Positions 1 through 64,000 of a stretch of DNA of 64,000 bases are shown piece by piece. Position 1 is the first letter of the stretch; each line of letters opens with the position of its first letter. The notes beneath the pieces were generated by a model. It did no database searches. It was not told the DNA's origin and saw only the letters and a list, made by a program, of their open reading frames with translations. The position numbers and the translations under genes are program-made. This DNA comes from an uncultured Acidobacteriota bacterium (lineage in GTDB: Bacteria > Acidobacteriota > Thermoanaerobaculia > UBA5066 > Gp7-AA6), in assembly GCA_963764715.1 (NCBI GenBank), contig CAVXTP010000026.1:22346-86345 (forward strand). Direction: 5' to 3'.

Positions 1-2
1 TC

Positions 3-1868
3 TCGCGGGCCTCCAAGGTCTTCTCCAACGTCGACGAAGCCAACACGAACGACACCCTCCAGAAGGCCAAGGCGGCGCTCGCGCCGAAGCTCTCGGCCCA
101 CAACGACGCGATCTACCTCAACCCGAAGCTCTATGCCCGCGTCCAGGCCGTCTTCGACGGGCGCGATTCCCTCGGCCTCGCCCCGGAGGCGAAGTACCTC
201 GTCGAGCGGTACCGCCTCGCCTTCGTCCGCTCCGGCGCCGCGCTGAAGCCCGCCGACCAGGCCGCGCTGATGAAGATCAACGCCGAGATCGCGGACCTCA
301 GCACGAAGTTCCAGCAGAAGCTCTTCGCCGACACCAACGCCTCGGCCGTCGTGGTCGAGAAGAAGGCCGAGCTCGCGGGCCTCTCCGAGGGCGACCTCGC
401 CTCGGCCGCGGCGGCGGCGAAGGACAAGAAGCTCTCGAACCGTTGGGTGCTCCCGCTCCGAAACACCACGCAGCAGCCCTCGCTCGGCTCGCTCGAGGAC
501 CGGGCCCTGCGCGAGAGGATCCTCCGGGCGTCGATCGCCCGCGGCGACCACGGCGGCGCCAACGACACCAAGGACGTCGTGCTCCGCCTCGCCGGGCTGC
601 GGGCGGAGAAGGCGAAGCTCCTCGGGTTCCCCGACTACGCCAGCTACGTCCTCGACGACCAGATGGCGAAGACGCCGGCCGACGCCGAGAAGCTGATGAA
701 CGGCCTCGTTCCCGCGGCGACGGCGAAGGCGCGCGGCGAGGCCGCGGAGATCCAGAAGCAGATCGACGCCGCGAAGGGCGGCTTCGCGCTGACCGCGGCC
801 GACTGGGACTACTACGCCGAGAAGGTCCGCAAGGCCGCCTACGACTTCGACGAGTCGCAGGTGCGGCCGTACTTCGACCTCGACCGGGTGCTCCAGGACG
901 GCGTCTTCTTCGCGGCCAACGCCATGTACGGGATCACGTTCAAGCAGCGCAAGGACATCCCCGTCTACCATCCCGACGTCCGCGTGTGGGAGGTCTTCGA
1001 CGCCGACGGGAGCTCCCTCGCCCTCTACTACGGCGACTATTTCGCGCGCCCTTCCAAGCGCGGAGGCGCGTGGTGCGACAGCTTCGTCGACCAGAGCCGG
1101 CTGCTCGGCTGGAAGCCCGCGATCACGAACAACACCAACTTCACCAAGCCGGCCGCGGGCGAGCCGGCCCTCATCTCCTCGACCGACGTCGACACGCTCT
1201 TCCACGAGTTCGGGCACGCCCTCCACGGCATGTTCCAGAACGTCGAGTACCCGACCCTCGGCAACACGCCCCGGGACTTCGTCGAGTTCCCCTCCCAGTT
1301 CAACGAGCACTGGGCCTGGGAGCCGGCCGTCTTCGCCCACTACGCGAAGCACTGGAAGACGGGCGAGCCGATGCCGGCGCCGCTCGTCGAGAAGATCAAA
1401 AAGACCCGGACCTTCAACCAGGGTTACCTCACCACGGAGTACCTGGCGTCGGCCCTCCTCGACATGGCGTGGCACTCGGTGCCCGCCGGCGCGACGCCGC
1501 AGGACGTCAACGCCTTCGAGAAGGCCACGCTCGAGCGCCTGAAGGTGGCGCTCCCCGAGGTGCCGCCCCGCTACCGCACGACGTACTTCTCCCACATCTG
1601 GTCCTCGAGCTACGCGGCGGGCTACTACGCGTACCTCTGGTCGGAGGTCCTCGACGACGACGCGTATTACTGGTTCCGGGAAAACGGCGGGATGACGCGC
1701 GCCAACGGGGACCGGTTCCGCAAGCTGATCCTCTCGCGTGGCGGCAGCGAAGACGCGGCCGCGATGTACCGCGCGTTCCGGGGCCGCGATCCCGAGGTCG
1801 CGCCGCTCATCGAGGAGCGCGGGCTGGGCGGCTCGGGACGGCCGGCCGGGGTGAAGGCGAAGCCCTAG
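3..1868 (+). CDS. dcp: M3 family metallopeptidase (peptidyl-dipeptidase Dcp-like), 5' end outside window
   Basis: Frame open from base 3 (SRASKVFSNVDEANTNDTLQ...). HEFGH zinc motif, RDFVEFPSQ, YAAGYYAYLWSEVLD, KRGGAW. Confidence 0.9.
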   Translation, partial: SRASKVFSNVDEANTNDTLQKAKAALAPKLSAHNDAIYLNPKLYARVQAVFDGRDSLGLAPEAKYLVERYRLAFVRSGAALKPADQAALMKINAEIADLSTKFQQKLFADTNASAVVVEKKAELAGLSEGDLASAAAAAKDKKLSNRWVLPLRNTTQQPSLGSLEDRALRERILRASIARGDHGGANDTKDVVLRLAGLRAEKAKLLGFPDYASYVLDDQMAKTPADAEKLMNGLVPAATAKARGEAAEIQKQIDAAKGGFALTAADWDYYAEKVRKAAYDFDESQVRPYFDLDRVLQDGVFFAANAMYGITFKQRKDIPVYHPDVRVWEVFDADGSSLALYYGDYFARPSKRGGAWCDSFVDQSRLLGWKPAITNNTNFTKPAAGEPALISSTDVDTLFHEFGHALHGMFQNVEYPTLGNTPRDFVEFPSQFNEHWAWEPAVFAHYAKHWKTGEPMPAPLVEKIKKTRTFNQGYLTTEYLASALLDMAWHSVPAGATPQDVNAFEKATLERLKVALPEVPPRYRTTYFSHIWSSSYAAGYYAYLWSEVLDDDAYYWFRENGGMTRANGDRFRKLILSRGGSEDAAAMYRAFRGRDPEVAPLIEERGLGGSGRPAGVKAKP

Positions 1869-1977
1869 GGAGCCGGGCGAGCCCGGCCCGGCCGGCCGGA
1901 GCCGCAAAACACTGGCCGGGGCCGCGCGTATCAGACTCCGGTGCCGCCGGCGCCCGTGCGGCCCCGGAGGAGAGATC

Positions 1978-3123
1978 ATGTCCCGACGCTCCCGCCTCGG
2001 CTCCCTGCTCGTCGCTTCGGCCCTCGCCGCCCCGGCCGCCCTCTTCGGCGCCCAGGGCCTGACCTTTCCGCCCAACGGCGACAACCCCCAGGCCTCGGTC
2101 ATGCAGACGATCGGTCCCGTTCGCGTCACGATCGACTACTCGAGCCCGAGGGTCGTGCGCGGGAAGAACGACCGGCGCGGAAAGATCTGGGGCGATCTCG
2201 TTCCCTGGGGAATGTCGGACCTCGGCTTCAACGGCTGCACGAGCTGTCCCTGGCGCGGCGGCGCCAACGAGAACACCAACTTCACGACGACCCACGAAGT
2301 CCGCGTTCAGGGCCAGAAGCTCCCGGCCGGGACCTACGGCCTGCATTTCATCCCGGGCCAGGACGAGTGGACCGTGATCTTCTCGAAGGACGCGGCTTCC
2401 TGGGGAAGTTACTGGTACGACCCCAGGAACGACGCGCTGCGCGTCACGACCAAGGCCGGCAAGAGCGAGTATCACGAGTGGCTGACCTACGAGTTCCCGA
2501 CCCGCGAGCCGTCGAAGGCGACGCTGGCTCTGCGCTGGGAGGACCTCCAGGTGCCGCTGACGATCGAGGTCGAGGACGTCAACGCCCTCTGGGCCGACCA
2601 GATGCGGACGGACCTGCGCGGCTGGGCCGGCTTCGCCTGGCAGAGCTGGCAGCAGGCCGCGGAGTTCTGCGCCGACAACAAGGTCAATCTGCCCGAGGCG
2701 CTCGTCTGGGCGCAGCGCGCGGTCTCGGACCCGTATTCCGGCGGAGAGGAGAATTTCGTCACGCTGATGACCCTCTCGAAGCTGCAGGCCGCCAACGGCC
2801 GGGCGGACGACGCGGCGAAGACCTTCGACAGGGCGGTCAGCCATCGCACCGCCGGCCCGGTGCAGATCCACCAGGCCGCCCGCGCCCTCCAGCGCGAGGG
2901 AAAGAAGGACCAGGCAGTCAAGCTCTACCAGTTGAACGCGAAGCGGTATCCGAACGAGTGGCCCGTCCGCTCCGGGTTGATGCGCGCCTACGCGGCGACG
3001 GGCGACACGAAGAAGGCGCTCGCCGAGGCGAAGCTCGCGCTGGCCCAGGCCCCGGACGACGCCAACAAGAAGAACCTCCAGGGCCTCATCCAGAAGCTCG
3101 AGAAGGGCGAGAGCATCGATTAG
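1978..3123 (+). CDS. Secreted DUF2911-domain protein with C-terminal TPR-like helices
   Basis: Signal peptide; YSSPRV..GKIWGDLVPWG, WRGGANENT, LPAGTYGL; GGAGGAG RBS. Confidence 0.8.
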   Translation: MSRRSRLGSLLVASALAAPAALFGAQGLTFPPNGDNPQASVMQTIGPVRVTIDYSSPRVVRGKNDRRGKIWGDLVPWGMSDLGFNGCTSCPWRGGANENTNFTTTHEVRVQGQKLPAGTYGLHFIPGQDEWTVIFSKDAASWGSYWYDPRNDALRVTTKAGKSEYHEWLTYEFPTREPSKATLALRWEDLQVPLTIEVEDVNALWADQMRTDLRGWAGFAWQSWQQAAEFCADNKVNLPEALVWAQRAVSDPYSGGEENFVTLMTLSKLQAANGRADDAAKTFDRAVSHRTAGPVQIHQAARALQREGKKDQAVKLYQLNAKRYPNEWPVRSGLMRAYAATGDTKKALAEAKLALAQAPDDANKKNLQGLIQKLEKGESID

Positions 3124-3193
3124 GCCGGGGCGTGACCGATCCCGGTTCCCGACGGAGGCCGCGTGAAGTAGTCTCGGGGAGACAGGAGGATCG

Positions 3194-3619
3194 ATGAAAC
3201 GTCAAGCGACGGCCCAGTGGCGGGGAGATCTGAAGACGGGCAAGGGCACGCTCTCGACGGAGAGCGGCGTTCTTTCGGAGAGCCGCTACTCCTTCACGAC
3301 CCGCTTCGAGAACGAAAAAGGCACCAACCCGGAGGAGCTCGTCGCGGCGGCGCACGCCGGCTGCTTCACCATGGCCCTCTCGGCCGAGCTCGGCAAGGCC
3401 AACCTGACGGCGGAGAGCCTGCGGACGACGGCGACCGTGACGCTCGAGAAGGGCGACTCGGGGTTCTCCGTCACCGCGTCGCACCTCGAGCTGACCGCGA
3501 AGGTCCCGGGCGCTTCGCAGGAAGCCTTCATGGCCGCGGCCCGGAGCGCCGAGGCCAACTGCCCGATCTCCAAGCTCCTGAAGGCGAAGATCACGCTCGA
3601 CGCGAAGCTGGAGCCGTAG
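3194..3619 (+). CDS. osmC: OsmC family peroxiredoxin
   Basis: [21 protein letters not shown] and NCPISK cysteine motifs; AGGAGG RBS. Confidence 0.92.
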
Positions 3620-3803
3620 GGAGCCTGACCGCGGCCCATGGTCGCCGCCTGGCAGGCGGTCGCCTGGCCTATCCCAAGGGCATCGGGCCCGCGCTCCACT
3701 CACGACGCGGCGGGATCGTCGCTTCGGCTCGCGGCATCCAAGTTTTCGACGTCTCGGGCCGCCCGATAACATTTGGAGGATCGGTACGTAACGAGGAAAC
3801 GAA

Positions 3804-4670
3804 GTGAAGGCCCGCCTCCTGCTCGGTCTGGCCGCGTTCGCGCTGGCGGCGGCGCTCCGCGCCGGCGTCGAGCCGTGGGTCCCGGCGGGGGTCTCGAGCC
3901 CGCAGTTCGAGTCCCACGCGGCGTTCGACCCGCTCACGGGCGACTTCTACTTCGTGCGCAGCTCCCCCAGCTTCGAGGGCTGGCGGATCTTCGTCAGCCG
4001 CTGCGGGCCAAAGGGCTGGTCGGCGCCGGCGCCGCCGGCGTTCGCGGGCGACGGCCTCGAGGCCGACCCGTACTTCACGGCGGACGGCCGCACCCTGTAC
4101 TTCATCTCCTCCCGCTCGACCGACGGCGTCAAGCGAAAGGACCTCGACATCTGGCGGGTCGACCGGGACTCCGCCGGCGTCTGGGGCGTGCCGGTCCGGC
4201 TGCCCGAGCCGGTCAACTCCACCGGGGCCGAGTGGTTCCCGCGGCCGGCACCGGACGGCTGGCTCTACTTCGGCTCGAAGCGCCCGGGCGGCCTCGGCGG
4301 CAACGACATCTGGCGGGCACGTCAGGAAAGCGGCGGCCGCTGGGTCGTCGAGAACCTGGGCCCCGGGATCAACACCTCCGCCGACGAGTTCGAGCCGCTC
4401 CCATCTCCGGACGGCTCGCGGTTGATCATCATGGCCGACGGCGGCCTCTACGAGTCGAAGCGGACGAAGGACGGCGGCTGGGCGCCCAGGGTCAAGCTGC
4501 CGCCGGAGGTCAACGTGAACGGCACGGAGATCGGCGCCGTCTTCTCCCCGAGCGGCCGGACGCTCCTCTTCGCGCGCGACACCCGCGGCCCCGCCTCGGG
4601 CGAGTTCTTCGTCCTCCGCGAGGGCCCCGCCGAGCCCTGGCCCCCGACCTGCCCGTCCCCGAAAAAATAA
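3804..4670 (+). CDS. Secreted WD40-like (PD40/TolB-like) beta-propeller protein
   Basis: Signal peptide; repeated P.F..DG..LYF.S.R units (ADPYFTADGRTLYFISSR, PDGWLYFGSKR, FSPSGRTLLFAR). Confidence 0.75.
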   Translation: MKARLLLGLAAFALAAALRAGVEPWVPAGVSSPQFESHAAFDPLTGDFYFVRSSPSFEGWRIFVSRCGPKGWSAPAPPAFAGDGLEADPYFTADGRTLYFISSRSTDGVKRKDLDIWRVDRDSAGVWGVPVRLPEPVNSTGAEWFPRPAPDGWLYFGSKRPGGLGGNDIWRARQESGGRWVVENLGPGINTSADEFEPLPSPDGSRLIIMADGGLYESKRTKDGGWAPRVKLPPEVNVNGTEIGAVFSPSGRTLLFARDTRGPASGEFFVLREGPAEPWPPTCPSPKK

Positions 4671-4792
4671 ATCGGCTCCGCCGGCGGAAAAAAGGCGGTC
4701 TCGCGACAATAAGTAAGTAGGTGCGGGAAGGCCCCCTCACCTGCCCCCGCTTCCTCCGCGACCCGGAGGGGGCGGGGTTCCCCTCCCCGCGC

Positions 4793-6655
4793 CTACCAGC
4801 CGATCCCGTAGTCCTCGCCGTAGTCGCTCGATCCTCCCCACATCGTGCCGTGCTCGCGGTCGAAGAAGATGGCGTTGATCGGCCCGGAGGTCTTCGCCTC
4901 GGTCCGGATCGCGTAGCCCATGCTCTTGAGCTCGGCCCGCACCCAGGCCGGGACCGCCTCGTTGATCGTCAGCCGGCCGGGCCGCGACTCGTGCGCTCCG
5001 AACGAGCTCCGCATCTGGAAGCTTTCGATGTTCGGCGCCTCGACCGCCTCCTGGACGTTCATTCCGAACTCGACGACGTTCAGAAAGAACTGCAGCAGGT
5101 TCTGGTCCTGCGAGTCGCCTCCCTGCACGGCGAACGCGAGGTAGGGCTTTCCGTCCTTCAGGGCCATCCCCGGAGTCAGCGTCACGCGCGGCCGCTTGCC
5201 GGGCTCGAGCACGTTGTACGGGTTCTCGGCCGGATCGAGGACGAAGCTCTGCATGCGCTGGCTCATCCCGATCCCCGTCCGTCCCGCGATGCAGACCGGG
5301 TTCCAGCCGCCCGACGGTGTCACCGACACGACCCAGCCCTCCTCGTCGGCCGCCTCGATCGAGGTCGTGCCGGCGTGGAACCCCTCCTCGAACGCACGGG
5401 CCCGGGCCGAGCGATCGGCCGCGGCGCCGGGCTTGCCGGTCGAATCGTTCCGCCATTTCGCGAGGTCCTCGAGGTACGGATTCTTCTCGCCCTGGAACGG
5501 GTACGGGTCGCCCGGCTTCGCGGCGGCGTCGTTGCGGGTCCAGTCGATCCCGCGCGCGCGCTCCGCCGCGTACGGCTTCGACAGGAGGCCGCGCCGCGGC
5601 TCGGCGGGCGGGAAGTCCGGGTCGCCGTAGTAGAAGTCGCGGTCGGCAAAGGCGAGGTTCATGACCTGGTAGAGCGCGTGGATGTAGCGCGCGCTGTTGT
5701 ACCCCATCGCGCGCAGGTCCATCGGCTCGAGGAGGTTCAGCGCCTGGAGCATCGCGGGCCCCTGCGTCCAGGCGTCGAGCTTGTAGACGTCGATTCCTCG
5801 GTAGTTGGTCCGGACCGGCTCCTCGAACCGCGGCTTCCACCGCGCGAGGTCCTCGAGAGTGATGAGCCCGCCCTGCTCCCGCGCGCCGCGCACGAACTCC
5901 GCGGCGATGTCGCCGCGGTAGAAGCGGTCGTAGGCCGCGAGGATGGCGTCGCGGCGGCTGCGGCCCGCGGCGAGGGCGGCCGATTCCGTCTCGACGAGCT
6001 TCGAAAGGGTCGCGTGAAGGTCCGGCTGGCGGAACATCTCTCCCGCCCGCGGGGCCTCGCGCGCCTCGCCGGGGTGCGTCAGGAAGAGCTTCTTCGAGTA
6101 TGGCCACTCGGCGATCCGCGCCTTCTCGCGCTCGATTCCGTCGGCGAGCTGGCCTTCGATCGGGTAGCCCTCCGCCATCTGGAGCGCCGGGGCGAGGACC
6201 TGCGCGAGGGAGAGCTTTCCGTACTCCGCGAGCATGAGCATGAGGCCGCCGGGCGTTCCGGGCGTGACCGCGGCGAGCGGTCCGTACTCGGGCGGATAGG
6301 CCATGCCGCGGCCCCGGAAAAACGCCGGCGTCGCTCCGGTCGGGGCGACGCCGAGGGCGTTGACCGCGACGACCTTGCCGCTCCGGGGGTCGAAGATCAG
6401 CGCCTGGGTCTCGCCGCCCCAGGCGAGCGTGTCGAACATGGTCGTCGTGGCGGCGAGCATCGCGCAGGCGGCGTCGACCGCGTTGCCGCCCTTCTGGAAG
6501 GTCATCGCGCCGGCCGTCGCCGCGAGGGGCTTGCCGGTGATGGCGAGCCAGTGCTTCCCGTGGAGCACCGGCTTGTTCGTGGCGGTCCGTCCCGCTCCCG
6601 CGAGGACGACGAAGCCCGCCAGGCCCGCTGCCAGAACGCGACGCCGCAGGGACAT
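4793..6655 (-). CDS. ggt: Gamma-glutamyltransferase family protein, exported
   Basis: GGNAVDAA, TPGTPGG, GTTSIEAAD (Ntn nucleophile Thr), PGKRPRVTLTP, GGDSQDQ. Confidence 0.88.
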   Translation of the reverse strand: MSLRRRVLAAGLAGFVVLAGAGRTATNKPVLHGKHWLAITGKPLAATAGAMTFQKGGNAVDAACAMLAATTTMFDTLAWGGETQALIFDPRSGKVVAVNALGVAPTGATPAFFRGRGMAYPPEYGPLAAVTPGTPGGLMLMLAEYGKLSLAQVLAPALQMAEGYPIEGQLADGIEREKARIAEWPYSKKLFLTHPGEAREAPRAGEMFRQPDLHATLSKLVETESAALAAGRSRRDAILAAYDRFYRGDIAAEFVRGAREQGGLITLEDLARWKPRFEEPVRTNYRGIDVYKLDAWTQGPAMLQALNLLEPMDLRAMGYNSARYIHALYQVMNLAFADRDFYYGDPDFPPAEPRRGLLSKPYAAERARGIDWTRNDAAAKPGDPYPFQGEKNPYLEDLAKWRNDSTGKPGAAADRSARARAFEEGFHAGTTSIEAADEEGWVVSVTPSGGWNPVCIAGRTGIGMSQRMQSFVLDPAENPYNVLEPGKRPRVTLTPGMALKDGKPYLAFAVQGGDSQDQNLLQFFLNVVEFGMNVQEAVEAPNIESFQMRSSFGAHESRPGRLTINEAVPAWVRAELKSMGYAIRTEAKTSGPINAIFFDREHGTMWGGSSDYGEDYGIGW

Positions 6656-6715
6656 CGGATCCTCCCGCTTTCCTGGGAGGATATCCGTGTCGCGGCCGGC
6701 GCTTTGGGGCGCTTT

Positions 6716-6772
6716 GGGGCCAGCCCTGAAAAACTGAATTTTCGAATACTTCAGAACTTCAGGGCTGACCCC
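6716..6772. repeat. Intergenic nested palindrome, GGGGTCAG-type REP-like element
   Basis: GGGGCCAGCCCTGAA (6716-6730) and TTCAGGGCTGACCCC (6758-6772) around an AT-rich core; tandem GCTTTGGGGC x2 at 6701-6720. Confidence 0.6.
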
Positions 6773-6778
6773 AGGCTG

Positions 6779-9700
6779 TCAGACGGCGGCTTCCTCGAGC
6801 TCCGGGACCTTCGCCGGGCGGGAAGGCTCGGCCTTTTCTCCGACCGCGCGGTGCGTCTTGGCCACGAGGACGTAGATCGACGGCACGACGAAGAGCGTGA
6901 AGGCGGTGCCGATGATCATGCCGGTGACGAGCATGATGCCGATGCTGTTTCGGGCGCCCGCGCCCGGGCCCGTCGCGAAAACGAGCGGCATGTGGCCCAT
7001 GACCGTCGCGGCCGTCGTCATGAGGACCGGCCGCAGCCGCGTCTGGGCCGCCTCGACGACCGCCTGGAGCTTGCCGATCCCGGTCTCCTGGAGCTTGTTG
7101 GCGAACTCGACGATCAGGATTCCGTTCTTGGCGATGAGGCCGACGAGGGTGATCAGGCCGACCTGGCTGTAGATGTTGAGCGTCGTCAGCCCGAGGAACG
7201 AGAAGAGCAGCGCGCCCGACAGGGCCAGCGGCACCGAGCCCGCGAGGATGATGAACGGGTCGCGGAAGCTCTCGAACTGCGCGGCGAGCACGAGGTAGAT
7301 CAGGATCGCCGACAGCAGGAACGTGAAGAGGAACTTGCTTCCTTCCGTCCGCAGCTGGCGCGACTCGCCGGCGTAGTCGACCGTGAAGCCCTTCGGCAGG
7401 ATCTTCGCCGCCTCCGTCTCGAGGACCTTGAGGGCGCCGTCGAGCGGAACGCCCGGCGGGATGACGCCCTGGATCCGGACGGCGTTCAACTGCTGGAAGC
7501 GCTTCAGGTCGCGCGGCTGCGTCGACGTCTTGACCGTGGCGAACGTCGAGAGCGGCACCAGCTTGCCGCCGGCGCCGGTCACGTAGATGTCGGACAGCTG
7601 ATCCGAGTTGAGCCGCTCGGCGCGCTTGATCTGCGGGATGACCTTGTAGCTGCGGCCCTGGATCGAGAACCGGTTGACGTAGTTGCCGCCGAGCATCGTC
7701 GAGAGGTCGCGGCCGACCTGCCCGAGGTCGACGCCCTGCGCGCGCAGCTTGTCGCGGTCGAAGACCACTTCGGCCTGCGGCTGGTCGAACTTGAGGTCCG
7801 AATCCGCGAACATGAAGATGCCGCTCTGGAAGGCCTTGCCGACGAGCTGATTGGCGAATTCCGTCAGCCGCTCGGGCTCCGCCGTCGAAGCGATGACGAA
7901 GTCGACCGGAAAGCTGCCGCCGCCCGGCAGCGCGGGCGGCACCAGCGAGATCACGCGGATGCCGGGGATCTTGGACAGGCCCATGCTCGCCTCGACCTGG
8001 AGCTGCTGCGTGCTCTTCTTGCGCTCGCTCCAGGGCTTGGTGACCATGCCGCCGAAGCCGCCCGTCGGCGAGACGATCTGGAAGACGGCCTTCTTCTCGG
8101 GGAAGGAGTTGTAGACCCCGTAGACCTTCTCCGCGAACAGGTTCGTCTGGTCGAGGGTGGCGTTGGGGGCCGCCTGGATCACGCCGAAGACGACCGCCTG
8201 GTCTTCCGTCGGCGCGAGCTCCTTGGCCGAGAACATGTAGAACGGGAAGATGAGCAGGACGACGGCGACCCAGATCACGAACACGACCGGCCGGTACTTG
8301 AGACTGCCGATGAGCATCCGTCCGTACCTCGACCGGACCTTCTCGAACTGCCGGTTGATCCAGCCCGCGAAGCCCCGCTCGGAGTCGCCGCTGCGGAGCA
8401 TCTTCGAGGACATCATCGGCGAGAGCGTCAGCGCCACGACGCCCGACACGACGACGGCGCCGGCCAGCGTGAACGCGAACTCGCGGAAGAGGGCGCCCGT
8501 GAGGCCGCCCTGGATGCCGATCGGCGCGTACACGGCCGCGAGCGTGATCGTCATGGCGATGATCGGTCCGACGAGCTCCCGCGCCGCCTTGAGCGCCGCC
8601 TCGAACGGCTTCTCGCCGAGCTGGAGGTGCCGCTCGACGTTCTCCACCATGACGATGGCGTCGTCGACGACGAGGCCGACCGAGAGCACGATCGCGAGAA
8701 GCGTCAGGAGGTTGATCGTGAACCCGAAGGTCAGCATCAGGAACACGGCGCCGACGAGCGAGATGGGGATGGCCACGATCGGGATCAGCACGGCGCGGAA
8801 CGAGCCCAGGAAGAGGAAGATGACGACGATGACGATGAGCAGCGTCTCCGTCAGGGTCGAAAGCACCTCGTCGATGGCGTCCTGGATGTACTCGGTCGAG
8901 TCGTACGGGATGCCGACCTTCATGCCGACCGGCAGCTGCGCCTGGATGTCCGGGAGCTCGGCGCGCACGCGCTTGATGACGTCGAGCGAGTTGGCCGTCG
9001 GAAGGACCCAGATGCCCATGAACGTCGCCGTCTGGCCGTTGAACTTGACGTCCGAGTCGTAGTTCTCGGCCCCGAGCACGACGTCGGCGATCTCGCCGAG
9101 GCGGACGACGACGCCGTCCTTCTCCTTGACGACGAGCTGCCGGAACTCCGCCGCCGTCTTCAGGTCGGTGTTCGCCACGAGGTTGACCGACGTCATCGAC
9201 CCCTTGGTCTGGCCGATCGCGGAGAGATAGTTGTTCTCGGAGAGCGCGGTGCGCACGTCGGCCGGGGCGATGCCGAGGGCGGCCATCTTCTCGGGCTTCA
9301 GCCACACGCGCATCGCGAAGGTGCGGCTGCCGAGAATGTCGGCGCGCTGCACGCCCGACACGGCCGTGAGCTTGGGCTGGACGACGCGGACCAGGTAGTC
9401 GGTGATCTGGTTCTGGTCGAGCGCGTCCGACGAGAAGCCGATGTACATGGCGGCGAACTCGGTGTCCGCCGTCGCCAGCTCGATGATCGGCGCCTCCGCC
9501 TCGGGCGGCAGGTCGTTGCGCACCTGCGCCACCTTGGCCTGCACCTGCGTCAGGGCCGCGTTGGTGTCGTAGTTGAGCTTGAGGTGGACCGTGATCGTCG
9601 AGACGCCCTGCGCGCTCGACGACTCGATGTAGTCGATGCCGTCGGCGCTGGCGATCACGCGCTCGAGCGGCGTCGTGATGAATCCGCGGACGAGGTCCGC

Positions 9701-9865
9701 GTTGGCCCCGACGTACGCCGTCGTGACCTTGACGACCGAGATGTCGCTGCGCGGGTACTGGCGGACCGACAGCGTGCGGATCGCCTGCAACCCGGCGATG
9801 AGAATGACCAGGTTGACGACGATCGCGAGGACCGGCCGCCGTACGAAGAGGTCCGTGAGCTTCAT
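6779..9865 (-). CDS. RND efflux transporter permease (AcrB/MexW-like)
   Basis: 1028 aa; MKLTDLFVRRPVLA, GLVVDDAIVMVENVER, KNGILIVEFA, RLRPVLMTT. Confidence 0.95.
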   Translation of the reverse strand: MKLTDLFVRRPVLAIVVNLVILIAGLQAIRTLSVRQYPRSDISVVKVTTAYVGANADLVRGFITTPLERVIASADGIDYIESSSAQGVSTITVHLKLNYDTNAALTQVQAKVAQVRNDLPPEAEAPIIELATADTEFAAMYIGFSSDALDQNQITDYLVRVVQPKLTAVSGVQRADILGSRTFAMRVWLKPEKMAALGIAPADVRTALSENNYLSAIGQTKGSMTSVNLVANTDLKTAAEFRQLVVKEKDGVVVRLGEIADVVLGAENYDSDVKFNGQTATFMGIWVLPTANSLDVIKRVRAELPDIQAQLPVGMKVGIPYDSTEYIQDAIDEVLSTLTETLLIVIVVIFLFLGSFRAVLIPIVAIPISLVGAVFLMLTFGFTINLLTLLAIVLSVGLVVDDAIVMVENVERHLQLGEKPFEAALKAARELVGPIIAMTITLAAVYAPIGIQGGLTGALFREFAFTLAGAVVVSGVVALTLSPMMSSKMLRSGDSERGFAGWINRQFEKVRSRYGRMLIGSLKYRPVVFVIWVAVVLLIFPFYMFSAKELAPTEDQAVVFGVIQAAPNATLDQTNLFAEKVYGVYNSFPEKKAVFQIVSPTGGFGGMVTKPWSERKKSTQQLQVEASMGLSKIPGIRVISLVPPALPGGGSFPVDFVIASTAEPERLTEFANQLVGKAFQSGIFMFADSDLKFDQPQAEVVFDRDKLRAQGVDLGQVGRDLSTMLGGNYVNRFSIQGRSYKVIPQIKRAERLNSDQLSDIYVTGAGGKLVPLSTFATVKTSTQPRDLKRFQQLNAVRIQGVIPPGVPLDGALKVLETEAAKILPKGFTVDYAGESRQLRTEGSKFLFTFLLSAILIYLVLAAQFESFRDPFIILAGSVPLALSGALLFSFLGLTTLNIYSQVGLITLVGLIAKNGILIVEFANKLQETGIGKLQAVVEAAQTRLRPVLMTTAATVMGHMPLVFATGPGAGARNSIGIMLVTGMIIGTAFTLFVVPSIYVLVAKTHRAVGEKAEPSRPAKVPELEEAAV

Positions 9866-10993
9866 TTAGCTGTCCTCGGGCTTGGGCGCCGTGCTGTTCG
9901 ACGGGACGGTCTCGTTGTTGACCTGGACCGCCGCCCCCTGGCGGAGCTTGAAGACGCCCGAGGTCACGACCTCTTCGCCGGGCTTGATCCCCGAGATGAC
10001 CGCGATCTGGTCCCCGCGGCCCGGTCCGAGCTTCACGAACTGCTGGCGAACGCCCTTGTAGGTCTGGCCCTTCGGATCCTTGAGCTCCGCCACGATGTAC
10101 ACGGAGTCGCCGTACGGCGCGTAGTTGATCGCCGACGCCGGAAGCGGGATCACCGTGGATCGCCGTCCCGAGGCACCACGCTCGTGCTGACGAACATCCC
10201 GGGCTTCAGCCGGCCGTCCGGGTTGGCGAAGCGTCGCCTGGATCTGGACGTTGCGCGTGGCGGGGTCGATCAGCGAATTGGTCGCGGTGATCTTGCCGGT
10301 CGCCTCGACCGCCGGAGCCCTCGGCCAGGACCTTCACGACGGAGCCGTTCTTCATGCCGGCCGCGTCCTGCTGCGGCACCGAGAAGTTGACGTAGATCGG
10401 ATCCAGAGACTGGAGCGGGACGATCGGGCTGCCGCTCTGGAGGTACTGGCCGAGGTTCACCTGCCGGATGCCGAGCACTCCCGTGAAGGGAGCGCGGATG
10501 GTCTTGCGGGCGATCGTCGCCCGGATCTCTCCGATCCGCGCCTGCGCCGACGATTGCGCCGCATCCGCGCTGTCCCACTCGGCCTGCGCGGCGATGCCCT
10601 TCTGCCGGAGGCCCGTCAATCGATCGAGGTTGACCTGGTGAGCTTGGCCTGCGCCTCGGCGGCGGCCAGCTGCGCCTGCTCCTGCCGGGTGTCGAGCTGG
10701 ACGAGCAGGTCGCCCGCCCGGACGGTCTTGCCGGACTCGAAGGAAATCTTCTCGACGACCCCGGGCAGGTCGGCGCTGACGACCACGCCGTGCACGGCTT
10801 CGACCGATCCGATCGCCGCTTGCATTGCCGGCCACTCCGTGGGCTTCGCCACGACGGTCGTCACCGCTTCGGGCGGCATCTTGAAGGCCGCCTGCTGCGC
10901 CATGCCCTTCTTGATCTGCCCGTACTTCACCATTCCGATCGTGAAGACGAAGATGGCGATGGCAACGAGCACCAGGAACATCCGCTTCTTCAT
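9866..10993 (-). pseudogene. RND periplasmic adaptor (MFP), frameshifted (pseudogene or sequencing errors)
   Basis: MFP segments in different frames: MKKRMFLV..VSADLPGVVEKISFESG, IRAPFTGVLGIRQVNLGQY, IDPATRNVQIQAT, LKPGMF, GIKPGEEVVTSG. About 4 shifts near 10638, 10310, 10235, 10170. Confidence 0.8.
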
Positions 10994-11526
10994 GAAAACC
11001 AAACCTCCAGCTTCTTACCCACCGACCGGGAGCTTGAGAAGACGGCCCCGGACGTGCCGCTCCAACCCTTAAATAAGCCCCTTTCCGCTCGCGGGATTCC
11101 AGTCGGAAGCGAAAAAGAGGGGCCCCGCGGCGCCTTCGGGGTCACGCACAATAGCTCATGAAATGACGACGAACGGGGGGAGCTCAAATCGACGCGGAGC
11201 CGGCGCCTTTTCGCGACCGGAGGGCGTCGATGCCCCACGCCCCCCACCGCCGACAGGTAAAACCAGAGAAAACAATAACACCGGTTTCCGCAAAAGGTTA
11301 CACACCCCACGCCCCTCCGAAACCCGGCCAATTTTCCTCCATCCATGCGCCATTTCGGCCCGGAGAAAGCCGAACGGGCGCTGCGCTCGACCGTCCGGCG
11401 CCCGGAGCGGTCGAGGAGGCGAAAAACCCGTACAGGGTTCTACGAAGGGCCGCCCGCGAAGTTGACCCGACCGTCGGGCGCCGCCGCCGGCGACCGGTCG
11501 CCCGGCGAAGGCGCTAGGATCCGCCC

Positions 11527-12039
11527 GTGATCGGCCGACCCGAGCCCTCGGAGCACGTCCCGTACCTCGAGAGATACATCTCGCTGGTTCCCGGCGAAGA
11601 CATCTTCGCGGCGTTCGACTCCGAGACCCGCGCGACACGCGCGCTGCTCGACGCGATCTCGGAGGAGAAGTCGCTCCACCGGTACGACCCCGCCAAGTGG
11701 AGCATCCGCGAGGCGTGGATCCACCTGCTCGACAGCGAGCGCGTCTTCGCCTATCGCGCCCTGCGCTTTGCGCGCGCCGACGAAGCCGCCGTGGAAGGCT
11801 TCGAGCCCGACGAATGGGTCGGGCCCTCGGCGGCGGACCTTCGCTCGTGGCCGTCGATCCGGCAGGAGTACGACGACGTGCGCCGGGCGACGATCGCCTT
11901 CTTCCGCAACCTCCCGCCGCCGGCCTGGTCGAGGAGCGGGATCGCCGGGGGCGGACGGGTCAGCGTCCGCGCTCTGGCCTACACGATCCTCGGCCACGAC
12001 ATCCATCACCGCAACCTGGTTCGCGAACGCTATCTCTGA
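11527..12039 (+). CDS. DinB family protein
   Basis: KWSIREAWIHLLDSERVFAYRALRFAR, GHDIHH. Confidence 0.85.
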   Translation: MIGRPEPSEHVPYLERYISLVPGEDIFAAFDSETRATRALLDAISEEKSLHRYDPAKWSIREAWIHLLDSERVFAYRALRFARADEAAVEGFEPDEWVGPSAADLRSWPSIRQEYDDVRRATIAFFRNLPPPAWSRSGIAGGGRVSVRALAYTILGHDIHHRNLVRERYL

Positions 12040-12211
12040 GCCCCGGGCTCAGGACTTCGGCGCCGGACCGCCCCCTTCCAGACGAGGTCCCACGCCTCGC
12101 GCCGCCGGGCGAAGCCGGTGATCTTCCCTTCCCCGTCGCGCGGGCCTCGGTCTCCGGACGGGCCCAAGAAAAATCCGAAAATTCGGGACCCGATTCCATA
12201 GGATTCGGGTC

Positions 12212-12796
12212 ATGGCGAAGAAAGATCCGCGTATCGATGCGTACATCGCGAAGGCGCAGCCGTTCGCGCAGCCGATCCTCCGGCACATCCGCGCGACGGT
12301 GCACGAGGGCTGTCCCGACGTCGTCGAGACGATCAAGTGGGGCATGCCGCACTTCGAGCACGAGGGCGTGCTCTGCGGCATGGCGGCGTTCAAGGCCCAC
12401 TGCGCCCTCGGGTTCTGGAACCGCGCGCTCGACATTCCGGGCCAGAAAGGCGCGATGGGCCAGTTCGGCTGCGTCACGGCCGTCTCGGACCTTCCGGCGA
12501 AGAAGGTCCTCGTCGGCTACGTGCGCCAGGCCGCGCGCCTGAACGAGACCGGCCGGAAGGTCGGGCCCATCCGCAAGAAGAAGGCGCCGCTGCCCGTGCC
12601 GAAGGAGCTGACGGCCGCGCTGAAGACGAAGGCCGGGGCCGCGGCGAAGTTCAAGGCCTTCTCCCCGAGCCAGCAGCGCGAGTACTCCGAGTGGATTCTC
12701 GAAGCGAAGACCGACGCCACGCGCGCCCGGCGTCTCGCCACCGCGGTCGCGTGGATCGCCGAGGGAAAGCCGCGGAACTGGAAGTACCGGAAGTAG
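12212..12796 (+). CDS. YdeI/OmpD-associated family protein (DUF1801 + OmdA)
   Basis: IDAYIAKA, ETIKWGMPHF, FSPSQQREYSEWILEAKTDATRARR. Confidence 0.88.
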   Translation: MAKKDPRIDAYIAKAQPFAQPILRHIRATVHEGCPDVVETIKWGMPHFEHEGVLCGMAAFKAHCALGFWNRALDIPGQKGAMGQFGCVTAVSDLPAKKVLVGYVRQAARLNETGRKVGPIRKKKAPLPVPKELTAALKTKAGAAAKFKAFSPSQQREYSEWILEAKTDATRARRLATAVAWIAEGKPRNWKYRK

Positions 12797-12814
12797 GCGT
12801 CCGGCGGCGGGCGC

Positions 12815-13768
12815 CTACTGCGGGTTCTCCGAGATCGCGACGAGAACGAGCGTCTCGCCGCAGGGCGTGAACCAGTAGTAGTTGATGAACTTCGCGCCCT
12901 TGGCGTTGACGCCCTCGCTGCGCACCGCGCCGAGGCCCGGGCGGGACTGGAACTCGTCCGGGGTCGGCGTGCCCGGCGACAGAAAGCGGTCGGCGTAGAC
13001 GGCGAAGTCGCCGCCGATCCCTTCGAGACCCCGGATCGCCGCGACCTGGGCGCCCTCGAAGCCCTCCGCCGCGAGGAGCGCCTTGAGGTCCTTCTTCGCG
13101 GCCGCGGCCCGCAGGGCGTCGTAGGCGGTCGTCAGCTGCGCCTCGGTCGGCGAGGCGCCGTCGGGATCGCCCCGGACGCCGTCCATGCGATCGCTTTCGC
13201 TGACTTCGCGGACCTTCGGGCTCAGGACCGGCAGGTCGAACTCGAATTCCCCGTGCTCCTTGTGCTTGACCGTTCCCCTGGCCCGGCCGGCGGCGAGGTC
13301 GAGCCGGCTGATCCAGTGACGTCCTCCGACCTCCTCCTCGCGCCCGGTGCCGCCGAACGCCGTCCCCCGCGTGAAGAATTTCGACTTCCCTTTCGGGTCG
13401 AGCGTCACCTCGACCCAGCCGGCGTCGCGGATCGAAGTCAGCGCCCGCGCGAGGGTCATCGGGCAGGGAGAGCCCGCGAGGACGGGCGATGCGATCGGCT
13501 TGCTCGTCACGTACACGACGGTACCCGCACCGCTCCTCGCGGGATAGGCGATGCCGTCGACGAGGTCGAAGTTGCCGGTGTTGGCGTCGTCGAGGTGCCC
13601 TTTCACGGGGGGCGGGTACGCGTAGGGCACGGGAGTCGGCTCGGCCGGAGCCACGCGGGCCGCGGGAGCGGGCGGACGGACCGGGCCCCCCGGTTTTCCG
13701 CAGGCGATCGGCCCGACGAGGGCGGCCAGGGCAAGGGCCAGGACGCAGGAAAAGCGTGGTTTCGTCAT
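12815..13768 (-). CDS. Hypothetical lipoprotein (beta-rich N-domain plus NTF2-like C-domain)
   Basis: Hydrophobic signal ending PIAC; Pro-rich linker; GGAGG RBS. Confidence 0.6.
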   Translation of the reverse strand: MTKPRFSCVLALALAALVGPIACGKPGGPVRPPAPAARVAPAEPTPVPYAYPPPVKGHLDDANTGNFDLVDGIAYPARSGAGTVVYVTSKPIASPVLAGSPCPMTLARALTSIRDAGWVEVTLDPKGKSKFFTRGTAFGGTGREEEVGGRHWISRLDLAAGRARGTVKHKEHGEFEFDLPVLSPKVREVSESDRMDGVRGDPDGASPTEAQLTTAYDALRAAAAKKDLKALLAAEGFEGAQVAAIRGLEGIGGDFAVYADRFLSPGTPTPDEFQSRPGLGAVRSEGVNAKGAKFINYYWFTPCGETLVLVAISENPQ

Positions 13769-13835
13769 GAAAGCCTCCTCGCGCTCGAGCCGTCCGGTTC
13801 CGGGATTTCTCGAAAAGATATCCGATCCGGCGCAA

Positions 13836-13879
13836 CCTATGGCTTGCCCATACGTCTAGAGATATTGTCATCCCATAGG
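13836..13879. promoter_or_regulatory. Tandem palindromic operators upstream of PadR-1 (consensus CCTATGG-N5-CCATAGG)
   Basis: CCTATGG-CTTGC-CCATACG (13836-13854) and GATATTG-TCATC-CCATAGG (13861-13879). Confidence 0.55.
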
Positions 13880-13896
13880 AGAGGGGCCGCTCGACC

Positions 13897-14241
13897 ATGA
13901 CCGAAAAGCAGGACGTCTGGCAGGGAACGCTGGCGCTGATGGTCCTGAAGACCCTCCAGACGCTCGGCCCGCTCCACGGCTACGGCATCGCCCGCCGGAT
14001 CGAGCAGACGAGCGGCGACCGGCTGTCGGTCAACTACGGGACGCTCTACCCCGCGCTCTTGAAGCTCGAGCAGGAGGGCTTCGTCGCCTCCGAGTGGGGC
14101 GTCTCGGACAACAACCGGCGGGCCAAGTACTACCGGCTGACGCGCGCCGGCCGCCGCCAGGCCGAGCTCGAAACGCGCGAGTGGGAGCGCACGACCGCGA
14201 TCCTGGCGCGGTTCCTGGCGCCGGCCGGGGAGCGCGCGTGA
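13897..14241 (+). CDS. PadR family transcriptional regulator (acidobacterial type)
   Basis: QGTLALMVLKTL, HGYGIARRI, GTLYPALLKLE, SEWGVSDNNRRAKYY; GTGA overlap with the next gene. Confidence 0.92.
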   Translation: MTEKQDVWQGTLALMVLKTLQTLGPLHGYGIARRIEQTSGDRLSVNYGTLYPALLKLEQEGFVASEWGVSDNNRRAKYYRLTRAGRRQAELETREWERTTAILARFLAPAGERA

Positions 14242-16898
14242 GGGCCGTCCGGGCGTTCTTCATGCGACTGGCGGGGGTCTTCGGCCGGTCCCGCCAGGAG
14301 CGGGAGCTCGCCGAAGAGCTCGAGGCGCACCTCCAGATGCACACCGAGGACAACCTCCGGGCCGGCATGACGCCGGACGAGGCGCGCCGCGCGGCGGCGC
14401 TGAAGCTCGGCGGCCTCGAGGCGACCAAGGAGAGCCTGCGCGACCGGCGCCGGGTCCCCTTCCTGGAGACGGCCCTGCGGGACCTGCGCTTCGCGGCGCG
14501 CTCGCTCCGCAAGAGCCCGGGCTTCACGGCCGTCACGATCGCGACCCTCGCCCTCGGCATCGGGGCCAACACCGCCATCTTCACGCTCGTTCACGCCGTG
14601 ATGATCGAGCCGCTTCCCTTCCGCGCGCCCGAGCGGCTCGTCGCCGTGTGGGAGGAGAACGACCAGCGGCCCGGCCGCTCGAACGTCATCTCGCCCTCGA
14701 ACTTCATCCGCTGGCAGGAGCGCTCGAACGTCTTCGAATCCATGGCGGCCTTCGTCGACTTTCGCGCGGCCCTGACCGGACGGGAAGCGCCCGAGGAGCT
14801 CGTCGCGATGGCGGTGAACTCGAACTTCTTCTCGACGCTCGGCGCCGCCCCGCTGGTCGGCCGGACGTTCGCGCCCGACGAGGGGACCGAGGGCCACGAC
14901 TCCGTGACCGTCCTGAGCCACGGCCTCTGGCAGCGGCGTTTCGGGGCCGACCCGGGAATCGTCGGACGGACCATCCAGTTGAACGGCCGGCCCTTCACGG
15001 TGATCGGCGTCATGCCTCCGCGCTTCGGCCTGTTCTTCAAGAGCGGCTCGCTCGTCGGCAAGCCCGCGGAGCTCTGGGAGCCGCTGGCGTTCACGGCGAA
15101 GCACCGACAGCCCCACGGCCGGTACATGAGCGCGGTGGCGCGGCTGGCCCCGGGAAAGTCCCTGGAGGAGGCCCGGGCGCAGATGAAGGCGATCGCCGCC
15201 GGCCTCGTCGCGGAGTTTCCGGACCACGACACGGGATGGACGGTCGAGCTCGTGCCGATCCACCGGGAGATCGCCGGGCCGATGCGGCCGATCCTGCTGG
15301 TCCTCTTCGGCGCCGTCGCCTTCGTGCTCCTCGTCGCGTGCGCCAACGTGGCGAGCCTGCTGCTCGCGCGCGGGACCTCGCGGGTCCGGGAGCTCGCCAT
15401 CCGGACGGCGCTCGGCGCCTCGCGCGCGCGCGTCCTGTGGCAGCTCATGGCGGAGAACCTGCTGCTCGCCCTTCTCGGCGGGGCCTTCGGCCTGCTGCTC
15501 GCGCGCTGGGGGGTCCAGCTCCTCGTCGCCCTCTCCCCGGCGGAACTGACTGCCCTCGGCCGCGTGCGCCTGAGCGCCCCCGTCCTCGGCTTCACCGGCC
15601 TCGTGTCGGTCCTGACGGCCGCGATCTGCGGCCTCGCCCCGGCCTTCGCCGGCTCGCGCACCGACGTCCAGGAATCCCTCCGGGAGGGCGCGCGCCAGGG
15701 CGGCGCGGGCGCGCGGACCCGGCGTCTCCGCAAGGTCTTCGTGGTCTCGGAGATCGCGCTCGCCGTCGTGCTCCTCGCCGGCGCCGGCCTCATGCGGAAG
15801 AGCCTGCGCACGCTCGGCCGCGTCGACCCGGGCTTCGCGCGCGAGGGCATCCTGACCGCCCGCGTCAACCTGCCGACGGCCCGCTACAAGGAAGACCCGG
15901 AGGTCATGCGGTTCTACGCGCAGGCCCTCGACCGCATCCGCGCCCTGCCCGGCGTCCGCGCCGCGGGCGCGGTCAGCTTCCTGCCGTTCGCGGGGCTCGG
16001 CGCCGCCACGGACCTCGTCATCGTCGGCGATCCCGCTCCGCCCCGGGGCCAGGAGCCCGGCACCGAGGTCCGCGTCTGCGACAACGGCTACTTCGGCGTC
16101 ATGGGCATCCGGCTGCTGCGCGGCCGCCTCTTCACCGATCTCGAGCAGCGCCAGCAGGGCAACGTCGTGGTCGTGAGCGAATCCTTCGCCCGGGACTACT
16201 TCTCCGGCCGGGAAGCGCTCGGCCGCCAGATCAAGGTCGACATGTCGGACGAGAACGTCCCGATGGAGATCGTCGGCATCGTCAGCGACATCCACCACGC
16301 CGACCTGCTCACCGGGCCCCGCCCCATGACGTACTACCCCGTCCCCCAGCTCGTCTACAACGGGATGACGCTGACGGTCCGCACGGAAGGCGACCCGCTC
16401 GCGGCCGCGCCGGCGATCGAGCGCGCGATCCAGTCGATCGACAAGGACCAGCCCCTCTCCGACATCCGGACCATGGACCAGTGGGTCGCACGGTCGCTCG
16501 CACGGGAGCGCTTCGGATCGACGCTTCTCCTCCTCTTCGCGGCGCTGGCGCTGCTGCTCGCGGCGATCGGGATCTACGGCGTCATGTCCTACGTGGTCGG
16601 TCAGCGGACGGCCGAGTTCGGAATCCGCGCCGCCCTCGGCGCCGACGCCGGAGACCTCCGCGCGCTCATCCTGCGCGACGGCGGGCGGCTCGTGCTCGCC
16701 GGGCTCGCGATCGGCACGCCGCTCGCGCTCCTCCTCGGCCGCGCCGTGACGCGCCTCCTCTACGAGACCGGCTGGGCCGACCCGCTCACGTTCGCCGCGG
16801 TCCTGGGGCTGCTCGCCGCCGTCGCGCTCCTCGCGAGCTACCTGCCCGCGAGACGTGCGGCGCGGATCGCGCCGGTCGAGGCGCTGCGGCACTCCTGA
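14238..16898 (+). CDS. ADOP-type duplicated ABC permease (MacB-PCD/FtsX x2) with N-terminal helical prefix
   Basis: ELAEELEAHL..GMTPDEARRAA prefix; LALGIGANTAIF, ACANVASLLLAR, GIYGVMSY, ARRAARIAPVEALR. Confidence 0.92.
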   Translation: MRAVRAFFMRLAGVFGRSRQERELAEELEAHLQMHTEDNLRAGMTPDEARRAAALKLGGLEATKESLRDRRRVPFLETALRDLRFAARSLRKSPGFTAVTIATLALGIGANTAIFTLVHAVMIEPLPFRAPERLVAVWEENDQRPGRSNVISPSNFIRWQERSNVFESMAAFVDFRAALTGREAPEELVAMAVNSNFFSTLGAAPLVGRTFAPDEGTEGHDSVTVLSHGLWQRRFGADPGIVGRTIQLNGRPFTVIGVMPPRFGLFFKSGSLVGKPAELWEPLAFTAKHRQPHGRYMSAVARLAPGKSLEEARAQMKAIAAGLVAEFPDHDTGWTVELVPIHREIAGPMRPILLVLFGAVAFVLLVACANVASLLLARGTSRVRELAIRTALGASRARVLWQLMAENLLLALLGGAFGLLLARWGVQLLVALSPAELTALGRVRLSAPVLGFTGLVSVLTAAICGLAPAFAGSRTDVQESLREGARQGGAGARTRRLRKVFVVSEIALAVVLLAGAGLMRKSLRTLGRVDPGFAREGILTARVNLPTARYKEDPEVMRFYAQALDRIRALPGVRAAGAVSFLPFAGLGAATDLVIVGDPAPPRGQEPGTEVRVCDNGYFGVMGIRLLRGRLFTDLEQRQQGNVVVVSESFARDYFSGREALGRQIKVDMSDENVPMEIVGIVSDIHHADLLTGPRPMTYYPVPQLVYNGMTLTVRTEGDPLAAAPAIERAIQSIDKDQPLSDIRTMDQWVARSLARERFGSTLLLLFAALALLLAAIGIYGVMSYVVGQRTAEFGIRAALGADAGDLRALILRDGGRLVLAGLAIGTPLALLLGRAVTRLLYETGWADPLTFAAVLGLLAAVALLASYLPARRAARIAPVEALRHS

Positions 16899-16908
16899 TC
16901 CGGTCGGC

Positions 16909-18534
16909 CTATCGCGGCGGCTCCACGCGTTCGCAGATCAGGGGCCACGGACCCGGGGGCTCCAGCGGAAAGGTCTCCGCCGAAGCCGCCGCGAGCCTGG
17001 ACGGATCGTTCAGGTCGAAGAGCATCGCGCTGACGGGGAACAGCGGCTTTTCGGAGGGCACGGCGACCGACAGGCGTCGGACGCCGATCGTGGAAAGGTA
17101 GTTCTCGACGCTCGCGCGCGGAGGCTGGAAGGGCGGAACGGCGGAGGCGATGATCCAGACGCGGGGCCGGCCCCGATACCGGTCGACCTCGCGGAGCATC
17201 ACCCGGCGGTCCTCGGCGGAACAGCTTCCGACCTGATAGTCGCCCGCAGCAAGTCCGTACGCGGGACCGTAGCGCTCGACGGCCTCGCCGGCGATCGGCG
17301 TGAAGAAGACGGCGTCGCCCGTCTGGCGGTGCGCGCGCACGAAGGCGAGCACGGTCTTGTAGTCCTCGACGAAGTAGGGCGGAGGCACGCGGACGAAGGC
17401 CCAGGCCGGCCCCGCAACGAAAAGAAGAACCATGCACGCCGCGCCGAGCGCCGGGTGGACGCGGGCGGCCGTCCGTCGCAGCCACTCGGCTCCCTGCGCG
17501 AGGGCGAGGACGAGGCCGGGAAGAACGTACAGCACGAGCCGCGTACGAAAGGGATAGAGCTGCGCGACGGCCGCGGCGACCGCCACGGCGAACGGCCCGA
17601 GCACGACGAGCGCGCTCCCGCGATTTCTCCTCCAGAGGACGATCAATCCCACGGCGACCACCGTTCCGTAGAGCGCCGGCCAGAGGTACCGGAGGACCAT
17701 GTCGTCCCCGAAGAGCTGCGTCGTCCGGTCCCAGAGCCAGAGAAGGTCCGCGGGCTTTCGGATGGGCCAGGGCGGAAAGCCGCCTCGCGCCCGCCAGAAC
17801 CGGTCCATGAACGCCCGCGTGTCCGGCGCGATGAGGCGCAGGCCCACGAGGGCCGCGGCGAGGGAAGCGATCGCCCAGACCGGGACGGCGACGACGAGCG
17901 CGCGGCGGGTCGGCCGATCCCGGTCGATCAGCCAGGCGAGGAGCAGGGCCGCTCCCAGGCCGGCCAGCGCGAACACGGCGGCCTGCGAAAACCACACGAG
18001 CACGGCGCCGGCGATCGCCGCGCGGACGCACCGTCCCGTCGTCGAATCCGGATCGCGCAGGCGCAGGGCGAGGAGCGACATCGCGATCACCGCCGCCATG
18101 TCGATCCCGTACTGCTTCACCTCGGCGCAGTACCGGATGAAGGGCGCGCCGATCGCGAACGTGGCGACGGCGAACGGGACCGCGTAGCCGTCGAGGACGC
18201 GCCGGGCGAGGGGCAGGAAGAGGACGAGCCCCGCGAGGCCGACCGGCAGGAGGAGGAACCGGAGCGCGAGATCGCTTTCGCCGAGAACGCGGCTGATCGC
18301 CTTCTCGGCGAGGAGAAAGCCGACGGGCGCGACCTGCTTGTAACCGAGCGGCTCGGTCGCGAGCTGCGCCGCGGAGCGGTGGACGAGGTTCTTGACGAGC
18401 GACAGCTCGTCGAACCAGAGCGACCTGTCGCAGGCGAACTGGTAGACGCGGAGCAGCGCACCGATCGCGACGAGCGACCAGAGGAAGGCGGGGCGGCACA
18501 CCGCGGGCGGCCGGGCGGACGGCTGACCGTTCAA
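16909..18534 (-). CDS. GT-C fold membrane glycosyltransferase (ArnT/GT39-like)
   Basis: SLWFDE after the first TM helix, EVKQY, many TM helices, soluble C-terminal domain. Confidence 0.65.
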   Translation of the reverse strand: MNGQPSARPPAVCRPAFLWSLVAIGALLRVYQFACDRSLWFDELSLVKNLVHRSAAQLATEPLGYKQVAPVGFLLAEKAISRVLGESDLALRFLLLPVGLAGLVLFLPLARRVLDGYAVPFAVATFAIGAPFIRYCAEVKQYGIDMAAVIAMSLLALRLRDPDSTTGRCVRAAIAGAVLVWFSQAAVFALAGLGAALLLAWLIDRDRPTRRALVVAVPVWAIASLAAALVGLRLIAPDTRAFMDRFWRARGGFPPWPIRKPADLLWLWDRTTQLFGDDMVLRYLWPALYGTVVAVGLIVLWRRNRGSALVVLGPFAVAVAAAVAQLYPFRTRLVLYVLPGLVLALAQGAEWLRRTAARVHPALGAACMVLLFVAGPAWAFVRVPPPYFVEDYKTVLAFVRAHRQTGDAVFFTPIAGEAVERYGPAYGLAAGDYQVGSCSAEDRRVMLREVDRYRGRPRVWIIASAVPPFQPPRASVENYLSTIGVRRLSVAVPSEKPLFPVSAMLFDLNDPSRLAAASAETFPLEPPGPWPLICERVEPPR

Positions 18535-18593
18535 GTGCCGATAGAGTACGTCAGGAGGCGGCCCGGCGCGCCCGGCGCTAGACTTCTCCCCCA

Positions 18594-20216
18594 GTGCAGG
18601 CCCTCGAGCTCATCCTCGTGCTGCTGGCGGCGACCGCCGCGCTGAATCTGCTGGCGGTCCGGCTCGTCGTGCCGCCGCCGGTGCTGCTCGTCCTCGGCGG
18701 CGCGATCCTGGCGGCGATCCCGGAGCTTCCCCGGCCGAACCTCTCGCCCGAGGTCATCTTCCTCGTGTTCGTTCCGCCGCTCCTCTACTGGACGGCGGTC
18801 AACACCTCCTGGCGGGACTTCCGGACGAACCTGCGCCCGATCTCGCTGCTCGCCGTCGGCCTCGTGCTCGCGACGATGGGCGCCGTCGCGGTCGTCGCCC
18901 ACGCCCTCGCCCCGGAGATCGGCTGGGGGGCGGCCTTCGTGCTGGGCGCGATCGTGTCGCCGCCCGACCCGGTCGCGGTGACGGCCGTGACGCGGCGGCT
19001 CTCCGTCGCCCGCGACATCGTCACGATCCTGGAGGGCGAGGGCCTCGTCAACGACGCGACGGCGCTCGTGGCCTACCGGATGGCCGTGGCCGCCGTCGTC
19101 GCCGGCGGCTTCTCGCTCGGCGAGGCCGCGGTCGGGTTCGCCTGGAGCGCGGCCGGAGGCCTCGGCGTGGGGCTCGCGGTCGGGGCGGGCATCGCGTGGA
19201 TCCGGAGGCGCATCGGCAAGGCGCCCGTCGTCGAGAACACCATCTCCGTCCTGACGCCCTTCGCCGCGTACATCCCGGCCGAGCGGCTGGGCACCTCGGG
19301 CGTGCTGGCGGTCGTGGCCGTCGGCTTGTACCTCGGGCGCCGCGCGCCGCGCCTGATCTCGCCGGAGACCCGCACCCAGTCGACCGCGATGTGGGAGATG
19401 TTCTCGTTCTTTCTCGAGGGCCTGATCTTCATCCTCATCGGCCTCGAGCTGCCCTTCGTCCTGGCCGCGCTCCACGAGTATTCGGCCGGCCGGCTCGCCG
19501 CCCTCGCGGCGGCCGTCTCGGGGGCCGCGATCGTGGTGCGCATGATCTGGGTCTTCCCGGGCAGCTTCCTGACGCGCCGGGTCCTCCGGGGGCTCGGAAG
19601 CGAGGAGAAGGACCCGCCCTGGCGCGCCGTGGCCTTCATCGGCTGGGCCGGCCTGCGCGGAGGCGACTCGCTCGTCATCGCCCTCGCGCTGCCGCTGTCC
19701 GTCGCCGCGGGAACGCCCTTCCCCGGCCGGGACCTCATCCTGTTCCTGACGTTCGCGGTCATCTTCGTCACGCTCGTCCTCCAGGGCCTGACGCTCAAGG
19801 CGGTCATCCGCGGCCTCGGCCTGCGCCCGGACGCGGCGACCGAGGAGGAGGTGCTCAAGGCCCGCGAGCGCGTCTCCGCGGCGGGCCTCGCGGCGCTGCG
19901 GGCGCAGCCGGCCGAGGACGCGGAATCGAAGGAGGCCCTCGCCGCGCTCGAGGAGAAGTACCGGCACCGTTCGCACCGCTACGCGGCGCGGCTGCGCGGC
20001 GAGCGCCACGCGCGGGACGAGCACCGCAGCGAGGCCTCCCGCCGCATGCGCCTGTCCATGATCGCCGCCGAGCGCGACGCGCTCCTGAGGCTTCGCGACG
20101 AGAACGTCATCTCCGACGACGTCATGCGCGACATCCAGCGGGACCTCGATCTCGAGCAGATCCTGATCGAGTCGCGGGAGGCCGCGCAGGGAGTGATGGA
20201 GGAGGCGCCGGCGTAG
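18594..20216 (+). CDS. CPA1 family Na+/H+ antiporter
   Basis: VPPLLY, SPPDPVA, ILEGEGLVNDATALV, GWAGLRGG, LVLQGLTL. Confidence 0.92.
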   Translation: MQALELILVLLAATAALNLLAVRLVVPPPVLLVLGGAILAAIPELPRPNLSPEVIFLVFVPPLLYWTAVNTSWRDFRTNLRPISLLAVGLVLATMGAVAVVAHALAPEIGWGAAFVLGAIVSPPDPVAVTAVTRRLSVARDIVTILEGEGLVNDATALVAYRMAVAAVVAGGFSLGEAAVGFAWSAAGGLGVGLAVGAGIAWIRRRIGKAPVVENTISVLTPFAAYIPAERLGTSGVLAVVAVGLYLGRRAPRLISPETRTQSTAMWEMFSFFLEGLIFILIGLELPFVLAALHEYSAGRLAALAAAVSGAAIVVRMIWVFPGSFLTRRVLRGLGSEEKDPPWRAVAFIGWAGLRGGDSLVIALALPLSVAAGTPFPGRDLILFLTFAVIFVTLVLQGLTLKAVIRGLGLRPDAATEEEVLKARERVSAAGLAALRAQPAEDAESKEALAALEEKYRHRSHRYAARLRGERHARDEHRSEASRRMRLSMIAAERDALLRLRDENVISDDVMRDIQRDLDLEQILIESREAAQGVMEEAPA

Positions 20217-20270
20217 GGTCGGCCGGGAAAGGGATAAATCACGCCCCGCCGCTACATCCGGGCTCTGGTC

Positions 20271-20329
20271 GTAGGGGCGGCCCTTGTGGCCGCCCGGCTC
20301 TTCCGGGCGGGGACAAGCCCCGCCCCTAC
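20271..20329. repeat. GTAG-type REP doublet (copy A)
   Basis: GTAGGGGCGGCCCTTGTGGCCGCCC and inverted GGGCGGGGACAAGCCCCGCCCCTAC between convergent genes. Confidence 0.75.
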
Positions 20330-21135
20330 TTTTTGTGGCGCTTGCCGAAGATCTCGTCGTATTCCGGCCAGTCGTCGACGAGGCGGAGTCCGAAGCCCGT
20401 CGGAGCGGTCGCCGGATCGCCCGTTTCGACGCTCCGCACGACGCGACCGGTCAGCGCGAGCTTGCGCCCGCCGGGCAGGTTGACGGTCAGCCGCAGCACC
20501 GGCCCGGTTCCGGGCACGAGGTTCGACCGCACGAACATGCCGCGCCGCGAGATGTCGCCCGTGACGCCCGTGCCGCGGAGAGCCCCCTGCGTGAACTCGA
20601 CCGTCATCTCGGCGCGGCGGCGGCGCGTGACGCGCGTCTCGCTCGTCCCGATCCCGGGCCGCCGCGGAACGGGAGGCCACGGGTTGCCGGGCGCCGGCGG
20701 GGGCGGCGCGAAGTCCTGCGACGTCTCCACCCGCGCGATCTTCCCGCCGACGGTCCGGCCGTCGACCGGGACGAGGCAGCGGAACGCGACCGGGAAGATC
20801 CTCTTCGCCTCCTTCCCCAGGGCGCGCCACTGCTTCGCCAGTTTCTCCGCCGAGACCGACCCGTCGAACCAGAAGGCGACGTGGCCGGCTTTCGTCAGGA
20901 TGACCGGCTGAAGGTAGTCGACGCTCGTGCCCTCGGCCGGAAAGCAGAAGCCCTCGTACCGGGTCGCGTCGGCGAGATCGAACTCGGTCGCGGCGAGGAA
21001 GATCTCGTCGTCCGTCTCCGACAACGACGCGCGCTTCGCCGGGGAAACCAGCGCCGCCGGGCCGCTGCCGCCCTCGTAGCGCCAGACCGGGCTCGACGCG
21101 AAGTCCTCGATCGTCAGGTCGACGAGGCGTTTCAC
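20326..21135 (-). CDS. Unknown N-terminal domain fused to a PilZ domain
   Basis: GTG start at 21135; Pro-rich linker; RVTRRRR and DISRRG match the PilZ RxxxR and DxSxxG motifs. Confidence 0.7.
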   Translation of the reverse strand: MKRLVDLTIEDFASSPVWRYEGGSGPAALVSPAKRASLSETDDEIFLAATEFDLADATRYEGFCFPAEGTSVDYLQPVILTKAGHVAFWFDGSVSAEKLAKQWRALGKEAKRIFPVAFRCLVPVDGRTVGGKIARVETSQDFAPPPPAPGNPWPPVPRRPGIGTSETRVTRRRRAEMTVEFTQGALRGTGVTGDISRRGMFVRSNLVPGTGPVLRLTVNLPGGRKLALTGRVVRSVETGDPATAPTGFGLRLVDDWPEYDEIFGKRHKK

Positions 21136-21196
21136 GGGACAGAGGTTATGACAAGACGGGCGTCGCGCGGCACCGGGCATGATCGAATGGGCCGCG

Positions 21197-21751
21197 ATGC
21201 GGAGGCCCGGGGCCGCCAACGAGCGTCTGCGGCGGAGGTATCGGCCGGACCGGGTGCGCATCCTCTTCGTGGGCGAGGCGCCGCCGGCCTCGGGCCGCTT
21301 CTTCTACGCCGGCGACTCGGGCCTCTATCGGGCCGTCCGCGAGGCGTTCGAGGCGGCGTTTCCGGCCCGCCGGGGCGCGCGCTTCCTCGATTCGTTCCGG
21401 GCGCGGGGCTGTTACCTGGTCGACCTGTGCCGCGACCCGGTCGACCGCCTGCGGCCGCCCGCCCGCCGCCGCGCCCGGCGGGAGGGCGAGCCCCGCCTCG
21501 TCCGCTTCGTGCGCCGGGCGCGGCCCGAGGCCGTGATCGTCGTCGTCCGGTCGATCGCCCCCAACGTCCGGCGGGCGCTCGCCGGGGCGGGCTTCACCGG
21601 GCGCCGCGCCGATTTCGCCTACCCCGGCCGCTGGAAACGGAACCGCGAAGCCTTCCTGCGGGACCTGCCGTCTTTCCTTCGCGGCGGCGAAACCTCTCGC
21701 GGTCCCCGGCGTACCTCCCGTCATGAAGGCTGTAGACCGACTCCACCCTGA
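21197..21751 (+). CDS. Uracil-DNA glycosylase-like superfamily protein
   Basis: RILFVGEAPP..GRFFY motif-A-like, YLVDLC, AYPG; start uncertain (21179 or 21197). Confidence 0.55.
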   Translation: MRRPGAANERLRRRYRPDRVRILFVGEAPPASGRFFYAGDSGLYRAVREAFEAAFPARRGARFLDSFRARGCYLVDLCRDPVDRLRPPARRRARREGEPRLVRFVRRARPEAVIVVVRSIAPNVRRALAGAGFTGRRADFAYPGRWKRNREAFLRDLPSFLRGGETSRGPRRTSRHEGCRPTPP

Positions 21752-21770
21752 AGATGTAGAGTGTCTACAT
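21730..21770. promoter_or_regulatory. Tandem operators at PadR-2 (ATGTAGA-N3-TCTACAT), overlapping the -10 box and start codon
   Basis: Perfect palindrome at 21754-21770; degenerate copy CTGTAGACCGACTCCAC at 21730-21746. Confidence 0.65.
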
Positions 21771-22137
21771 GGTTGAGAAACGCGAGCGCTATCGGGACCC
21801 GATCGATCTCCTCCAGGGGACGCTCGATCTCCTCGTGCTCCAGACGCTGACCTGGGGCCCCCAGCACGGCTACGGCATCACCGCCGCGATCAAGGCCGGC
21901 TCCCACAGCGCGCTCCAGGTGGATACCGGTTCCCTCTACCCGGCGCTCCATCGGCTGGAGCGAGAGGGCTCGGTCGCGTCCGAGTGGAAAGTCTCCGAAA
22001 ACCGTCAGCGCGTGAAGGTCTACCGGCTCACCCCGGCCGGCCGGCGCAAGCTCTCGCAGGAGCGTTCGCGCTGGGACCGCCTCCGGGAGGCGATGTCGGG
22101 CGTGCTCGACGCTTCGGAGGCTCCCGAGAGCGCATGA
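21769..22137 (+). CDS. PadR family transcriptional regulator
   Basis: LLQGTLDLLVLQTL, HGYGI, GSLYPALHRLE; ATGA overlap with the permease. Confidence 0.92.
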   Translation: MVEKRERYRDPIDLLQGTLDLLVLQTLTWGPQHGYGITAAIKAGSHSALQVDTGSLYPALHRLEREGSVASEWKVSENRQRVKVYRLTPAGRRKLSQERSRWDRLREAMSGVLDASEAPESA

Positions 22138-24752
22138 AGATCCCCCGGCCCTTCGTCGACCGCCGCCGGCGCGAGCGCGAGCTCGACGAGGAGCTCGCCG
22201 ACCACCTCGCGATGGCCGCCGCCGACCGCGAGGCGCGGGGCGAGCCGCCCGCCGCCGCGGCCGCCGCCGCACGGCGGGAGCTCGGCAACGAGGCCCTCAT
22301 CAAGGAGGCCGCGCGCGCCCAGTGGGGCTGGAGCTCGCTCGATCGGCTCCGCCAGGACCTGCGCTACGGCCTGCGCCTTCTGGCCCGGTCGCCCGGATTC
22401 GCCGCGGTCGCGATCCTGACCCTCGCCATCGGCATCGGCGCGAGCACGGCCATCCTCTCGGTCGTCGACGCCATCCTCCTTCGGCCCCTCGCCTATGCCG
22501 ATCCGGAGCGGCTCGTCGTTCTCCTGCACGGCGGCGACGGCCCGGTCGCTCCCGCGAACTACCTCGACTGGAAGGCCCGCGCGCGCTCCTTCGAGAGCAT
22601 GGGCGCGGCCGAATACTGGACTCCGAACCTGACCGCCGGGGACACGCCCGAGAAGCTGTGGGCGCTGCGGATGACGCCCGACGTGCTGCCGCTCCTGGGC
22701 GTCCGGCCGGCGCTCGGGCGGTTCTTCCTGCCGTCGGAGGCCGTCGCCGGCGCGGATCACGTCGTCGTGCTCGGCCACGGCGCCTGGAAGAGCCGGTTCG
22801 GCGCCGACCCCGGGATCGTCGGACGCGCGATCACGCTCAACGGCGAGCCCTACACGGTCGTCGGCGTCATGCCGCCCGGCTTCCAGTTCGCGCCCTTCTG
22901 GGCGACGCAGGCGCAGATCTGGGCGCCGCTCGACCTGACCTCCCGGTCGGCGAACCGCACGGGCGCGAGCCTGCGCATCTTCGCCCGGCTCCGGCCCGGC
23001 GCGACGGTCGAGAACGCGCGCCGCGAGCTCGCGGCGATCACGGTCGACCTCGACCGCGAGTTTCCGGGGACCAACCGCGGCATGACCGTCACCCCGCTCC
23101 TCGAGAAGGTCGTCGGCGACGTGCGCCCGGCGTTGATGATGCTGCTCGCCGCGGTGGGCCTCGTTCTCTCGATCGCCTGCGCGAACGTCGCCAACATGCT
23201 CCTCGCCCGCTCCTCGGCGCGGCAGCGGGAAGTTGCGCTGCGCTCGGCCCTCGGCGCGAGCCGCCGGCGCACCATCCGCCAGCTCCTCACCGAGTCCCTG
23301 GTCCTCGCCATGGCCGGCGGCATCGCGGGCGCGGCGTTCGGCGCATGGGCGCTGAAGGTCCTGGTGTCTCTCGCCCCGGAGGGCGTTCCCCGCCTCGCCG
23401 AGGCGCGCCTCGACCCGCGCGTCTTCTTCGCCGCCTTCGCCGTCTCGCTCGTTTCCGGCGTCCTCTTCGGGCTGGCGCCCGCGATCCAGTCCTCCGACGT
23501 GCGGCTCCGGGAGGCGCTCGACGAAGGCAGCCGCACCGGGGCCGGGCGCGAAGGCGGCCGGCTGCGCAGCATCTTCGTCGCGGCCGAGGTCGCGATCGCG
23601 ATCGTCCTGTTGATCGGCGCCGGGCTGATGACCCGGAGCTTCCTGGCGCTGCAGGCGATCGACCCCGGCTGGAACCCGGCGGGCGTCGTGACGCTCGAGG
23701 TCTCCGTCGCCGGCACGCGCCATGCCGCGCCCGGCCTGCGGCCTCCCCTCTACCGCCAGGTCCTCGAGCGCCTCTCGGGCGTTCCGGGCGTCACGGCCGC
23801 GGGCGCGATCAACCACATTCCGCTCGCGGGCGACATCTGGGGCCTTCCCTACGCCGTCGACGGGCGCCCGCCGGCGCTTCCGGGCGAGTCGCCCGTGGCG
23901 ACGTACCGGGCCGTTCTGCCGGGCTATTTCTCCGCGATGCGCCTACCGCTCGTGCGCGGACGCGACGTCACGCTCGCCGACGACGCCGGCGCGCCGCGGG
24001 TCGTCCTCGTCAACGAGCATCTGGCCGCCCGGCAGTGGCCCGGCGCGGACCCCCTCGGCCGCCGGATCATGCTCGACGACGAGAACTGGCTCACGGTCGT
24101 CGGAGTCGTGAAGAACGCGGTGCGCGGCGACTGGTCCGCGCCGCCCGGCGACGAGGTCTACCTGCCGGCCCTCCAGTCGCGGGAGCTGATGGGCTCGCCG
24201 CAGCCGATGTCGGCGTATCTGACCTACGTCGTGCGGACCGACGGCGACCCGGCGGCCCTCGCGGCGTCCCTTCGCGCCGCGGTCCGGTCGATCGATCCGA
24301 CGCTCCCGATCTCCGAGGTCGGCACGATGCGCTCGGTCGTCGCGGGGGCCAATGCCCGGGCCCGCTTCCAGACGCTGCTGCTCGCGGCCTTCGCCGCGGC
24401 CGCGGCGCTTCTGGCGGCCGTCGGGATCTACGGCGTCATGAGTTACGCGGTCTCGAAGCGGGTCCGCGAGATCGGCGTGCGCATGGCCCTCGGCGCCGAC
24501 CCCGGCCGGGTCGTGCGGCTCGTCGTGCGGCAGGGCATGAAGGTGGCGATCGCGGGGGCGGCCGCCGGCCTCGTCGCGGCCCTCCTGCTGACGCGGCTCA
24601 TGGCGGGCCTCCTCTACGGCGTGCGCGCGTCCGACCCCGCGACGTACCTCGCCGTCGCGCTCCTGCTTCTCTCGATCGCCTGGACGGCGAGCTTCATCCC
24701 GGCCCGCCGCGCCGCGCGCATCGATCCGATGAAGGCGCTGCGGGCGGACTAG
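22134..24752 (+). CDS. ADOP-type duplicated ABC permease with N-terminal helical prefix
   Basis: RELDEELADHL prefix; DLRYGLRLL, ACANVANMLLAR, ARRAARIDPMKALR. Confidence 0.92.
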   Translation: MKIPRPFVDRRRRERELDEELADHLAMAAADREARGEPPAAAAAAARRELGNEALIKEAARAQWGWSSLDRLRQDLRYGLRLLARSPGFAAVAILTLAIGIGASTAILSVVDAILLRPLAYADPERLVVLLHGGDGPVAPANYLDWKARARSFESMGAAEYWTPNLTAGDTPEKLWALRMTPDVLPLLGVRPALGRFFLPSEAVAGADHVVVLGHGAWKSRFGADPGIVGRAITLNGEPYTVVGVMPPGFQFAPFWATQAQIWAPLDLTSRSANRTGASLRIFARLRPGATVENARRELAAITVDLDREFPGTNRGMTVTPLLEKVVGDVRPALMMLLAAVGLVLSIACANVANMLLARSSARQREVALRSALGASRRRTIRQLLTESLVLAMAGGIAGAAFGAWALKVLVSLAPEGVPRLAEARLDPRVFFAAFAVSLVSGVLFGLAPAIQSSDVRLREALDEGSRTGAGREGGRLRSIFVAAEVAIAIVLLIGAGLMTRSFLALQAIDPGWNPAGVVTLEVSVAGTRHAAPGLRPPLYRQVLERLSGVPGVTAAGAINHIPLAGDIWGLPYAVDGRPPALPGESPVATYRAVLPGYFSAMRLPLVRGRDVTLADDAGAPRVVLVNEHLAARQWPGADPLGRRIMLDDENWLTVVGVVKNAVRGDWSAPPGDEVYLPALQSRELMGSPQPMSAYLTYVVRTDGDPAALAASLRAAVRSIDPTLPISEVGTMRSVVAGANARARFQTLLLAAFAAAAALLAAVGIYGVMSYAVSKRVREIGVRMALGADPGRVVRLVVRQGMKVAIAGAAAGLVAALLLTRLMAGLLYGVRASDPATYLAVALLLLSIAWTASFIPARRAARIDPMKALRAD

Positions 24753-24771
24753 GCCGCGGGGCGACCCCGCG

Positions 24772-26226
24772 TCACGGCGCCGGCGTCCGGGCGAGAATCG
24801 CCGCGCCGGGCACGTGGTGGACCGCGGCCCGGGTCGGCGACGGCACGAGGATCGCCCCCGCGTGGGCGGCCACGCCCGCGGGCACGTGCCCGAGCGCGGC
24901 CGGCGGGACGCGGAGCATGCCGGGCCGGACCCACTGCGTCGCCGCGGGCGGGAAGCTCTGCCGGTGCGACGTGACGAAATTCACGGCGACCCGCGCGCGT
25001 CCGCCCGCGGGGCACCCGCCCTGCAGGCGATAGGCCACGACGGCGGTCCGGCCGTCGAACCGCTCGACGACGGCGGAGGACGACGTCAGGTTGTCCGCTT
25101 CCACGACCTCGGGATGCACCTCGGACACCGTCTCACCCGGCGCGAGATCGGCCGAGACCGTCAGCTCCCCTTCCTTCGCCGCACCGCAGGGCGCCTCGAT
25201 CGCCTCGGGCGTCGGCTGCGTCTGGCGCAGGGCGATCTTGGCGGTGGCGAAGTCGGCGATCCGGAACGCGGTCCCGCCCGCGAGGATCCCCGGCCGGACC
25301 TCGGCCACGGCCGTGCGCACCTGCATCGCCGCCGGGCCGAGCTGGTTCTTGTAGGCCGCGAGGAGCGCCACGTAGATCTCGTCGTCGCGGCCCTTCGGCT
25401 TCACGATGTCGAGATGGTTGGCCTGGATCGCCGTCGTGGCGCGGTTGCAGAGGTAGGTCGCGCTGACCTCGGGCACGATCTTGAACCCGTACGTGGGCCG
25501 CACCTCGTAGGCGCAGTACGACGAGACCTTGCGCGGATAGTCGAGGCCGGGGTCGTCGCTCGCCCGCAGCCAGCGCTCGCGGAGCGTCTTCACGTAGGTG
25601 TCCGGGCCGAGAGGCTGCATGTTGTCGAGCTGGGGGTTCGCGGTCAGGTGCATGGCGATCTCGGCGACGTTCGCGCCGGCCGTCGGCGTGCCGAAGAAGA
25701 AGAGGAAGGCGACCTTTTCCGGCGGGATGCGCGCGTCGAGCAGGTACGCGCGCACGACGAGCCCGCCCATGCTGTGGCAGACGAAGACGATCTCGCCGTG
25801 GTCCCGGATGACGTTCCGGGCGTCCAGGTAGTTCTTCAGACGGCCGGCGAGCTCGAGAATCTCTTGCGCGCTTCCGAGCTTCGGCGACTCGAAGTCGTAG
25901 ACGTAGATGTCGGACTCGGCGAACTCGGCGTCGGCGGCGAGGAGGTCCGGCCAGTAGGCGCCGCTCTCGGCGTTGGTCCACGTCGACACCGAATCGCCGA
26001 AGACCCCGTTGACGAAGATGATCACCCGGTTCTTGCCCGGTCCCCGCACGTAGCGCGAGCGCCCTCCCTCGGGCGCCGCCGGAGACGCCGTCACGCCGGC
26101 CGGCGCGCCCGGGCCCTTCGACTCCTTCTTCGGGCACCCGGCGGAGCTGAGCAGGACGAGGACACATGCCGCCGCGAAGCCGAGGTCCCTCCCCGAGCGA
26201 CGCCGCGGAGAGCCGATCATGCGCAT
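24772..26226 (-). CDS. Lipoprotein alpha/beta hydrolase (PGAP1/DUF676-like lipase)
   Basis: Lipobox-like LLSSAGC; IFVNGVFGDS..TW, CHSMGGLVVR nucleophile elbow, FFGTPTAG, NHLDIVKP. Confidence 0.7.
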   Translation of the reverse strand: MRMIGSPRRRSGRDLGFAAACVLVLLSSAGCPKKESKGPGAPAGVTASPAAPEGGRSRYVRGPGKNRVIIFVNGVFGDSVSTWTNAESGAYWPDLLAADAEFAESDIYVYDFESPKLGSAQEILELAGRLKNYLDARNVIRDHGEIVFVCHSMGGLVVRAYLLDARIPPEKVAFLFFFGTPTAGANVAEIAMHLTANPQLDNMQPLGPDTYVKTLRERWLRASDDPGLDYPRKVSSYCAYEVRPTYGFKIVPEVSATYLCNRATTAIQANHLDIVKPKGRDDEIYVALLAAYKNQLGPAAMQVRTAVAEVRPGILAGGTAFRIADFATAKIALRQTQPTPEAIEAPCGAAKEGELTVSADLAPGETVSEVHPEVVEADNLTSSSAVVERFDGRTAVVAYRLQGGCPAGGRARVAVNFVTSHRQSFPPAATQWVRPGMLRVPPAALGHVPAGVAAHAGAILVPSPTRAAVHHVPGAAILARTPAP

Positions 26227-26397
26227 CCTGCACCACCTGTCGGGAAGACGGCGGCCCCCCGGAGGACCGCCGTGGACCGGACGAGCGTACCGCGGAAACG
26301 CCGCCGGCGAAACGACCGCGGCGCGGCGGTCGTCGGAAACCGAGCGCCTGGTGCGACAATCCGAGAACACGCACACGCGACGACAAGGGAGGTCCTC

Positions 26398-27261
26398 ATG
26401 CCGTTCCGGTCCGGACTCGCCGCGCTCGCCGGCCTCGCCCTGGGCGCGGCGCTCACCGCCGCGCCCGACGCTCCGGCCCCCGGCACCGCCTCGGGACGGT
26501 TCGAGGACCGGAAGTGGAAGCTCGAGCTCGCCGGCGCCTACGCCTTCCGGGACAAGACCCGGGGCACGGGCGACGAGGAACGCATCCAGGTCGCGGTGTC
26601 GAACACGGGATTTCTGGCTTCGGCGGTCGACGAGTACTACGACCGCGGCCACGCGATAAGCACGCTCGTCGCCGACGAGGAGACGAAGGTCGTCTACTTC
26701 GAGTTCGACGACGCGGGCGGCTATCACGGGCTCTCCTACTACTTCGAGTCCGGCGTCGGCTGCGGCTGGTGCTACGACTCGAAGGTCAAGTCGACGGTGC
26801 GCGCCGTGAACGGGCGGCTGAAGGGCGATCTCTCGTACCGCGGCGACGACCGCTCGTTCCAGGTGACGCTCGACGTCCCGATTCCGCCGAAGGCCTGGGG
26901 CGACCCCCTGCCGCGCAACGGGGGCGATCCCGGGAAGGCTTACCTCGCGTGGTCCTCGGCCCTGGAGAAGCGCGACGAGAAGGCGTTCTATGCGCTCTCG
27001 GACGCCGACATGAAGAAGCGGTTCGACGAATTCGAGAAACAGGAACGGCTCGACGGGTGGCTCGACTACCGCTGGCACGACGAGCACACGGAACTGAAAA
27101 CGATCCGGATCACCGGCGGCTTCGTCCGGGGCGACCGCGCCGTGGTCCTTTTCGACGCCAGCAACTCCTACATCGACCACCTGCACGGCGAGGCGCTCCT
27201 GCGCCGCGAGGCCGGAGCGTGGCTCGTCCACGAAGACATGGTCGCGGTCGGAACGCGGTAG
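26398..27261 (+). CDS. Secreted hypothetical protein (beta-rich N-domain plus NTF2-like C-domain, CGWC motif)
   Basis: GGGAGG RBS, signal peptide, GC-rich third codon positions. Confidence 0.65.
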   Translation: MPFRSGLAALAGLALGAALTAAPDAPAPGTASGRFEDRKWKLELAGAYAFRDKTRGTGDEERIQVAVSNTGFLASAVDEYYDRGHAISTLVADEETKVVYFEFDDAGGYHGLSYYFESGVGCGWCYDSKVKSTVRAVNGRLKGDLSYRGDDRSFQVTLDVPIPPKAWGDPLPRNGGDPGKAYLAWSSALEKRDEKAFYALSDADMKKRFDEFEKQERLDGWLDYRWHDEHTELKTIRITGGFVRGDRAVVLFDASNSYIDHLHGEALLRREAGAWLVHEDMVAVGTR

Positions 27262-27276
27262 GCCCCGCGTCGCGGG

Positions 27277-27924
27277 CTACAGCAGCCCGACCGCGCGGGA
27301 GGCGAGGACGGCGATGCACAGGAGCGAGATCATCGCCTGCACGATCGTCAGGAGCTTCGCCCACCGCGAGAGCACGGGCGTGTCGGTCGGCGAGAACGCG
27401 GTGCTCGTGCAGAAGGCGATGAAGAGATAGTCGACGAAGTTCGGCGACCAGGGCGGCCCGGGCGCCACCGGCGCCCCGTCCATCATCTGCGGGAAGAAGA
27501 AGGCCCCCGCGGTGTGCCCGCCCCGGCGCTCCCGGGCATGCGGCCCGCCGGCGTCCAGCCTCCAGTACCAGAGCGCGAAGACGAGGATGTTCGTCAGCCA
27601 CAGGACGGCCGCCGACCGGAGCAGGGCCGCGGGCGGCTCGCGCTGGGTCGGCAGGATCACGAGGAGCGACCCGAGGGAGGCCGCGAGCGCGATGGTCACG
27701 ACGATGCTGATCGCATAGCCGAGGACCTTGTCGAGGAGGTGTCTTTGCGTTGCGTGCGCCACGAGCGTGGGAACGATCAGAACGGCGATGGCGACGGGCA
27801 GGAGCCACCGGGGACCGGGAACGAGGATGTCCGGGAGGGCGAGGGAGCTTCCGCCGAGCCCGATGATGGCGATCAGGACCGGCCAGCGGGCCTCGCGCTT
27901 CGAAACCTCGGTACGCCGAACCAC
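27277..27924 (-). CDS. DUF1345-like membrane protein
   Basis: WLTNILVFALWYWRLDAGGP, WSPNFVDYLF, STAFSPTD. Confidence 0.8.
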   Translation of the reverse strand: MVRRTEVSKREARWPVLIAIIGLGGSSLALPDILVPGPRWLLPVAIAVLIVPTLVAHATQRHLLDKVLGYAISIVVTIALAASLGSLLVILPTQREPPAALLRSAAVLWLTNILVFALWYWRLDAGGPHARERRGGHTAGAFFFPQMMDGAPVAPGPPWSPNFVDYLFIAFCTSTAFSPTDTPVLSRWAKLLTIVQAMISLLCIAVLASRAVGLL

Positions 27925-27973
27925 GGGGAGAGAGCCTAGCAGGAGCGTCCGGGCGGCCCCGGGCGGCCCCGCG

Positions 27974-28759
27974 CTACGAGGCCGGCCGGTGGGACGGATC
28001 GCCCCGCGAGGAGCGGGGCCGCCGCGGCTCGAGGCGGCCGTGGAGGGCGAGCGCGAGGCCGGCCCGCTCCGGCAGCCCGAGGGGCTCGTGCCCGAGCTCC
28101 CGCGCCGCCCGGTCGCCGAAGAGCGCCGCGATCAGCGTGCCCTGGTCCTCGCGGTCGAGGTGGCGCGCGATGACCTCGCGGGTCCGGACGAGCGCGTGGG
28201 GCTCGAGCGCGGGGTTGCGCGCGCCGGCGAGACGCATCGCCGTGCCTTCCTGCAGGAGGATGTCGCGGAGCGTCTGCGGAGCGCCGCGCTGGAGGACCCA
28301 GGCGGCGCGGAAGACGCTCACGAGGACCTCCTCGCGGATCTCGGCGGGGCCGTAGGTCTCGCTCGCCCAGAGAACGGGCGTGATCCAGCCGCGCTTCTCG
28401 AGCGCGAGCTCGCCGCGCAGGTGCGACAGCTCGGCCGCGGCCCGGTGGGTCCAGCCGCCGCCCATGTCGTCCGCGACGATGAGACCGATGCGGTAGCTCC
28501 CCGGCTCGGCCGCGACCTTCGGCTCGACGTCCCGCACGGCCTGCGCGGCGGCCTCCTCGGCGCCCATCGCCAGCAGGAGCTCGACGTGGCGGAGAACGTG
28601 GTCCTTCGCCATCGGATTCATCACCGTCAGGGGCAGGCGCAGATCGCCCGTCGCCGGATCGAGCATGCGGTCGAGGTACTTGCGAAACCGGTCGGGCCCG
28701 CGCGGGATCCGGTAGATGTCGCGCTGGACGGCGAGCAGGGGCACGTGCTCGAGCTTCAT
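27974..28759 (-). CDS. Hypothetical protein
   Basis: GAGG upstream; globular-looking sequence (MNPMAKDHV, VADDMGGGWT, LFGD). Confidence 0.6.
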   Translation of the reverse strand: MKLEHVPLLAVQRDIYRIPRGPDRFRKYLDRMLDPATGDLRLPLTVMNPMAKDHVLRHVELLLAMGAEEAAAQAVRDVEPKVAAEPGSYRIGLIVADDMGGGWTHRAAAELSHLRGELALEKRGWITPVLWASETYGPAEIREEVLVSVFRAAWVLQRGAPQTLRDILLQEGTAMRLAGARNPALEPHALVRTREVIARHLDREDQGTLIAALFGDRAARELGHEPLGLPERAGLALALHGRLEPRRPRSSRGDPSHRPAS

Positions 28760-28903
28760 CGGATCGGCTCATCCTCTCACGCCGATTCTCCTTGCAACTT
28801 CCCGGCCGGTTCGCTCGTAGCGAGACCGACGGCGGCGCCACGTGGCGGGTCACCCTGCGCGCGAAATACCGCCGCGCGGCCGCGCCCCGCTGACGCGGCG
28901 GCG

Positions 28904-28942
28904 GTGTCCGATTCCGGGACCCGGTTTCGCGAAAGCGGACAC
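28904..28942. promoter_or_regulatory. Putative bEBP enhancer (upstream activating sequence)
   Basis: Inverted GTGTCCG (28904-28910) and CGGACAC (28936-28942), about 75-110 bp upstream of the -24 box. Confidence 0.5.
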
Positions 28943-29015
28943 GGGTTCCGCGCCGAAGTCGTTGCTCCACCGGAACAACCGCCGCGTTTTCGCGTCTCTC
29001 GCATGGAGGGCCGGG

Positions 29016-29030
29016 TGGCACCGGGATTGC
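29016..29030 (+). promoter_or_regulatory. Sigma-54 (-24/-12) promoter
   Basis: TGGCAC-CGGGA-TTGC matches the TGGCAC-N5-TTGC consensus exactly; followed by a GGAGG RBS and ATG at 29054. Confidence 0.75.
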
Positions 29031-29053
29031 CACGCACGCCCCCGGAGGTGACG

Positions 29054-31471
29054 ATGACGACGCTCGCGCAGGACATCCGATACGCGCTCCGCATGCTCCG
29101 GAAGAACCCCGGCTACGCGGCCGTAACCGTCGGGGTCCTGGCCCTCGGCATCGGGGCGAACACGGCGATCTTCAGCGTCGTCGACGCCGTGCTCCTGAAG
29201 CCGCTCCCCTATCCCGACGCGCAACGCATCGTCGTCGTCCCGCACGTTCCGCCGCAGGACATCTTCCCCGGCATGAAGACCTTCAGCGTGTCGCCCGCGA
29301 ACTACTTCGACTGGAAGGCCCAGAACGACGTCTTCGAGAAGATGACGATCTTCGTGGGCGGCGGCATGACGCTGACCGGCTCGGGGCAGCCGGAGTCGGT
29401 GCCGACGGCCTTCGTCTCGGCCGAGTTCTTCGGCGTCCTCGGCGTGCGACCGCTCGCCGGCCGGCTCTTCGCCCCCGGCGACGACGAGGCCGGCCATCGC
29501 GTGGCGGTCGTTTCGGAGGAGCTCTGGAAGACCCGCTTCGGCTCGAATCCGGCCCTGGTCGGAAGCACCCTCCTCGCCGACGGCGAGCGCTACACCGTGA
29601 TCGGCGTGCTGCCGGCCGGACGCGGGTTCCCCGAGGACGCGCGGCTCTGGGTCCCGCTGACGTTCACGGCCGAGGAGAGGGCGATCCGGGGAATTCACGA
29701 CTTCCGGGTGCTCGCCCGCCTCAAGCCCGCGGCGAGCGTCGCCGGCGCGCGCGCCCGGATGGACGCCATCTCCGCCCGGCTCGCGGAGCAGTACCCCGCC
29801 GACAACAAGGGATGGGGGGCGACGGTCATCCCGCTCCACGAGGACCTCGTCGGCGACGTGAGGCCCGCTTTGCTCGTGCTGCTCGGGGCGGTCGGGTTCG
29901 TTCTCCTCATCGCGTGCGCGAACGTGGCCAATCTCGTCCTGGCCCGGACGCTCGGCCGCCGGAAGGAGCTCGCGGTCCGCGCGGCCCTTGGCGCGAGCCG
30001 CGGCCGGATCGTGCGCCAGCTCTTCGCCGAGACGACGCTGCTCGCGCTCCTCGGCGGCGGGGCGGGGCTCGCGATCGCGGGCCTCGGCGTCCGGCTCATC
30101 GTCGCCGTCCTGGGCGGCGAGATGCCGCGCGCCGGCGAGATCCACGTCGGGGGCGCCGTCCTCGCGTTCACCTTCGCCATCTCCCTGCTGACCGGGGCGC
30201 TCGCCGGAATTCTCCCCGCCTGGCGGCTCACGCACGCCAACCCGAACGAGGCCCTGAAACAGGGCGGCCGCGCCGACGCGGACGCCGGGAGCCCGGCGCT
30301 GCGCAACTCGCTCGTCGTGGCGGAGGTCGCGCTGGCGCTCGTGCTGATGTTCGGCGCGGGCCTGCTCGTGCGGAGCCTCGGCCGCCTGCGCGGCGTCGAT
30401 CCGGGGTTCAACCCGAAAAACGTTCTCGAGGCGCAGGTCGGGCTCCCGGACCCGAAGTACGCGGCACCGGAGGCGCGGCGGTCCTTCTACGATCGCGTGC
30501 TCGAGCGGGTGCGCGCTCTGCCGGGGGTCACGTCGGCGGCCGCGATGAACACGCTTCCGCTGACCGACGGCGGCTCGACCCAGCCGATCGCGCTCGAGGG
30601 CCGCTCCGCGGCCAGGATGTCGGAGCAGCCGGAGGTCGCCGTGCGCGTCTTCACGCCCGGCACGCTGAAGACGCTCGGCATCGCGTTGAAGAGGGGCCGC
30701 GACTTCACCGAGGCGGACACGGACAAGTCCCCGGCGGCGATCCTCGTCAGCGAGGCCATGGCGACGAAGTTCTGGCCGGGCGAGGACGCCGTCGGCAAGC
30801 GCCTGACCCTCACCTTCTACCCGGGCGTCGTGCGCGAGGTGGTCGGGGTCGTTGCGGACGTGAAGCTCCGGGGCCTCGCGAAGACGGCGCCGATCGCGGC
30901 GCTCTACCTCCCGTATGCCCAGATGCCGCAATTCTCGATGGCCCTCGTCGTGCGCACGGCGCAGGACCCGGGGAGCGTCGGATCCGCGGTCGAGGCGGCC
31001 GTCCACGCCGTCGATCCGGACCAGGCGGTCGTCGACATGAAGACGATGGAGCAGCACCTCGGGGCGTCGCTCGCCCACGCGCGGTTCAGCATGCTGCTCT
31101 TGAGCGTGTTCGCGGCGCTGGCGCTGCTCCTCTCCTCGATCGGGATCTACAGCGTCCTCGCCTACGCCGTGAAGCGCCGGACCCGCGAGATCGGGATCCG
31201 CATGGCCCTCGGGGCCGACGGCGGCGATCTCGTGCGCATGGTCGTTGTCCAGGGAATGCGGCCGGCGTTGATCGGCCTGGCGCTCGGAATCGTCTCCTCC
31301 CTCCTGCTCGGGCGGCTGCTCGCGGGGCTCGTCTTCGGCATCGCGCCGACCGATCCGCTGAGCTTCGCGGCCGCCTCGGCCGTGCTCTCGGCCGTCGCCC
31401 TCGCCGCCTGCGCCGTGCCGGCCTGGCGCGCCACCCGGGTCCAGCCGACGGAGGCCCTGCAGGAGGGCTGA
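29054..31471 (+). CDS. ADOP-type duplicated ABC permease without N-terminal prefix
   Basis: Starts directly MTTLAQDIRYALRMLRKNPG; ACANVANL, GIYSVLAY, PAWRATRVQP. Confidence 0.92.
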   Translation: MTTLAQDIRYALRMLRKNPGYAAVTVGVLALGIGANTAIFSVVDAVLLKPLPYPDAQRIVVVPHVPPQDIFPGMKTFSVSPANYFDWKAQNDVFEKMTIFVGGGMTLTGSGQPESVPTAFVSAEFFGVLGVRPLAGRLFAPGDDEAGHRVAVVSEELWKTRFGSNPALVGSTLLADGERYTVIGVLPAGRGFPEDARLWVPLTFTAEERAIRGIHDFRVLARLKPAASVAGARARMDAISARLAEQYPADNKGWGATVIPLHEDLVGDVRPALLVLLGAVGFVLLIACANVANLVLARTLGRRKELAVRAALGASRGRIVRQLFAETTLLALLGGGAGLAIAGLGVRLIVAVLGGEMPRAGEIHVGGAVLAFTFAISLLTGALAGILPAWRLTHANPNEALKQGGRADADAGSPALRNSLVVAEVALALVLMFGAGLLVRSLGRLRGVDPGFNPKNVLEAQVGLPDPKYAAPEARRSFYDRVLERVRALPGVTSAAAMNTLPLTDGGSTQPIALEGRSAARMSEQPEVAVRVFTPGTLKTLGIALKRGRDFTEADTDKSPAAILVSEAMATKFWPGEDAVGKRLTLTFYPGVVREVVGVVADVKLRGLAKTAPIAALYLPYAQMPQFSMALVVRTAQDPGSVGSAVEAAVHAVDPDQAVVDMKTMEQHLGASLAHARFSMLLLSVFAALALLLSSIGIYSVLAYAVKRRTREIGIRMALGADGGDLVRMVVVQGMRPALIGLALGIVSSLLLGRLLAGLVFGIAPTDPLSFAAASAVLSAVALAACAVPAWRATRVQPTEALQEG

Positions 31472-31534
31472 GCCCGGAATCTCCTTCCCCTGGCCCGACT
31501 TTTGCGATTAGCTCCCGGCGGAGACAATCGAGCC

Positions 31535-32251
31535 ATGCTGCTGAATCGCCGGGAGGCCGGACGCCTTCTGGCCCGCAAGCTCGCCGTCGAGGCGACCCGC
31601 GGCGACGCCGTGGTCCTCGGCCTCCCCCGGGGAGGCGTCCCGGTCGCCTACGAAGTCGCTCGCGCGCTCGGCGCGCCGCTCGACGTCTTTCCCGTGCGCC
31701 GGCTGACCCTCGCCTCGACCGGCGACGAGGTGCTCGGGGTCGTCGCCCCCGGCGGAATCCGAGTGTTCGACCGGGAGGCCCTGGCCCGACATCGCGTCTC
31801 GCGCGCCGAGCTCCACAAGGCCGCGGCTCGCGAGGATGTCGAGGTCGCCCGGCGCATGCGCGACTACAAGGGGGGGCGCCCGTGCGAAAACGTCGTCGAC
31901 AAGACGGTCGTTCTCGTCGACGACGGCGCCTCGACGGGGAGGACGCTGCGCGCGGCGATCCTGGCGCTCCACGAGCGGCGGCCGGCAAGAATCGTCGTCG
32001 CTGTTCCGACGAGCCCGGCCGGTGTCTGCGAGCTCCTGCGGCAGAGCGTCGACGCGGTCCATTGCCTGATGACTCCCGCGCCCTTCGAATCGATCGAACG
32101 CGGGTACGAGTTCTTCGCGCCCACGACGGACGGCGAGGTGCGAGAGCTGCTCGCGATGGCCCGGGAGAAAAACCCGCGGCACGAACGCCTCGCCGAGCCC
32201 GGCGACTCGCGGCCGCCCGGTCCGCGGGGGCCGGCCCTCGGGCGCCTCTGA
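31535..32251 (+). CDS. Type I phosphoribosyltransferase family protein
   Basis: NRREAGRLLA, LGLPRGGVPVA, VVLVDDGASTG PRPP-binding loop. Confidence 0.85.
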   Translation: MLLNRREAGRLLARKLAVEATRGDAVVLGLPRGGVPVAYEVARALGAPLDVFPVRRLTLASTGDEVLGVVAPGGIRVFDREALARHRVSRAELHKAAAREDVEVARRMRDYKGGRPCENVVDKTVVLVDDGASTGRTLRAAILALHERRPARIVVAVPTSPAGVCELLRQSVDAVHCLMTPAPFESIERGYEFFAPTTDGEVRELLAMAREKNPRHERLAEPGDSRPPGPRGPALGRL

Positions 32252-32258
32252 CGGGGAA

Positions 32259-33365
32259 CTACTCCTCCGCCATCTCCCCCTTCGCCTCCTGGTACGCCCG
32301 GTCGACCGCGGCGCGGACGAAGAAGTCGTCGAAGGCGGCCTGACGGCCGAAGTCGTCGCCCGCGAAGCCCGCGCGCAGAGCGTCGAGGTCGACCGTCTTC
32401 TGCGTCTCTTCGAGTGTCGCCCCGGCGCGGACGGCCGCGGCGACCTGCGCGCGGAGCTCCGTGAGGAGCGCCGAGACTCTTGCCGCATAGCTCCAGTCGT
32501 GCATCACCGGGCCGTGCCCCGGAACGATCGCGGCGGCGTCGATCGCCGAGAGGGCCTCGAGAGTCTCGATCCAGGCGGCGGGATGGCTGCCGTAGCCGTA
32601 GGGCGTCGGCGCCACGAGGAGGTCGCCCGTCACGACGACCCGGGCGTCCGGCACGATCACGACGGCGTCGCCCGCGGTGTTTCCCTTCCCGAGGAAGGCG
32701 ATCCGGGCGGAGCGCTTGCCGAGGTGGACGGTCAGCTCCTTCTCGAAAGTCAGCGACGGGACGACGAGCGTGACCCCCGCGACTTCGGCGGTCTCGAGGT
32801 CGATGTCGGCGATCTGCTGGCGGAGGTAGGCCGAGACGTTGGCCGGAATCGGCGTGCCGTCGCGCCGCTTTCCGCCGTCGACGTACTGCCGCAGGCCCGC
32901 GGCGTACTCCCCGTCGATCTTCGCGATGTCCTTGACGTAGGCGACCTGCTTGTCGGCGATCTTGCGGCGGGTGAACTCGGTCGACACGAAGGTGATCCCG
33001 GGCCAGGCGTCGCGGAAGACCGCGTCGGCGACGATGTGATCGAGGTGCCAGTGGGTGTGGACGAGGTACCGCACGGGCTTGTCGGTGCGCTTCCGGATCT
33101 CCGCGACCATCCGGCGCGCGAGCGTCGGGAACCGGCCCGAGTCGACGACGAGGACGGCCTCGTCGCCGATGACCGCCACGACGTTGCCGCTCGGGATCGG
33201 CCCGCTCGTCTCGGCGGCGATGAAGGCGACGACGCCGGGGGCGACCTCGACGGTCTGGAACTGGCGCCCGGGCGGGAAGTCGGCGGCGAGGCCTGCGGCG
33301 GCCCCGGCGGCCGAGAGCACCGCTGCGGCGAACAGGCGGCGGACGGAATGGCTCCGTTCGGGCAT
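32259..33365 (-). CDS. Secreted MBL-fold metallo-hydrolase
   Basis: Signal peptide; THWHLDH, GNTAGD, TGDLL, IVPGHG. Confidence 0.85.
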   Translation of the reverse strand: MPERSHSVRRLFAAAVLSAAGAAAGLAADFPPGRQFQTVEVAPGVVAFIAAETSGPIPSGNVVAVIGDEAVLVVDSGRFPTLARRMVAEIRKRTDKPVRYLVHTHWHLDHIVADAVFRDAWPGITFVSTEFTRRKIADKQVAYVKDIAKIDGEYAAGLRQYVDGGKRRDGTPIPANVSAYLRQQIADIDLETAEVAGVTLVVPSLTFEKELTVHLGKRSARIAFLGKGNTAGDAVVIVPDARVVVTGDLLVAPTPYGYGSHPAAWIETLEALSAIDAAAIVPGHGPVMHDWSYAARVSALLTELRAQVAAAVRAGATLEETQKTVDLDALRAGFAGDDFGRQAAFDDFFVRAAVDRAYQEAKGEMAEE

Positions 33366-33425
33366 TGGTCCTCCTGCCTCTCGAACGAAGGAAGGCACCG
33401 TTTGTTTCACCGGGCGCCCGGCCAT

Positions 33426-33505
33426 CTTTCAGACTTGCAGGCCCGGCCCCATTTTGCAGACCTTCAGGCCTGACCCCGTCCTGCAGACTTGCAGGGTCAG
33501 GCCCC
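33426..33505. repeat. Three tandem ~27-bp degenerate repeats (GGGGTCAG-type REP-like)
   Basis: CAGACTTGCAGGCCCGGCCCC / CAGACCTTCAGGCCTGACCCC / CAGACTTGCAGGGTCAGGCCCC. Confidence 0.6.
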
Positions 33506-33952
33506 TGCCTTGGCGCGGCGGTCGAGCTCCTCGGGGGAGACGTCCTCGACGTGGGTCGAAACGTTCCAGACGTGGCCCCAGGGGTCGCTGAACTGGCCGG
33601 AGCGGTCGCCGTAGAACTGGTCGGCCACGGGGCGCACAACCGTCGCGCCCGACGCGGTGGCGCGCCGGAAGACGTCGTCGACGTTCTCGACGTAGAGGTG
33701 GAGCATGACGGGCGATCCGCCGTACGCCTTCGGGCCGCGGAAGCCCAGCTCGGCGTGCTCGTCGGCCAGCATGATGCGGCCGCTCCCGATCCTGAGCTCC
33801 GCGTGGCCCACGCGGCCCTCGTGCTCGTGCCGGAAGACCTCCCGGGCGTCGAACACCTTCTTGTAGAAGTCGATCGCCTTCCCGGCGCCGTCGACCGCCA
33901 GGTACGGCGTCGGCTCGCCGTTGCCGTCGGGTATCGGATTCACCTTCGCCAT
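33497..33952 (-). CDS. VOC/glyoxalase family protein (PhnB-like)
   Basis: TPYLAVDGAGKAIDFYKKVF, HAELRIG, QFYGDRSG..DPWGHVW. Confidence 0.9.
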   Translation of the reverse strand: MAKVNPIPDGNGEPTPYLAVDGAGKAIDFYKKVFDAREVFRHEHEGRVGHAELRIGSGRIMLADEHAELGFRGPKAYGGSPVMLHLYVENVDDVFRRATASGATVVRPVADQFYGDRSGQFSDPWGHVWNVSTHVEDVSPEELDRRAKAGA

Positions 33953-33968
33953 GACTCGACCTCCGTGG

Positions 33969-35369
33969 TTACTCTCCCACCATCACCTGGTATTGCTCGA
34001 TCTTCCCGTCGGGCATGTCGCGCTCCCAGATCGCGAGCGTCCGCTTCTCGAACTTCGCCTCGAAGAGGCGAAACGTCATGCCGCCCCGGTCGCTCTGGCG
34101 GGTCTGTTTCACCTCGACGACCGGTCCGAGCGTCGCGAAGCCCGACGCGAAATCCTTCAGGGCCTCCGGGGTGAAGTAGCTGTTGGCGTTGGACGTGAAG
34201 AGCGAGCGGTCGATTTCGCCCTTCTGGAGACCTTCCAGGATCTGGCGGGCGCGCGCCTCGCGCACCGGGACGTTGTCGCCCGTGAAAAGGTCCGAGGCGA
34301 TCTTCTTCGCGATCGTCTCGGAAGCGTCGATCGCATCCTGGTTCACGAGCACGGTGACCGCCGCCCGGTCGTCCGGAAAGATCACGTTCGTCGCCGTAAA
34401 GCCCGAGACCTCGCCGCCGTGTCCGATCGCGCGGTGGCCGTTGAGGCTCGACACCGAAACCCCCAGCCCGTACGCCGAGGCCACGCCGTTCGACAGGAGG
34501 ACCGCCCGCTCCATCTCGGCGTAGGACGCCGGTTTCAGGAGCTTCTGGTCCATGACGCTGATGTTCCACTTCGCGAGGTCTTCCGCCGTCATGGCGAGCT
34601 CGCCCGCGGCGAAGAGCCAGTTGTCACCCTCCTTGGGCGCCGGCCGCAGCGGCCCGAGACCGAAGCGCTGATAACCGACGGGATCGGACGCGGTGACTTT
34701 CGCCGCGTCGATGTCGAGGACGCTCTTCATTCCGAGAGGCCGGAAAATGCGCTCCTCGAGAAACGTCATCAGCGGCTTTCCCGACGCCTTCTCGACGATA
34801 ACGCCCGCGACGACGTACGCCGTATTGCTGTACTGGTACTGGGAGCCGGGCGGAAAGTCGAGCGGCATCCTCGCCCAGCGGTCGAGGATCTTGTCGGCGG
34901 TCGTGGGCTGCTTCATGAAGGGCGGAACGTAGTCCTGGGGCCAGTAGTCCTGGTAGCCCGACGTGTGCGAGAGCAGCTGCCGGACTTTCACCTTCGAAGC
35001 GTCCGTGAGGTCCGGCCGGAAGCGCGAGACCGGGTCGTCGAGGGAGAGCTTGCCCTCCTCGGCGAGCATCAGGATCGCCGTGGCGGTGAACTGCTTGCTG
35101 ACCGAGCCGATCGAGAAGCGCATCGACGGGGCTGCGGCCGTCTTCGGCTCGAGCCGGGCGTCGCCGACGGCCGCCGCGCAGGCGGGCTTTCCGTCGCGCA
35201 CCACGGCGAACGAGGCTGCCGGCACGCCGGTCTTGCCCAGGATCTCCCGGGCCGCCTTCTCGGCGCCCGCGCAGAGGCCGGAATCCGCCTGCGCGGCGAG
35301 CGCCGCGGCGGCGAGGAAGAGGCCGGCGCCCGCCGCCGCCCGAAACGTGCCCCGAATCTTCATGGTCAT
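33969..35369 (-). CDS. Secreted serine hydrolase (beta-lactamase/PBP family)
   Basis: SVSK (SxxK), LLSHTSG, YSN, HGG; ATGA overlap with the upstream gene. Confidence 0.88.
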   Translation of the reverse strand: MTMKIRGTFRAAAGAGLFLAAAALAAQADSGLCAGAEKAAREILGKTGVPAASFAVVRDGKPACAAAVGDARLEPKTAAAPSMRFSIGSVSKQFTATAILMLAEEGKLSLDDPVSRFRPDLTDASKVKVRQLLSHTSGYQDYWPQDYVPPFMKQPTTADKILDRWARMPLDFPPGSQYQYSNTAYVVAGVIVEKASGKPLMTFLEERIFRPLGMKSVLDIDAAKVTASDPVGYQRFGLGPLRPAPKEGDNWLFAAGELAMTAEDLAKWNISVMDQKLLKPASYAEMERAVLLSNGVASAYGLGVSVSSLNGHRAIGHGGEVSGFTATNVIFPDDRAAVTVLVNQDAIDASETIAKKIASDLFTGDNVPVREARARQILEGLQKGEIDRSLFTSNANSYFTPEALKDFASGFATLGPVVEVKQTRQSDRGGMTFRLFEAKFEKRTLAIWERDMPDGKIEQYQVMVGE

Positions 35370-36310
35370 GGCTCTCCGTCCTTCCATGTCAGCGGCGCGA
35401 GGTACACGCCGCCGCGCTCGGCGCCGCAGCGGCTGACGTACCAGTTCCCGTCGACGTCCTGAATCACTTCCGCGGCGTGGGCGGGGATGTGCCCGACGCG
35501 GTCCTCGACCCGGAACCGGAACGGCTCGGAGCTCGCGAAGACGTCCGTGCCGTCGAAGACGTCCTTGGCCCCGTCGCGCGGCCCGATGAAGAGGTAGTAC
35601 TTCGCCCCGCGCTTCACCACGAAGGGCGATTCGGTCGGGCCGCCGTACTTGCCCGTCGACGGGTCGGTGAAGACCGTGCCGCGCACCGTCCAGCTCGTCA
35701 TGTCCGGGCTCGTCGCGAACTTGACCACGTGGCTCCCGCCCGACGGAGCGCTCGTCGCCGTGTAGTACATGGCCCACGCGTCCCCGACGCGCATCACGAA
35801 CGGGTCCCGGCCGTCGAAGCCGTCGACGACCATCGGGTTCTTCGGGTGGCGGGTCCAGGTCTTCAGGTCCTTCGAAGTCGCGAGATGGATCTTGTACTTC
35901 GTGTGGTCGGCGTCGCCGGCGCAGTAGAACATGTAGTACGTGCCGTCGTGGGCCACGACGTGGGGCGCCCAGAGGTGCTCTTCCTTCCAGGGCGCCTGCG
36001 GGGCCACCGTCAGCGCGAAGGGCTGCTTCTTCCAGGGCCGCTCGAGAAGGGCCTTCGAGGTCGCGTGCGCGAAGTAGTCCTCGTCGAGCGCGTCGGACGG
36101 CTCGGCGTGGGTGATGCCGAAGAGGTTCCAGGTCCCGTCGGCGCCCCGGACGAAGCAGTGGTCGTTGATGTACCACTTCTCCTTCTCGCCGACGCTCGGG
36201 TCGTAGATCCGGACGAATTCGCCGGCCTCGACGAGAGGTCCGGGCGGCGGAGCGGCGAGACCGGCCGCGCACGACAGAACGAGACCCGCGAGGACGGCGG
36301 CGCTCTTCAT
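35366..36310 (-). CDS. Secreted five-bladed beta-propeller glycoside hydrolase (GH32/GH43-like)
   Basis: INDH, LWAPHV, RDPFV, TESPFV acidic motifs; signal peptide. Confidence 0.75.
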   Translation of the reverse strand: MKSAAVLAGLVLSCAAGLAAPPPGPLVEAGEFVRIYDPSVGEKEKWYINDHCFVRGADGTWNLFGITHAEPSDALDEDYFAHATSKALLERPWKKQPFALTVAPQAPWKEEHLWAPHVVAHDGTYYMFYCAGDADHTKYKIHLATSKDLKTWTRHPKNPMVVDGFDGRDPFVMRVGDAWAMYYTATSAPSGGSHVVKFATSPDMTSWTVRGTVFTDPSTGKYGGPTESPFVVKRGAKYYLFIGPRDGAKDVFDGTDVFASSEPFRFRVEDRVGHIPAHAAEVIQDVDGNWYVSRCGAERGGVYLAPLTWKDGEP

Positions 36311-36336
36311 GGGCGCCGATCATAAGGCAGCGCGGC

Positions 36337-37173
36337 TCAGCGCGCGGCGAGCCCGGTCGCGTGCTCCGCGATCTCCCAGAGGCGTGCGGCGTCGGCGTCG
36401 TTCGCGCCCGCCTCGGACGGCGGCGCCTCGCGGTACCGATGGAAATACCGGCCGCTCGGGCCGCCGAGCCCCGGGTCCGACGCGAGGCGCACGACGGGCC
36501 CCGCCCCCCGGGCGGGCGGGAGCACGATCTCGCCCAGCCGCGTCAACGCCGCCGGAACTCCCCGCCAGATCCGCGTCGAGTTCAGGCCGGGGTGCACCGC
36601 GCTCGCCGTCACGCCCGGCTCCCGCCGGGCGAGCTCGCGCGTGAAGAGAACCTGCGCCAGCTTGGAATTCGCGTAGGCCCGGAAGCCCCGGAAGCCGCGC
36701 TCGAGCTCGAGGTCGCTCCAGTCGAGCCGGCCCGCCGTGTGGCCGACGGAGCTCACGTTGACGACGCGGGGACTCGCCGTCCGCCGGAGCGCCGGCAGCA
36801 GGAGCCGCGTCAGCAGGAAGCCGCCGAGGAAGTTCGTCGCCCAGGTCAGCTCGTGCCCGTCCACGGAGAGGAGCCTCGCGGCGGCGATGATTCCCGCGTT
36901 GTTGACGAGAACGTCGAGGCCGGCGTGCGTTTCCGAGAAGCGGGCCGCGGCCGCGCGCACCGAGTCGAACGAGCCGAGGTCGATCGGGAGCACCTCGGCC
37001 TCGCCGCCGGCTCCCGCGATCTCCCGGGCCACGGACGCGCCGCGGGACGGGTCGCGGACCCCGAGGACGACGCGGGCCCGCATCCGGCCGAGCTGCCGCG
37101 CGGTTTCGAGCCCGATGCCGCGGGTGGCGCCGGTGACGAGGACCGTCCGGCCGGCGAGCGTCGGCCCGTTCAA
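36337..37173 (-). CDS. SDR oxidoreductase (retinol-DH-like), tandem copy 2
   Basis: TTG start overlaps the TGA of copy 1; TGATRGIG, NNAG, YANSK. Confidence 0.85.
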   Translation of the reverse strand: MNGPTLAGRTVLVTGATRGIGLETARQLGRMRARVVLGVRDPSRGASVAREIAGAGGEAEVLPIDLGSFDSVRAAAARFSETHAGLDVLVNNAGIIAAARLLSVDGHELTWATNFLGGFLLTRLLLPALRRTASPRVVNVSSVGHTAGRLDWSDLELERGFRGFRAYANSKLAQVLFTRELARREPGVTASAVHPGLNSTRIWRGVPAALTRLGEIVLPPARGAGPVVRLASDPGLGGPSGRYFHRYREAPPSEAGANDADAARLWEIAEHATGLAAR

Positions 37174-38045
37174 GCCGTCGGGGGCCCGGGCACCGGAGTC
37201 GGCCGCTCGCCGGCGAGGCCCGTCGCCTGCGCGGCAACCTCCCAGAGCCGCGCGGCGTCGGCGTCGTTCGCGGCGGCGCGCGTCGGGGCGGCCTCGCGAA
37301 AGCGGCTGAAGTAGCGGCCCGTGACGCCGGCGAGCTTCGGATCGGAGGCGAGCCGCACGACCGGCGCCGCGCCCCGGGCGGCCGGAGGCAGGATCGCGCC
37401 GATCAGCCACCGGATCGGGCCCGGCAGCGGCCGCCAGATCTGGGTCGCGATCGCCCCCGGATGGAGCGCGGTGACGGCGATCCCGGGCTCCCGGCGCGCG
37501 AGCTCCCGCGTGAAGAGGATGAGCGCCAGCTTGGTGTTGGCGTACGCGCGATATGCCCCGTAGCCTCTCTCGAGCTCCAGGTTCCCCCAGTCGATCCGGC
37601 CCGTCCGGTGCGCGTCGGATGCGACGTTGACGACCCGGGACCGCGGCGTCCGGCGGAGCGCGGGCAGCAGGAGCCGCGTCAGCAGGTACGCCCCGAGGAA
37701 GTTCGTCTGCCAGGTCCGCTCGTGGCCGTCGTCCGTCGCCTCCCGCCGCGCGACCGCGGTCCCGGCGTTGTTGACGAGCACGTCGAGGGCCTCGTGCGAC
37801 CGGAGGTATTGCCGCGCGGCCTCGCGGACCGACGCGAAGGACGAAAAGTCCACCGGCAGGACCTCGGCGGCGCCGCCCGCGCGGGCGATCTCCTCGGCCA
37901 CGGCCGCTCCCCGCGCCGCGTCGCGCACGCCGAGAACGACGCGCGCGCCCATCCCCGCGAGCGCGCGGGCCGTCTCGAGACCGATGCCGCTCGTCGCTCC
38001 GGTGACGAGGACCGTCCGGCCGGCCATGGGCCTGGAAGAATTCAT
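37170..38045 (-). CDS. SDR oxidoreductase (retinol-DH-like), tandem copy 1
   Basis: TGATSGIG, NNAG, YANTK. Confidence 0.88.
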   Translation of the reverse strand: MNSSRPMAGRTVLVTGATSGIGLETARALAGMGARVVLGVRDAARGAAVAEEIARAGGAAEVLPVDFSSFASVREAARQYLRSHEALDVLVNNAGTAVARREATDDGHERTWQTNFLGAYLLTRLLLPALRRTPRSRVVNVASDAHRTGRIDWGNLELERGYGAYRAYANTKLALILFTRELARREPGIAVTALHPGAIATQIWRPLPGPIRWLIGAILPPAARGAAPVVRLASDPKLAGVTGRYFSRFREAAPTRAAANDADAARLWEVAAQATGLAGERPTPVPGPPTA

Positions 38046-38113
38046 CCCGCCGGAATCCTATCGAAGGGCCCGGCGCGCCGGGGCGCTTAGAATCGCCGGG
38101 CCCGGAGGTGGCG

Positions 38114-39574
38114 ATGACGATCCGACGACTCACCGGCGCCCTCGTTCTCGCGGCCCTCTCCGCCGCGCGGCTCGCCGCGGAGGACCCGTCCGCGGTGGCG
38201 AAGGACCCGCGGGTCGTCTCGGCGCTCGAGCTCGCGCGGACCTGGCTCGAGGCCCAGCGCGCGTACGCGCGGATCCCCGGGATCTCGGCCGCGGTCGTCT
38301 ACGGCGACGAGACGCTCTGGTCGGGCGGCTTCGGCCTGGCCGACGCGAGCGACGGCCGGCCGGCGACCGCGGAGACGCTCTACAGCATCTGCTCCCTCTC
38401 GAAGCTCTTCACCTCGGTCGCCGTGATGCAGTTGCGCGACGAGGGCAAGCTTCGCCTCGACGATCCGGTCGCGCGCCACCTGCCCTGGTTCCACCTGAAG
38501 TCGACCCGGGGCGAGGGCGAGGTCACGATCGAGGGACTCCTGACGCACGCCTCGGGCCTTCCCCAGGAGCCCGCGTACCCGTACTGGTCCGCTCCCGACT
38601 TCGCCATGCCGACGCGCGAGGAGTTCATCGCCAAAGGCGGATCGATCGACGCGCTCTACGCCCCCGAGCAGCACTTCCAGTACTCGAACCTGGGCTTCAC
38701 GCTCCTCGGCGAGATCGTCGCGGCGGAATCCGGGGAGCCGTACGCCGCCCGGGTCACGAAGAGCATCCTCGACCCGCTCCGGCTCTCGAGCACGACGCCC
38801 GACATTCCGGAAACCGAGCGGGGACGGCGTCTCGCCTCCGGGTACTCGTCGCTCGACCGCGAAGGGCGGCGCCAGCCCATCCCCTTCTTCACCATGAAGG
38901 GCGTGGCCCCGGCCGCCGGCTACGCTTCCGACGCGGCCGACCTCGCCCGCTTCGCGTCGTGGCAGCTCCGCCTCCTCGCCCGCGGCGGGACCGACGTGCT
39001 GAAGGCGACGACGCTCGCCGAGATGCAGCGCATCCACTGGGTCGAGCCCGACTTCGAGACGCTCTGGGGCCTCGGGTTCCGGATCTGGAAGAACGACACG
39101 AAGCTGCTCGCCGGCCACGAGGGAAGCTGCCCGGGTTATCGCAGCGCCATCCTCGTCAACGCGGCCGACCGGGTCGGCGTCGTGTTCCTGTCGAACGCGC
39201 AGGGCGTCGACTCCCCCGAGTGGGCGATGCGGCTCTACGACATCGTCGGGCCGGCCGTGGCCGCGGCGGTCAAGGATCCGGCCGGCGCGAAGAAACCGGA
39301 CCCGGCGCTCACGCGCTACGCCGGCGTCTACGACGCGCAGCCCTGGGCCGGCGAGGTCGTCATCCTCCCGTGGGAGGACGGGCTCGCCATGCTGGAGCTT
39401 CCGACGATGAGCCCCGTGAAAACCCTCGAGCGCCTCAAGAAGTCGGGCGAGGACCGCTTCCGCCGCGTCCGCAAGGACGGGACGCTCGGCGAGGAGATCG
39501 TCTTCGTGATGGGTCCCGACGGCCGGCCCACGCGGTACACGCAGCACAACAACTTCCTGCGCCGCGTCAAATGA
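38114..39574 (+). CDS. Secreted serine hydrolase (beta-lactamase family) with C-terminal domain
   Basis: SLSK, LLTHASG, YSN, HEG; signal peptide. Confidence 0.87.
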   Translation: MTIRRLTGALVLAALSAARLAAEDPSAVAKDPRVVSALELARTWLEAQRAYARIPGISAAVVYGDETLWSGGFGLADASDGRPATAETLYSICSLSKLFTSVAVMQLRDEGKLRLDDPVARHLPWFHLKSTRGEGEVTIEGLLTHASGLPQEPAYPYWSAPDFAMPTREEFIAKGGSIDALYAPEQHFQYSNLGFTLLGEIVAAESGEPYAARVTKSILDPLRLSSTTPDIPETERGRRLASGYSSLDREGRRQPIPFFTMKGVAPAAGYASDAADLARFASWQLRLLARGGTDVLKATTLAEMQRIHWVEPDFETLWGLGFRIWKNDTKLLAGHEGSCPGYRSAILVNAADRVGVVFLSNAQGVDSPEWAMRLYDIVGPAVAAAVKDPAGAKKPDPALTRYAGVYDAQPWAGEVVILPWEDGLAMLELPTMSPVKTLERLKKSGEDRFRRVRKDGTLGEEIVFVMGPDGRPTRYTQHNNFLRRVK

Positions 39575-39646
39575 CAAGGGCGGCCGTTCGGGCCGCCCTC
39601 CGAGCGTTCGGCGCGTCGTCCTCCGACGCGGCCTCCGGCGAAGCCG

Positions 39647-40066
39647 TCAGGGCTTCTTGTTGGTCCAGCTCTGCTGTGCGACCTTCCAGGCCCCGTTCTC
39701 TTCCTCGAGATCGATCGTTCCGTACTGGTCGGCGTCCATCATCCGGCCCGTCGCCGAGAGCACGGCCTTCTTGCCGTCGACCTTGAGCGCCGTGTACTTG
39801 ATGTTTTCGGCGACCATGGACTTGAGCATCTCCATGCCCTTCTTGGGATCCATGCCCATTTCCTTGATCTGCTTGTCGATGCCTTCCGCCGAGGCCTTGG
39901 TCATCGACTTCTTGTAACCCTCGAAGTCGCCGGCGTTGACGGCCTTGAGCAGCGTCTTGTACGCGGCGACCTGCGGGGACTTGGAAATGTCCTGGGCGGC
40001 CTGCGCCGCCCCGGCGAGCAGCATTACGGCCACAGCGGTGGCCCCGAACCGGAGAGCCTTGTGCAT
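39647..40066 (-). CDS. Secreted NTF2-like hypothetical protein
   Basis: Signal peptide ending AAQA; C-terminal EEENGAWKV; AAGGAG RBS. Confidence 0.65.
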   Translation of the reverse strand: MHKALRFGATAVAVMLLAGAAQAAQDISKSPQVAAYKTLLKAVNAGDFEGYKKSMTKASAEGIDKQIKEMGMDPKKGMEMLKSMVAENIKYTALKVDGKKAVLSATGRMMDADQYGTIDLEEENGAWKVAQQSWTNKKP

Positions 40067-40188
40067 GAAGGGGCTCCTTTCTTTGAGCATAGTCTCGTCG
40101 AAAATCGGGTCCCGGGGCCAGCGCCGCCTGCAACCTTTTTCGCCCGGGCCGTGTCCGGGGAGCCGAACCGAGCCGAAAGGAGTTCTTC

Positions 40189-40674
40189 ATGGCCCAGGCC
40201 GCCGAGACCGAAACCTTCGCCGCCGCCGCGCTCCGGACCCTGCTCCGGGAGACCTTCGAGGGCCCGACCGGCCCCTCGACCTACTACATCGACAACGATC
40301 CGAAGGCCGGCCTCCTCGCCGCCCTCGACGGGCTCACGCCGCAGGAGGCGTCGGCCGCCCCGGCGGCCGGCGGGCCCACGATCGCGGGCCACGCCCACCA
40401 CGTCGCGTTTCACCTCGAAATGTCGAGCGCGTGGGTGCGCGGCGACCACGCCGACCGCGACTGGAAGCAGAGCTGGAAGGTCCGCGAGGTCGACGCGAAG
40501 GCCTGGGAGCGCGTCCGGCGCGACGTCCGGGCGAAGTACCAGGACCTCGTCCGGTCGATCGACGAGCGGCCGAACGCGCAGTCGGAGGACCTGGCGACGT
40601 CGATCGGCGCCGTGGCCCACGCCGCGTATCACCTCGGGGCGATCCGGCAGCGGATCGCGCTGGCCGCGTCCTAG
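40189..40674 (+). CDS. DinB superfamily protein
   Basis: TIAGHAHH and AHAAYHLGAIRQ. Confidence 0.75.
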   Translation: MAQAAETETFAAAALRTLLRETFEGPTGPSTYYIDNDPKAGLLAALDGLTPQEASAAPAAGGPTIAGHAHHVAFHLEMSSAWVRGDHADRDWKQSWKVREVDAKAWERVRRDVRAKYQDLVRSIDERPNAQSEDLATSIGAVAHAAYHLGAIRQRIALAAS

Positions 40675-40723
40675 GGGCGGGTTACCGCGGCACCACGCGG
40701 GCGGCCGCAAGGGCCGCCCCTAC
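40672..40723. repeat. GTAG-type REP element (copy B)
   Basis: TAGGGGCGG...GGGCGGCCGCAAGGGCCGCCCCTAC between convergent genes. Confidence 0.65.
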
Positions 40724-41172
40724 GAGGGGGCGTTCCGGCGCCGGTCCCCGAGCCGGCGCTCCATGACGCGGCGGTCGAAGACGAGGGCGAGGGCCGAGTC
40801 GGGGGCTCCGCCGACGCGGCGTTCCCGCTGCCGGCGCTCGGCGCGGCGGCGCTCCCCGGGAATCACCATGTACGGCGAGGACGCCGGGCCTTCCTCGGCG
40901 ATCGCGACCTCGAGCTCCGGACGGGTCGTCGGGTCGGAGACGTCCTGCGCGTGCCAGCCTTCGAGGGCCGCGGTCGGCATGTCGCGGGTCGCGTTGACGG
41001 CCGCCACGATGCGCCGGGCGTCGGCGTAGCTCCGGCCGCGGACGACGATCGCGCCGGCGGCGTCGCGGATGTAGCGGCCTTCCTGTCTCCAGGGCTCCGG
41101 CGAATGGTAGGCGTCGAGCTCTTCTTCGGGAAAGGGTTCGGTTCCGTCTTCGGTGCCGGGTGGGGATGTCAT
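40720..41172 (-). CDS. Hypothetical protein with Arg-rich ERR/DRR repeats
   Basis: ERRRAERRQRERR, DRRVMERRLGDRR; start 41172 or 41193. Confidence 0.5.
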   Translation of the reverse strand: MTSPPGTEDGTEPFPEEELDAYHSPEPWRQEGRYIRDAAGAIVVRGRSYADARRIVAAVNATRDMPTAALEGWHAQDVSDPTTRPELEVAIAEEGPASSPYMVIPGERRRAERRQRERRVGGAPDSALALVFDRRVMERRLGDRRRNAPS

Positions 41173-41256
41173 CGGGTCGGTGCTGACCCTCATTATGCCG
41201 CAACTTCGGCCGGCCGACGCGTGTTGTGACGATCGAAGAGGAGACGAGGAGGGCGC

Positions 41257-41724
41257 ATGCCGGACTACAAGGTGCTCGCGATATCCGAATCGACCGCCGA
41301 GAAGGTCCGAGCGACGCGGAAGTCCCCCGGCTACGGCCACCCGGTCCACGCCGAGATCGCGACGGGTAACGGGCCGTGCCGTCTCTGCCTCCGCGACTTC
41401 GAGGTCGGCGTCGACCGGAGGTTGCTCTTCACGCTCGACCCGTTCCACGGCCTCGAGTCCCAGCCGCTCCCGGGCCCCGTCTTCATCCACGAGAACGAGT
41501 GCGACCGCCACCCCGAACACGGAGGCTTCCCCGAGGACCTGCTCTCGCACGACCTGACGGTCACGGCCTACGCCCGCGGCCGGATCCACCGCGGGGAGGA
41601 GCGTGTTCCCGGCGACCGGGTCGAGGAGGCGATCGAGCGCCTGCTGGAGCGGCCCGACGTCGACTACCTGCACGTCCGCGACGCGCAGGCCGGCTGCTAC
41701 GACCTGCGCGTTGAGCGGGCGTAG
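41257..41724 (+). CDS. DUF1203 family protein
   Basis: GPCRLCL, GPVFIH, DYLHVRDAQAGCY. Confidence 0.82.
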   Translation: MPDYKVLAISESTAEKVRATRKSPGYGHPVHAEIATGNGPCRLCLRDFEVGVDRRLLFTLDPFHGLESQPLPGPVFIHENECDRHPEHGGFPEDLLSHDLTVTAYARGRIHRGEERVPGDRVEEAIERLLERPDVDYLHVRDAQAGCYDLRVERA

Positions 41725-41756
41725 CCGCCCCTCGTCGGGCATCCGCGCTCCCGGTC

Positions 41757-41836
41757 GTCGGGGCGGCCTTTGCGGCCGCCCGTGTCGGCGAGGTTTCCGT
41801 GCCACCCCGAAGGGCGGGGACAAGCCCCGCCCCTAC
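41757..41836. repeat. GTAG-type REP doublet (copy C)
   Basis: GTCGGGGCGGCCTTTGCGGCCGCCC and GGGCGGGGACAAGCCCCGCCCCTAC; the latter is identical to copy A. Confidence 0.75.
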
Positions 41837-42369
41837 TTTTGGAGAGCGGCCAGCGCCGCGAGCACCTCGTCGCTGTGGCTCGGGACCTTGACGCCCATGA
41901 ACTCCTTCGCGATCTTGCCCTGCGGATCGATCACGAACGTGTTGCGGGCGGAGAGCTTCTTGCCCTCGTACTCCATGATCGAGCCGTACTCGGCCGAGAC
42001 CTTCGCGTCGGGATCCGAGAGGAGCTTGAAGTTCAGCTTCTCCTTGGCGCAGAAATCCTTGTGCGACTCCGCGCTGTCGACGGAGACGCCCAGGATCACG
42101 GCCCCGGCGGCCTCGTACTTCTTGAGGTCGCGCTGGAAGTTCTGGGCCTCGAGCGTGCAGCCGCTCGTGAAGTCCTTCGGGTAGAAGTAGAGGACGACCC
42201 ACTTTCCGCGGAAGTCGGCGAGCTTCGTCGGCTTGCCTTCGTTGGACGTCAGGGTGAAGTCCGGCGCGGCCGAGCCGACGGCCGGGGCCGCCGGCGCATC
42301 CGCCACCGACACCGTCGCCGCCAGGGCCGCCGCCGCCAGGACCGCCGTCACGATTCGCTTCGTCGTCAT
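41833..42369 (-). CDS. bcp: BCP/PrxQ peroxiredoxin with signal peptide
   Basis: VVLYFYPKDFTSGCTLEA, RNTFVIDPQG. Confidence 0.85.
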   Translation of the reverse strand: MTTKRIVTAVLAAAALAATVSVADAPAAPAVGSAAPDFTLTSNEGKPTKLADFRGKWVVLYFYPKDFTSGCTLEAQNFQRDLKKYEAAGAVILGVSVDSAESHKDFCAKEKLNFKLLSDPDAKVSAEYGSIMEYEGKKLSARNTFVIDPQGKIAKEFMGVKVPSHSDEVLAALAALQK

Positions 42370-42382
42370 GATTCCTCCTTGT

Positions 42383-43429
42383 TCAGGCGCGAGGCCGGGC
42401 CTCGATCAGGGAAAACGGGCTCTTCGTCGGGATGACGCGCGTCATCTCGAAGCCCGCGTCCGAAAGCACTTTTTCGTATTCCTTCGCGGTCCGCTCCCGT
42501 CCGCCCGTCACGACCAGCATGTTGAGGTCCATCAGCGTGACGAACGCGGGACCGATCTCCTCGGGCACCAGCATCTCGACGATGAGGAGCCGGCCCCCCG
42601 GCTCCAGGGACTCGCGGCAGACGCGGAGGATGCGGACGCACTCTTCGTCGGTCCAGTCGTGCAGGATGAACTTCAGCATGTGCAGATCGGCGCCTTCCGG
42701 CACCGCCTGGAAGAAGTCGCCCGACTCGAACCGGCACCGCGACGCGGCCCCGGCGGCCTGGATCGCGTGCTTCGCCTGCGGCTCGATGTACGCCAGGTCG
42801 AAGATCGCCCCCTTCATGTCCGGGTGCTTCTCGAGGATCGCGAGCGCGAGGCTTCCGCTGCCGCCGCCGACGTCCATCACCGTGCGGACGCCCGAGAAGT
42901 CGTACGCCTCGAGCACCGCCGCGGCCGCGAAGCGGGAGATGTTGCGCATCGCCTTGCCGAACTGCTCGCCCTCGGCCAGGTTCTGCGTGTAGTAGTCGAA
43001 CGCCGCGAGCCCGAAAACCTCCTGCGGCCGGGGACGCTCGGTGCGGACCGCGTCGGCGACCTTCTCCCAGGAGCGCCAGTGCACCGAATCGGTCTCGGCG
43101 ATGAAGGCGTCTCGGAACGTCCCCGGGACGTCGCTGCGGAGCCGCTCGCCGATCGCCGTGTTCGCGAACCGTCCGTCGGCACGCCGCTCGAGAACGCCGA
43201 GGCTCGCGAGCGCCCGCATCAGGCGGTACGTCGCTCCGGCATCGAGCTCCAGCTCGCCCGCCGCCTCCCGGGCTTCCCGCGGCCCCTGCGCGAGGAGGTC
43301 CGGGATTCCGAGCCGCGCCGCCGTCGCGACGGCCTGCGTCGCCCAGGCGCCCGACAGGAGCTGGATGAGGATCTGGTCGGTGGAAGGAGCGCCCCCTTCG
43401 GGCCGCGTCGCCGTGACCTCCGTCGCCAT
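42383..43429 (-). CDS. SAM-dependent O-methyltransferase (dimerisation domain plus Methyltransf_2)
   Basis: MDVGGGSG, GDFF, ILHDW, GRERT. Confidence 0.9.
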   Translation of the reverse strand: MATEVTATRPEGGAPSTDQILIQLLSGAWATQAVATAARLGIPDLLAQGPREAREAAGELELDAGATYRLMRALASLGVLERRADGRFANTAIGERLRSDVPGTFRDAFIAETDSVHWRSWEKVADAVRTERPRPQEVFGLAAFDYYTQNLAEGEQFGKAMRNISRFAAAAVLEAYDFSGVRTVMDVGGGSGSLALAILEKHPDMKGAIFDLAYIEPQAKHAIQAAGAASRCRFESGDFFQAVPEGADLHMLKFILHDWTDEECVRILRVCRESLEPGGRLLIVEMLVPEEIGPAFVTLMDLNMLVVTGGRERTAKEYEKVLSDAGFEMTRVIPTKSPFSLIEARPRA

Positions 43430-43557
43430 TCCGGAACCTCCCCCGGCCTCGCCGGCCGAAGGCGGAGGATATCGCAGGGATCGCGCGCTCCGGCCGGCTT
43501 CGGCGGCTCGTCGCCGGAGGACCCCATGCGAGAGGTCAAGGAGTAGCGGGCCCCGTC

Positions 43558-46263
43558 CTACTCGCAGCGCAGCGCGATCGTGGGCGGGATCCGGGCGGCC
43601 CGGCGCGCGGGAACGTACGCCGCCAGCATGGTCACGAGGACCATCGCCGGCACGACGACGAGATAGACCGTGACGTCGACCCCGCCGGCGTTGAACAGCA
43701 TGGAGTTCATCAGCCGCTCGAGCCCGAATCCCATCGCCAGGCCGATCGCCGTCCCCCAGGCGACGAGGACGAGCCCCTTGCCCATCATCGAGCGGAGCAC
43801 GTCGGACGGCCGCGCGCCGATCGCCATGCGGATGCCGATCTCGCGCGTCCGGCGGCTCACGTTGTACGACACCACTCCGTACAGGCCCGCGATGGCGAGC
43901 AGCAGCCCCACCCCGCCCAGGGTGCCGACGATCTCGACCGCCACGCCCGGCCCCTCGACGGTGGCGTACCGGTACAGCTCCGCCCACGTCATCGTCTGCA
44001 GCATCGGCATGTTGGGATCGAGCGCGCGGACGACGTCCTTCACGGCCGGAACGAGCTGCGCCGGGTCCCCGTCCGCCCGGACCAGCAGGACCCTGCGCGC
44101 GACGGGGTGCTGCGCGAACGGCACGTACACGAAATCGATCGGTCCGGTGGGGCCGTCGCTGTACTTGATCGTCTGCGCGACGCCGACGATCTCCACCGGC
44201 GCGCCATTCGCGCTCTCGAGCCGGATGCGCTTGCCCACCGGGTCGCCGCCCGGCCAGTAGTGTTTCGCGAACTGTTCATTGACGATCGCGACTCGGGGCA
44301 GGGCGGCGGTATCCGCCGCCCGGAAGGCGCGGCCGTGCAGGATCGGTATCCCCATCGTCTCGAAATACCCTTCGTCGACGGTATCCATCCACGTCCGGAA
44401 ATTCTCACGGTCGCGCGGCATCGGGAACCCTTCCGGCACGAAGGCGATGCGCCCGAAGTCGCCCAGTGAGAGCGGAGGGTTCTGCGTGAACGCCGCGCTC
44501 CGGACTCCGGGCGCTTCCCGCACGCGCTCGCCGAGCAGCTCGAAGAAGCGCTCCGTCCGGGACGCGTCGTACTGCACGAGGCGTGGATCGAAAGAGACCA
44601 TGAGCACGTGGTCCTTCGCCTGCTCCGCGAACCCCAATCCCTCGTTCAGGCTGTTCTGGAAGCCCCGGAACATCAGGAACGACGCGGCGAGCAGCATCAG
44701 CGACATGGCGATCTGCGCCACGACCAGCGCATTGCGGCCCCACAGCCGCTTCCTTCCGGGGTCGTCCCCGTCGGCCGACTTGAGCCCCTTGACCAGGTTG
44801 AGGCGCGTGCTCTGGAGCGCCGGGGCCAGACCACAGATCAGGGCGCTCAGGACCGAAAAGGCGAAGCTCGCCAGAAGCACGCGCGTGTCCATGCGGAACG
44901 GGATCTTCACGGGCAGCTCGGCCGGAATTCGGAACTTGCCCATGAAGTGGATACCGACGTACCCGACGGCGATCCCGGCGAGTCCTCCGGTGAGGGCGAG
45001 CACCAGGCTCTCGGTCAGAAGCAGCCGGATCACCCGGAAGCGCCCGGCGCCGATCGCGAGCCGGACGGCGATCTCCCGCGTGCGCGTGCGAGCGCGGGAG
45101 AGGAGAAGTCCCGCGGCGTTGGTGCACGCCACGAGCAGCACGGCCAGAGCGAGAACCGTGAAGATCACGCCGAACTTCCAGTTGGCGTCGCTCGCCTGCG
45201 TCCGCATCTCGAACATGGTGCGGACGGCCGCGCCGCGGTCGCGATTCGTCTTCGGGTACTCGCGCTCGAGGTCCCGGGCGAGCACGGCCAGCTCGTTGCC
45301 CGCCTCCCGCCGCGTCGTCCCCGGCTTCAGGCGCGCCCGGATCATCAGCTCGCGGTCGTCCCGGTCGACGAAGAAATCCTTCTGCGGGTCGGTCGAGAAC
45401 GTGCCCGCCATCGCGAGCGGCATGTAGAAGTCGGGACGGTCGAAGATGTAGAGCCCGGTGAACGTCTCCGGCAGGACGCCGACGACGGTGAACTCTTTCC
45501 CGTTGAGGCGGACAATCCGGCCGACGACGGACGGGTCGCCGGCGAACTCGCGCTTCCAGAAGTCCGCCGAAAGGACCACCACGGCGTCGCGGCCGGGCAC
45601 CTGGTCTTCGTCGTCCCGGAACCCGCGCCCCAGCGTCGGCTCGACGTCGAGCACCCGGAAGAAGTTGCCGGAGACGAGCAATCCGCCCTTCACGACCGGC
45701 GTGGCTTCGCGCTCGGCGCTGAAGCCGACCGCCAGCAGCGGCACGTTGGCGATCACGCCCGCGAAGCTCTTCGTCCGGTCGCGGATGTCGAGGTACTCGC
45801 GATAGGAGAACGGGTCGAAGGCGCTGTCGTGCGACGTGCCGACCAGCGTGACCACCTCGCCCGGGTGCGGCACGGGGTACGGCCGAAAGACCAGCGCGTC
45901 GAGCATGCTGAAGGGCGTCGCCGTCATCCCGATTCCGAGGGCGATCGTGGCGACGACGAAGGCGGCCAGTCCCGGCGTCCGGCGCAGGCTCCGGACGGCA
46001 TAGCGCACGTCGTCGACGAAATCCGTCAGCCAGTGGATGTGGCGCGCGTCCCGCATCTCTTCCTTCTTCTGGTCGAGCCCGCCCATCGCGCGGAGCGCCC
46101 GGTACCGCGCCTCCTCCGGGGAAAGCCCCTCCGCGATGCCTTCCTCGATCTTGCGCTCCAGGTGAAACTGGAGCTCCTCGTCGAGCTCGGTCTCGACCCG
46201 GCGGCGGCGGAAGATCGACTTCAACCGCAGCGGAAACTGAAACCACCAGTGCTCGATGCGCAT
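43558..46263 (-). CDS. ADOP-type duplicated ABC permease with N-terminal helical prefix
   Basis: ELDEELQFHL..GLSPEEARYRA prefix; ACTNAAGLLL, GLYGVVSY, PARRAARI. Confidence 0.92.
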   Translation of the reverse strand: MRIEHWWFQFPLRLKSIFRRRRVETELDEELQFHLERKIEEGIAEGLSPEEARYRALRAMGGLDQKKEEMRDARHIHWLTDFVDDVRYAVRSLRRTPGLAAFVVATIALGIGMTATPFSMLDALVFRPYPVPHPGEVVTLVGTSHDSAFDPFSYREYLDIRDRTKSFAGVIANVPLLAVGFSAEREATPVVKGGLLVSGNFFRVLDVEPTLGRGFRDDEDQVPGRDAVVVLSADFWKREFAGDPSVVGRIVRLNGKEFTVVGVLPETFTGLYIFDRPDFYMPLAMAGTFSTDPQKDFFVDRDDRELMIRARLKPGTTRREAGNELAVLARDLEREYPKTNRDRGAAVRTMFEMRTQASDANWKFGVIFTVLALAVLLVACTNAAGLLLSRARTRTREIAVRLAIGAGRFRVIRLLLTESLVLALTGGLAGIAVGYVGIHFMGKFRIPAELPVKIPFRMDTRVLLASFAFSVLSALICGLAPALQSTRLNLVKGLKSADGDDPGRKRLWGRNALVVAQIAMSLMLLAASFLMFRGFQNSLNEGLGFAEQAKDHVLMVSFDPRLVQYDASRTERFFELLGERVREAPGVRSAAFTQNPPLSLGDFGRIAFVPEGFPMPRDRENFRTWMDTVDEGYFETMGIPILHGRAFRAADTAALPRVAIVNEQFAKHYWPGGDPVGKRIRLESANGAPVEIVGVAQTIKYSDGPTGPIDFVYVPFAQHPVARRVLLVRADGDPAQLVPAVKDVVRALDPNMPMLQTMTWAELYRYATVEGPGVAVEIVGTLGGVGLLLAIAGLYGVVSYNVSRRTREIGIRMAIGARPSDVLRSMMGKGLVLVAWGTAIGLAMGFGLERLMNSMLFNAGGVDVTVYLVVVPAMVLVTMLAAYVPARRAARIPPTIALRCE

Positions 46264-46266
46264 GGT

Positions 46267-46965
46267 CTACGCCCCGGAGGGGCTCCGCTCCGGCAGCGGC
46301 GGCGCCCTTGACGATCAGCCACAGGGCGAACGACACCTCGAAGGCGAGCATCGGGAGCCACATGAGCTCGTTGACGGCGCCGAGAGTGATCCCGACGAGC
46401 TGCAGGGGAAGGAGGACCAGCGACCAGGATCGACGCGAGCACGCCGAGCCACGCCAGCGCGACGGGCACGATCCGGCCGCGCAGGCAGCAGACAGGCGAA
46501 GATCGTGCTGCCGACGGCAAAGAAGATCGCGGGGAGGGCGAAGCTCCGAGCTCGGCAGCTTCAGCAGGAACGCGCCGAGCGCGCCGGCGGCCGCGGGGTC
46601 GGGCGCATCGGCTCCGGCGGCCGTCGCGAGCCAGAGCCTTCCCAGCGTCGTCGGCAGGGAGACCGCACCGATCACGCCCTCGGCGACGCGGCAGATCATG
46701 GCCAGGAGCGCCAGGTCCGGGTCCTGCGTCGCGCGTGATCGCGTACAGCGTCACGGCCAGCACCAGGGCGCAGAAGCAGCCGACGAGCTCGAGCACGACG
46801 GCGAGTCGCATGGTCGGGCGCATGCTGGGCGATGCCGGCGAGCTTCGCGGCGACCCCTTCCCCGCTCGTCGCGCGGTTCGGTCGAGGATCATTCCGCGTC
46901 AGGGCGACGGCGATGTAGATGAGGAAGGTGAATCCGGCGACTCTGGCGTTCGTCCTGCGAGTCAT
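46267..46965 (-). pseudogene. DUF4386-like membrane protein, multiply frameshifted
   Basis: Pieces in different frames: NARVAGFTFLIYI, LVLAVTLYAITR, CRVAEGVIGA, VPVALAWLGVLAS, WLPMLAFEVSFALWLIVKG. Confidence 0.7.
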
Positions 46966-46978
46966 GGGCTGCTCCTCC

Positions 46979-47314
46979 CTAGGCCTCGGAGAGCTGGACG
47001 ACGTGCGAGATGGCCGACGACAGCCGCTGCCAGTTGGCCGTCTCCGATTCGAGCTCTTTGCGGCCGAGCCGCGTGAGCGAGTAGAACTTCGCCCGCCGGT
47101 TGTTCTCCGTCTGCTTCCACTCGGCCGTGATCCAGCCTTCCTGCTCCAGCTTGTGCAGCGCCGGGTAGAGGGAGCCCTCGCTCACCTGCAGCACGCCGCC
47201 CGAGATCGACCGCAGGCGGAGGCTGATGGCCCATCCGTTCATCGGCTCGAGCGCAAGGATCTTCAGCAGCAGCAGGTCGAGAGTGCCCTGGACGAGGTCG
47301 GCTGGCTTGCTCAT
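46979..47314 (-). CDS. PadR family transcriptional regulator
   Basis: DLVQGTLDLLLLKIL, GSLYPALHKLE, TENNRRAKFY. Confidence 0.92.
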   Translation of the reverse strand: MSKPADLVQGTLDLLLLKILALEPMNGWAISLRLRSISGGVLQVSEGSLYPALHKLEQEGWITAEWKQTENNRRAKFYSLTRLGRKELESETANWQRLSSAISHVVQLSEA

Positions 47315-47364
47315 ATCGGTTTCCGAGGGGAGTCTATGGCAGGCTCCCCTCGGTAAGCAAGGGG
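47312..47364. promoter_or_regulatory. Tandem operators at PadR-3 (consensus CCCCTCGG-N3-CCGAGGGG)
   Basis: CATATCGG-TTT-CCGAGGGG (47312-47330, overlaps the start codon) and CCCCTCGG-TAA-GCAAGGGG (47346-47364). Confidence 0.6.
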
Positions 47365-47419
47365 TACGGAGGATCCGGAGGGAAGTTTCAGCGCGACCGC
47401 CGGCCGGCCGCCGGGGGGA

Positions 47420-49009
47420 TCAGGGACGGGAGCGCAGCTTCTCCGCCGCCCGCAGCCCCGCCCGGAAGCGCTCGGCGTGCTTCGGGTCCTGGAACGGATA
47501 CGAGGCGGCCAGGTATTGCTCGTCCATCGTCCCGCCCAGCTCCTCGAGGGCCCGGAACGCGTCGCGCGCGAGCGCCGCGTCGCCGGTCAGCCCCGCCAGC
47601 ACGATCTGCCGCTGCCGGGCGCGCAGGTTCGAGGGATCGATGGCGATCGAGCGCCCGAGGTGCTCCCCGGCGCTCGCCAGGTCGCCCTCCAGCAGGTGCC
47701 ACAGCCCCAGGTCGGCCTCGACGACCTCGGCGTGGCCGTACCGCGGGTCCACGCGAAAGACGTTGCTCTGCGTCGCGATCGCGCCCTTCAAGTCTCCCGC
47801 GAAGCCGGAGATGCAGCCGGAAAAGTGGTGCGCCATCGACGCGCTGGGATTGAGCTCGATGGCCTTGTCCGCGTGGAGCCTCGCGCGCGGAACCGAGAGA
47901 TTCGTCCAGAGCTCGGCCGCGCTCATCAGCGCGTGGCCCATCCACGAGGCCGGGTCGAGCTCCACGGAGATGCTCGCCGCCTCGAGCACGCCGCGAAACG
48001 CCTCGCGCGCGCCCACGACCCGGCCGCCCTTCCAGCCCTTGAGCGCCTGCTCGAAGCGGGTCTGGGCGATGACGCTCCACGGCAACGCGAACCCCGGATC
48101 GACGCGCGTCGCGTCCTCGAGGAGCGCGAGCGCCTCCGAAAAATCGTGCGGCGTCGCGCGGTGAAGATGCCAGAGCCCCTTGATCGTCATGTCCCAGGCC
48201 GTGAGGTCCTCGTGCCGCTTCCGCATCACGCGCCGTGTCTCTTCCGAGGTGAGCTCGGGGGCGATGCGGCGGAAGATCTCGGCCGCGATCTCCGACTGCG
48301 TGCGCGGAAGGTCGGCGGCGTCGCCGGCGTACCGGGCGGACCAGAGCTGCGTGTCGGTCGCCGTGTCCAGCAGCTCGACCGTCAGCCGCCACGAACCCCC
48401 GGCGCGCAGCAGCCGGCCGGTCACGGCGTAGCGTGCGCCCATCGCCGCGGCGCGCCGGGACGCCGGAAGCGCCGCGTGGGTCCGGTCGAACGACGAGTCG
48501 CGGGACAGGATCGGAAACCAGCGCCAGGACGAGAGCTCCGCGATCAGCTCCTCGGCGACGCCGTCGGCGAAGTACGCGTCCTCGGGCGCTCCGCCCTCGT
48601 TCTCGAAGGGCAGGACCGCGAGCACCGGCCGGGCGAGCACCTCGCGCGTCAGCTCCTGCGCGGCCGTCGGCGCCGGAGACGGGCCCGGCGCCGGCGCGGC
48701 CGCGGATTCCACCTCGCCGACGAACCGGAAGCCCTGCCCGTGAACGGTCCGGATGAGCCGCTGCGCGTCGCCGTCGTCGTCGAGCGCCTGCCGCGCGGAC
48801 TTGATCCGGCTGGAGAGCGCCGAGTCCGAGACGGCGCGGCCCTCCCAGACGGTCTCGATGATCTCGGCGCGCGGCACCATGCGGTGGCGGTTCTCGATCA
48901 GCAGCGCGAGCAGCGCGAAGACCTGCGGCTCGACCGGCCGGGGCCGGCCTCCGCGGCGCAGCTCGTACCGGTCGGTGTCGAGCTCGAAGGATTCGAAGCG
49001 GTGGATCAC
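47420..49009 (-). CDS. OmpR-type wHTH / TolB-like / TPR one-component regulator
   Basis: FELDTDRYELRR..VEPQVF, IRTVHGQGFRF, LAVLPFEN, YFADGVAEELI, TPR helices. Confidence 0.85.
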   Translation of the reverse strand: MIHRFESFELDTDRYELRRGGRPRPVEPQVFALLALLIENRHRMVPRAEIIETVWEGRAVSDSALSSRIKSARQALDDDGDAQRLIRTVHGQGFRFVGEVESAAAPAPGPSPAPTAAQELTREVLARPVLAVLPFENEGGAPEDAYFADGVAEELIAELSSWRWFPILSRDSSFDRTHAALPASRRAAAMGARYAVTGRLLRAGGSWRLTVELLDTATDTQLWSARYAGDAADLPRTQSEIAAEIFRRIAPELTSEETRRVMRKRHEDLTAWDMTIKGLWHLHRATPHDFSEALALLEDATRVDPGFALPWSVIAQTRFEQALKGWKGGRVVGAREAFRGVLEAASISVELDPASWMGHALMSAAELWTNLSVPRARLHADKAIELNPSASMAHHFSGCISGFAGDLKGAIATQSNVFRVDPRYGHAEVVEADLGLWHLLEGDLASAGEHLGRSIAIDPSNLRARQRQIVLAGLTGDAALARDAFRALEELGGTMDEQYLAASYPFQDPKHAERFRAGLRAAEKLRSRP

Positions 49010-49034
49010 AGGGATGCCTGCTCCGGAGCGACGA

Positions 49035-49064
49035 TCTTCAAGAAATATCCAGACCCTCTCCAAG
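49035..49064. promoter_or_regulatory. Three direct repeats with 11-bp period (putative wHTH binding site)
   Basis: TCTTCAAG (49035), TATCCAGA (49046), TCTCCAAG (49057) in a divergent intergenic region. Confidence 0.5.
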
Positions 49065-49140
49065 CACCGGGGGGACCCGCCGGCCTACTGTCGCGGCGGC
49101 TCCGGAAATCACTCCGGCGCCATCCTAACGGAGGCGGCCC

Positions 49141-49362
49141 ATGCCGTTGGTCGACATTCAGCTCATCGAAGGGGTATTCAACGCCGCGCAGAAGCGCAGC
49201 ATGATCGAGAAGGTCACCGACGCGATGGTCGGGATCGAGGGCGAGGCCATGCGGGGCGTCACGTGGGTGCGGGTCCACGAGATTCCGAGCGGCGAGTGGG
49301 CCATCGGCGGCAAGCCCCTGACGACGTCCGACATCAAGGCTCTCCAGGCGCAGGGGCGCTGA
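49141..49362 (+). CDS. 4-oxalocrotonate tautomerase family protein
   Basis: Catalytic Pro-1 (M-PLV), QKRSMIEKVTDAM, WAIGG. Confidence 0.88.
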   Translation: MPLVDIQLIEGVFNAAQKRSMIEKVTDAMVGIEGEAMRGVTWVRVHEIPSGEWAIGGKPLTTSDIKALQAQGR

Positions 49363-49394
49363 GGCGCCGGCCTGGAGAGCAAAGGAGGAGAACG

Positions 49395-49796
49395 ATGACT
49401 GAGGCTTTGCGTCTGAAGTCCTTGAAAGTCGCCCTGGTGATCGTGGGCATCATCTTCATCGTCGGGATCTACCTGCTCGGGATCGTCTGGCCGTCGGGCT
49501 GGGTGTGGCACCCCGGTCAGTCCGACTACCTGATGATGATCATCGGGGTCTACGCCACGCTCGGCGTGTTCCTGCTCGTCGCGGCGCGCGACCCGCTCGC
49601 GCATCGGAGCCTGATCTGGTTCACGGTGTGGTCGAGCGTCGTGCACGCGTCGATCATGCTGGTCCAGTCGTTCACGACACCGGGAAGCCACGGCCATCTC
49701 ATGGGCGACGTGCCCGCGCTCTTCATCGTGGCGGCGGTGCTGGCCGTGCTGACGCCGCGAGGCGGAGCGCCCGGTTTGTCGCCGCGGCGGGCGTGA
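49395..49796 (+). CDS. Small 4-TM membrane protein (DUF6632-like)
   Basis: WPSGWVW, MMIIGVYATLGVFLL, HRSLIWFTVWSS, HLMGDV. Confidence 0.75.
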   Translation: MTEALRLKSLKVALVIVGIIFIVGIYLLGIVWPSGWVWHPGQSDYLMMIIGVYATLGVFLLVAARDPLAHRSLIWFTVWSSVVHASIMLVQSFTTPGSHGHLMGDVPALFIVAAVLAVLTPRGGAPGLSPRRA

Positions 49797-49814
49797 CGGG
49801 GCGGCGCGGCGGAG

Positions 49815-49847
49815 GGGGCCGGTCCCGGGACTCGCGGACCGGCCCCC
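49815..49847. terminator. GC hairpin between convergent genes
   Basis: GGGGCCGGTCC...GGACCGGCCCC; no U-tract. Confidence 0.4.
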
Positions 49848-49857
49848 GTTCCCCCGG

Positions 49858-50997
49858 CTAGACGCTCCGCATCCCCTCGAAGATCGCCCGCTGCCCCGCC
49901 AGGATCCGCTTTTCCGCCTCGAGGTCGAACTCGAGCGTCTCGACTCCCCGCTCGAAGGTCCCGCCGAGGAGGATCCCGTCGCTGCGCGGGAACATGTAGA
50001 GGCCGTCCTTCTCGGTGGCGTAGTTCACGCCCGGCTGCGGCAGCAGGACGGTGAGCTGGCCCTTGATCGGGGTCAGCTCCGGATCGCCGAAGAGCTCGCG
50101 GGATCCGAGGCCGGTGCAATTCACGACGACCGGCTGCGGCAGCTCGAGGAGCCCGGCCGGCTGCGCAAAGGCGCGCACCGCGATCCGGCCCCCGGCGAGA
50201 CGGAAGTCCCGCAGGAGCGCGCGCAGGTAGGTCGGCGGCTCGATGAAGATCGTGTCCTCGACCACGACGCGCGGCGCCGCGAACGGATTCTCCGACGCCG
50301 GGAGCGCGCGCCGCCCCGGGTAGAGCTCGGGAAGTCCCTGATCCGGAAGGCCGTTGTTGTCGGCATGCTCCGACAAGGTGTAGAGCTGGCGCCAGCGCAC
50401 CGCATAGTCGCTTCCGACGAGTCCCTGGAAGTACCGCTGCGACCGCTTCGCCGCGCTCGCGAACTGGCCGTCGAACGCCGGAGTGCTCCGGGATCGGTCG
50501 TAGACGAAGGACGGGTACCACATCGCGCCGGCGACGTTGGACGTCGTGTCCGGCGGCAGGTCCCGCGCGTAGATCGTCACGTCGAACCCGCGGTCCTGGA
50601 GCACGCGCGCGGTCGCGAGCCCCACGGCGCCGCTCCCGATCACGGCGGCCGATCCCGCCCGGCCGCTCTCCCGCACGAGATCCGCGGCCAGGAAGGCCGT
50701 CCCCCAGGAAAGCGTGACCCCCGCGCCGCCGTGACCGTAGTTGTGGACGAGGAGCTTGTCTCCCAGGCCCTCCGCGCGGACCACGAATCCCGACGGCCGG
50801 AACGGCCGCAGACCCACGACCCGGCGGATGACCCGATCCGAAGCCACGTCGACCCGCTCGAGCCGCCGCATCGGAACGCCGCCGGGCGAGGGCGGCTCGA
50901 CGGCGTAGGTCTTGAGGCGACTCGCGCAGCGGCTGGCGAAGACGACGGACGCCGCGGTGCCTCCCAGGCGCAGGAGCCGGCGGCGGCTGTAGAGCAT
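49858..50997 (-). CDS. Tat-exported D-amino acid oxidase-like flavoenzyme, circularly permuted
   Basis: SRRRLL Tat motif; GLRPFR and HNYGHGGAGVTLSWG precede VIGSGAVG; VVNCTGLG, PIKGQ. Confidence 0.85.
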   Translation of the reverse strand: MLYSRRRLLRLGGTAASVVFASRCASRLKTYAVEPPSPGGVPMRRLERVDVASDRVIRRVVGLRPFRPSGFVVRAEGLGDKLLVHNYGHGGAGVTLSWGTAFLAADLVRESGRAGSAAVIGSGAVGLATARVLQDRGFDVTIYARDLPPDTTSNVAGAMWYPSFVYDRSRSTPAFDGQFASAAKRSQRYFQGLVGSDYAVRWRQLYTLSEHADNNGLPDQGLPELYPGRRALPASENPFAAPRVVVEDTIFIEPPTYLRALLRDFRLAGGRIAVRAFAQPAGLLELPQPVVVNCTGLGSRELFGDPELTPIKGQLTVLLPQPGVNYATEKDGLYMFPRSDGILLGGTFERGVETLEFDLEAEKRILAGQRAIFEGMRSV

Positions 50998-51067
50998 CAG
51001 GGGATTGTAGGCGTGCGGGCCGGCCTTCGGCACCCGAAGTCAGCAAATCAAGACTGACCCCGGAGGC

Positions 51068-51142
51068 TCACATCCGGCGCGCGACCGCCGCGAGGAGAAC
51101 GGCGATCAACAGGACGCCGAGGAGCGACTCGAAGCCGGTCAT
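51068..51142 (-). pseudogene. 5' remnant of a CPA1 antiporter-like gene
   Basis: MTGFESLLGVLLIAVLLAAVARRM* resembles the first TM helix of CPA1 antiporters. Confidence 0.4.
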
Positions 51143-51306
51143 GAGCCGGCGATTACGATTATGAGGGGCGTCGCCGGCGCGACGTAGCCCGAGGAGCCCG
51201 GAGCCGGCGTTCCCGCCCCCCGCGCCCCAAGGATCCGCCAGGACGGCGGCGCCGCAACCCCCGGGCCTCCGCCGCCGTATGAGCCAGCAAGCCATCGGAG
51301 GAACGG

Positions 51307-52449
51307 ATGACGCGGAGACTCGCCGGATCCCTTCCCGTTCTCGCGGCCGTGCTGTGGTTAGCGTCCTCAGCGGCGCCGGCGGCCCCCTCGCCCCTCGAGA
51401 CCTCGGTCGAGAAGGCCCGCGCCATGCTCGTCAAGGAGGACCTGGGCGGCGGGATCTACGTCTTCCGCGCGCCGGAAAAGCTCGAGTACTGGACCTCGAC
51501 CAACTCGGTCGTCATCGTCAACGAGGACGACGTCGTCGTCTTCGACAGCCCGACTCGCGCGGTCACGGCGAAGGCGGTCATCGCGGAGATCCGCGCCCTG
51601 ACGCGCAAGCCCGTCACGGTCCTGATCAACTCGCACTGGCACCAGGACCACTGGTCGGGCAACGACGAGTACGTGAAGGCCTTTCCGGGGCTGCGCATCG
51701 TCGCGACCGAGCAGACCCGCGATCACATGCGGCGGATGCCGGCCCGCTACTTCGCGTCGGGGATCGAACGGAGCCTCGCCGCGCGCCGCGCCGAGCTCGC
51801 CGCCGCGGTCCGGACAGGCAAGCTCGCCGACGGCTCGCCGCTCACGCCCGAGGTCCGCGCCCGCAAGGAAGCCGACATCGCCGAGACCGCGCAGTTCGGG
51901 GCCGAGGTCGCGGCCCTGCCCCGCGTCCTGCCCAACGTCGTCTTCCGGGACGAGATGGTCCTCTGGAGCGGCAAACGGGAGATGCGCCTCGTCAGCCTCA
52001 CCGGCGACGCCACCGCGTCGGCCGTCCTGTACCTGCCCGGCGGCCGGATCCTCGCCACCGGCGACGTCCTCGTCAGTCCGGAAGACGGCAAGGGCCCGCC
52101 GCCCTGGACCACGAACTCCTGGGCCATCACGCCGTGGCTCGAGAGCTTCCGTCGTCTCGACGCCCTGAATGTGGCCGCGATCGTGCCGGGCCAGGGCCCG
52201 GTCATGCACGACAAGACGTACCTGCGGCGGACGATCGAGCTCTACGCCGCCATCCTCGACCAGGTGCACGCGGCCCTCGAGCGCGGCCTCGTCACGCAGG
52301 ACGAGGTCCGGGCGGCCGTCGACGTCGACCGGATCGGCCTCGCCTACACGCCGGACGCGGGCCTGAGCGGCTCCTTCCACAGGTGGGTGGGCGTCCTCTC
52401 GAAGAAAGCGATGCAGGAGGCGCTCGACGGGGCGGCGGACGTCAAGTAG
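51307..52449 (+). CDS. Secreted MBL-fold metallo-hydrolase
   Basis: SHWHQDH, TGDVL, IVPGQG; paralogous to 32259-33365. Confidence 0.85.
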   Translation: MTRRLAGSLPVLAAVLWLASSAAPAAPSPLETSVEKARAMLVKEDLGGGIYVFRAPEKLEYWTSTNSVVIVNEDDVVVFDSPTRAVTAKAVIAEIRALTRKPVTVLINSHWHQDHWSGNDEYVKAFPGLRIVATEQTRDHMRRMPARYFASGIERSLAARRAELAAAVRTGKLADGSPLTPEVRARKEADIAETAQFGAEVAALPRVLPNVVFRDEMVLWSGKREMRLVSLTGDATASAVLYLPGGRILATGDVLVSPEDGKGPPPWTTNSWAITPWLESFRRLDALNVAAIVPGQGPVMHDKTYLRRTIELYAAILDQVHAALERGLVTQDEVRAAVDVDRIGLAYTPDAGLSGSFHRWVGVLSKKAMQEALDGAADVK

Positions 52450-52516
52450 AGGAGGCGTCGCGGCCGGTCAACCACTCGACACTCCCGCCGTATATGTTCG
52501 GAAGGGAGGCTCTCGC

Positions 52517-52647
52517 ATGAAACGACTGCGGACTGCCTGGATGAGGCGATCGGCCGCGTGACGAAGATCCTGACCCTCGCGGAGCTGCCGATCATCTTCT
52601 GGCTCCTGATCCGGGGCGCGAGGCCGCAGCGGGCGACTTCGAACTGA
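52517..52647 (+). pseudogene. Remnant resembling a DUF4386 C-terminus
   Basis: GGGAGG plus ATG at 52517, then out-of-frame TLAELPIIFWLLIRGARPQ..*. Confidence 0.4.
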
Positions 52648-52670
52648 AACTTTCCGAAGGAGGCGAGACG

Positions 52671-53321
52671 TTGTCCAGACTGCGCGTCCATTCGTTCGCT
52701 GTCTCGATCGACGGCTTCGGCGCCGGGCCGAACCAGGACCTGGAGAATCCGCTCGGCGTCGGCGGCCCGGAGCTCTTCCAGTGGTTCTTCCCCACGCGGA
52801 CCTTTCAGCAGATGCACGGGCAGGCGGGCGGCGAGACGGGCGCCGACGACGCCATCGCGGCGAAGGGGTTCGAGGGCTTCGGCGCGTGGATCCTGGGCCG
52901 GAACATGTTCGGCCCGGTCCGCGGCCCGTGGCCGGACGAGAGCTGGAAGGGCTGGTGGGGCGACGAGCCTCCGTACCACGTGCCCACGTTCGTCCTGACG
53001 CATCACGCCCGTAAACCCATCTTGATGAAGGGCGGCACCGAGTTCCGCTTCGTCACGGGCGGCATTCACTCCGCGCTCGCCCAGGCGCGGGAGGCGGCGG
53101 GCGGCAAGGACGTCCGCCTCGGCGGCGGCGTCTCGACGGTCCGGCAGTACCTCGAGGCGCGCCTCGTCGACGATCTGCACCTGGCGATCGCGCCGGTCCT
53201 GCTCGGCTCGGGTGAGAACCTGCTCGGCGGCCTCGACCTGCGCGCGCTCGGCTACGAGTGCGTCGAGCACATCCCCGGCGAGCGCGCTGCCGCGCACGTC
53301 ATCCTGCGCCGGCGCGGCTGA
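52671..53321 (+). CDS. Dihydrofolate reductase / RibD C-terminal family protein
   Basis: SIDGFGAGP, ILGRNMF, WWGDEPPY, GGG, IAPVLLGSG. Confidence 0.9.
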   Translation: MSRLRVHSFAVSIDGFGAGPNQDLENPLGVGGPELFQWFFPTRTFQQMHGQAGGETGADDAIAAKGFEGFGAWILGRNMFGPVRGPWPDESWKGWWGDEPPYHVPTFVLTHHARKPILMKGGTEFRFVTGGIHSALAQAREAAGGKDVRLGGGVSTVRQYLEARLVDDLHLAIAPVLLGSGENLLGGLDLRALGYECVEHIPGERAAAHVILRRRG

Positions 53322-53370
53322 TTCCCGGCAGCGGGCCGACGCGGAAGCTACAATTCGTGGACCGACGCCG

Positions 53371-54447
53371 ATGGACACGAAGCTTCGCCAGCGCATCCGC
53401 TACCTGCGCACGGAAGACGGCGTGCAGCTCGCGTGGGCCGAGATCGGGACGGGACCGATCCTGGTCAAGGCCGCGAACTGGCTGGCCCATCTCGAGTACG
53501 AGCCGGAGAGCCCGGTCTGGGGACACTGGATCCGCTTCTTCGGCGAGCACTTCCGTTTCCTGCGCTGGGACGAGCGCGGCTGCGGGCTGACGGACCGGAC
53601 CGTCGACGACCTGTCGTTCGAGCGCTGGCTCGGCGACGTCGACGCCGTCGTGTCCGCCTCGGGAATCGACGAGCCGTTCGCCCTGCTCGGGATCTCGTCC
53701 GGCGCGGCGATCTGCGCCGCCTACGCCGCGCGCCACCCCGAGCGGGTCTCACGCATGATCCTCTACGGCGGCTACGCCCGCGGCTGGGCGCAGCGCGGCG
53801 ATTCGGACGCCGAGCGCCAGTACCGCGCCATGCTGGAGCTGATCCGGGTCGGCTGGGGCAAGGAGAATCCGGTGTTTCGCCAGGTCTTCACGTCCCGTTT
53901 CATCCCCGGGGGAAGCACGGCGCAGATCGGCTGGTTCAACGAGCTCTGCCGCCGGACCAGCGACGGTGAAATGGCGGCGCGGCTGCTCGAGGCCCGCTCC
54001 ACGGTCGACGTCTCCAGCCTGCTCGGCAAGATCGAGGCGCCGACCCTCGTCATCCACTCCCGCGACGACGAGGTCTGCCCGGTCACGGAAGCGCGCCGCC
54101 TCGCCACCGGGATCCCGGGCGCCCAGTTCGTCGAACTGGACAGCCGCAATCACATTCTTCTCGAGGACGAGCCGGCGTGGGCGCGCTTTCAGGAAGTCGT
54201 CCTCGACTTCATGGGTCTCGCGGCCCCTTCCGGCGGCGGAGACCCCGCCTTCGCCCGCCTCACGGCCCGCGAGCGCGAGGTCCTGGCGTTGATCTGCCAG
54301 GGCCTCGCCAACGCCGACATCGGCCAGAGCCTCGCGATCAGCGAGAAGACCGTCCGCAACCACATCTCGAATCTCTTCGACAAGCTCGGGGTTTGGACCC
54401 GGGCGCAGGCGATGGTCTTCGCGCGGGACCACGGTTTCCAGCCCTAG
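53371..54447 (+). CDS. Alpha/beta hydrolase - LuxR HTH fusion regulator
   Basis: WDERGCG, GISSG, LTAREREVL..GLANADI..ISEKTVRNH. Confidence 0.9.
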   Translation: MDTKLRQRIRYLRTEDGVQLAWAEIGTGPILVKAANWLAHLEYEPESPVWGHWIRFFGEHFRFLRWDERGCGLTDRTVDDLSFERWLGDVDAVVSASGIDEPFALLGISSGAAICAAYAARHPERVSRMILYGGYARGWAQRGDSDAERQYRAMLELIRVGWGKENPVFRQVFTSRFIPGGSTAQIGWFNELCRRTSDGEMAARLLEARSTVDVSSLLGKIEAPTLVIHSRDDEVCPVTEARRLATGIPGAQFVELDSRNHILLEDEPAWARFQEVVLDFMGLAAPSGGGDPAFARLTAREREVLALICQGLANADIGQSLAISEKTVRNHISNLFDKLGVWTRAQAMVFARDHGFQP

Positions 54448-55358
54448 TTGGAGAGCGCCCGGGCGACGGCCTCGAGCTTGGCCGGCCCCCGGCTCGTCAG
54501 CTCGCTTACGATCCTGACGAAATTGGGATGCTCCAGCCCGGAGACGAGGAACGTCCAGCGGTAGGCGCGCTGGGTGTTCCGCTTGATCTCGGTCTTTTCC
54601 CGGTCCGAAAGCGTTCGTCCGATGGCCCTCTCGAGGCTCTCCAGATCCAGGTCCGCCTGCTGCGAGAGCAGCCCGTCGACCGCGCCGCCGAGCTCGAGCA
54701 GCTCGTCGACGGCCTTTTCGCGGTCCTCTTCGGCGATCTCCTGAACGATCTCGTCGATGAGGAGCGAATCGATCTTCGCGTGCTGGGCCTCGTCCATCCA
54801 GTGGTACCGGACCAGGTCCCGGAACAGCCCGTCGAGCTCGCCCCGATCCTTGACGTGCTCGACGTAGTGAAGCTGCGTGAACCACTCGATCATGCTGGTC
54901 AGCAGGTAGCTGCAGAGCCGCGACTTGCTCAGCACGACCTTCGCCACTTCTTCGCGGGCGGGGATCAGGCCGCACTCGACTCCGAAGCCCCGCTCGAACA
55001 GCGCCGTCGAGCGCCGGAACAGCTCCTGGTGCTTCGACTCGTCCTCGGCGAAGCGCAGCAAGGTGCGCAGCCGCGTCTCGTCGCCGAAAATGTCCTTCTG
55101 GGCGGCTTCCAGGGCCTGCGGAATGATGTACTCCTCCACGAAGGCGAAGATGTGGCAGTACGCGTTGCCCATGATCTGGTTCAGCTTGAGCTTCTCGCTC
55201 TCGTTCAGGCAGCGGATGCCGTCCACCCCGGAGAGGCGATTGGGAAGAAACCGCTTGGAGTAGTCGAAGTCCCTGCCTTCGAGAACCTGGCGCTCCGTCC
55301 AGGCCACCTGGAGCGAGCTCTTCAGGATGGCCCCATACGAGTAATCGTGTGAAAGCAT
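54444..55358 (-). CDS. Ferritin-like di-iron protein (AurF-like oxygenase)
   Basis: FVEE, DESKH, IEW, DEAQH paired ExxH ligands. Confidence 0.72.
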   Translation of the reverse strand: MLSHDYSYGAILKSSLQVAWTERQVLEGRDFDYSKRFLPNRLSGVDGIRCLNESEKLKLNQIMGNAYCHIFAFVEEYIIPQALEAAQKDIFGDETRLRTLLRFAEDESKHQELFRRSTALFERGFGVECGLIPAREEVAKVVLSKSRLCSYLLTSMIEWFTQLHYVEHVKDRGELDGLFRDLVRYHWMDEAQHAKIDSLLIDEIVQEIAEEDREKAVDELLELGGAVDGLLSQQADLDLESLERAIGRTLSDREKTEIKRNTQRAYRWTFLVSGLEHPNFVRIVSELTSRGPAKLEAVARALSN

Positions 55359-55410
55359 TTGATCTCTCCTTTCGACGCCCAGAATGGCGTCCGACCCGGC
55401 GTCCAACAAT

Positions 55411-55467
55411 GGGAACTACGTCCCGGACGGGCCGGATTCGGAGTGGATCACCCGGGACAATTGCCCC
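55411..55467. promoter_or_regulatory. Two 14-bp imperfect palindromes (consensus GGGAC-N4-GTCCC)
   Basis: GGGAACTACGTCCC (55411-55424) and GGGACAATTGCCCC (55454-55467), 43 bp apart, upstream of the di-iron gene. Confidence 0.5.
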
Positions 55468-55550
55468 GGATCGGCGCGGAAAAGGAGAGCAAGAAGGGCT
55501 GGACAAACCTCTCCCCCGGCGGACCGAGGGAGAGGGGCCGCGCCCGCCTC

Positions 55551-56030
55551 TCAGCGTTTCGCGACGGCGATCGTGATCTTGAATCCGTCCGGGTCGGTCA
55601 GGGAGATGTCGCGGAAGCCCCAGGGCTGGTCCGTCGGCCCCTGATCGAGCCGGCCGCCCTTCGCCTCGATCCGCTTCGCGAGATCGTCGACGCTGCCGTT
55701 GGTCATGCAGAAGATGCGGAAGCCCTCTCCCTTTTTCCGGTCGCGGCCCTTCTTCCAGTCATCCTGGCCGATCATGAACGACACGGCGCCGGCGCGCAGC
55801 GACATTCCCATGACCTTGCCGGCGTCGTCCTTCCACTCCTCCTCGACGGCAAATCCGACGACGTCGCGGTACCACGCGGCGCTCTTCGCGAGGTCGTTGA
55901 CGGTGAGGCTCGGCGACGCGTCGAGCAGCGAGAGCGACCGGCTTCCGGCGGCCTTCGCGGGCGCGGCCTTCGCCTTCGCCGGAGACTTCTTCTTCGCACG
56001 GGCGGTTTTCGCGGATTTCTTTGCAGCCAT
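55551..56030 (-). CDS. VOC/glyoxalase-bleomycin family protein with Lys/Ala-rich N-terminal tail
   Basis: LTVNDLAKSAAWYRDVVGF, QPWGFR..DPDG. Confidence 0.82.
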   Translation of the reverse strand: MAAKKSAKTARAKKKSPAKAKAAPAKAAGSRSLSLLDASPSLTVNDLAKSAAWYRDVVGFAVEEEWKDDAGKVMGMSLRAGAVSFMIGQDDWKKGRDRKKGEGFRIFCMTNGSVDDLAKRIEAKGGRLDQGPTDQPWGFRDISLTDPDGFKITIAVAKR

Positions 56031-56123
56031 GTCATTGCCTCCAGGTAGAGGAGGCTATGACCGGGAGAGCGTCGAGTCAAAAGAGAAGGATACGGGAGCC
56101 CGGCGAAATGTCAGGATTCGGCC

Positions 56124-57005
56124 ATGGCGCGACACTCCCGTCCCAACACGCTCCTCGGCCTCGTCCTTTTCCTCGGCGCCTTCGCCCCGGCCGCGCGGCC
56201 CGCGAAGCCCGACGACTCGATCCAGGCGATTCGCTACGGGACCATCCCGGGCTTCCCCGTGTCCGATCTCGTCATCGGCGCGCCCGAGGGCGAAAAGCTC
56301 GACATCGCCATGGTCATCTGGCTGATCCGGGGCGGAGGCCACAACGTTCTCTTCGACACCGGCTTTCATCGCGAGAAGTGGCTCAAGGAGTTCCCCATGA
56401 CCGACTACCTGCGGCCGGACGAGGCGGTGAAGCTCGCCGGCGTCCGACCCGAGGACGTGACCGACATCGTCGTCAGCCACGCCCACTGGGACCACATGGG
56501 CGGCATCGACCTCTTCCCAAACGCGACCGTGTGGATCCAGAAGCAGGAGTTCGCCTACTACACCGGCGACGCCTGGCAGCCGGGCGGCCAGCACGGAGGC
56601 ATCGATCCCGACGACGTCGCGGCGCTGGTTCGGAAGAACACGGACGGCCGACTCCGCCTCGTCGACGGCGACGACGTCGAGATCCTCCCCGGCATCCGCG
56701 CCTACACGGGAGCGCGCCACACCTTCGCGTCGCAATACATCCGTGTCGAGGGCCAGCCGGCCTACGTGCTCGCCTCGGACAACTGTTACCTCTACCGGAA
56801 CCTCGCCGAGCACAAGGCGAGCGCCACGTTCAGCGAGGCGGATCAGCCCGCTAACATCCGGAACCAGGCGCGGATGATCGAGCTCGCCGGTTCGGCGGAC
56901 CGCGTCGTGCCCGGACACGACGCGAAACAGTTCGAGAAGTACCCGACGCAGGGGCGAGTTGCGGTGGTCCGGTCGGCGACACAGGTTTCTCCGGGTCAGC
57001 CCTGA
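56124..57005 (+). CDS. Secreted AHL-lactonase-like MBL-fold protein
   Basis: DTGF, SHAHWDHMGG, HT..SQ, LASD, VPGHD. Confidence 0.82.
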   Translation: MARHSRPNTLLGLVLFLGAFAPAARPAKPDDSIQAIRYGTIPGFPVSDLVIGAPEGEKLDIAMVIWLIRGGGHNVLFDTGFHREKWLKEFPMTDYLRPDEAVKLAGVRPEDVTDIVVSHAHWDHMGGIDLFPNATVWIQKQEFAYYTGDAWQPGGQHGGIDPDDVAALVRKNTDGRLRLVDGDDVEILPGIRAYTGARHTFASQYIRVEGQPAYVLASDNCYLYRNLAEHKASATFSEADQPANIRNQARMIELAGSADRVVPGHDAKQFEKYPTQGRVAVVRSATQVSPGQP

Positions 57006-57035
57006 TCGCGCACCCCCGCCGGACCCGTCGAGAAG

Positions 57036-57686
57036 TCAGGACTGACCCTCCCGCCGACTCACCTTCTCCGCCCACCGCTTCCAGGCGGCCGACATCTGCG
57101 GGACCGCGATCAGGCGCGCCGCTTCGGCGCGGTCGCGGGTGTAGATGCGGAAGACGTCGCGGACCGAGAGGCCGTGATCGGGCTTCGAAAGAAGGCGGAC
57201 CTCGTCCCCGGCGCCGACGTCGCCCTCCACGACGATGCGCAGGTACGCGCCCGGGCGGAGCGCCTCGGTGAAGAGGCGGACGAACCCGGGATCGTTCATC
57301 CGCACGCCCAGGCGCCAGCACGGCACCCGCGGCTCCGACACCTCGAGGACCGTCGTGCCGACCGCCCAGCGTTCGCCGACGAGCGCGTCGTTGACGGCGA
57401 CGCCTTCGGTCGTCAGGTTTTCGCCGAACTCGGCGTTTGCGAACGGCCGGCCCATCTTCGACTCCCACCAGCGGGCGTCCTCCGACGCGTAGGCGTAGAC
57501 CGCCTTGTCGGGACCGCCGTGCGCTTCCCGATCGGCCTGCTCGTCTGCCGCCAGGTTGACGCCGGCGACGGCGACCCTTCCTGAGACCGGAAACTTCCAG
57601 ATCGCGCTTCGGGCCGGGCGCCCGTGGTAGTCGAACTCCCGCGGCCCGCCGACGTTGACCGAAAGCACCGTGCCGACCGCAGCCAC
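57036..57686 (-). CDS. MOSC domain protein (YiiM-like) with 3-alpha tail
   Basis: HGGPDKAVYAY, FGENLT, EPRVPCWRL, RPGAYLRI. Confidence 0.9.
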   Translation of the reverse strand: MAAVGTVLSVNVGGPREFDYHGRPARSAIWKFPVSGRVAVAGVNLAADEQADREAHGGPDKAVYAYASEDARWWESKMGRPFANAEFGENLTTEGVAVNDALVGERWAVGTTVLEVSEPRVPCWRLGVRMNDPGFVRLFTEALRPGAYLRIVVEGDVGAGDEVRLLSKPDHGLSVRDVFRIYTRDRAEAARLIAVPQMSAAWKRWAEKVSRREGQS

Positions 57687-57735
57687 TCGCGCCTCCCCCG
57701 ATTCGTTCCCGGGCCTCGAAGCTTCGACCGACGAG

Positions 57736-58029
57736 TCAGCGCCCCCGCCGGATCGCTTCCACCTTCCGCTCGCAGTCCTCGTCGATTCGCTGCCGGTCGA
57801 TCCGGTAACCGTTCTCGGCCTTCTCGCGCTCGGCGGGATCGTCCGTCTGCTTCAGGGCATCCCGGAAAAGGATCTCCCGCTCGGCGAGCCGCGCGGCGGC
57901 GACCCGTCGAACCTCGGCGATCTCCTCCTTCTGCTTGGCGCTCAGCGGACCCTTCTTCGTTCCCGCGGGATCCGCGGCGCGAAGGCGTTCCATGGCGAGC
58001 TCGTAGGAGGATTTCGGTTGTTTGCCCAT
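57736..58029 (-). CDS. Small helical hypothetical protein
   Basis: KSSYELAMERL, LSAKQKEEIAEVRR coiled-coil. Confidence 0.65.
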   Translation of the reverse strand: MGKQPKSSYELAMERLRAADPAGTKKGPLSAKQKEEIAEVRRVAAARLAEREILFRDALKQTDDPAEREKAENGYRIDRQRIDEDCERKVEAIRRGR

Positions 58030-58118
58030 GGGGGGCATGCTATCCGACCGGCACCGGCCGTTCCCGAACCCGTGGACGGAGAACGGCCCTCCCCAATAGA
58101 CTGCCGGCAGGTTCTCCG

Positions 58119-59282
58119 ATGACCGTCAACTCCAGAGCCACCACCGTCGCGATGTCGAAGGCCTCGCGCGCGGCGCGCGGGAAGGCGCTGCTGCTCCCGC
58201 AGCAGGTCATCACGAGCCCCGAGACGCGGCTCCAGTATCGGATCGACAGTCTGCTCGGCCAGGGAGGGTTCGGCCAGGCTTACCTCGCGAAACGGGTGAC
58301 GCGCTCCCTCGCCGTCCCGTCCGTCGTCGCGATCAAGGCGAGCGAGCACATCGACGGGTGGCTCCGCGAGGCCTATTTCGGACAGCGTCTCGCGGGGCAC
58401 GCCCGGGCGATCCGCGTCTTCGACGCGTTTCCCCTGATGCGGGACGACGGCAGCGTTCTCTACTGCCTGGCGCTCGAGTACGCGAAGCACGGCGACCTGC
58501 GGTCCTATCTCCAGCGCACCGGGAAGGGGTGGGCCGAGAGGACCGCGCGGCGCGAGATCGCCGGGATTCTCGAGGTCCTCGGGCGGCTCCATCGAGGTCA
58601 GCTGCTCCACCGGGACCTGACCCCGATGAACGTCTTCGTCTGCGAAGGAGTCAGCCTGAAGCTCGGCGACTTCGGCATCGTGCGGGACCAGAGCGACCGG
58701 CGCGGCATCGACGCCCGCACGCTGAACCCGTGGGGAGTCCCGAGCGACATCCTGTCGGGCGCGGCGCCCAAGTGGCAGGCGCGCGACGACGTCTACCAGG
58801 TCGGGCAACTCCTCGGCATGCTCGTGAAGGGAACCGCGGCGGCCCGGATTCGCACCGGCGAGGTCCGCCGCCTGCGCTGCTCCGATCACCTCAAGGAGAT
58901 CGTCTATCGCTGCATCGGCGAGCGCCGGAAGCGCTACGAGAGCGCCCACGAGTTGATCGACGCGCTGACCCATCCGCCCGCGGCGCTCAAGGTCGGCCGG
59001 CTGAAGTCGCTCAAGGGGGCGCATCTCGCCTTCACCGGCATCCTGACGACGCGCCGCAGCGAGGCCGCCCGCGCCGCGCGCCGCGCCGGCGCAACCGTCC
59101 ACGGCTCGCCGTCCGCGAAAACGACGGTCGTCGTCCGCGGCCGCCCCAACCCGCTCCAGGCCGCCGGAAAAGACGCCGGCCGGAAGCTGCTGGAGATCAA
59201 GCGGCTGCGTGAGAAGGGACACCGCATCACCCTGCTCAACGAGACGCAGTTCTGGCGGCTGGCGGGGCGGAAGAGGAGCTGA
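58119..59282 (+). CDS. Ser/Thr protein kinase fused to a C-terminal BRCT domain
   Basis: LGQGGFG, VAIK, HRDLTPMN, DFG, DDVYQVG; then LKGAHLAFTG..GATV..SAKTTVVVRG..ITLLNETQF. Confidence 0.82.
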   Translation: MTVNSRATTVAMSKASRAARGKALLLPQQVITSPETRLQYRIDSLLGQGGFGQAYLAKRVTRSLAVPSVVAIKASEHIDGWLREAYFGQRLAGHARAIRVFDAFPLMRDDGSVLYCLALEYAKHGDLRSYLQRTGKGWAERTARREIAGILEVLGRLHRGQLLHRDLTPMNVFVCEGVSLKLGDFGIVRDQSDRRGIDARTLNPWGVPSDILSGAAPKWQARDDVYQVGQLLGMLVKGTAAARIRTGEVRRLRCSDHLKEIVYRCIGERRKRYESAHELIDALTHPPAALKVGRLKSLKGAHLAFTGILTTRRSEAARAARRAGATVHGSPSAKTTVVVRGRPNPLQAAGKDAGRKLLEIKRLREKGHRITLLNETQFWRLAGRKRS

Positions 59283-59372
59283 TCCTCCGCCGGCGGAAGC
59301 GATTCCGCCATGGGGCACGGGGCAAAGAGCACGGGGATGCGGGCGCAAGCGCCTGCCCGCGTCCCCCACCGG

Positions 59373-60596
59373 TCAGCGCAGCGACTCGAAGCCCTTGCGA
59401 ATGTCCGGCACCAACCGCAGCGGCTGTTCCCACGCCGCGAAGTGCCCGCCCTTGTCGTGCCTGGCGTAATGGATGAGCCCGGGATACGCCTTCTCCGCCC
59501 AACTCCGCGGCGCCGGGCAGATCTCGTCCGGAAAGACGCTCACCGCCACCGGAAGGGCGACCTGCTTCGGGGCGAAAAAGGCCAGCTTGTTCTCCCAGTA
59601 GAGGCGGGCCGATGACACGCCCGTCCTCGTCAGCCAGTAGAGCGTGATGTTGTCGAGAATGTCGTCTCGCGTCAGCCCTTCCTCCTGCCCATCAAAGACG
59701 CGCGCGATGAGCTCGTAGCTGCGTATGTCGTGATCGATCATCCAGGCGGCCAGGCCCACCGGCGAATCCTCGATGCCGTACAGCGTCTGTGGATGGTTCC
59801 CCATCTCCAGGGCGTAGCCCAGGCCGTGCTTGTAGAAGAAGGCGAGCTGGTCATAGGCCTGCCTCTCGTCTTTTGAGAGATCGGCCGGCGGCGGGCCGCC
59901 CGCGAAGGCCGCCTGGTCGACGTTGCCTGGCACGGCGCCAGGCATGTTCGTGTGGATGCCGAGCAGTCCAGACGCCGCCTGCGCGCCCATCTGATCGACG
60001 ATCACCGCGCCCCAATCTCCGCCCTGGGCGACGTAGCGAGTGTAGCCGAGGCGCTTCATCAACTCGGTCCAGGCGCGCGCAATGTGCTGCGGATCCCAGC
60101 CGGTCGTCGTCGGCTTGCCGGAAAATCCGTAACCCGGCATCGACGGAATCACCAGATGGAACGCGTCCGAGGCGCTGGCGCCATGTGCCGTCGGATCGGT
60201 GAGCGGCTCGACGATTTTCAGCTGCTCGAGGACCGACCCGGGCCATCCATGCGTGACGATGAGGGGCAACGCGTTCGCGTGCTTCGAGCGCACGTGAATG
60301 AAGTGGATGTCCACCCCGTCGATGTTCGTCAGAAACTGCGGCAAGGCGTTCAGCCTCGCTTCGACCTTGCGCCAGTCGTGCCCCGTCGCCCAATACCGCG
60401 CGAGTTTCTGCATCGTCGCGAGCTGCACGCCTTGCGCCGCGTCGGTGACGGTTTCCCGCTCAGGCCACCGGGTCGCCGCAATGCGGCCTTTCAGGTCGGC
60501 GAGCGCTTCATCCGAAAAGTGGACACGAAACGGGCGGATGGCGTCTGTGCCGGTGTCCGTCGCCGCGTCGCTCTGAACGATCTCGACTGGAGTCAT
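59373..60596 (-). CDS. Epoxide hydrolase (EHN plus alpha/beta hydrolase)
   Basis: IRPFRV, HGWPGS, GYGFS, QGGDWG, GGHFAAWEQP. Confidence 0.92.
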   Translation of the reverse strand: MTPVEIVQSDAATDTGTDAIRPFRVHFSDEALADLKGRIAATRWPERETVTDAAQGVQLATMQKLARYWATGHDWRKVEARLNALPQFLTNIDGVDIHFIHVRSKHANALPLIVTHGWPGSVLEQLKIVEPLTDPTAHGASASDAFHLVIPSMPGYGFSGKPTTTGWDPQHIARAWTELMKRLGYTRYVAQGGDWGAVIVDQMGAQAASGLLGIHTNMPGAVPGNVDQAAFAGGPPPADLSKDERQAYDQLAFFYKHGLGYALEMGNHPQTLYGIEDSPVGLAAWMIDHDIRSYELIARVFDGQEEGLTRDDILDNITLYWLTRTGVSSARLYWENKLAFFAPKQVALPVAVSVFPDEICPAPRSWAEKAYPGLIHYARHDKGGHFAAWEQPLRLVPDIRKGFESLR

Positions 60597-60725
60597 GCTG
60601 GCCTCCTTAGTCTTTCTGGGGTGCAGGGGGCAGTCCTGATTTGCTGATGTCGCCGGCCCGTGAGGTGGTTGCGGGAGAACCTGGCGATCGCCCGTCCTGT
60701 CGCTCGCCCGCCCCGCTCCTTTCAC

Positions 60726-60929
60726 TCAGTCGACGAGAACGAAGGTCACCTTCAGGGTCACGCGATATTCCGTGATCTTCCCTTTATCGACAATCGCCTT
60801 CTGCGACTTGACCCACGCCGCCCGGACGTTCTTCAGCTTCTTGTTCGCCCGTTCGATGCCCACGACGACGGCATCGTCGAAGCTCTTCGTAGACGAGGCG
60901 ATGATCTCGCTGACCTTGGCAACGGCCAT
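60726..60929 (-). CDS. Dodecin family protein
   Basis: SSTKSFDDAV..GIERA, YRVTLKVTF; 67 aa. Confidence 0.88.
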   Translation of the reverse strand: MAVAKVSEIIASSTKSFDDAVVVGIERANKKLKNVRAAWVKSQKAIVDKGKITEYRVTLKVTFVLVD

Positions 60930-61042
60930 GACTTTCCTCCTTCGGGCGGACTTTGCCGCGCTGTCGATTCCGAAAGAGGAACGCCCCCCGCCCCGCCCCG
61001 GTTCCGCGGGAAGAGGGGGTTCCTCGCCTCGCTCCTGCTCGC

Positions 61043-61936
61043 TCAGACCTGGACTTCCGGCCTCCGGGCTTCAGGGCTGCCGCCGGCTTTCCGCTTCTCG
61101 GCCTTCTGTTCCTGCCTCGTCCCGATGAACTCCAGCAGGTCCGCGTTGACCCGATCCTTCAGTGTCGTGCACATCCCGTGCGGCGCGCCCTCGTAGACCT
61201 TCAGGATCGCGCCCGGAACCAGGTTCACCGTGCGCCTCGCCGTCACGTCGATCGGCACGACCTGGTCGTCGCTGCCGTGGAGGATCAGCGTCGGAACGTC
61301 GAACTTCTTCAGATCCTCGGTGAAGTCCGTTTCCGAGAACGCCTTGATGCAGAGGTACGACGCCGCGAAGCCCGTCAGCGTGCTCTGGAGCCAGAACGAG
61401 GCGCGCACGCCCTCGGAGGCCTTGGCGCCCGGCCGGTTGTAGCCGTAGAACGCCTCACAGAAATCCTTCCAGAACTGGGCGCGGTCGGCGGCGATCGTCG
61501 CACGGATGCCGTCGAAGAGCTCGATCGGCATTCCGCCGGGATTCGCAGCCGTCTTCAGAAGCCCCGGCGGGACGGCGCTGATGAGCACCGCCTTGGCGAC
61601 GCGCTTGGTGCCGTGCCGGCCGATGTACCGGGTGACCTCGCCGCCGCCGGTCGAGTGGCCGATGTGAATCGCGTCCTTCAGATCGAGCTCCTCGACGAGC
61701 GCCGCGAGATCGTCGGCGTACGTGTCCATGTCGTTGCCGTCCCAGGACTGGCTCGAGCGGCCATGGCCGCGCCGGTCGTGGGCGACGCAGCGATAGCCGT
61801 GGGACGCCAGGAAGAACATCTGATCTTCCCAGGCATCGGCCGTGAGCGGCCAGCCATGGCTGAAGACGATGGGCTGACCCTTGCCCCAATCCTTGTAATA
61901 GATCTGCGTGCCGTCTTTGGTTGTGATGAAGCCCAT
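61043..61936 (-). CDS. Non-heme haloperoxidase-like alpha/beta hydrolase
   Basis: [35 protein letters not shown]. Confidence 0.9.
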
Positions 61937-62090
61937 GGGCTCCTCCTTTCGTCGCCGAGGCTATCGGCGGGCTGGGAGGGAAGACGTTCCAAACGACCTA
62001 AATCGTCCAAATCGCCCGAATTTTGCGATAGCATCCGGACGATCGCTTCGGGGCTGATGCAAGGCCCGGAACGAGTCGCGGGAGGCAGAC

Positions 62091-63050
62091 TTGGCCACCG
62101 CTGGCGCCCATCCACGAGGACCGGTACTCGGCAACGCCATTGGCGCTTCCAGGGCAGCCGAGCGTCCGCTCACTCCCCCGATTCAGCTCCTGCGGCACGG
62201 AAGGCGAACCCGGTTCCTGGATGCCGCTCCCAGGCTGTCGAGCAGCCCGGTCCGGTGGCGCCAGATTGCCGTCGAGGAGTATGCGGTCCCGGCCTGTCTC
62301 ATCGAGCGTCACGAGCACCCGGACGTCTTCCTGCACATCGTTTTGACCGGGTCCGTCAAGTACGAGGTGAGCACGCGAGGCCGGTCGAAGCGGTTCGACG
62401 CGATCCCGGGAACGACGTTCATCCTGCCGCGCGGGACGGTCGACGAGATCCGATGGGAGGGTCCGACTCGCCGTCTGGCCGTCGCGATCGATCCTGACCT
62501 GCTGGCAGGAGCCTCAAACGAGACGATGGGCCGCGAGGACGTCGAGCTCGTCGAACATTGGGCCCTGGTCGATCCCCACCTTGCAGCAATTCTTCAGGCC
62601 ATGAGAGCGGATCTTGCCGATGGCTCCCCCGCCGGCCGGCTGTACGGCGAATCGCTGGCGAATGCTCTGGCCGTGTACCTCGTGGGTCGTTACGGCGCGC
62701 GACCCGCGGCGCTCCGGAGTTCCAAAGGAGGAATGCCCGGACGTCGACTCCGGAGAGTCCTCGATTACATCGGCGAGAACCTGACGAGGGATCTGGGCGT
62801 GAGGGAGCTCGCCCGTGTCGCCGGAATGAGCCCTCATTACTTTTCGGAGCTCTTCCGAAGAAGCGTGGGCCGCCCTCCTCATCAGTATGTTCTGCTGCAA
62901 AGAATCGAACGCGCCAAGGAGTCCCTTCGAAACCCGAAGCGCTCCGTCCTCGAGGCCGGCTTGTCGGCGGGCTTCGAGAACCCCAGCCATTTCGCGCGTG
63001 CGTTTCGCCGGGTCGTGGGTGCGACCCCAAGACAGTTCCGAGCGGGCTGA
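62091..63050 (+). CDS. AraC family transcriptional regulator (start uncertain)
   Basis: LYGESLA, LRRVLDYI, MSPHYFSELF, GFENPSHFARAFRR. Confidence 0.88.
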   Translation: MATAGAHPRGPVLGNAIGASRAAERPLTPPIQLLRHGRRTRFLDAAPRLSSSPVRWRQIAVEEYAVPACLIERHEHPDVFLHIVLTGSVKYEVSTRGRSKRFDAIPGTTFILPRGTVDEIRWEGPTRRLAVAIDPDLLAGASNETMGREDVELVEHWALVDPHLAAILQAMRADLADGSPAGRLYGESLANALAVYLVGRYGARPAALRSSKGGMPGRRLRRVLDYIGENLTRDLGVRELARVAGMSPHYFSELFRRSVGRPPHQYVLLQRIERAKESLRNPKRSVLEAGLSAGFENPSHFARAFRRVVGATPRQFRAG

Positions 63051-63073
63051 CCTGGCCGGGGGTTGAAGAGCGG

Positions 63074-64000
63074 ATGGACAAACCTCGCATCTTCCTCGGT
63101 TCGTCGGGCAAGCAGGCGAAGCTGCTCCAGGCGCTCACGCGCGGCCTCGAAGAAGTCGCGCGGGTCGATCCCTGGACGACCTCCTTCAATCCCGGTACGA
63201 CGACCCTCGAGCGCCTCGTCGAGCTCACGCACGAAGTCGACTTCGCCGCGTTCGTGTTCGCTCAGGACGATTGGACGGCCCCCAGCCCGCCGGCGCCGGC
63301 GTCGACCGGCTCGGGCCAGGCTTCGCCCCGGGACAACGTCGTCTTCGAGGCGGGCCTCTTCGGCGGCGTCCTCGGGATGCGCCGAACTTTCATCCTCCAC
63401 GCCAACGGTTCGAAGCTGCCGACGGACTTCCTCGGCCTGACGTGCATCCGCTACGGTGACGGCGCGCTCGCGGCGGAGGTGCGCGCCGTGAACCAGAAGC
63501 TGCGGGAGGCGATCGAGAGAGAAGGGCGCCGCGCCCGCATCGAGGGCCTGTGGTGGCAGTTCTCCCTCACCGAGCGCAGTCGGGAGGAGCCGTCGGCCGT
63601 GAGCCTGCTTCGGATCGCGCGGGACCGCGACGGCGCCCTCGAGGTCACCGGCCGCGCCTGGCAGGAAGACGGCAAGCTCTCCGCCAGGTACTGGAGCGAA
63701 GCGTCGAAGGAGAAGAAGGATCCCGCGGGTGTCTTCTACTTCTTCCATGCAGAGCGGCCCATCGACCCGGATGCCCCGGAGTACGAAGGGACCGGAGAGA
63801 TCCGGCTGGAGAACGCCGATCGCGCGTCCGGCTACTGGACGACTCGCGCCGACGGGCCGGTGAAGGTGAACAAACGGACGGTCGGCGTCTACCTGCGCGC
63901 CGAGCCGGAGGACCTGACAGTCCTCGATGGACGCGACAATCGGCAACGCGTCAAGTTGATCGCGGACCGGCTCAAGCACTGGAAGTCGATCAAGAGCGCG
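63074..64000 (+). CDS. CAP12/Pycsar-type TIR domain fused to a beta-barrel domain; runs off the window end (absent from the ORF track)
   Basis: Manual translation: MDKPRIFLGSS..DFAAFVFAQDD..PRDNVVFEAGLF..KLPTDFLG, then IEGLWWQF..GVFYFF..EGTGEIRL..ASGYWTT; no stop before 64000. Confidence 0.82.
   Translation, partial: MDKPRIFLGSSGKQAKLLQALTRGLEEVARVDPWTTSFNPGTTTLERLVELTHEVDFAAFVFAQDDWTAPSPPAPASTGSGQASPRDNVVFEAGLFGGVLGMRRTFILHANGSKLPTDFLGLTCIRYGDGALAAEVRAVNQKLREAIEREGRRARIEGLWWQFSLTERSREEPSAVSLLRIARDRDGALEVTGRAWQEDGKLSARYWSEASKEKKDPAGVFYFFHAERPIDPDAPEYEGTGEIRLENADRASGYWTTRADGPVKVNKRTVGVYLRAEPEDLTVLDGRDNRQRVKLIADRLKHWKSIKSA

Follow-up and report, generated by a model that had tools for sequence, protein, structure and literature searches.

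The window, by which we mean the whole 64,000-nt stretch of DNA analysed (G000:C26:22346-86345), ends where contig C26 ends, at nucleotide 86345, and a gene on its plus strand runs into this end (Table 1). Translation of 63074..64000 gave a frame of 309 codons without a stop, as a sequence-only reading of this DNA had claimed, and all of the motifs quoted in that reading were present: RIFLGSS, DFAAFVF..DD, PRDNVVFEAGLF, a G-x-W (GLWWQ), FYFF, GTGEIRL and GYWT. The frame is enclosed by a longer 3'-open frame (62558..64000), and it is cut because the contig ends there. We take the ATG at 63074 as the true start because, in an alignment of 37 sequences that includes the window's own, 27 begin with MDKPRIF or MEKPRIF. 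Similarly, since full-length relatives measure 305-311 aa and several share the ending ...WKSIKSA with the product, P0001, the protein appears whole, with the stop codon alone missing. We considered that the remainder of the gene might lie on another contig, but rejected this, as the relatives put the end of the protein at residue 309. Judged by these alignments, the gene starts at ATG 63074 and its protein is complete.

Table 1. Positions of the TIR-barrel gene and its parts within the window
Feature	Position	Strand	Basis or remark
TIR-barrel coding sequence (P0001, 309 aa)	63074..64000	+	complete, judged by relatives; stop codon past contig end
TIR domain, CAP12/PycTIR clade, residues 1-150 including helix 132-150	63074..63523	+	Pfam, PADLOC and structure matches
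Glu92 codon GAG in PRDNVVFEAGLF, putative catalytic Glu	63347..63349	+	alignment to 7un8_A
Predicted soluble eight-stranded up-and-down beta-barrel, residues 151-277	63524..63904	+	AlphaFold2; without Pfam family
G158-L-W160-W161-Q162, first barrel strand	63545..63559	+	alignment
G253-Y-W-T-T-R258, strand 7	63830..63847	+	hhalign
Two predicted C-terminal helices (278-285, 289-307), residues 278-309	63905..64000	+	predicted secondary structure

The TIR domain and its relatives

The N-terminal part of P0001 matches the TIR family PF10137 over residues 5-127 (Pfam; 76.9 bits vs a cut-off of 24.7, E 1.6e-21; profile positions 1-117 of 119), and the nearest solved relatives of this domain are TIR-STING and PycTIR, so that the family assignment of the sequence-only reading holds. 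The best Foldseek and VIA matches of the full model were the TIR-STING chains 9lmq and 7un8, with 30-33% identity to TIR-STING across ~150 residues of the TIR domain. For this domain a PDB profile search reached E 5.6e-20, and PycTIR 8JSJ was matched by profile at E 7.6e-19. The PADLOC models for CBASS and PycTIR effectors matched P0001 within its TIR part only. The PRDNVVFEAGLF stretch aligns with PRDNVVFEFGLF of 7un8_A (the SfSTING chain), with PRDNVVFE identical in both, and P0001 has the Glu of the N-V-x-F-E-x-G motif, Glu92, whose equivalent we take to be the catalytic residue of TIR NADases. This position is Glu in 81/81 aligned copies, and none of 80 copies contains an internal stop.

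Among known systems, P0001 is laid out most like CBASS Cap12 TIR-STING (SfSTING 7UN8; 9LMQ/9LMR): the TIR clade is the same, the TIR is N-terminal and the sensor C-terminal within ~310 aa, and the logic expected of both is sensor-driven TIR assembly. The sensors differ, however; that of Cap12 is a STING domain, while that of P0001 is predicted to be an all-beta, eight-stranded barrel. There is no STING domain at the C-terminus of P0001, which has the barrel and two helices instead, and no TIR-STING chain aligns beyond the TIR part, just as the PADLOC TIR-effector model PDLC00729 is matched over positions 2-143 of its 310 alone. Moreover, the Cap12 operon has a CD-NTase, and we found none in the operon or the genome of P0001. 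Pycsar PycTIR (8JSJ) likewise shares the TIR clade, but there the TIR makes up the C-terminal half (residues 154-304 of the 311-residue chain; PADLOC profile positions 150-287 of 288), the other half presumably being a cyclic-nucleotide-binding domain, and PycTIR stands beside the PycC cyclase, whereas the neighbours of P0001 include no cyclase. In Thoeris, a ThsB-family TIR stands beside a ThsA-type effector; Pfam found no PF08937 match in P0001, which is also without a conserved partner gene.

The C-terminal barrel

No Pfam family matches residues 150-309, and a Foldseek search with the whole model gave TIR matches plus spurious EF-Tu-like two-domain matches only, after which we modelled the C-domain separately. 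AlphaFold2 predicted eight strands for this domain alone (pLDDT 89.8, pTM 0.84), placed within residues 158 to 275, in agreement with the earlier description of a beta-rich C-half. A transmembrane segment was likewise correctly said to be lacking (top Kyte-Doolittle 19-residue mean 1.16, vs 1.79-2.08 in three Cap15 proteins).

The same reading had called the barrel Cap15-like, and this stood better in fold than in sequence. In VIA searches with both the full model (Z 11.9, rmsd 3.0, 104/108 aligned) and the domain-only model (Z 10.7, rmsd 3.3, 101/108 aligned), the top natural chain was 7n34_A of Cap15, a receptor for cyclic dinucleotides. De novo barrels outscored it, the OmpA-type barrel OprF came within one Z unit (Z 10.0-11.4), avidins lay 1.5 to 1.9 units under it (Z ~9-10), and lipocalins reached Z 6.6-7.6 with the domain model. 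Foldseek, which the sequence-only reading had proposed as a check, returned nothing for the C-domain at E<=1e-3, although Cap15 had the highest target-normalised TM-score among the matches listed (0.63-0.64); lipocalins were among the best of these by E-value (5.8e-3 to 3e-2), with rmsd 7-12 A and TM 0.33-0.45. In the ESM Atlas every score was 0.80 or less, with Cap15_CD_rec at rank 8 (0.76), which we treat as a lead only. The models thus support a soluble eight-stranded barrel, Cap15-like in shape, but do not clearly set Cap15 apart from other eight-stranded barrels.

P0001 and the Cap15 / OptE / PanE family (S-2TMbeta, PF18153; 7N34) would share a compact, eight-stranded barrel of equal size and topology, a similar G-x-W start and a G-x-Y-[YW]-T-x-R motif on strand 7. 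They differ in the rest of the chain and in output. Cap15 has two N-terminal TM helices and acts as a membrane disruptor, while P0001 has a TIR fold at the N-terminus and an enzyme as its predicted output; in addition, P0001 carries two C-terminal helices that Cap15 lacks. The Cap15 match stops at residue 126 of the 159-residue domain model, and the region of the helices contains conserved residues of its own (D280, G286, D288, L295, I296 and L300 in the 37-sequence alignment). Unlike the genes of the Cap15 family, that of P0001 has no adjacent nucleotide synthase, and its product does not match PF18153.

Every one of the 37 aligned sequences, distant ones among them, has G158, W160, W161 and Q162 on the first barrel strand, and Cap15-family barrels start equivalently with LNG-x-W, a likeness seen by eye that lies outside the hhalign alignment. 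For that alignment we used a Cap15 profile of 44-46 sequences gathered by a metagenome scan; a family search seeded with one Cap15 protein had retrieved that protein alone. The score was 24.3-25.6 (P 0.002, probability 13-15%), matched by 0 of 150 column shuffles (mean 10.9, sd 1.8, max 15.1), and the reversed profile scored 14.0. The alignment covers strands 5-7 and pairs G253-R258, in register, with G-x-YWT-R of the Cap15 family. With other settings Cap15 scored 21.2-22.5 (P 0.01), compared to 19.3 (P 0.05) for the Lipocalin_2 control, which aligned weakly over the GxW half, and 10.7 for OmpA; across settings the probability for Cap15 was 4-15%, and with three Cap15 sequences only P was 0.17. 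PF18153 was matched by none of 41 family members at E<=10, a search in which the HMMER filters discard most matches above about 0.1, and not by P0001 at E<=1. Lipocalins and calycins have an eight-stranded calyx, a G-x-W and a C-terminal helix; no Pfam lipocalin match was obtained for P0001 or the 41 members. In all, the sequence case for common descent of this barrel and Cap15 is weak. In the available portion of a preprint, Tyr and Thr residues of EcPanE numbered 181 to 187 are given as likely nucleotide contacts (PMC13640721). From this numbering, and the near-C-terminal position of the motif in three other Cap15 proteins, our guess is that these residues belong to G-x-Y-[YW]-T-x-R.

Judging from sequence relatives, the barrel seems to behave as a module, joined to a PF10137 TIR, to TIR_2 or to two hydrophobic helices. 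Specifically, the P0001-type barrel (hhalign E 2.9e-58) is also joined to a different TIR family, TIR_2, in P0238 and P0241, and in P0236, P0276 and P0277 it lies behind two N-terminal hydrophobic helices, an architecture of the Cap15 type. This TM-bearing subgroup aligned to Cap15 out of register (hhalign P 0.04).

We also examined two copies of the barrel domain together. The prediction scored 0.42, compared to 0.10 for the best of three controls, with contacts agreeing at 82% or more between runs and partner pLDDT of at least 81. A score of 0.42 was reached by 20/30 known homodimers and 1/23 single-chain proteins, counts that are only rough for this case, as we used an alignment of our own. 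The predicted interface is symmetric and takes in the invariant Y222. These models support self-association of the barrel but do not show it. In the parts of the published work available, Cap15-type barrels are described as binding nucleotides and changing their oligomeric state (PMC12657218, PMC12657230, PMC13692257).

Distribution and neighbourhood of the gene

With 6355 cluster representatives at E<=0.001 and no fewer than 525 matching stretches in species-representative genomes, this is a large family, and copies 70-97% identical are found over at least 10 phyla. Its distribution is patchy and horizontally mixed, and it is under purifying selection. Of 121 Mesorhizobium species genomes, 16 have the gene, as do 14/43 genomes of the window's own genus (the window's own genome excluded); elsewhere in the family 1/5 genomes of other genera carry it, and in the other two families of the order none of 32 does. 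Copies from the same genus diverge as much as copies from different phyla, two copies are broken (G419, G532), and the tree mixes phyla, with 22 label changes compared to a minimum of 9 and three well-supported cross-phylum sister pairs. No relative was found among 2.9 million viral contigs with the patterns we used (20 pattern matches), and 72,556 plasmids held no full-length copy (9 records, all TIR-only and below 60% identity). The sensor domain has a mean identity of 71% across phyla, 41% of barrel positions are conserved at >=95% over ten phyla, and Trp, Tyr, Arg and Glu are frequent among the invariant residues (37-sequence alignment). Such conservation is unusual for an immune sensor; it fits a universal small ligand, and it fits a non-immune role equally.

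The TIR-barrel gene stands alone. We clustered 3954 ORFs lying within 5 kb, all against all, and found no neighbour family conserved across the 80 loci, shadow ORFs of the gene itself aside. The largest cluster, a mixture of alpha/beta-hydrolases and kinases present at 30/80 loci in scattered positions, was rejected as a conserved partner. By Pfam, the neighbours are mostly metabolic and housekeeping genes. The earlier reading had said that homologs without any association with defence genes would count against it, and in part this is what we see: 5/150 neighbours matched a PADLOC model at E<=1e-10, four of the five through generic kinase, ABC or methyltransferase domains, and the gene does not lie in a defence-island context. 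An alpha/beta hydrolase recurs upstream at 11/80 loci, and in Mesorhizobium the gene occupies one conserved chromosomal position, flanked by an O-antigen ligase-like gene and a short-chain dehydrogenase. At a single locus of the 80 (L048), a SIR2_2-TIR_2 gene lies downstream.

The sequence-only reading had proposed gating by a cyclic nucleotide, and we looked for a synthase of the signal. It had noted no cyclase upstream, correctly, for there is none among the window's upstream genes, and no SMODS there. It had further suggested a source downstream of the window, a source in trans or a different ligand, and had proposed inspecting homolog neighbourhoods for a CD-NTase; the results disfavour the downstream source and, of sources in trans, a CBASS cyclase. 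No nucleotide cyclase, CD-NTases included, was found among 150 picked neighbours of the 80 loci (75 downstream and 75 upstream), nor downstream of the gene in its closest relatives. The SMODS family PF18144 was not found in the window's own genome (96.8% complete), in any of 81 related genomes (a set with 16 carriers) or in any of five carrier genomes from other phyla, and the same search gave signal in control genomes. This genome-wide search covered PF18144 only, which misses some CD-NTases, with PycC-like and mCpol-like enzymes outside its scope. The DAC family was present in 2/5 carrier genomes searched, and we rejected c-di-AMP as a universal ligand on this ground.

A proposed one-gene sensor-effector and its rivals

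These results suggest that P0001 is an NAD-cleaving TIR joined to a small beta-barrel shaped like a nucleotide sensor, with no signal-making partner gene. The reading we prefer, at roughly even odds (about 0.5), is a TIR NADase encoded by one gene, with a barrel that both binds a small ligand and brings about oligomerisation. P0001 would then be a self-contained sensor-effector, and Glu92 in its N-terminal TIR would catalyse the cleavage of NAD+. The barrel would be the switch: by binding a small molecule, most likely nucleotide-derived, it would alter barrel-barrel association, and the changed association would gather the TIR domains into the head-to-tail assemblies needed for activity. Loss of NAD+ would arrest the cell, most plausibly as abortive-infection defence. 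Because no dedicated cyclase belongs to the system, the ligand would come from the infecting phage, a housekeeping enzyme or damage. We infer the NADase activity, ligand binding, oligomerisation-driven activation and defence role of P0001, while its gating by a cyclic nucleotide in particular is pure inference.

Two alternatives keep an immune role and a nucleotide ligand. P0001 might, as the sequence-only reading chiefly had it, be an orphan CBASS or Pycsar effector, its barrel gated by a cyclic nucleotide from a dedicated CD-NTase or PycC encoded elsewhere in the genome. Its TIR clade is indeed that of CBASS Cap12 and Pycsar PycTIR, and the top natural fold match of its barrel is the CBASS receptor Cap15; we nevertheless consider this very unlikely, given that PF18144 was not found in its own genome, the related genomes or the other-phylum carriers searched, and that neither the neighbours nor the regions downstream in the closest relatives held a cyclase. 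A Panoptes-type guard, in which an ever-present host nucleotide keeps barrel and TIR off and phage sponges or nucleases that deplete it free the NADase, is improbable to a lesser degree. The available portions of two reports indicate that Cap15-type barrels can act inhibitorily (PMC12657218, PMC12657230), and the lack of a linked synthase together with high cross-phylum conservation would suit a ligand that every host makes. However, c-di-AMP, the obvious candidate, would not be such a ligand, with the DAC family found in 2/5 carrier genomes searched, the decoy synthase of Panoptes and PanDA always adjoins its effector, which is not so for P0001, and the direction of regulation that a guard requires is unsupported by these data.

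A role outside immunity is unlikely in our view, though less so than a guard. P0001 could be a physiological enzyme that hydrolyses NAD+ or nucleotides, with a calycin-like barrel for a metabolite (perhaps a hydrophobic one, as in lipocalins) and a part in adjusting the NAD+ turnover or the dormancy of soil bacteria. The metabolic and housekeeping neighbours with few defence-like genes among them, the recurring upstream hydrolase, the one chromosomal position in Mesorhizobium and the very high conservation all suit this, as do the lipocalins among the best Foldseek matches and the weak Lipocalin_2 alignment. Against it, patchy presence within genera, divergence within a genus equal to that across phyla and two decayed copies are what one expects of a gene that is dispensable and transferred, and the lipocalin superpositions have a poor rmsd and a lower TM-score than Cap15; moreover, to our knowledge, the characterised members of the PF10137 TIR clade are immune effectors. 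Least probable of all, by our estimate, is a barrel without a small ligand, serving as a protein-recognition or constitutive oligomerisation module that binds a phage protein directly or holds the TIRs together. The symmetric barrel dimer was in fact predicted ligand-free, well above its controls, but direct sensors of phage proteins usually diversify, whereas this barrel is strongly conserved and its invariant residues, many of them Trp, Tyr, Arg or Glu, are those to be looked for in a ligand pocket, and TIRs assembled at all times would probably harm the cell.

Returning to the one-gene sensor-effector, its parts are of known kinds: TIR NADases occur with nucleotide sensors (STING, SAVED, cNMP-binding), and Cap15-type barrels occur as sensors. 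What would be new is the pairing of a TIR with a Cap15-like barrel, above all in a lone gene without a signal synthase, which lies outside Pfam, PADLOC and the literature searched. The sequence-only reading had proposed a different sensor-effector pairing; it was indeed not found in the literature searched, but the Cap15 homology on which its description depends is weak. A recent systematic survey of TIR proteins, in the part available, explicitly left standalone TIR proteins out (10.64898/2025.12.03.692087), and one source, in its accessible portion, calls the S-2TMbeta barrel 'obligately fused' to its 2TM element (PMC12657218). The nearest published architecture, in spirit, is that of the beta-PNP effectors of PanDA, with barrels compared by description only: as far as the available portion describes them, a Cap15-type barrel there sits on a soluble nucleotide-degrading enzyme that replaces the TM helices (PMC13640721). 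That enzyme is a purine nucleoside phosphorylase domain whose gene adjoins a minimal diadenylate cyclase, whereas P0001 has a TIR and no cyclase. Similarly, haloarchaeal TIR-SAVED, as outlined in the accessible text, joins a TIR NADase to a nucleotide sensor and can defend without a cyclase of its own via a host-made nucleotide (10.1101/2025.06.19.660554); its sensor, SAVED, is Rossmann-like, while that of P0001 is a predicted barrel, and the usual place of TIR-SAVED is in a type II CBASS operon.

More doubtful than the preferred reading as such is an evolutionary version of it, in which a Cap15-type barrel moved from a two-helix membrane anchor onto a TIR NADase and gave a one-gene, cyclase-free immune sensor-effector. 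If immune, the gene would work in any host and could have spread over at least 10 soil phyla at 70-80% identity because the small molecule it reads is in any infected bacterium. The ligand might then be a product of RNA cleavage that ends in a 2',3'-cyclic phosphate, as proposed by comparison with the 2TMbeta linked to Cas13b; alternatively, the barrel might respond to how much of a housekeeping second messenger is present. The identity of the ligand would reveal what a cyclase-less sensor of the nucleotide type detects, and would bear on the origin of signalling immunity from free-standing effectors; the presence of the gene in cultivable Mesorhizobium opens the family to experiment.

We also note rare relatives (P0238, P0241) with the order TIR_2, single hydrophobic segment, barrel. 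If the proposed roles are true, these proteins would hold sensor and TIR across the membrane, a layout in bacteria like that of Toll-like receptors.

Reading frame and TIR domain

The sequence-only reading had reported an unlisted frame without a stop codon, and translation bore this out: the frame holds 309 stop-free codons, remains open to the contig end, and encodes every motif that had been quoted. Because the end of the window (G000:C26:22346-86345) coincides with that of its contig, C26 (86345 nt) of the source genome G000, the frame is truncated by the assembly, not by biology. The great majority of relatives retrieved with residues 150-309 measure 305-311 aa, and the MDKPRIF start and ...WKSIKSA end are common to our protein and many of them; judged by these lengths and matching ends, the protein is complete at 309 aa, and only its stop codon is missing.

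The assignment of the N-terminal half to the PF10137 TIR clade held, as residues 5-127 matched PF10137, the CAP12/PycTIR TIR family, at 76.9 bits (cut-off 24.7; E 1.6e-21). Matches to the PADLOC CBASS 'Effector TIR' and PycTIR models were confined to their TIR parts, and a 37-member family profile likewise matched solved chains in the TIR region only (SfSTING 7un8, E 5.6e-20; PycTIR 8jsj, E 7.6e-19; TIR-STING 9lmq, E 2.4e-18). TIR-STING was also the best match of the full-length AlphaFold2 model (pLDDT 76.4), both in Foldseek (E 5e-10, 29-33% identity) and, with Z of 14.0 and 12.9, in VIA, a Foldseek-independent search of 48,161 chains. The motif PRDNVVFEAGLF aligned with PRDNVVFEFGLF of SfSTING. 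Glu92, the presumed catalytic glutamate of TIR NADases, is conserved in all 81 aligned copies, and internal stops occur in none of 80. We infer that the protein is a putative NADase.

Fold and kinship of the C-terminal barrel

No Pfam family matched residues 150-309. Modelled separately from a 41-row alignment, residues 151-309 were predicted to fold into eight antiparallel strands with two helices after them (pLDDT 89.8, pTM 0.84). In Foldseek, no row for this model reached E<=1e-3; Cap15 stood among the best rows (E 5e-3 to 3e-2) together with de novo barrels, lipocalins and avidins. The largest target-normalised TM-score among the listed rows was that of Cap15 (0.63-0.64, rmsd 4.3-4.4), and most lipocalins scored 0.33-0.45 (rmsd 7-12 A). 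VIA placed two designed barrels (Z 11.7 and 11.6) ahead of the Yersinia Cap15 receptor (7n34_A; Z 10.7, rmsd 3.3, 101/108 aligned, 15% identity), OprF (Z 10.0) and avidins (Z about 9); with the full-length model, Cap15 reached Z 11.9 (rmsd 3.0, 104/108 aligned). Cap15 is the top natural structural match in these two predicted models, with OmpA-type barrels no more than 1 Z unit away in rows that VIA treats as tied. The fold predicted for residues 151-277, that of a small up-and-down barrel with eight strands, is firm; the assignment of this barrel to the Cap15 family is not.

None of 41 family members matched PF18153 (Cap15_CD_rec), even at E<=10. Compared by eye with a Cap15 set of three family proteins from genomes and 44 loci from metagenomes, our protein shares G-x-W at the barrel start and G-x-Y-[YW]-T-x-R in strand 7. 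The 41-sequence C-domain alignment scored 24.3-25.6 against the Cap15 barrel profile in hhalign (P about 0.002, probability 13-15%), with strands 5-7 aligned in register and GYWTTR opposite the G-x-YWT-R of Cap15. Column shuffles of the Cap15 alignment reached that score in 0 of 150 cases (mean 10.9, sd 1.8, maximum 15.1), and the reversed Cap15 profile scored 14.0. Under another match-state setting, Cap15 scored 21.2-22.5 (P 0.01). Of the control profiles compared under that setting, OmpA_membrane (27 sequences) scored 10.7 (P 0.76) and Lipocalin_2 (25 sequences) 19.3 (P 0.05), the latter with the GxW half aligned. At the level of sequence, the signal between the barrel and Cap15 appears real but weak, and Cap15 is not cleanly separated from other calycin-like barrels. 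The original proposal of a TIR joined to a Cap15-like barrel was largely right about the domains.

Certain but distant relatives of the barrel (hhalign E 2.9e-58) bear on its descent. Three sequences in all (P0236, from a Maribacter MAG, P0276 and P0277; 221-248 aa), with no Pfam family recorded, carry two N-terminal hydrophobic helices followed by the barrel and a C-terminal helix, which by sequence is a Cap15-type architecture. In two others (P0238, 328 aa; P0241, 450 aa), a TIR of the TIR_2 family is followed by a single strongly hydrophobic stretch (19-residue hydropathy 2.0-2.2) and then by the barrel; if this stretch crosses the membrane, the TIR would face one side and the barrel the other, in a layout like that of Toll-like receptors. 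The relatives' architecture is an independent hint of kinship with Cap15-type barrels, and we judge a shared origin with the S-2TMbeta barrels to be about 55-60% likely.

Distribution, signal source and proposed gating

Of 6781 candidates from a search with residues 150-309, 6355 cluster representatives passed E<=0.001. Clustering at 50% leaves 366 representatives of the barrel, mostly fragments; the best 150 of these are 65-450 aa, with the barrel C-terminal in the full-length ones. Five proteins of 174-175 aa (P0009, P0043, P0049, P0107, P0116) span the complete barrel (75-80% identity) but carry no TIR annotation; their starts may have been miscalled, or they may be true barrel-only forms. 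Among the matches listed, copies 70-97% identical occur in Acidobacteriota, Gemmatimonadota, Pseudomonadota (Mesorhizobium, Luteimonas, Woeseia and others), Nitrospirota, Rokuibacteriota, Myxococcota, Actinomycetota, Planctomycetota and other phyla. In a maximum-likelihood tree of 81 rows, built by a quick search, phylum changes number 22 where 9 would be the minimum, and MAG binning errors could account for some of them; cross-phylum sister pairs were well supported (SH-aLRT 97, 98, 99), and the twelve Mesorhizobium copies and the ten Gemmatimonadales copies each formed one clade. Carriers make up 16 of 121 Mesorhizobium species genomes, 14 of 43 in the window's genus besides its own genome, 1 of 5 in the family's other genera, and 0 of 32 in the order's other two families. 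Same-genus copies are 73% to 97% identical; two genomes (G555, G557) hold two copies, and two hold broken ones, one split in two pieces with a TGA, the other with an internal TGA and without its first 20 residues. Mean identity is 80% in the TIR half versus 71% in the barrel, and 61% versus 41% of positions are at least 95% conserved. No relatives were found in viral contigs with the patterns used, nor a full-length copy in the plasmid collection. Such behaviour is that of a chromosomal gene that is dispensable, moves horizontally and is kept under strong purifying selection.

As had been noted at the outset, no cyclase lies among the window genes upstream. The suggestion of a downstream signal source found no counterpart in the two closest relatives among the matches listed (97% and 89% identity), where no cyclase follows the gene. 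A pattern scan of genome contigs gave at least 599 matches, at least 525 encoding a relative, and the best 80 loci were retained; a GC3-minus-GC2 heuristic then chose the closest plausible gene on either flank, which gave a pick in 75 loci per side (none in 5). Nucleotide cyclase families were absent from all 150 picks, 75 of them downstream, around these best 80 of at least 525 loci. PF18144 (SMODS), which was detected in control genomes and covers CD-NTases incompletely, was not found in the window's own genome (96.8% complete), in five carrier genomes from other phyla, or in 81 related genomes including 16 carriers. The DAC family, the other synthase family sought genome-wide, was found in two of five carrier genomes. 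A CBASS source of the signal is unlikely, and the label 'cyclic-nucleotide-gated' is unproven.

TIR-STING activity requires sensor-driven filament formation, and the titles of TIR-STING structure entries show fibres. When two copies of the barrel domain were predicted together, the score was 0.42 (best of three controls, 0.10), a mark attained by 20 of 30 proteins solved as same-chain pairs and 1 of 23 solved as single chains (rough counts, as our own alignment was used); contact agreement between runs was at least 82%, partner pLDDT at least 81, and the predicted interface involves strands 4-5, including the invariant Y222. This modelling lends support to a symmetric barrel dimer but is no demonstration of one, and the pass could come from likeness to solved barrel assemblies. 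In Cap15-type barrels, according to published work, nucleotide binding alters barrel-barrel association in either direction, the ligands being cyclic dinucleotides (CBASS), 2',3'-c-di-AMP (Panoptes), c-di-AMP (PanDA), and 2',3'-cUMP and GpU>p for Cas13b-linked barrels (PMC12657218, PMC12657230, PMC13640721, PMC13692257). The most economical reading is ligand-controlled barrel association: a ligand would alter the association, the TIRs would assemble or disassemble, and NAD+ cleavage would be gated. That the sensor is so well conserved between phyla speaks for a small ligand of universal occurrence and against a phage protein that evolves fast, and since the system has no synthase, the ligand would come from phage, damage or housekeeping metabolism. 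A reported cyclase-independent TIR-sensor effector is a precedent (10.1101/2025.06.19.660554).

The protein belongs to the PF10137 TIR clade and is excluded from Cap12 TIR-STING, PycTIR and S-2TMbeta alike, because it lacks a defining feature of each. Its layout is most like TIR-STING, and its idea most like the beta-PNP effectors recently noted in PMC13640721. No description of the fusion was found in the literature searched, with prior mention possible in subscription papers or supplements; one TIR survey reports having removed standalone TIR proteins (10.64898/2025.12.03.692087). The case for a possible immune role rests on family precedent and distribution, not on genomic context.

Neighbours of the gene

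Features of the window and of related loci
Feature	Location	Strand	Remark
TIR-barrel frame	63074-64000	+	Nested in a longer 3'-open frame beginning 62558
AraC-family regulator	62091-63050	+	Cupin-type AraC_binding and HTH_18; stop codon ends 23 nt before TIR-barrel ATG
Chloroperoxidase-like alpha/beta hydrolase	61043-61936	-	Upstream of TIR-barrel gene
Ser/Thr kinase	57624-59282	+	Upstream of TIR-barrel gene
Dodecin, epoxide hydrolase, MOSC, metallo-beta-lactamase genes			Upstream of TIR-barrel gene
Large Ser/Thr kinases at related loci	L002:11279-13507, L003:13443-15653, L030:9096-11768, L063:1742-3445		A few kb off; some with TPR or PD40 repeats
SIR2_2 + TIR_2 protein, 460 aa	L048:9055-10437	+	Steroidobacteraceae MAG; begins 131 nt downstream of homologue
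Comparator Cap15 locus	L083:895-2526	-	Cap15 gene (196 aa, 2TM + barrel) directly downstream of 345-aa ORF
Broken copies	G419 C3:380209-381128; G532 C14:56607-57479		

Clustering of all ORFs within 5 kb revealed no conserved neighbour in the best 80 of at least 525 loci. By Pfam, the 150 picks differ at nearly every locus, are mostly metabolic or housekeeping genes, and often lie on the opposite strand. At E<=1e-10, PADLOC matched five of the 150 picks: a SIR2-TIR protein at L048, the only pick that is clearly defence-like, together with two Ser/Thr kinases, an ABC ATPase and a methyltransferase. The canonical Cap15 layout is exemplified by L083, where the 345-aa ORF presumably occupies the nucleotidyltransferase position of classical CBASS operons.

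The recurring Ser/Thr kinases match the PADLOC PD-T4-6 kinase models, and their recurrence may be chance, the host phyla being kinase-rich. The AraC regulator is paired with the gene at 26-28 nt in 5 of the best 80 of at least 525 loci, all close relatives, and the pair is broken up in L003; co-transcription is possible, in this lineage only. The window's hydrolase, at 58-92% identity, lies within 2.1 kb upstream in 11 of the same 80 loci (L002, L004, L011, L030, L039, L040, L055, L069, L074, L075, L079) and downstream in none. In the gene tree they occupy at least five separate positions, spread over several phyla, and the window's own genome has only three paralogues of this hydrolase. The association exceeds chance and may reflect joint transfer or a functional link.
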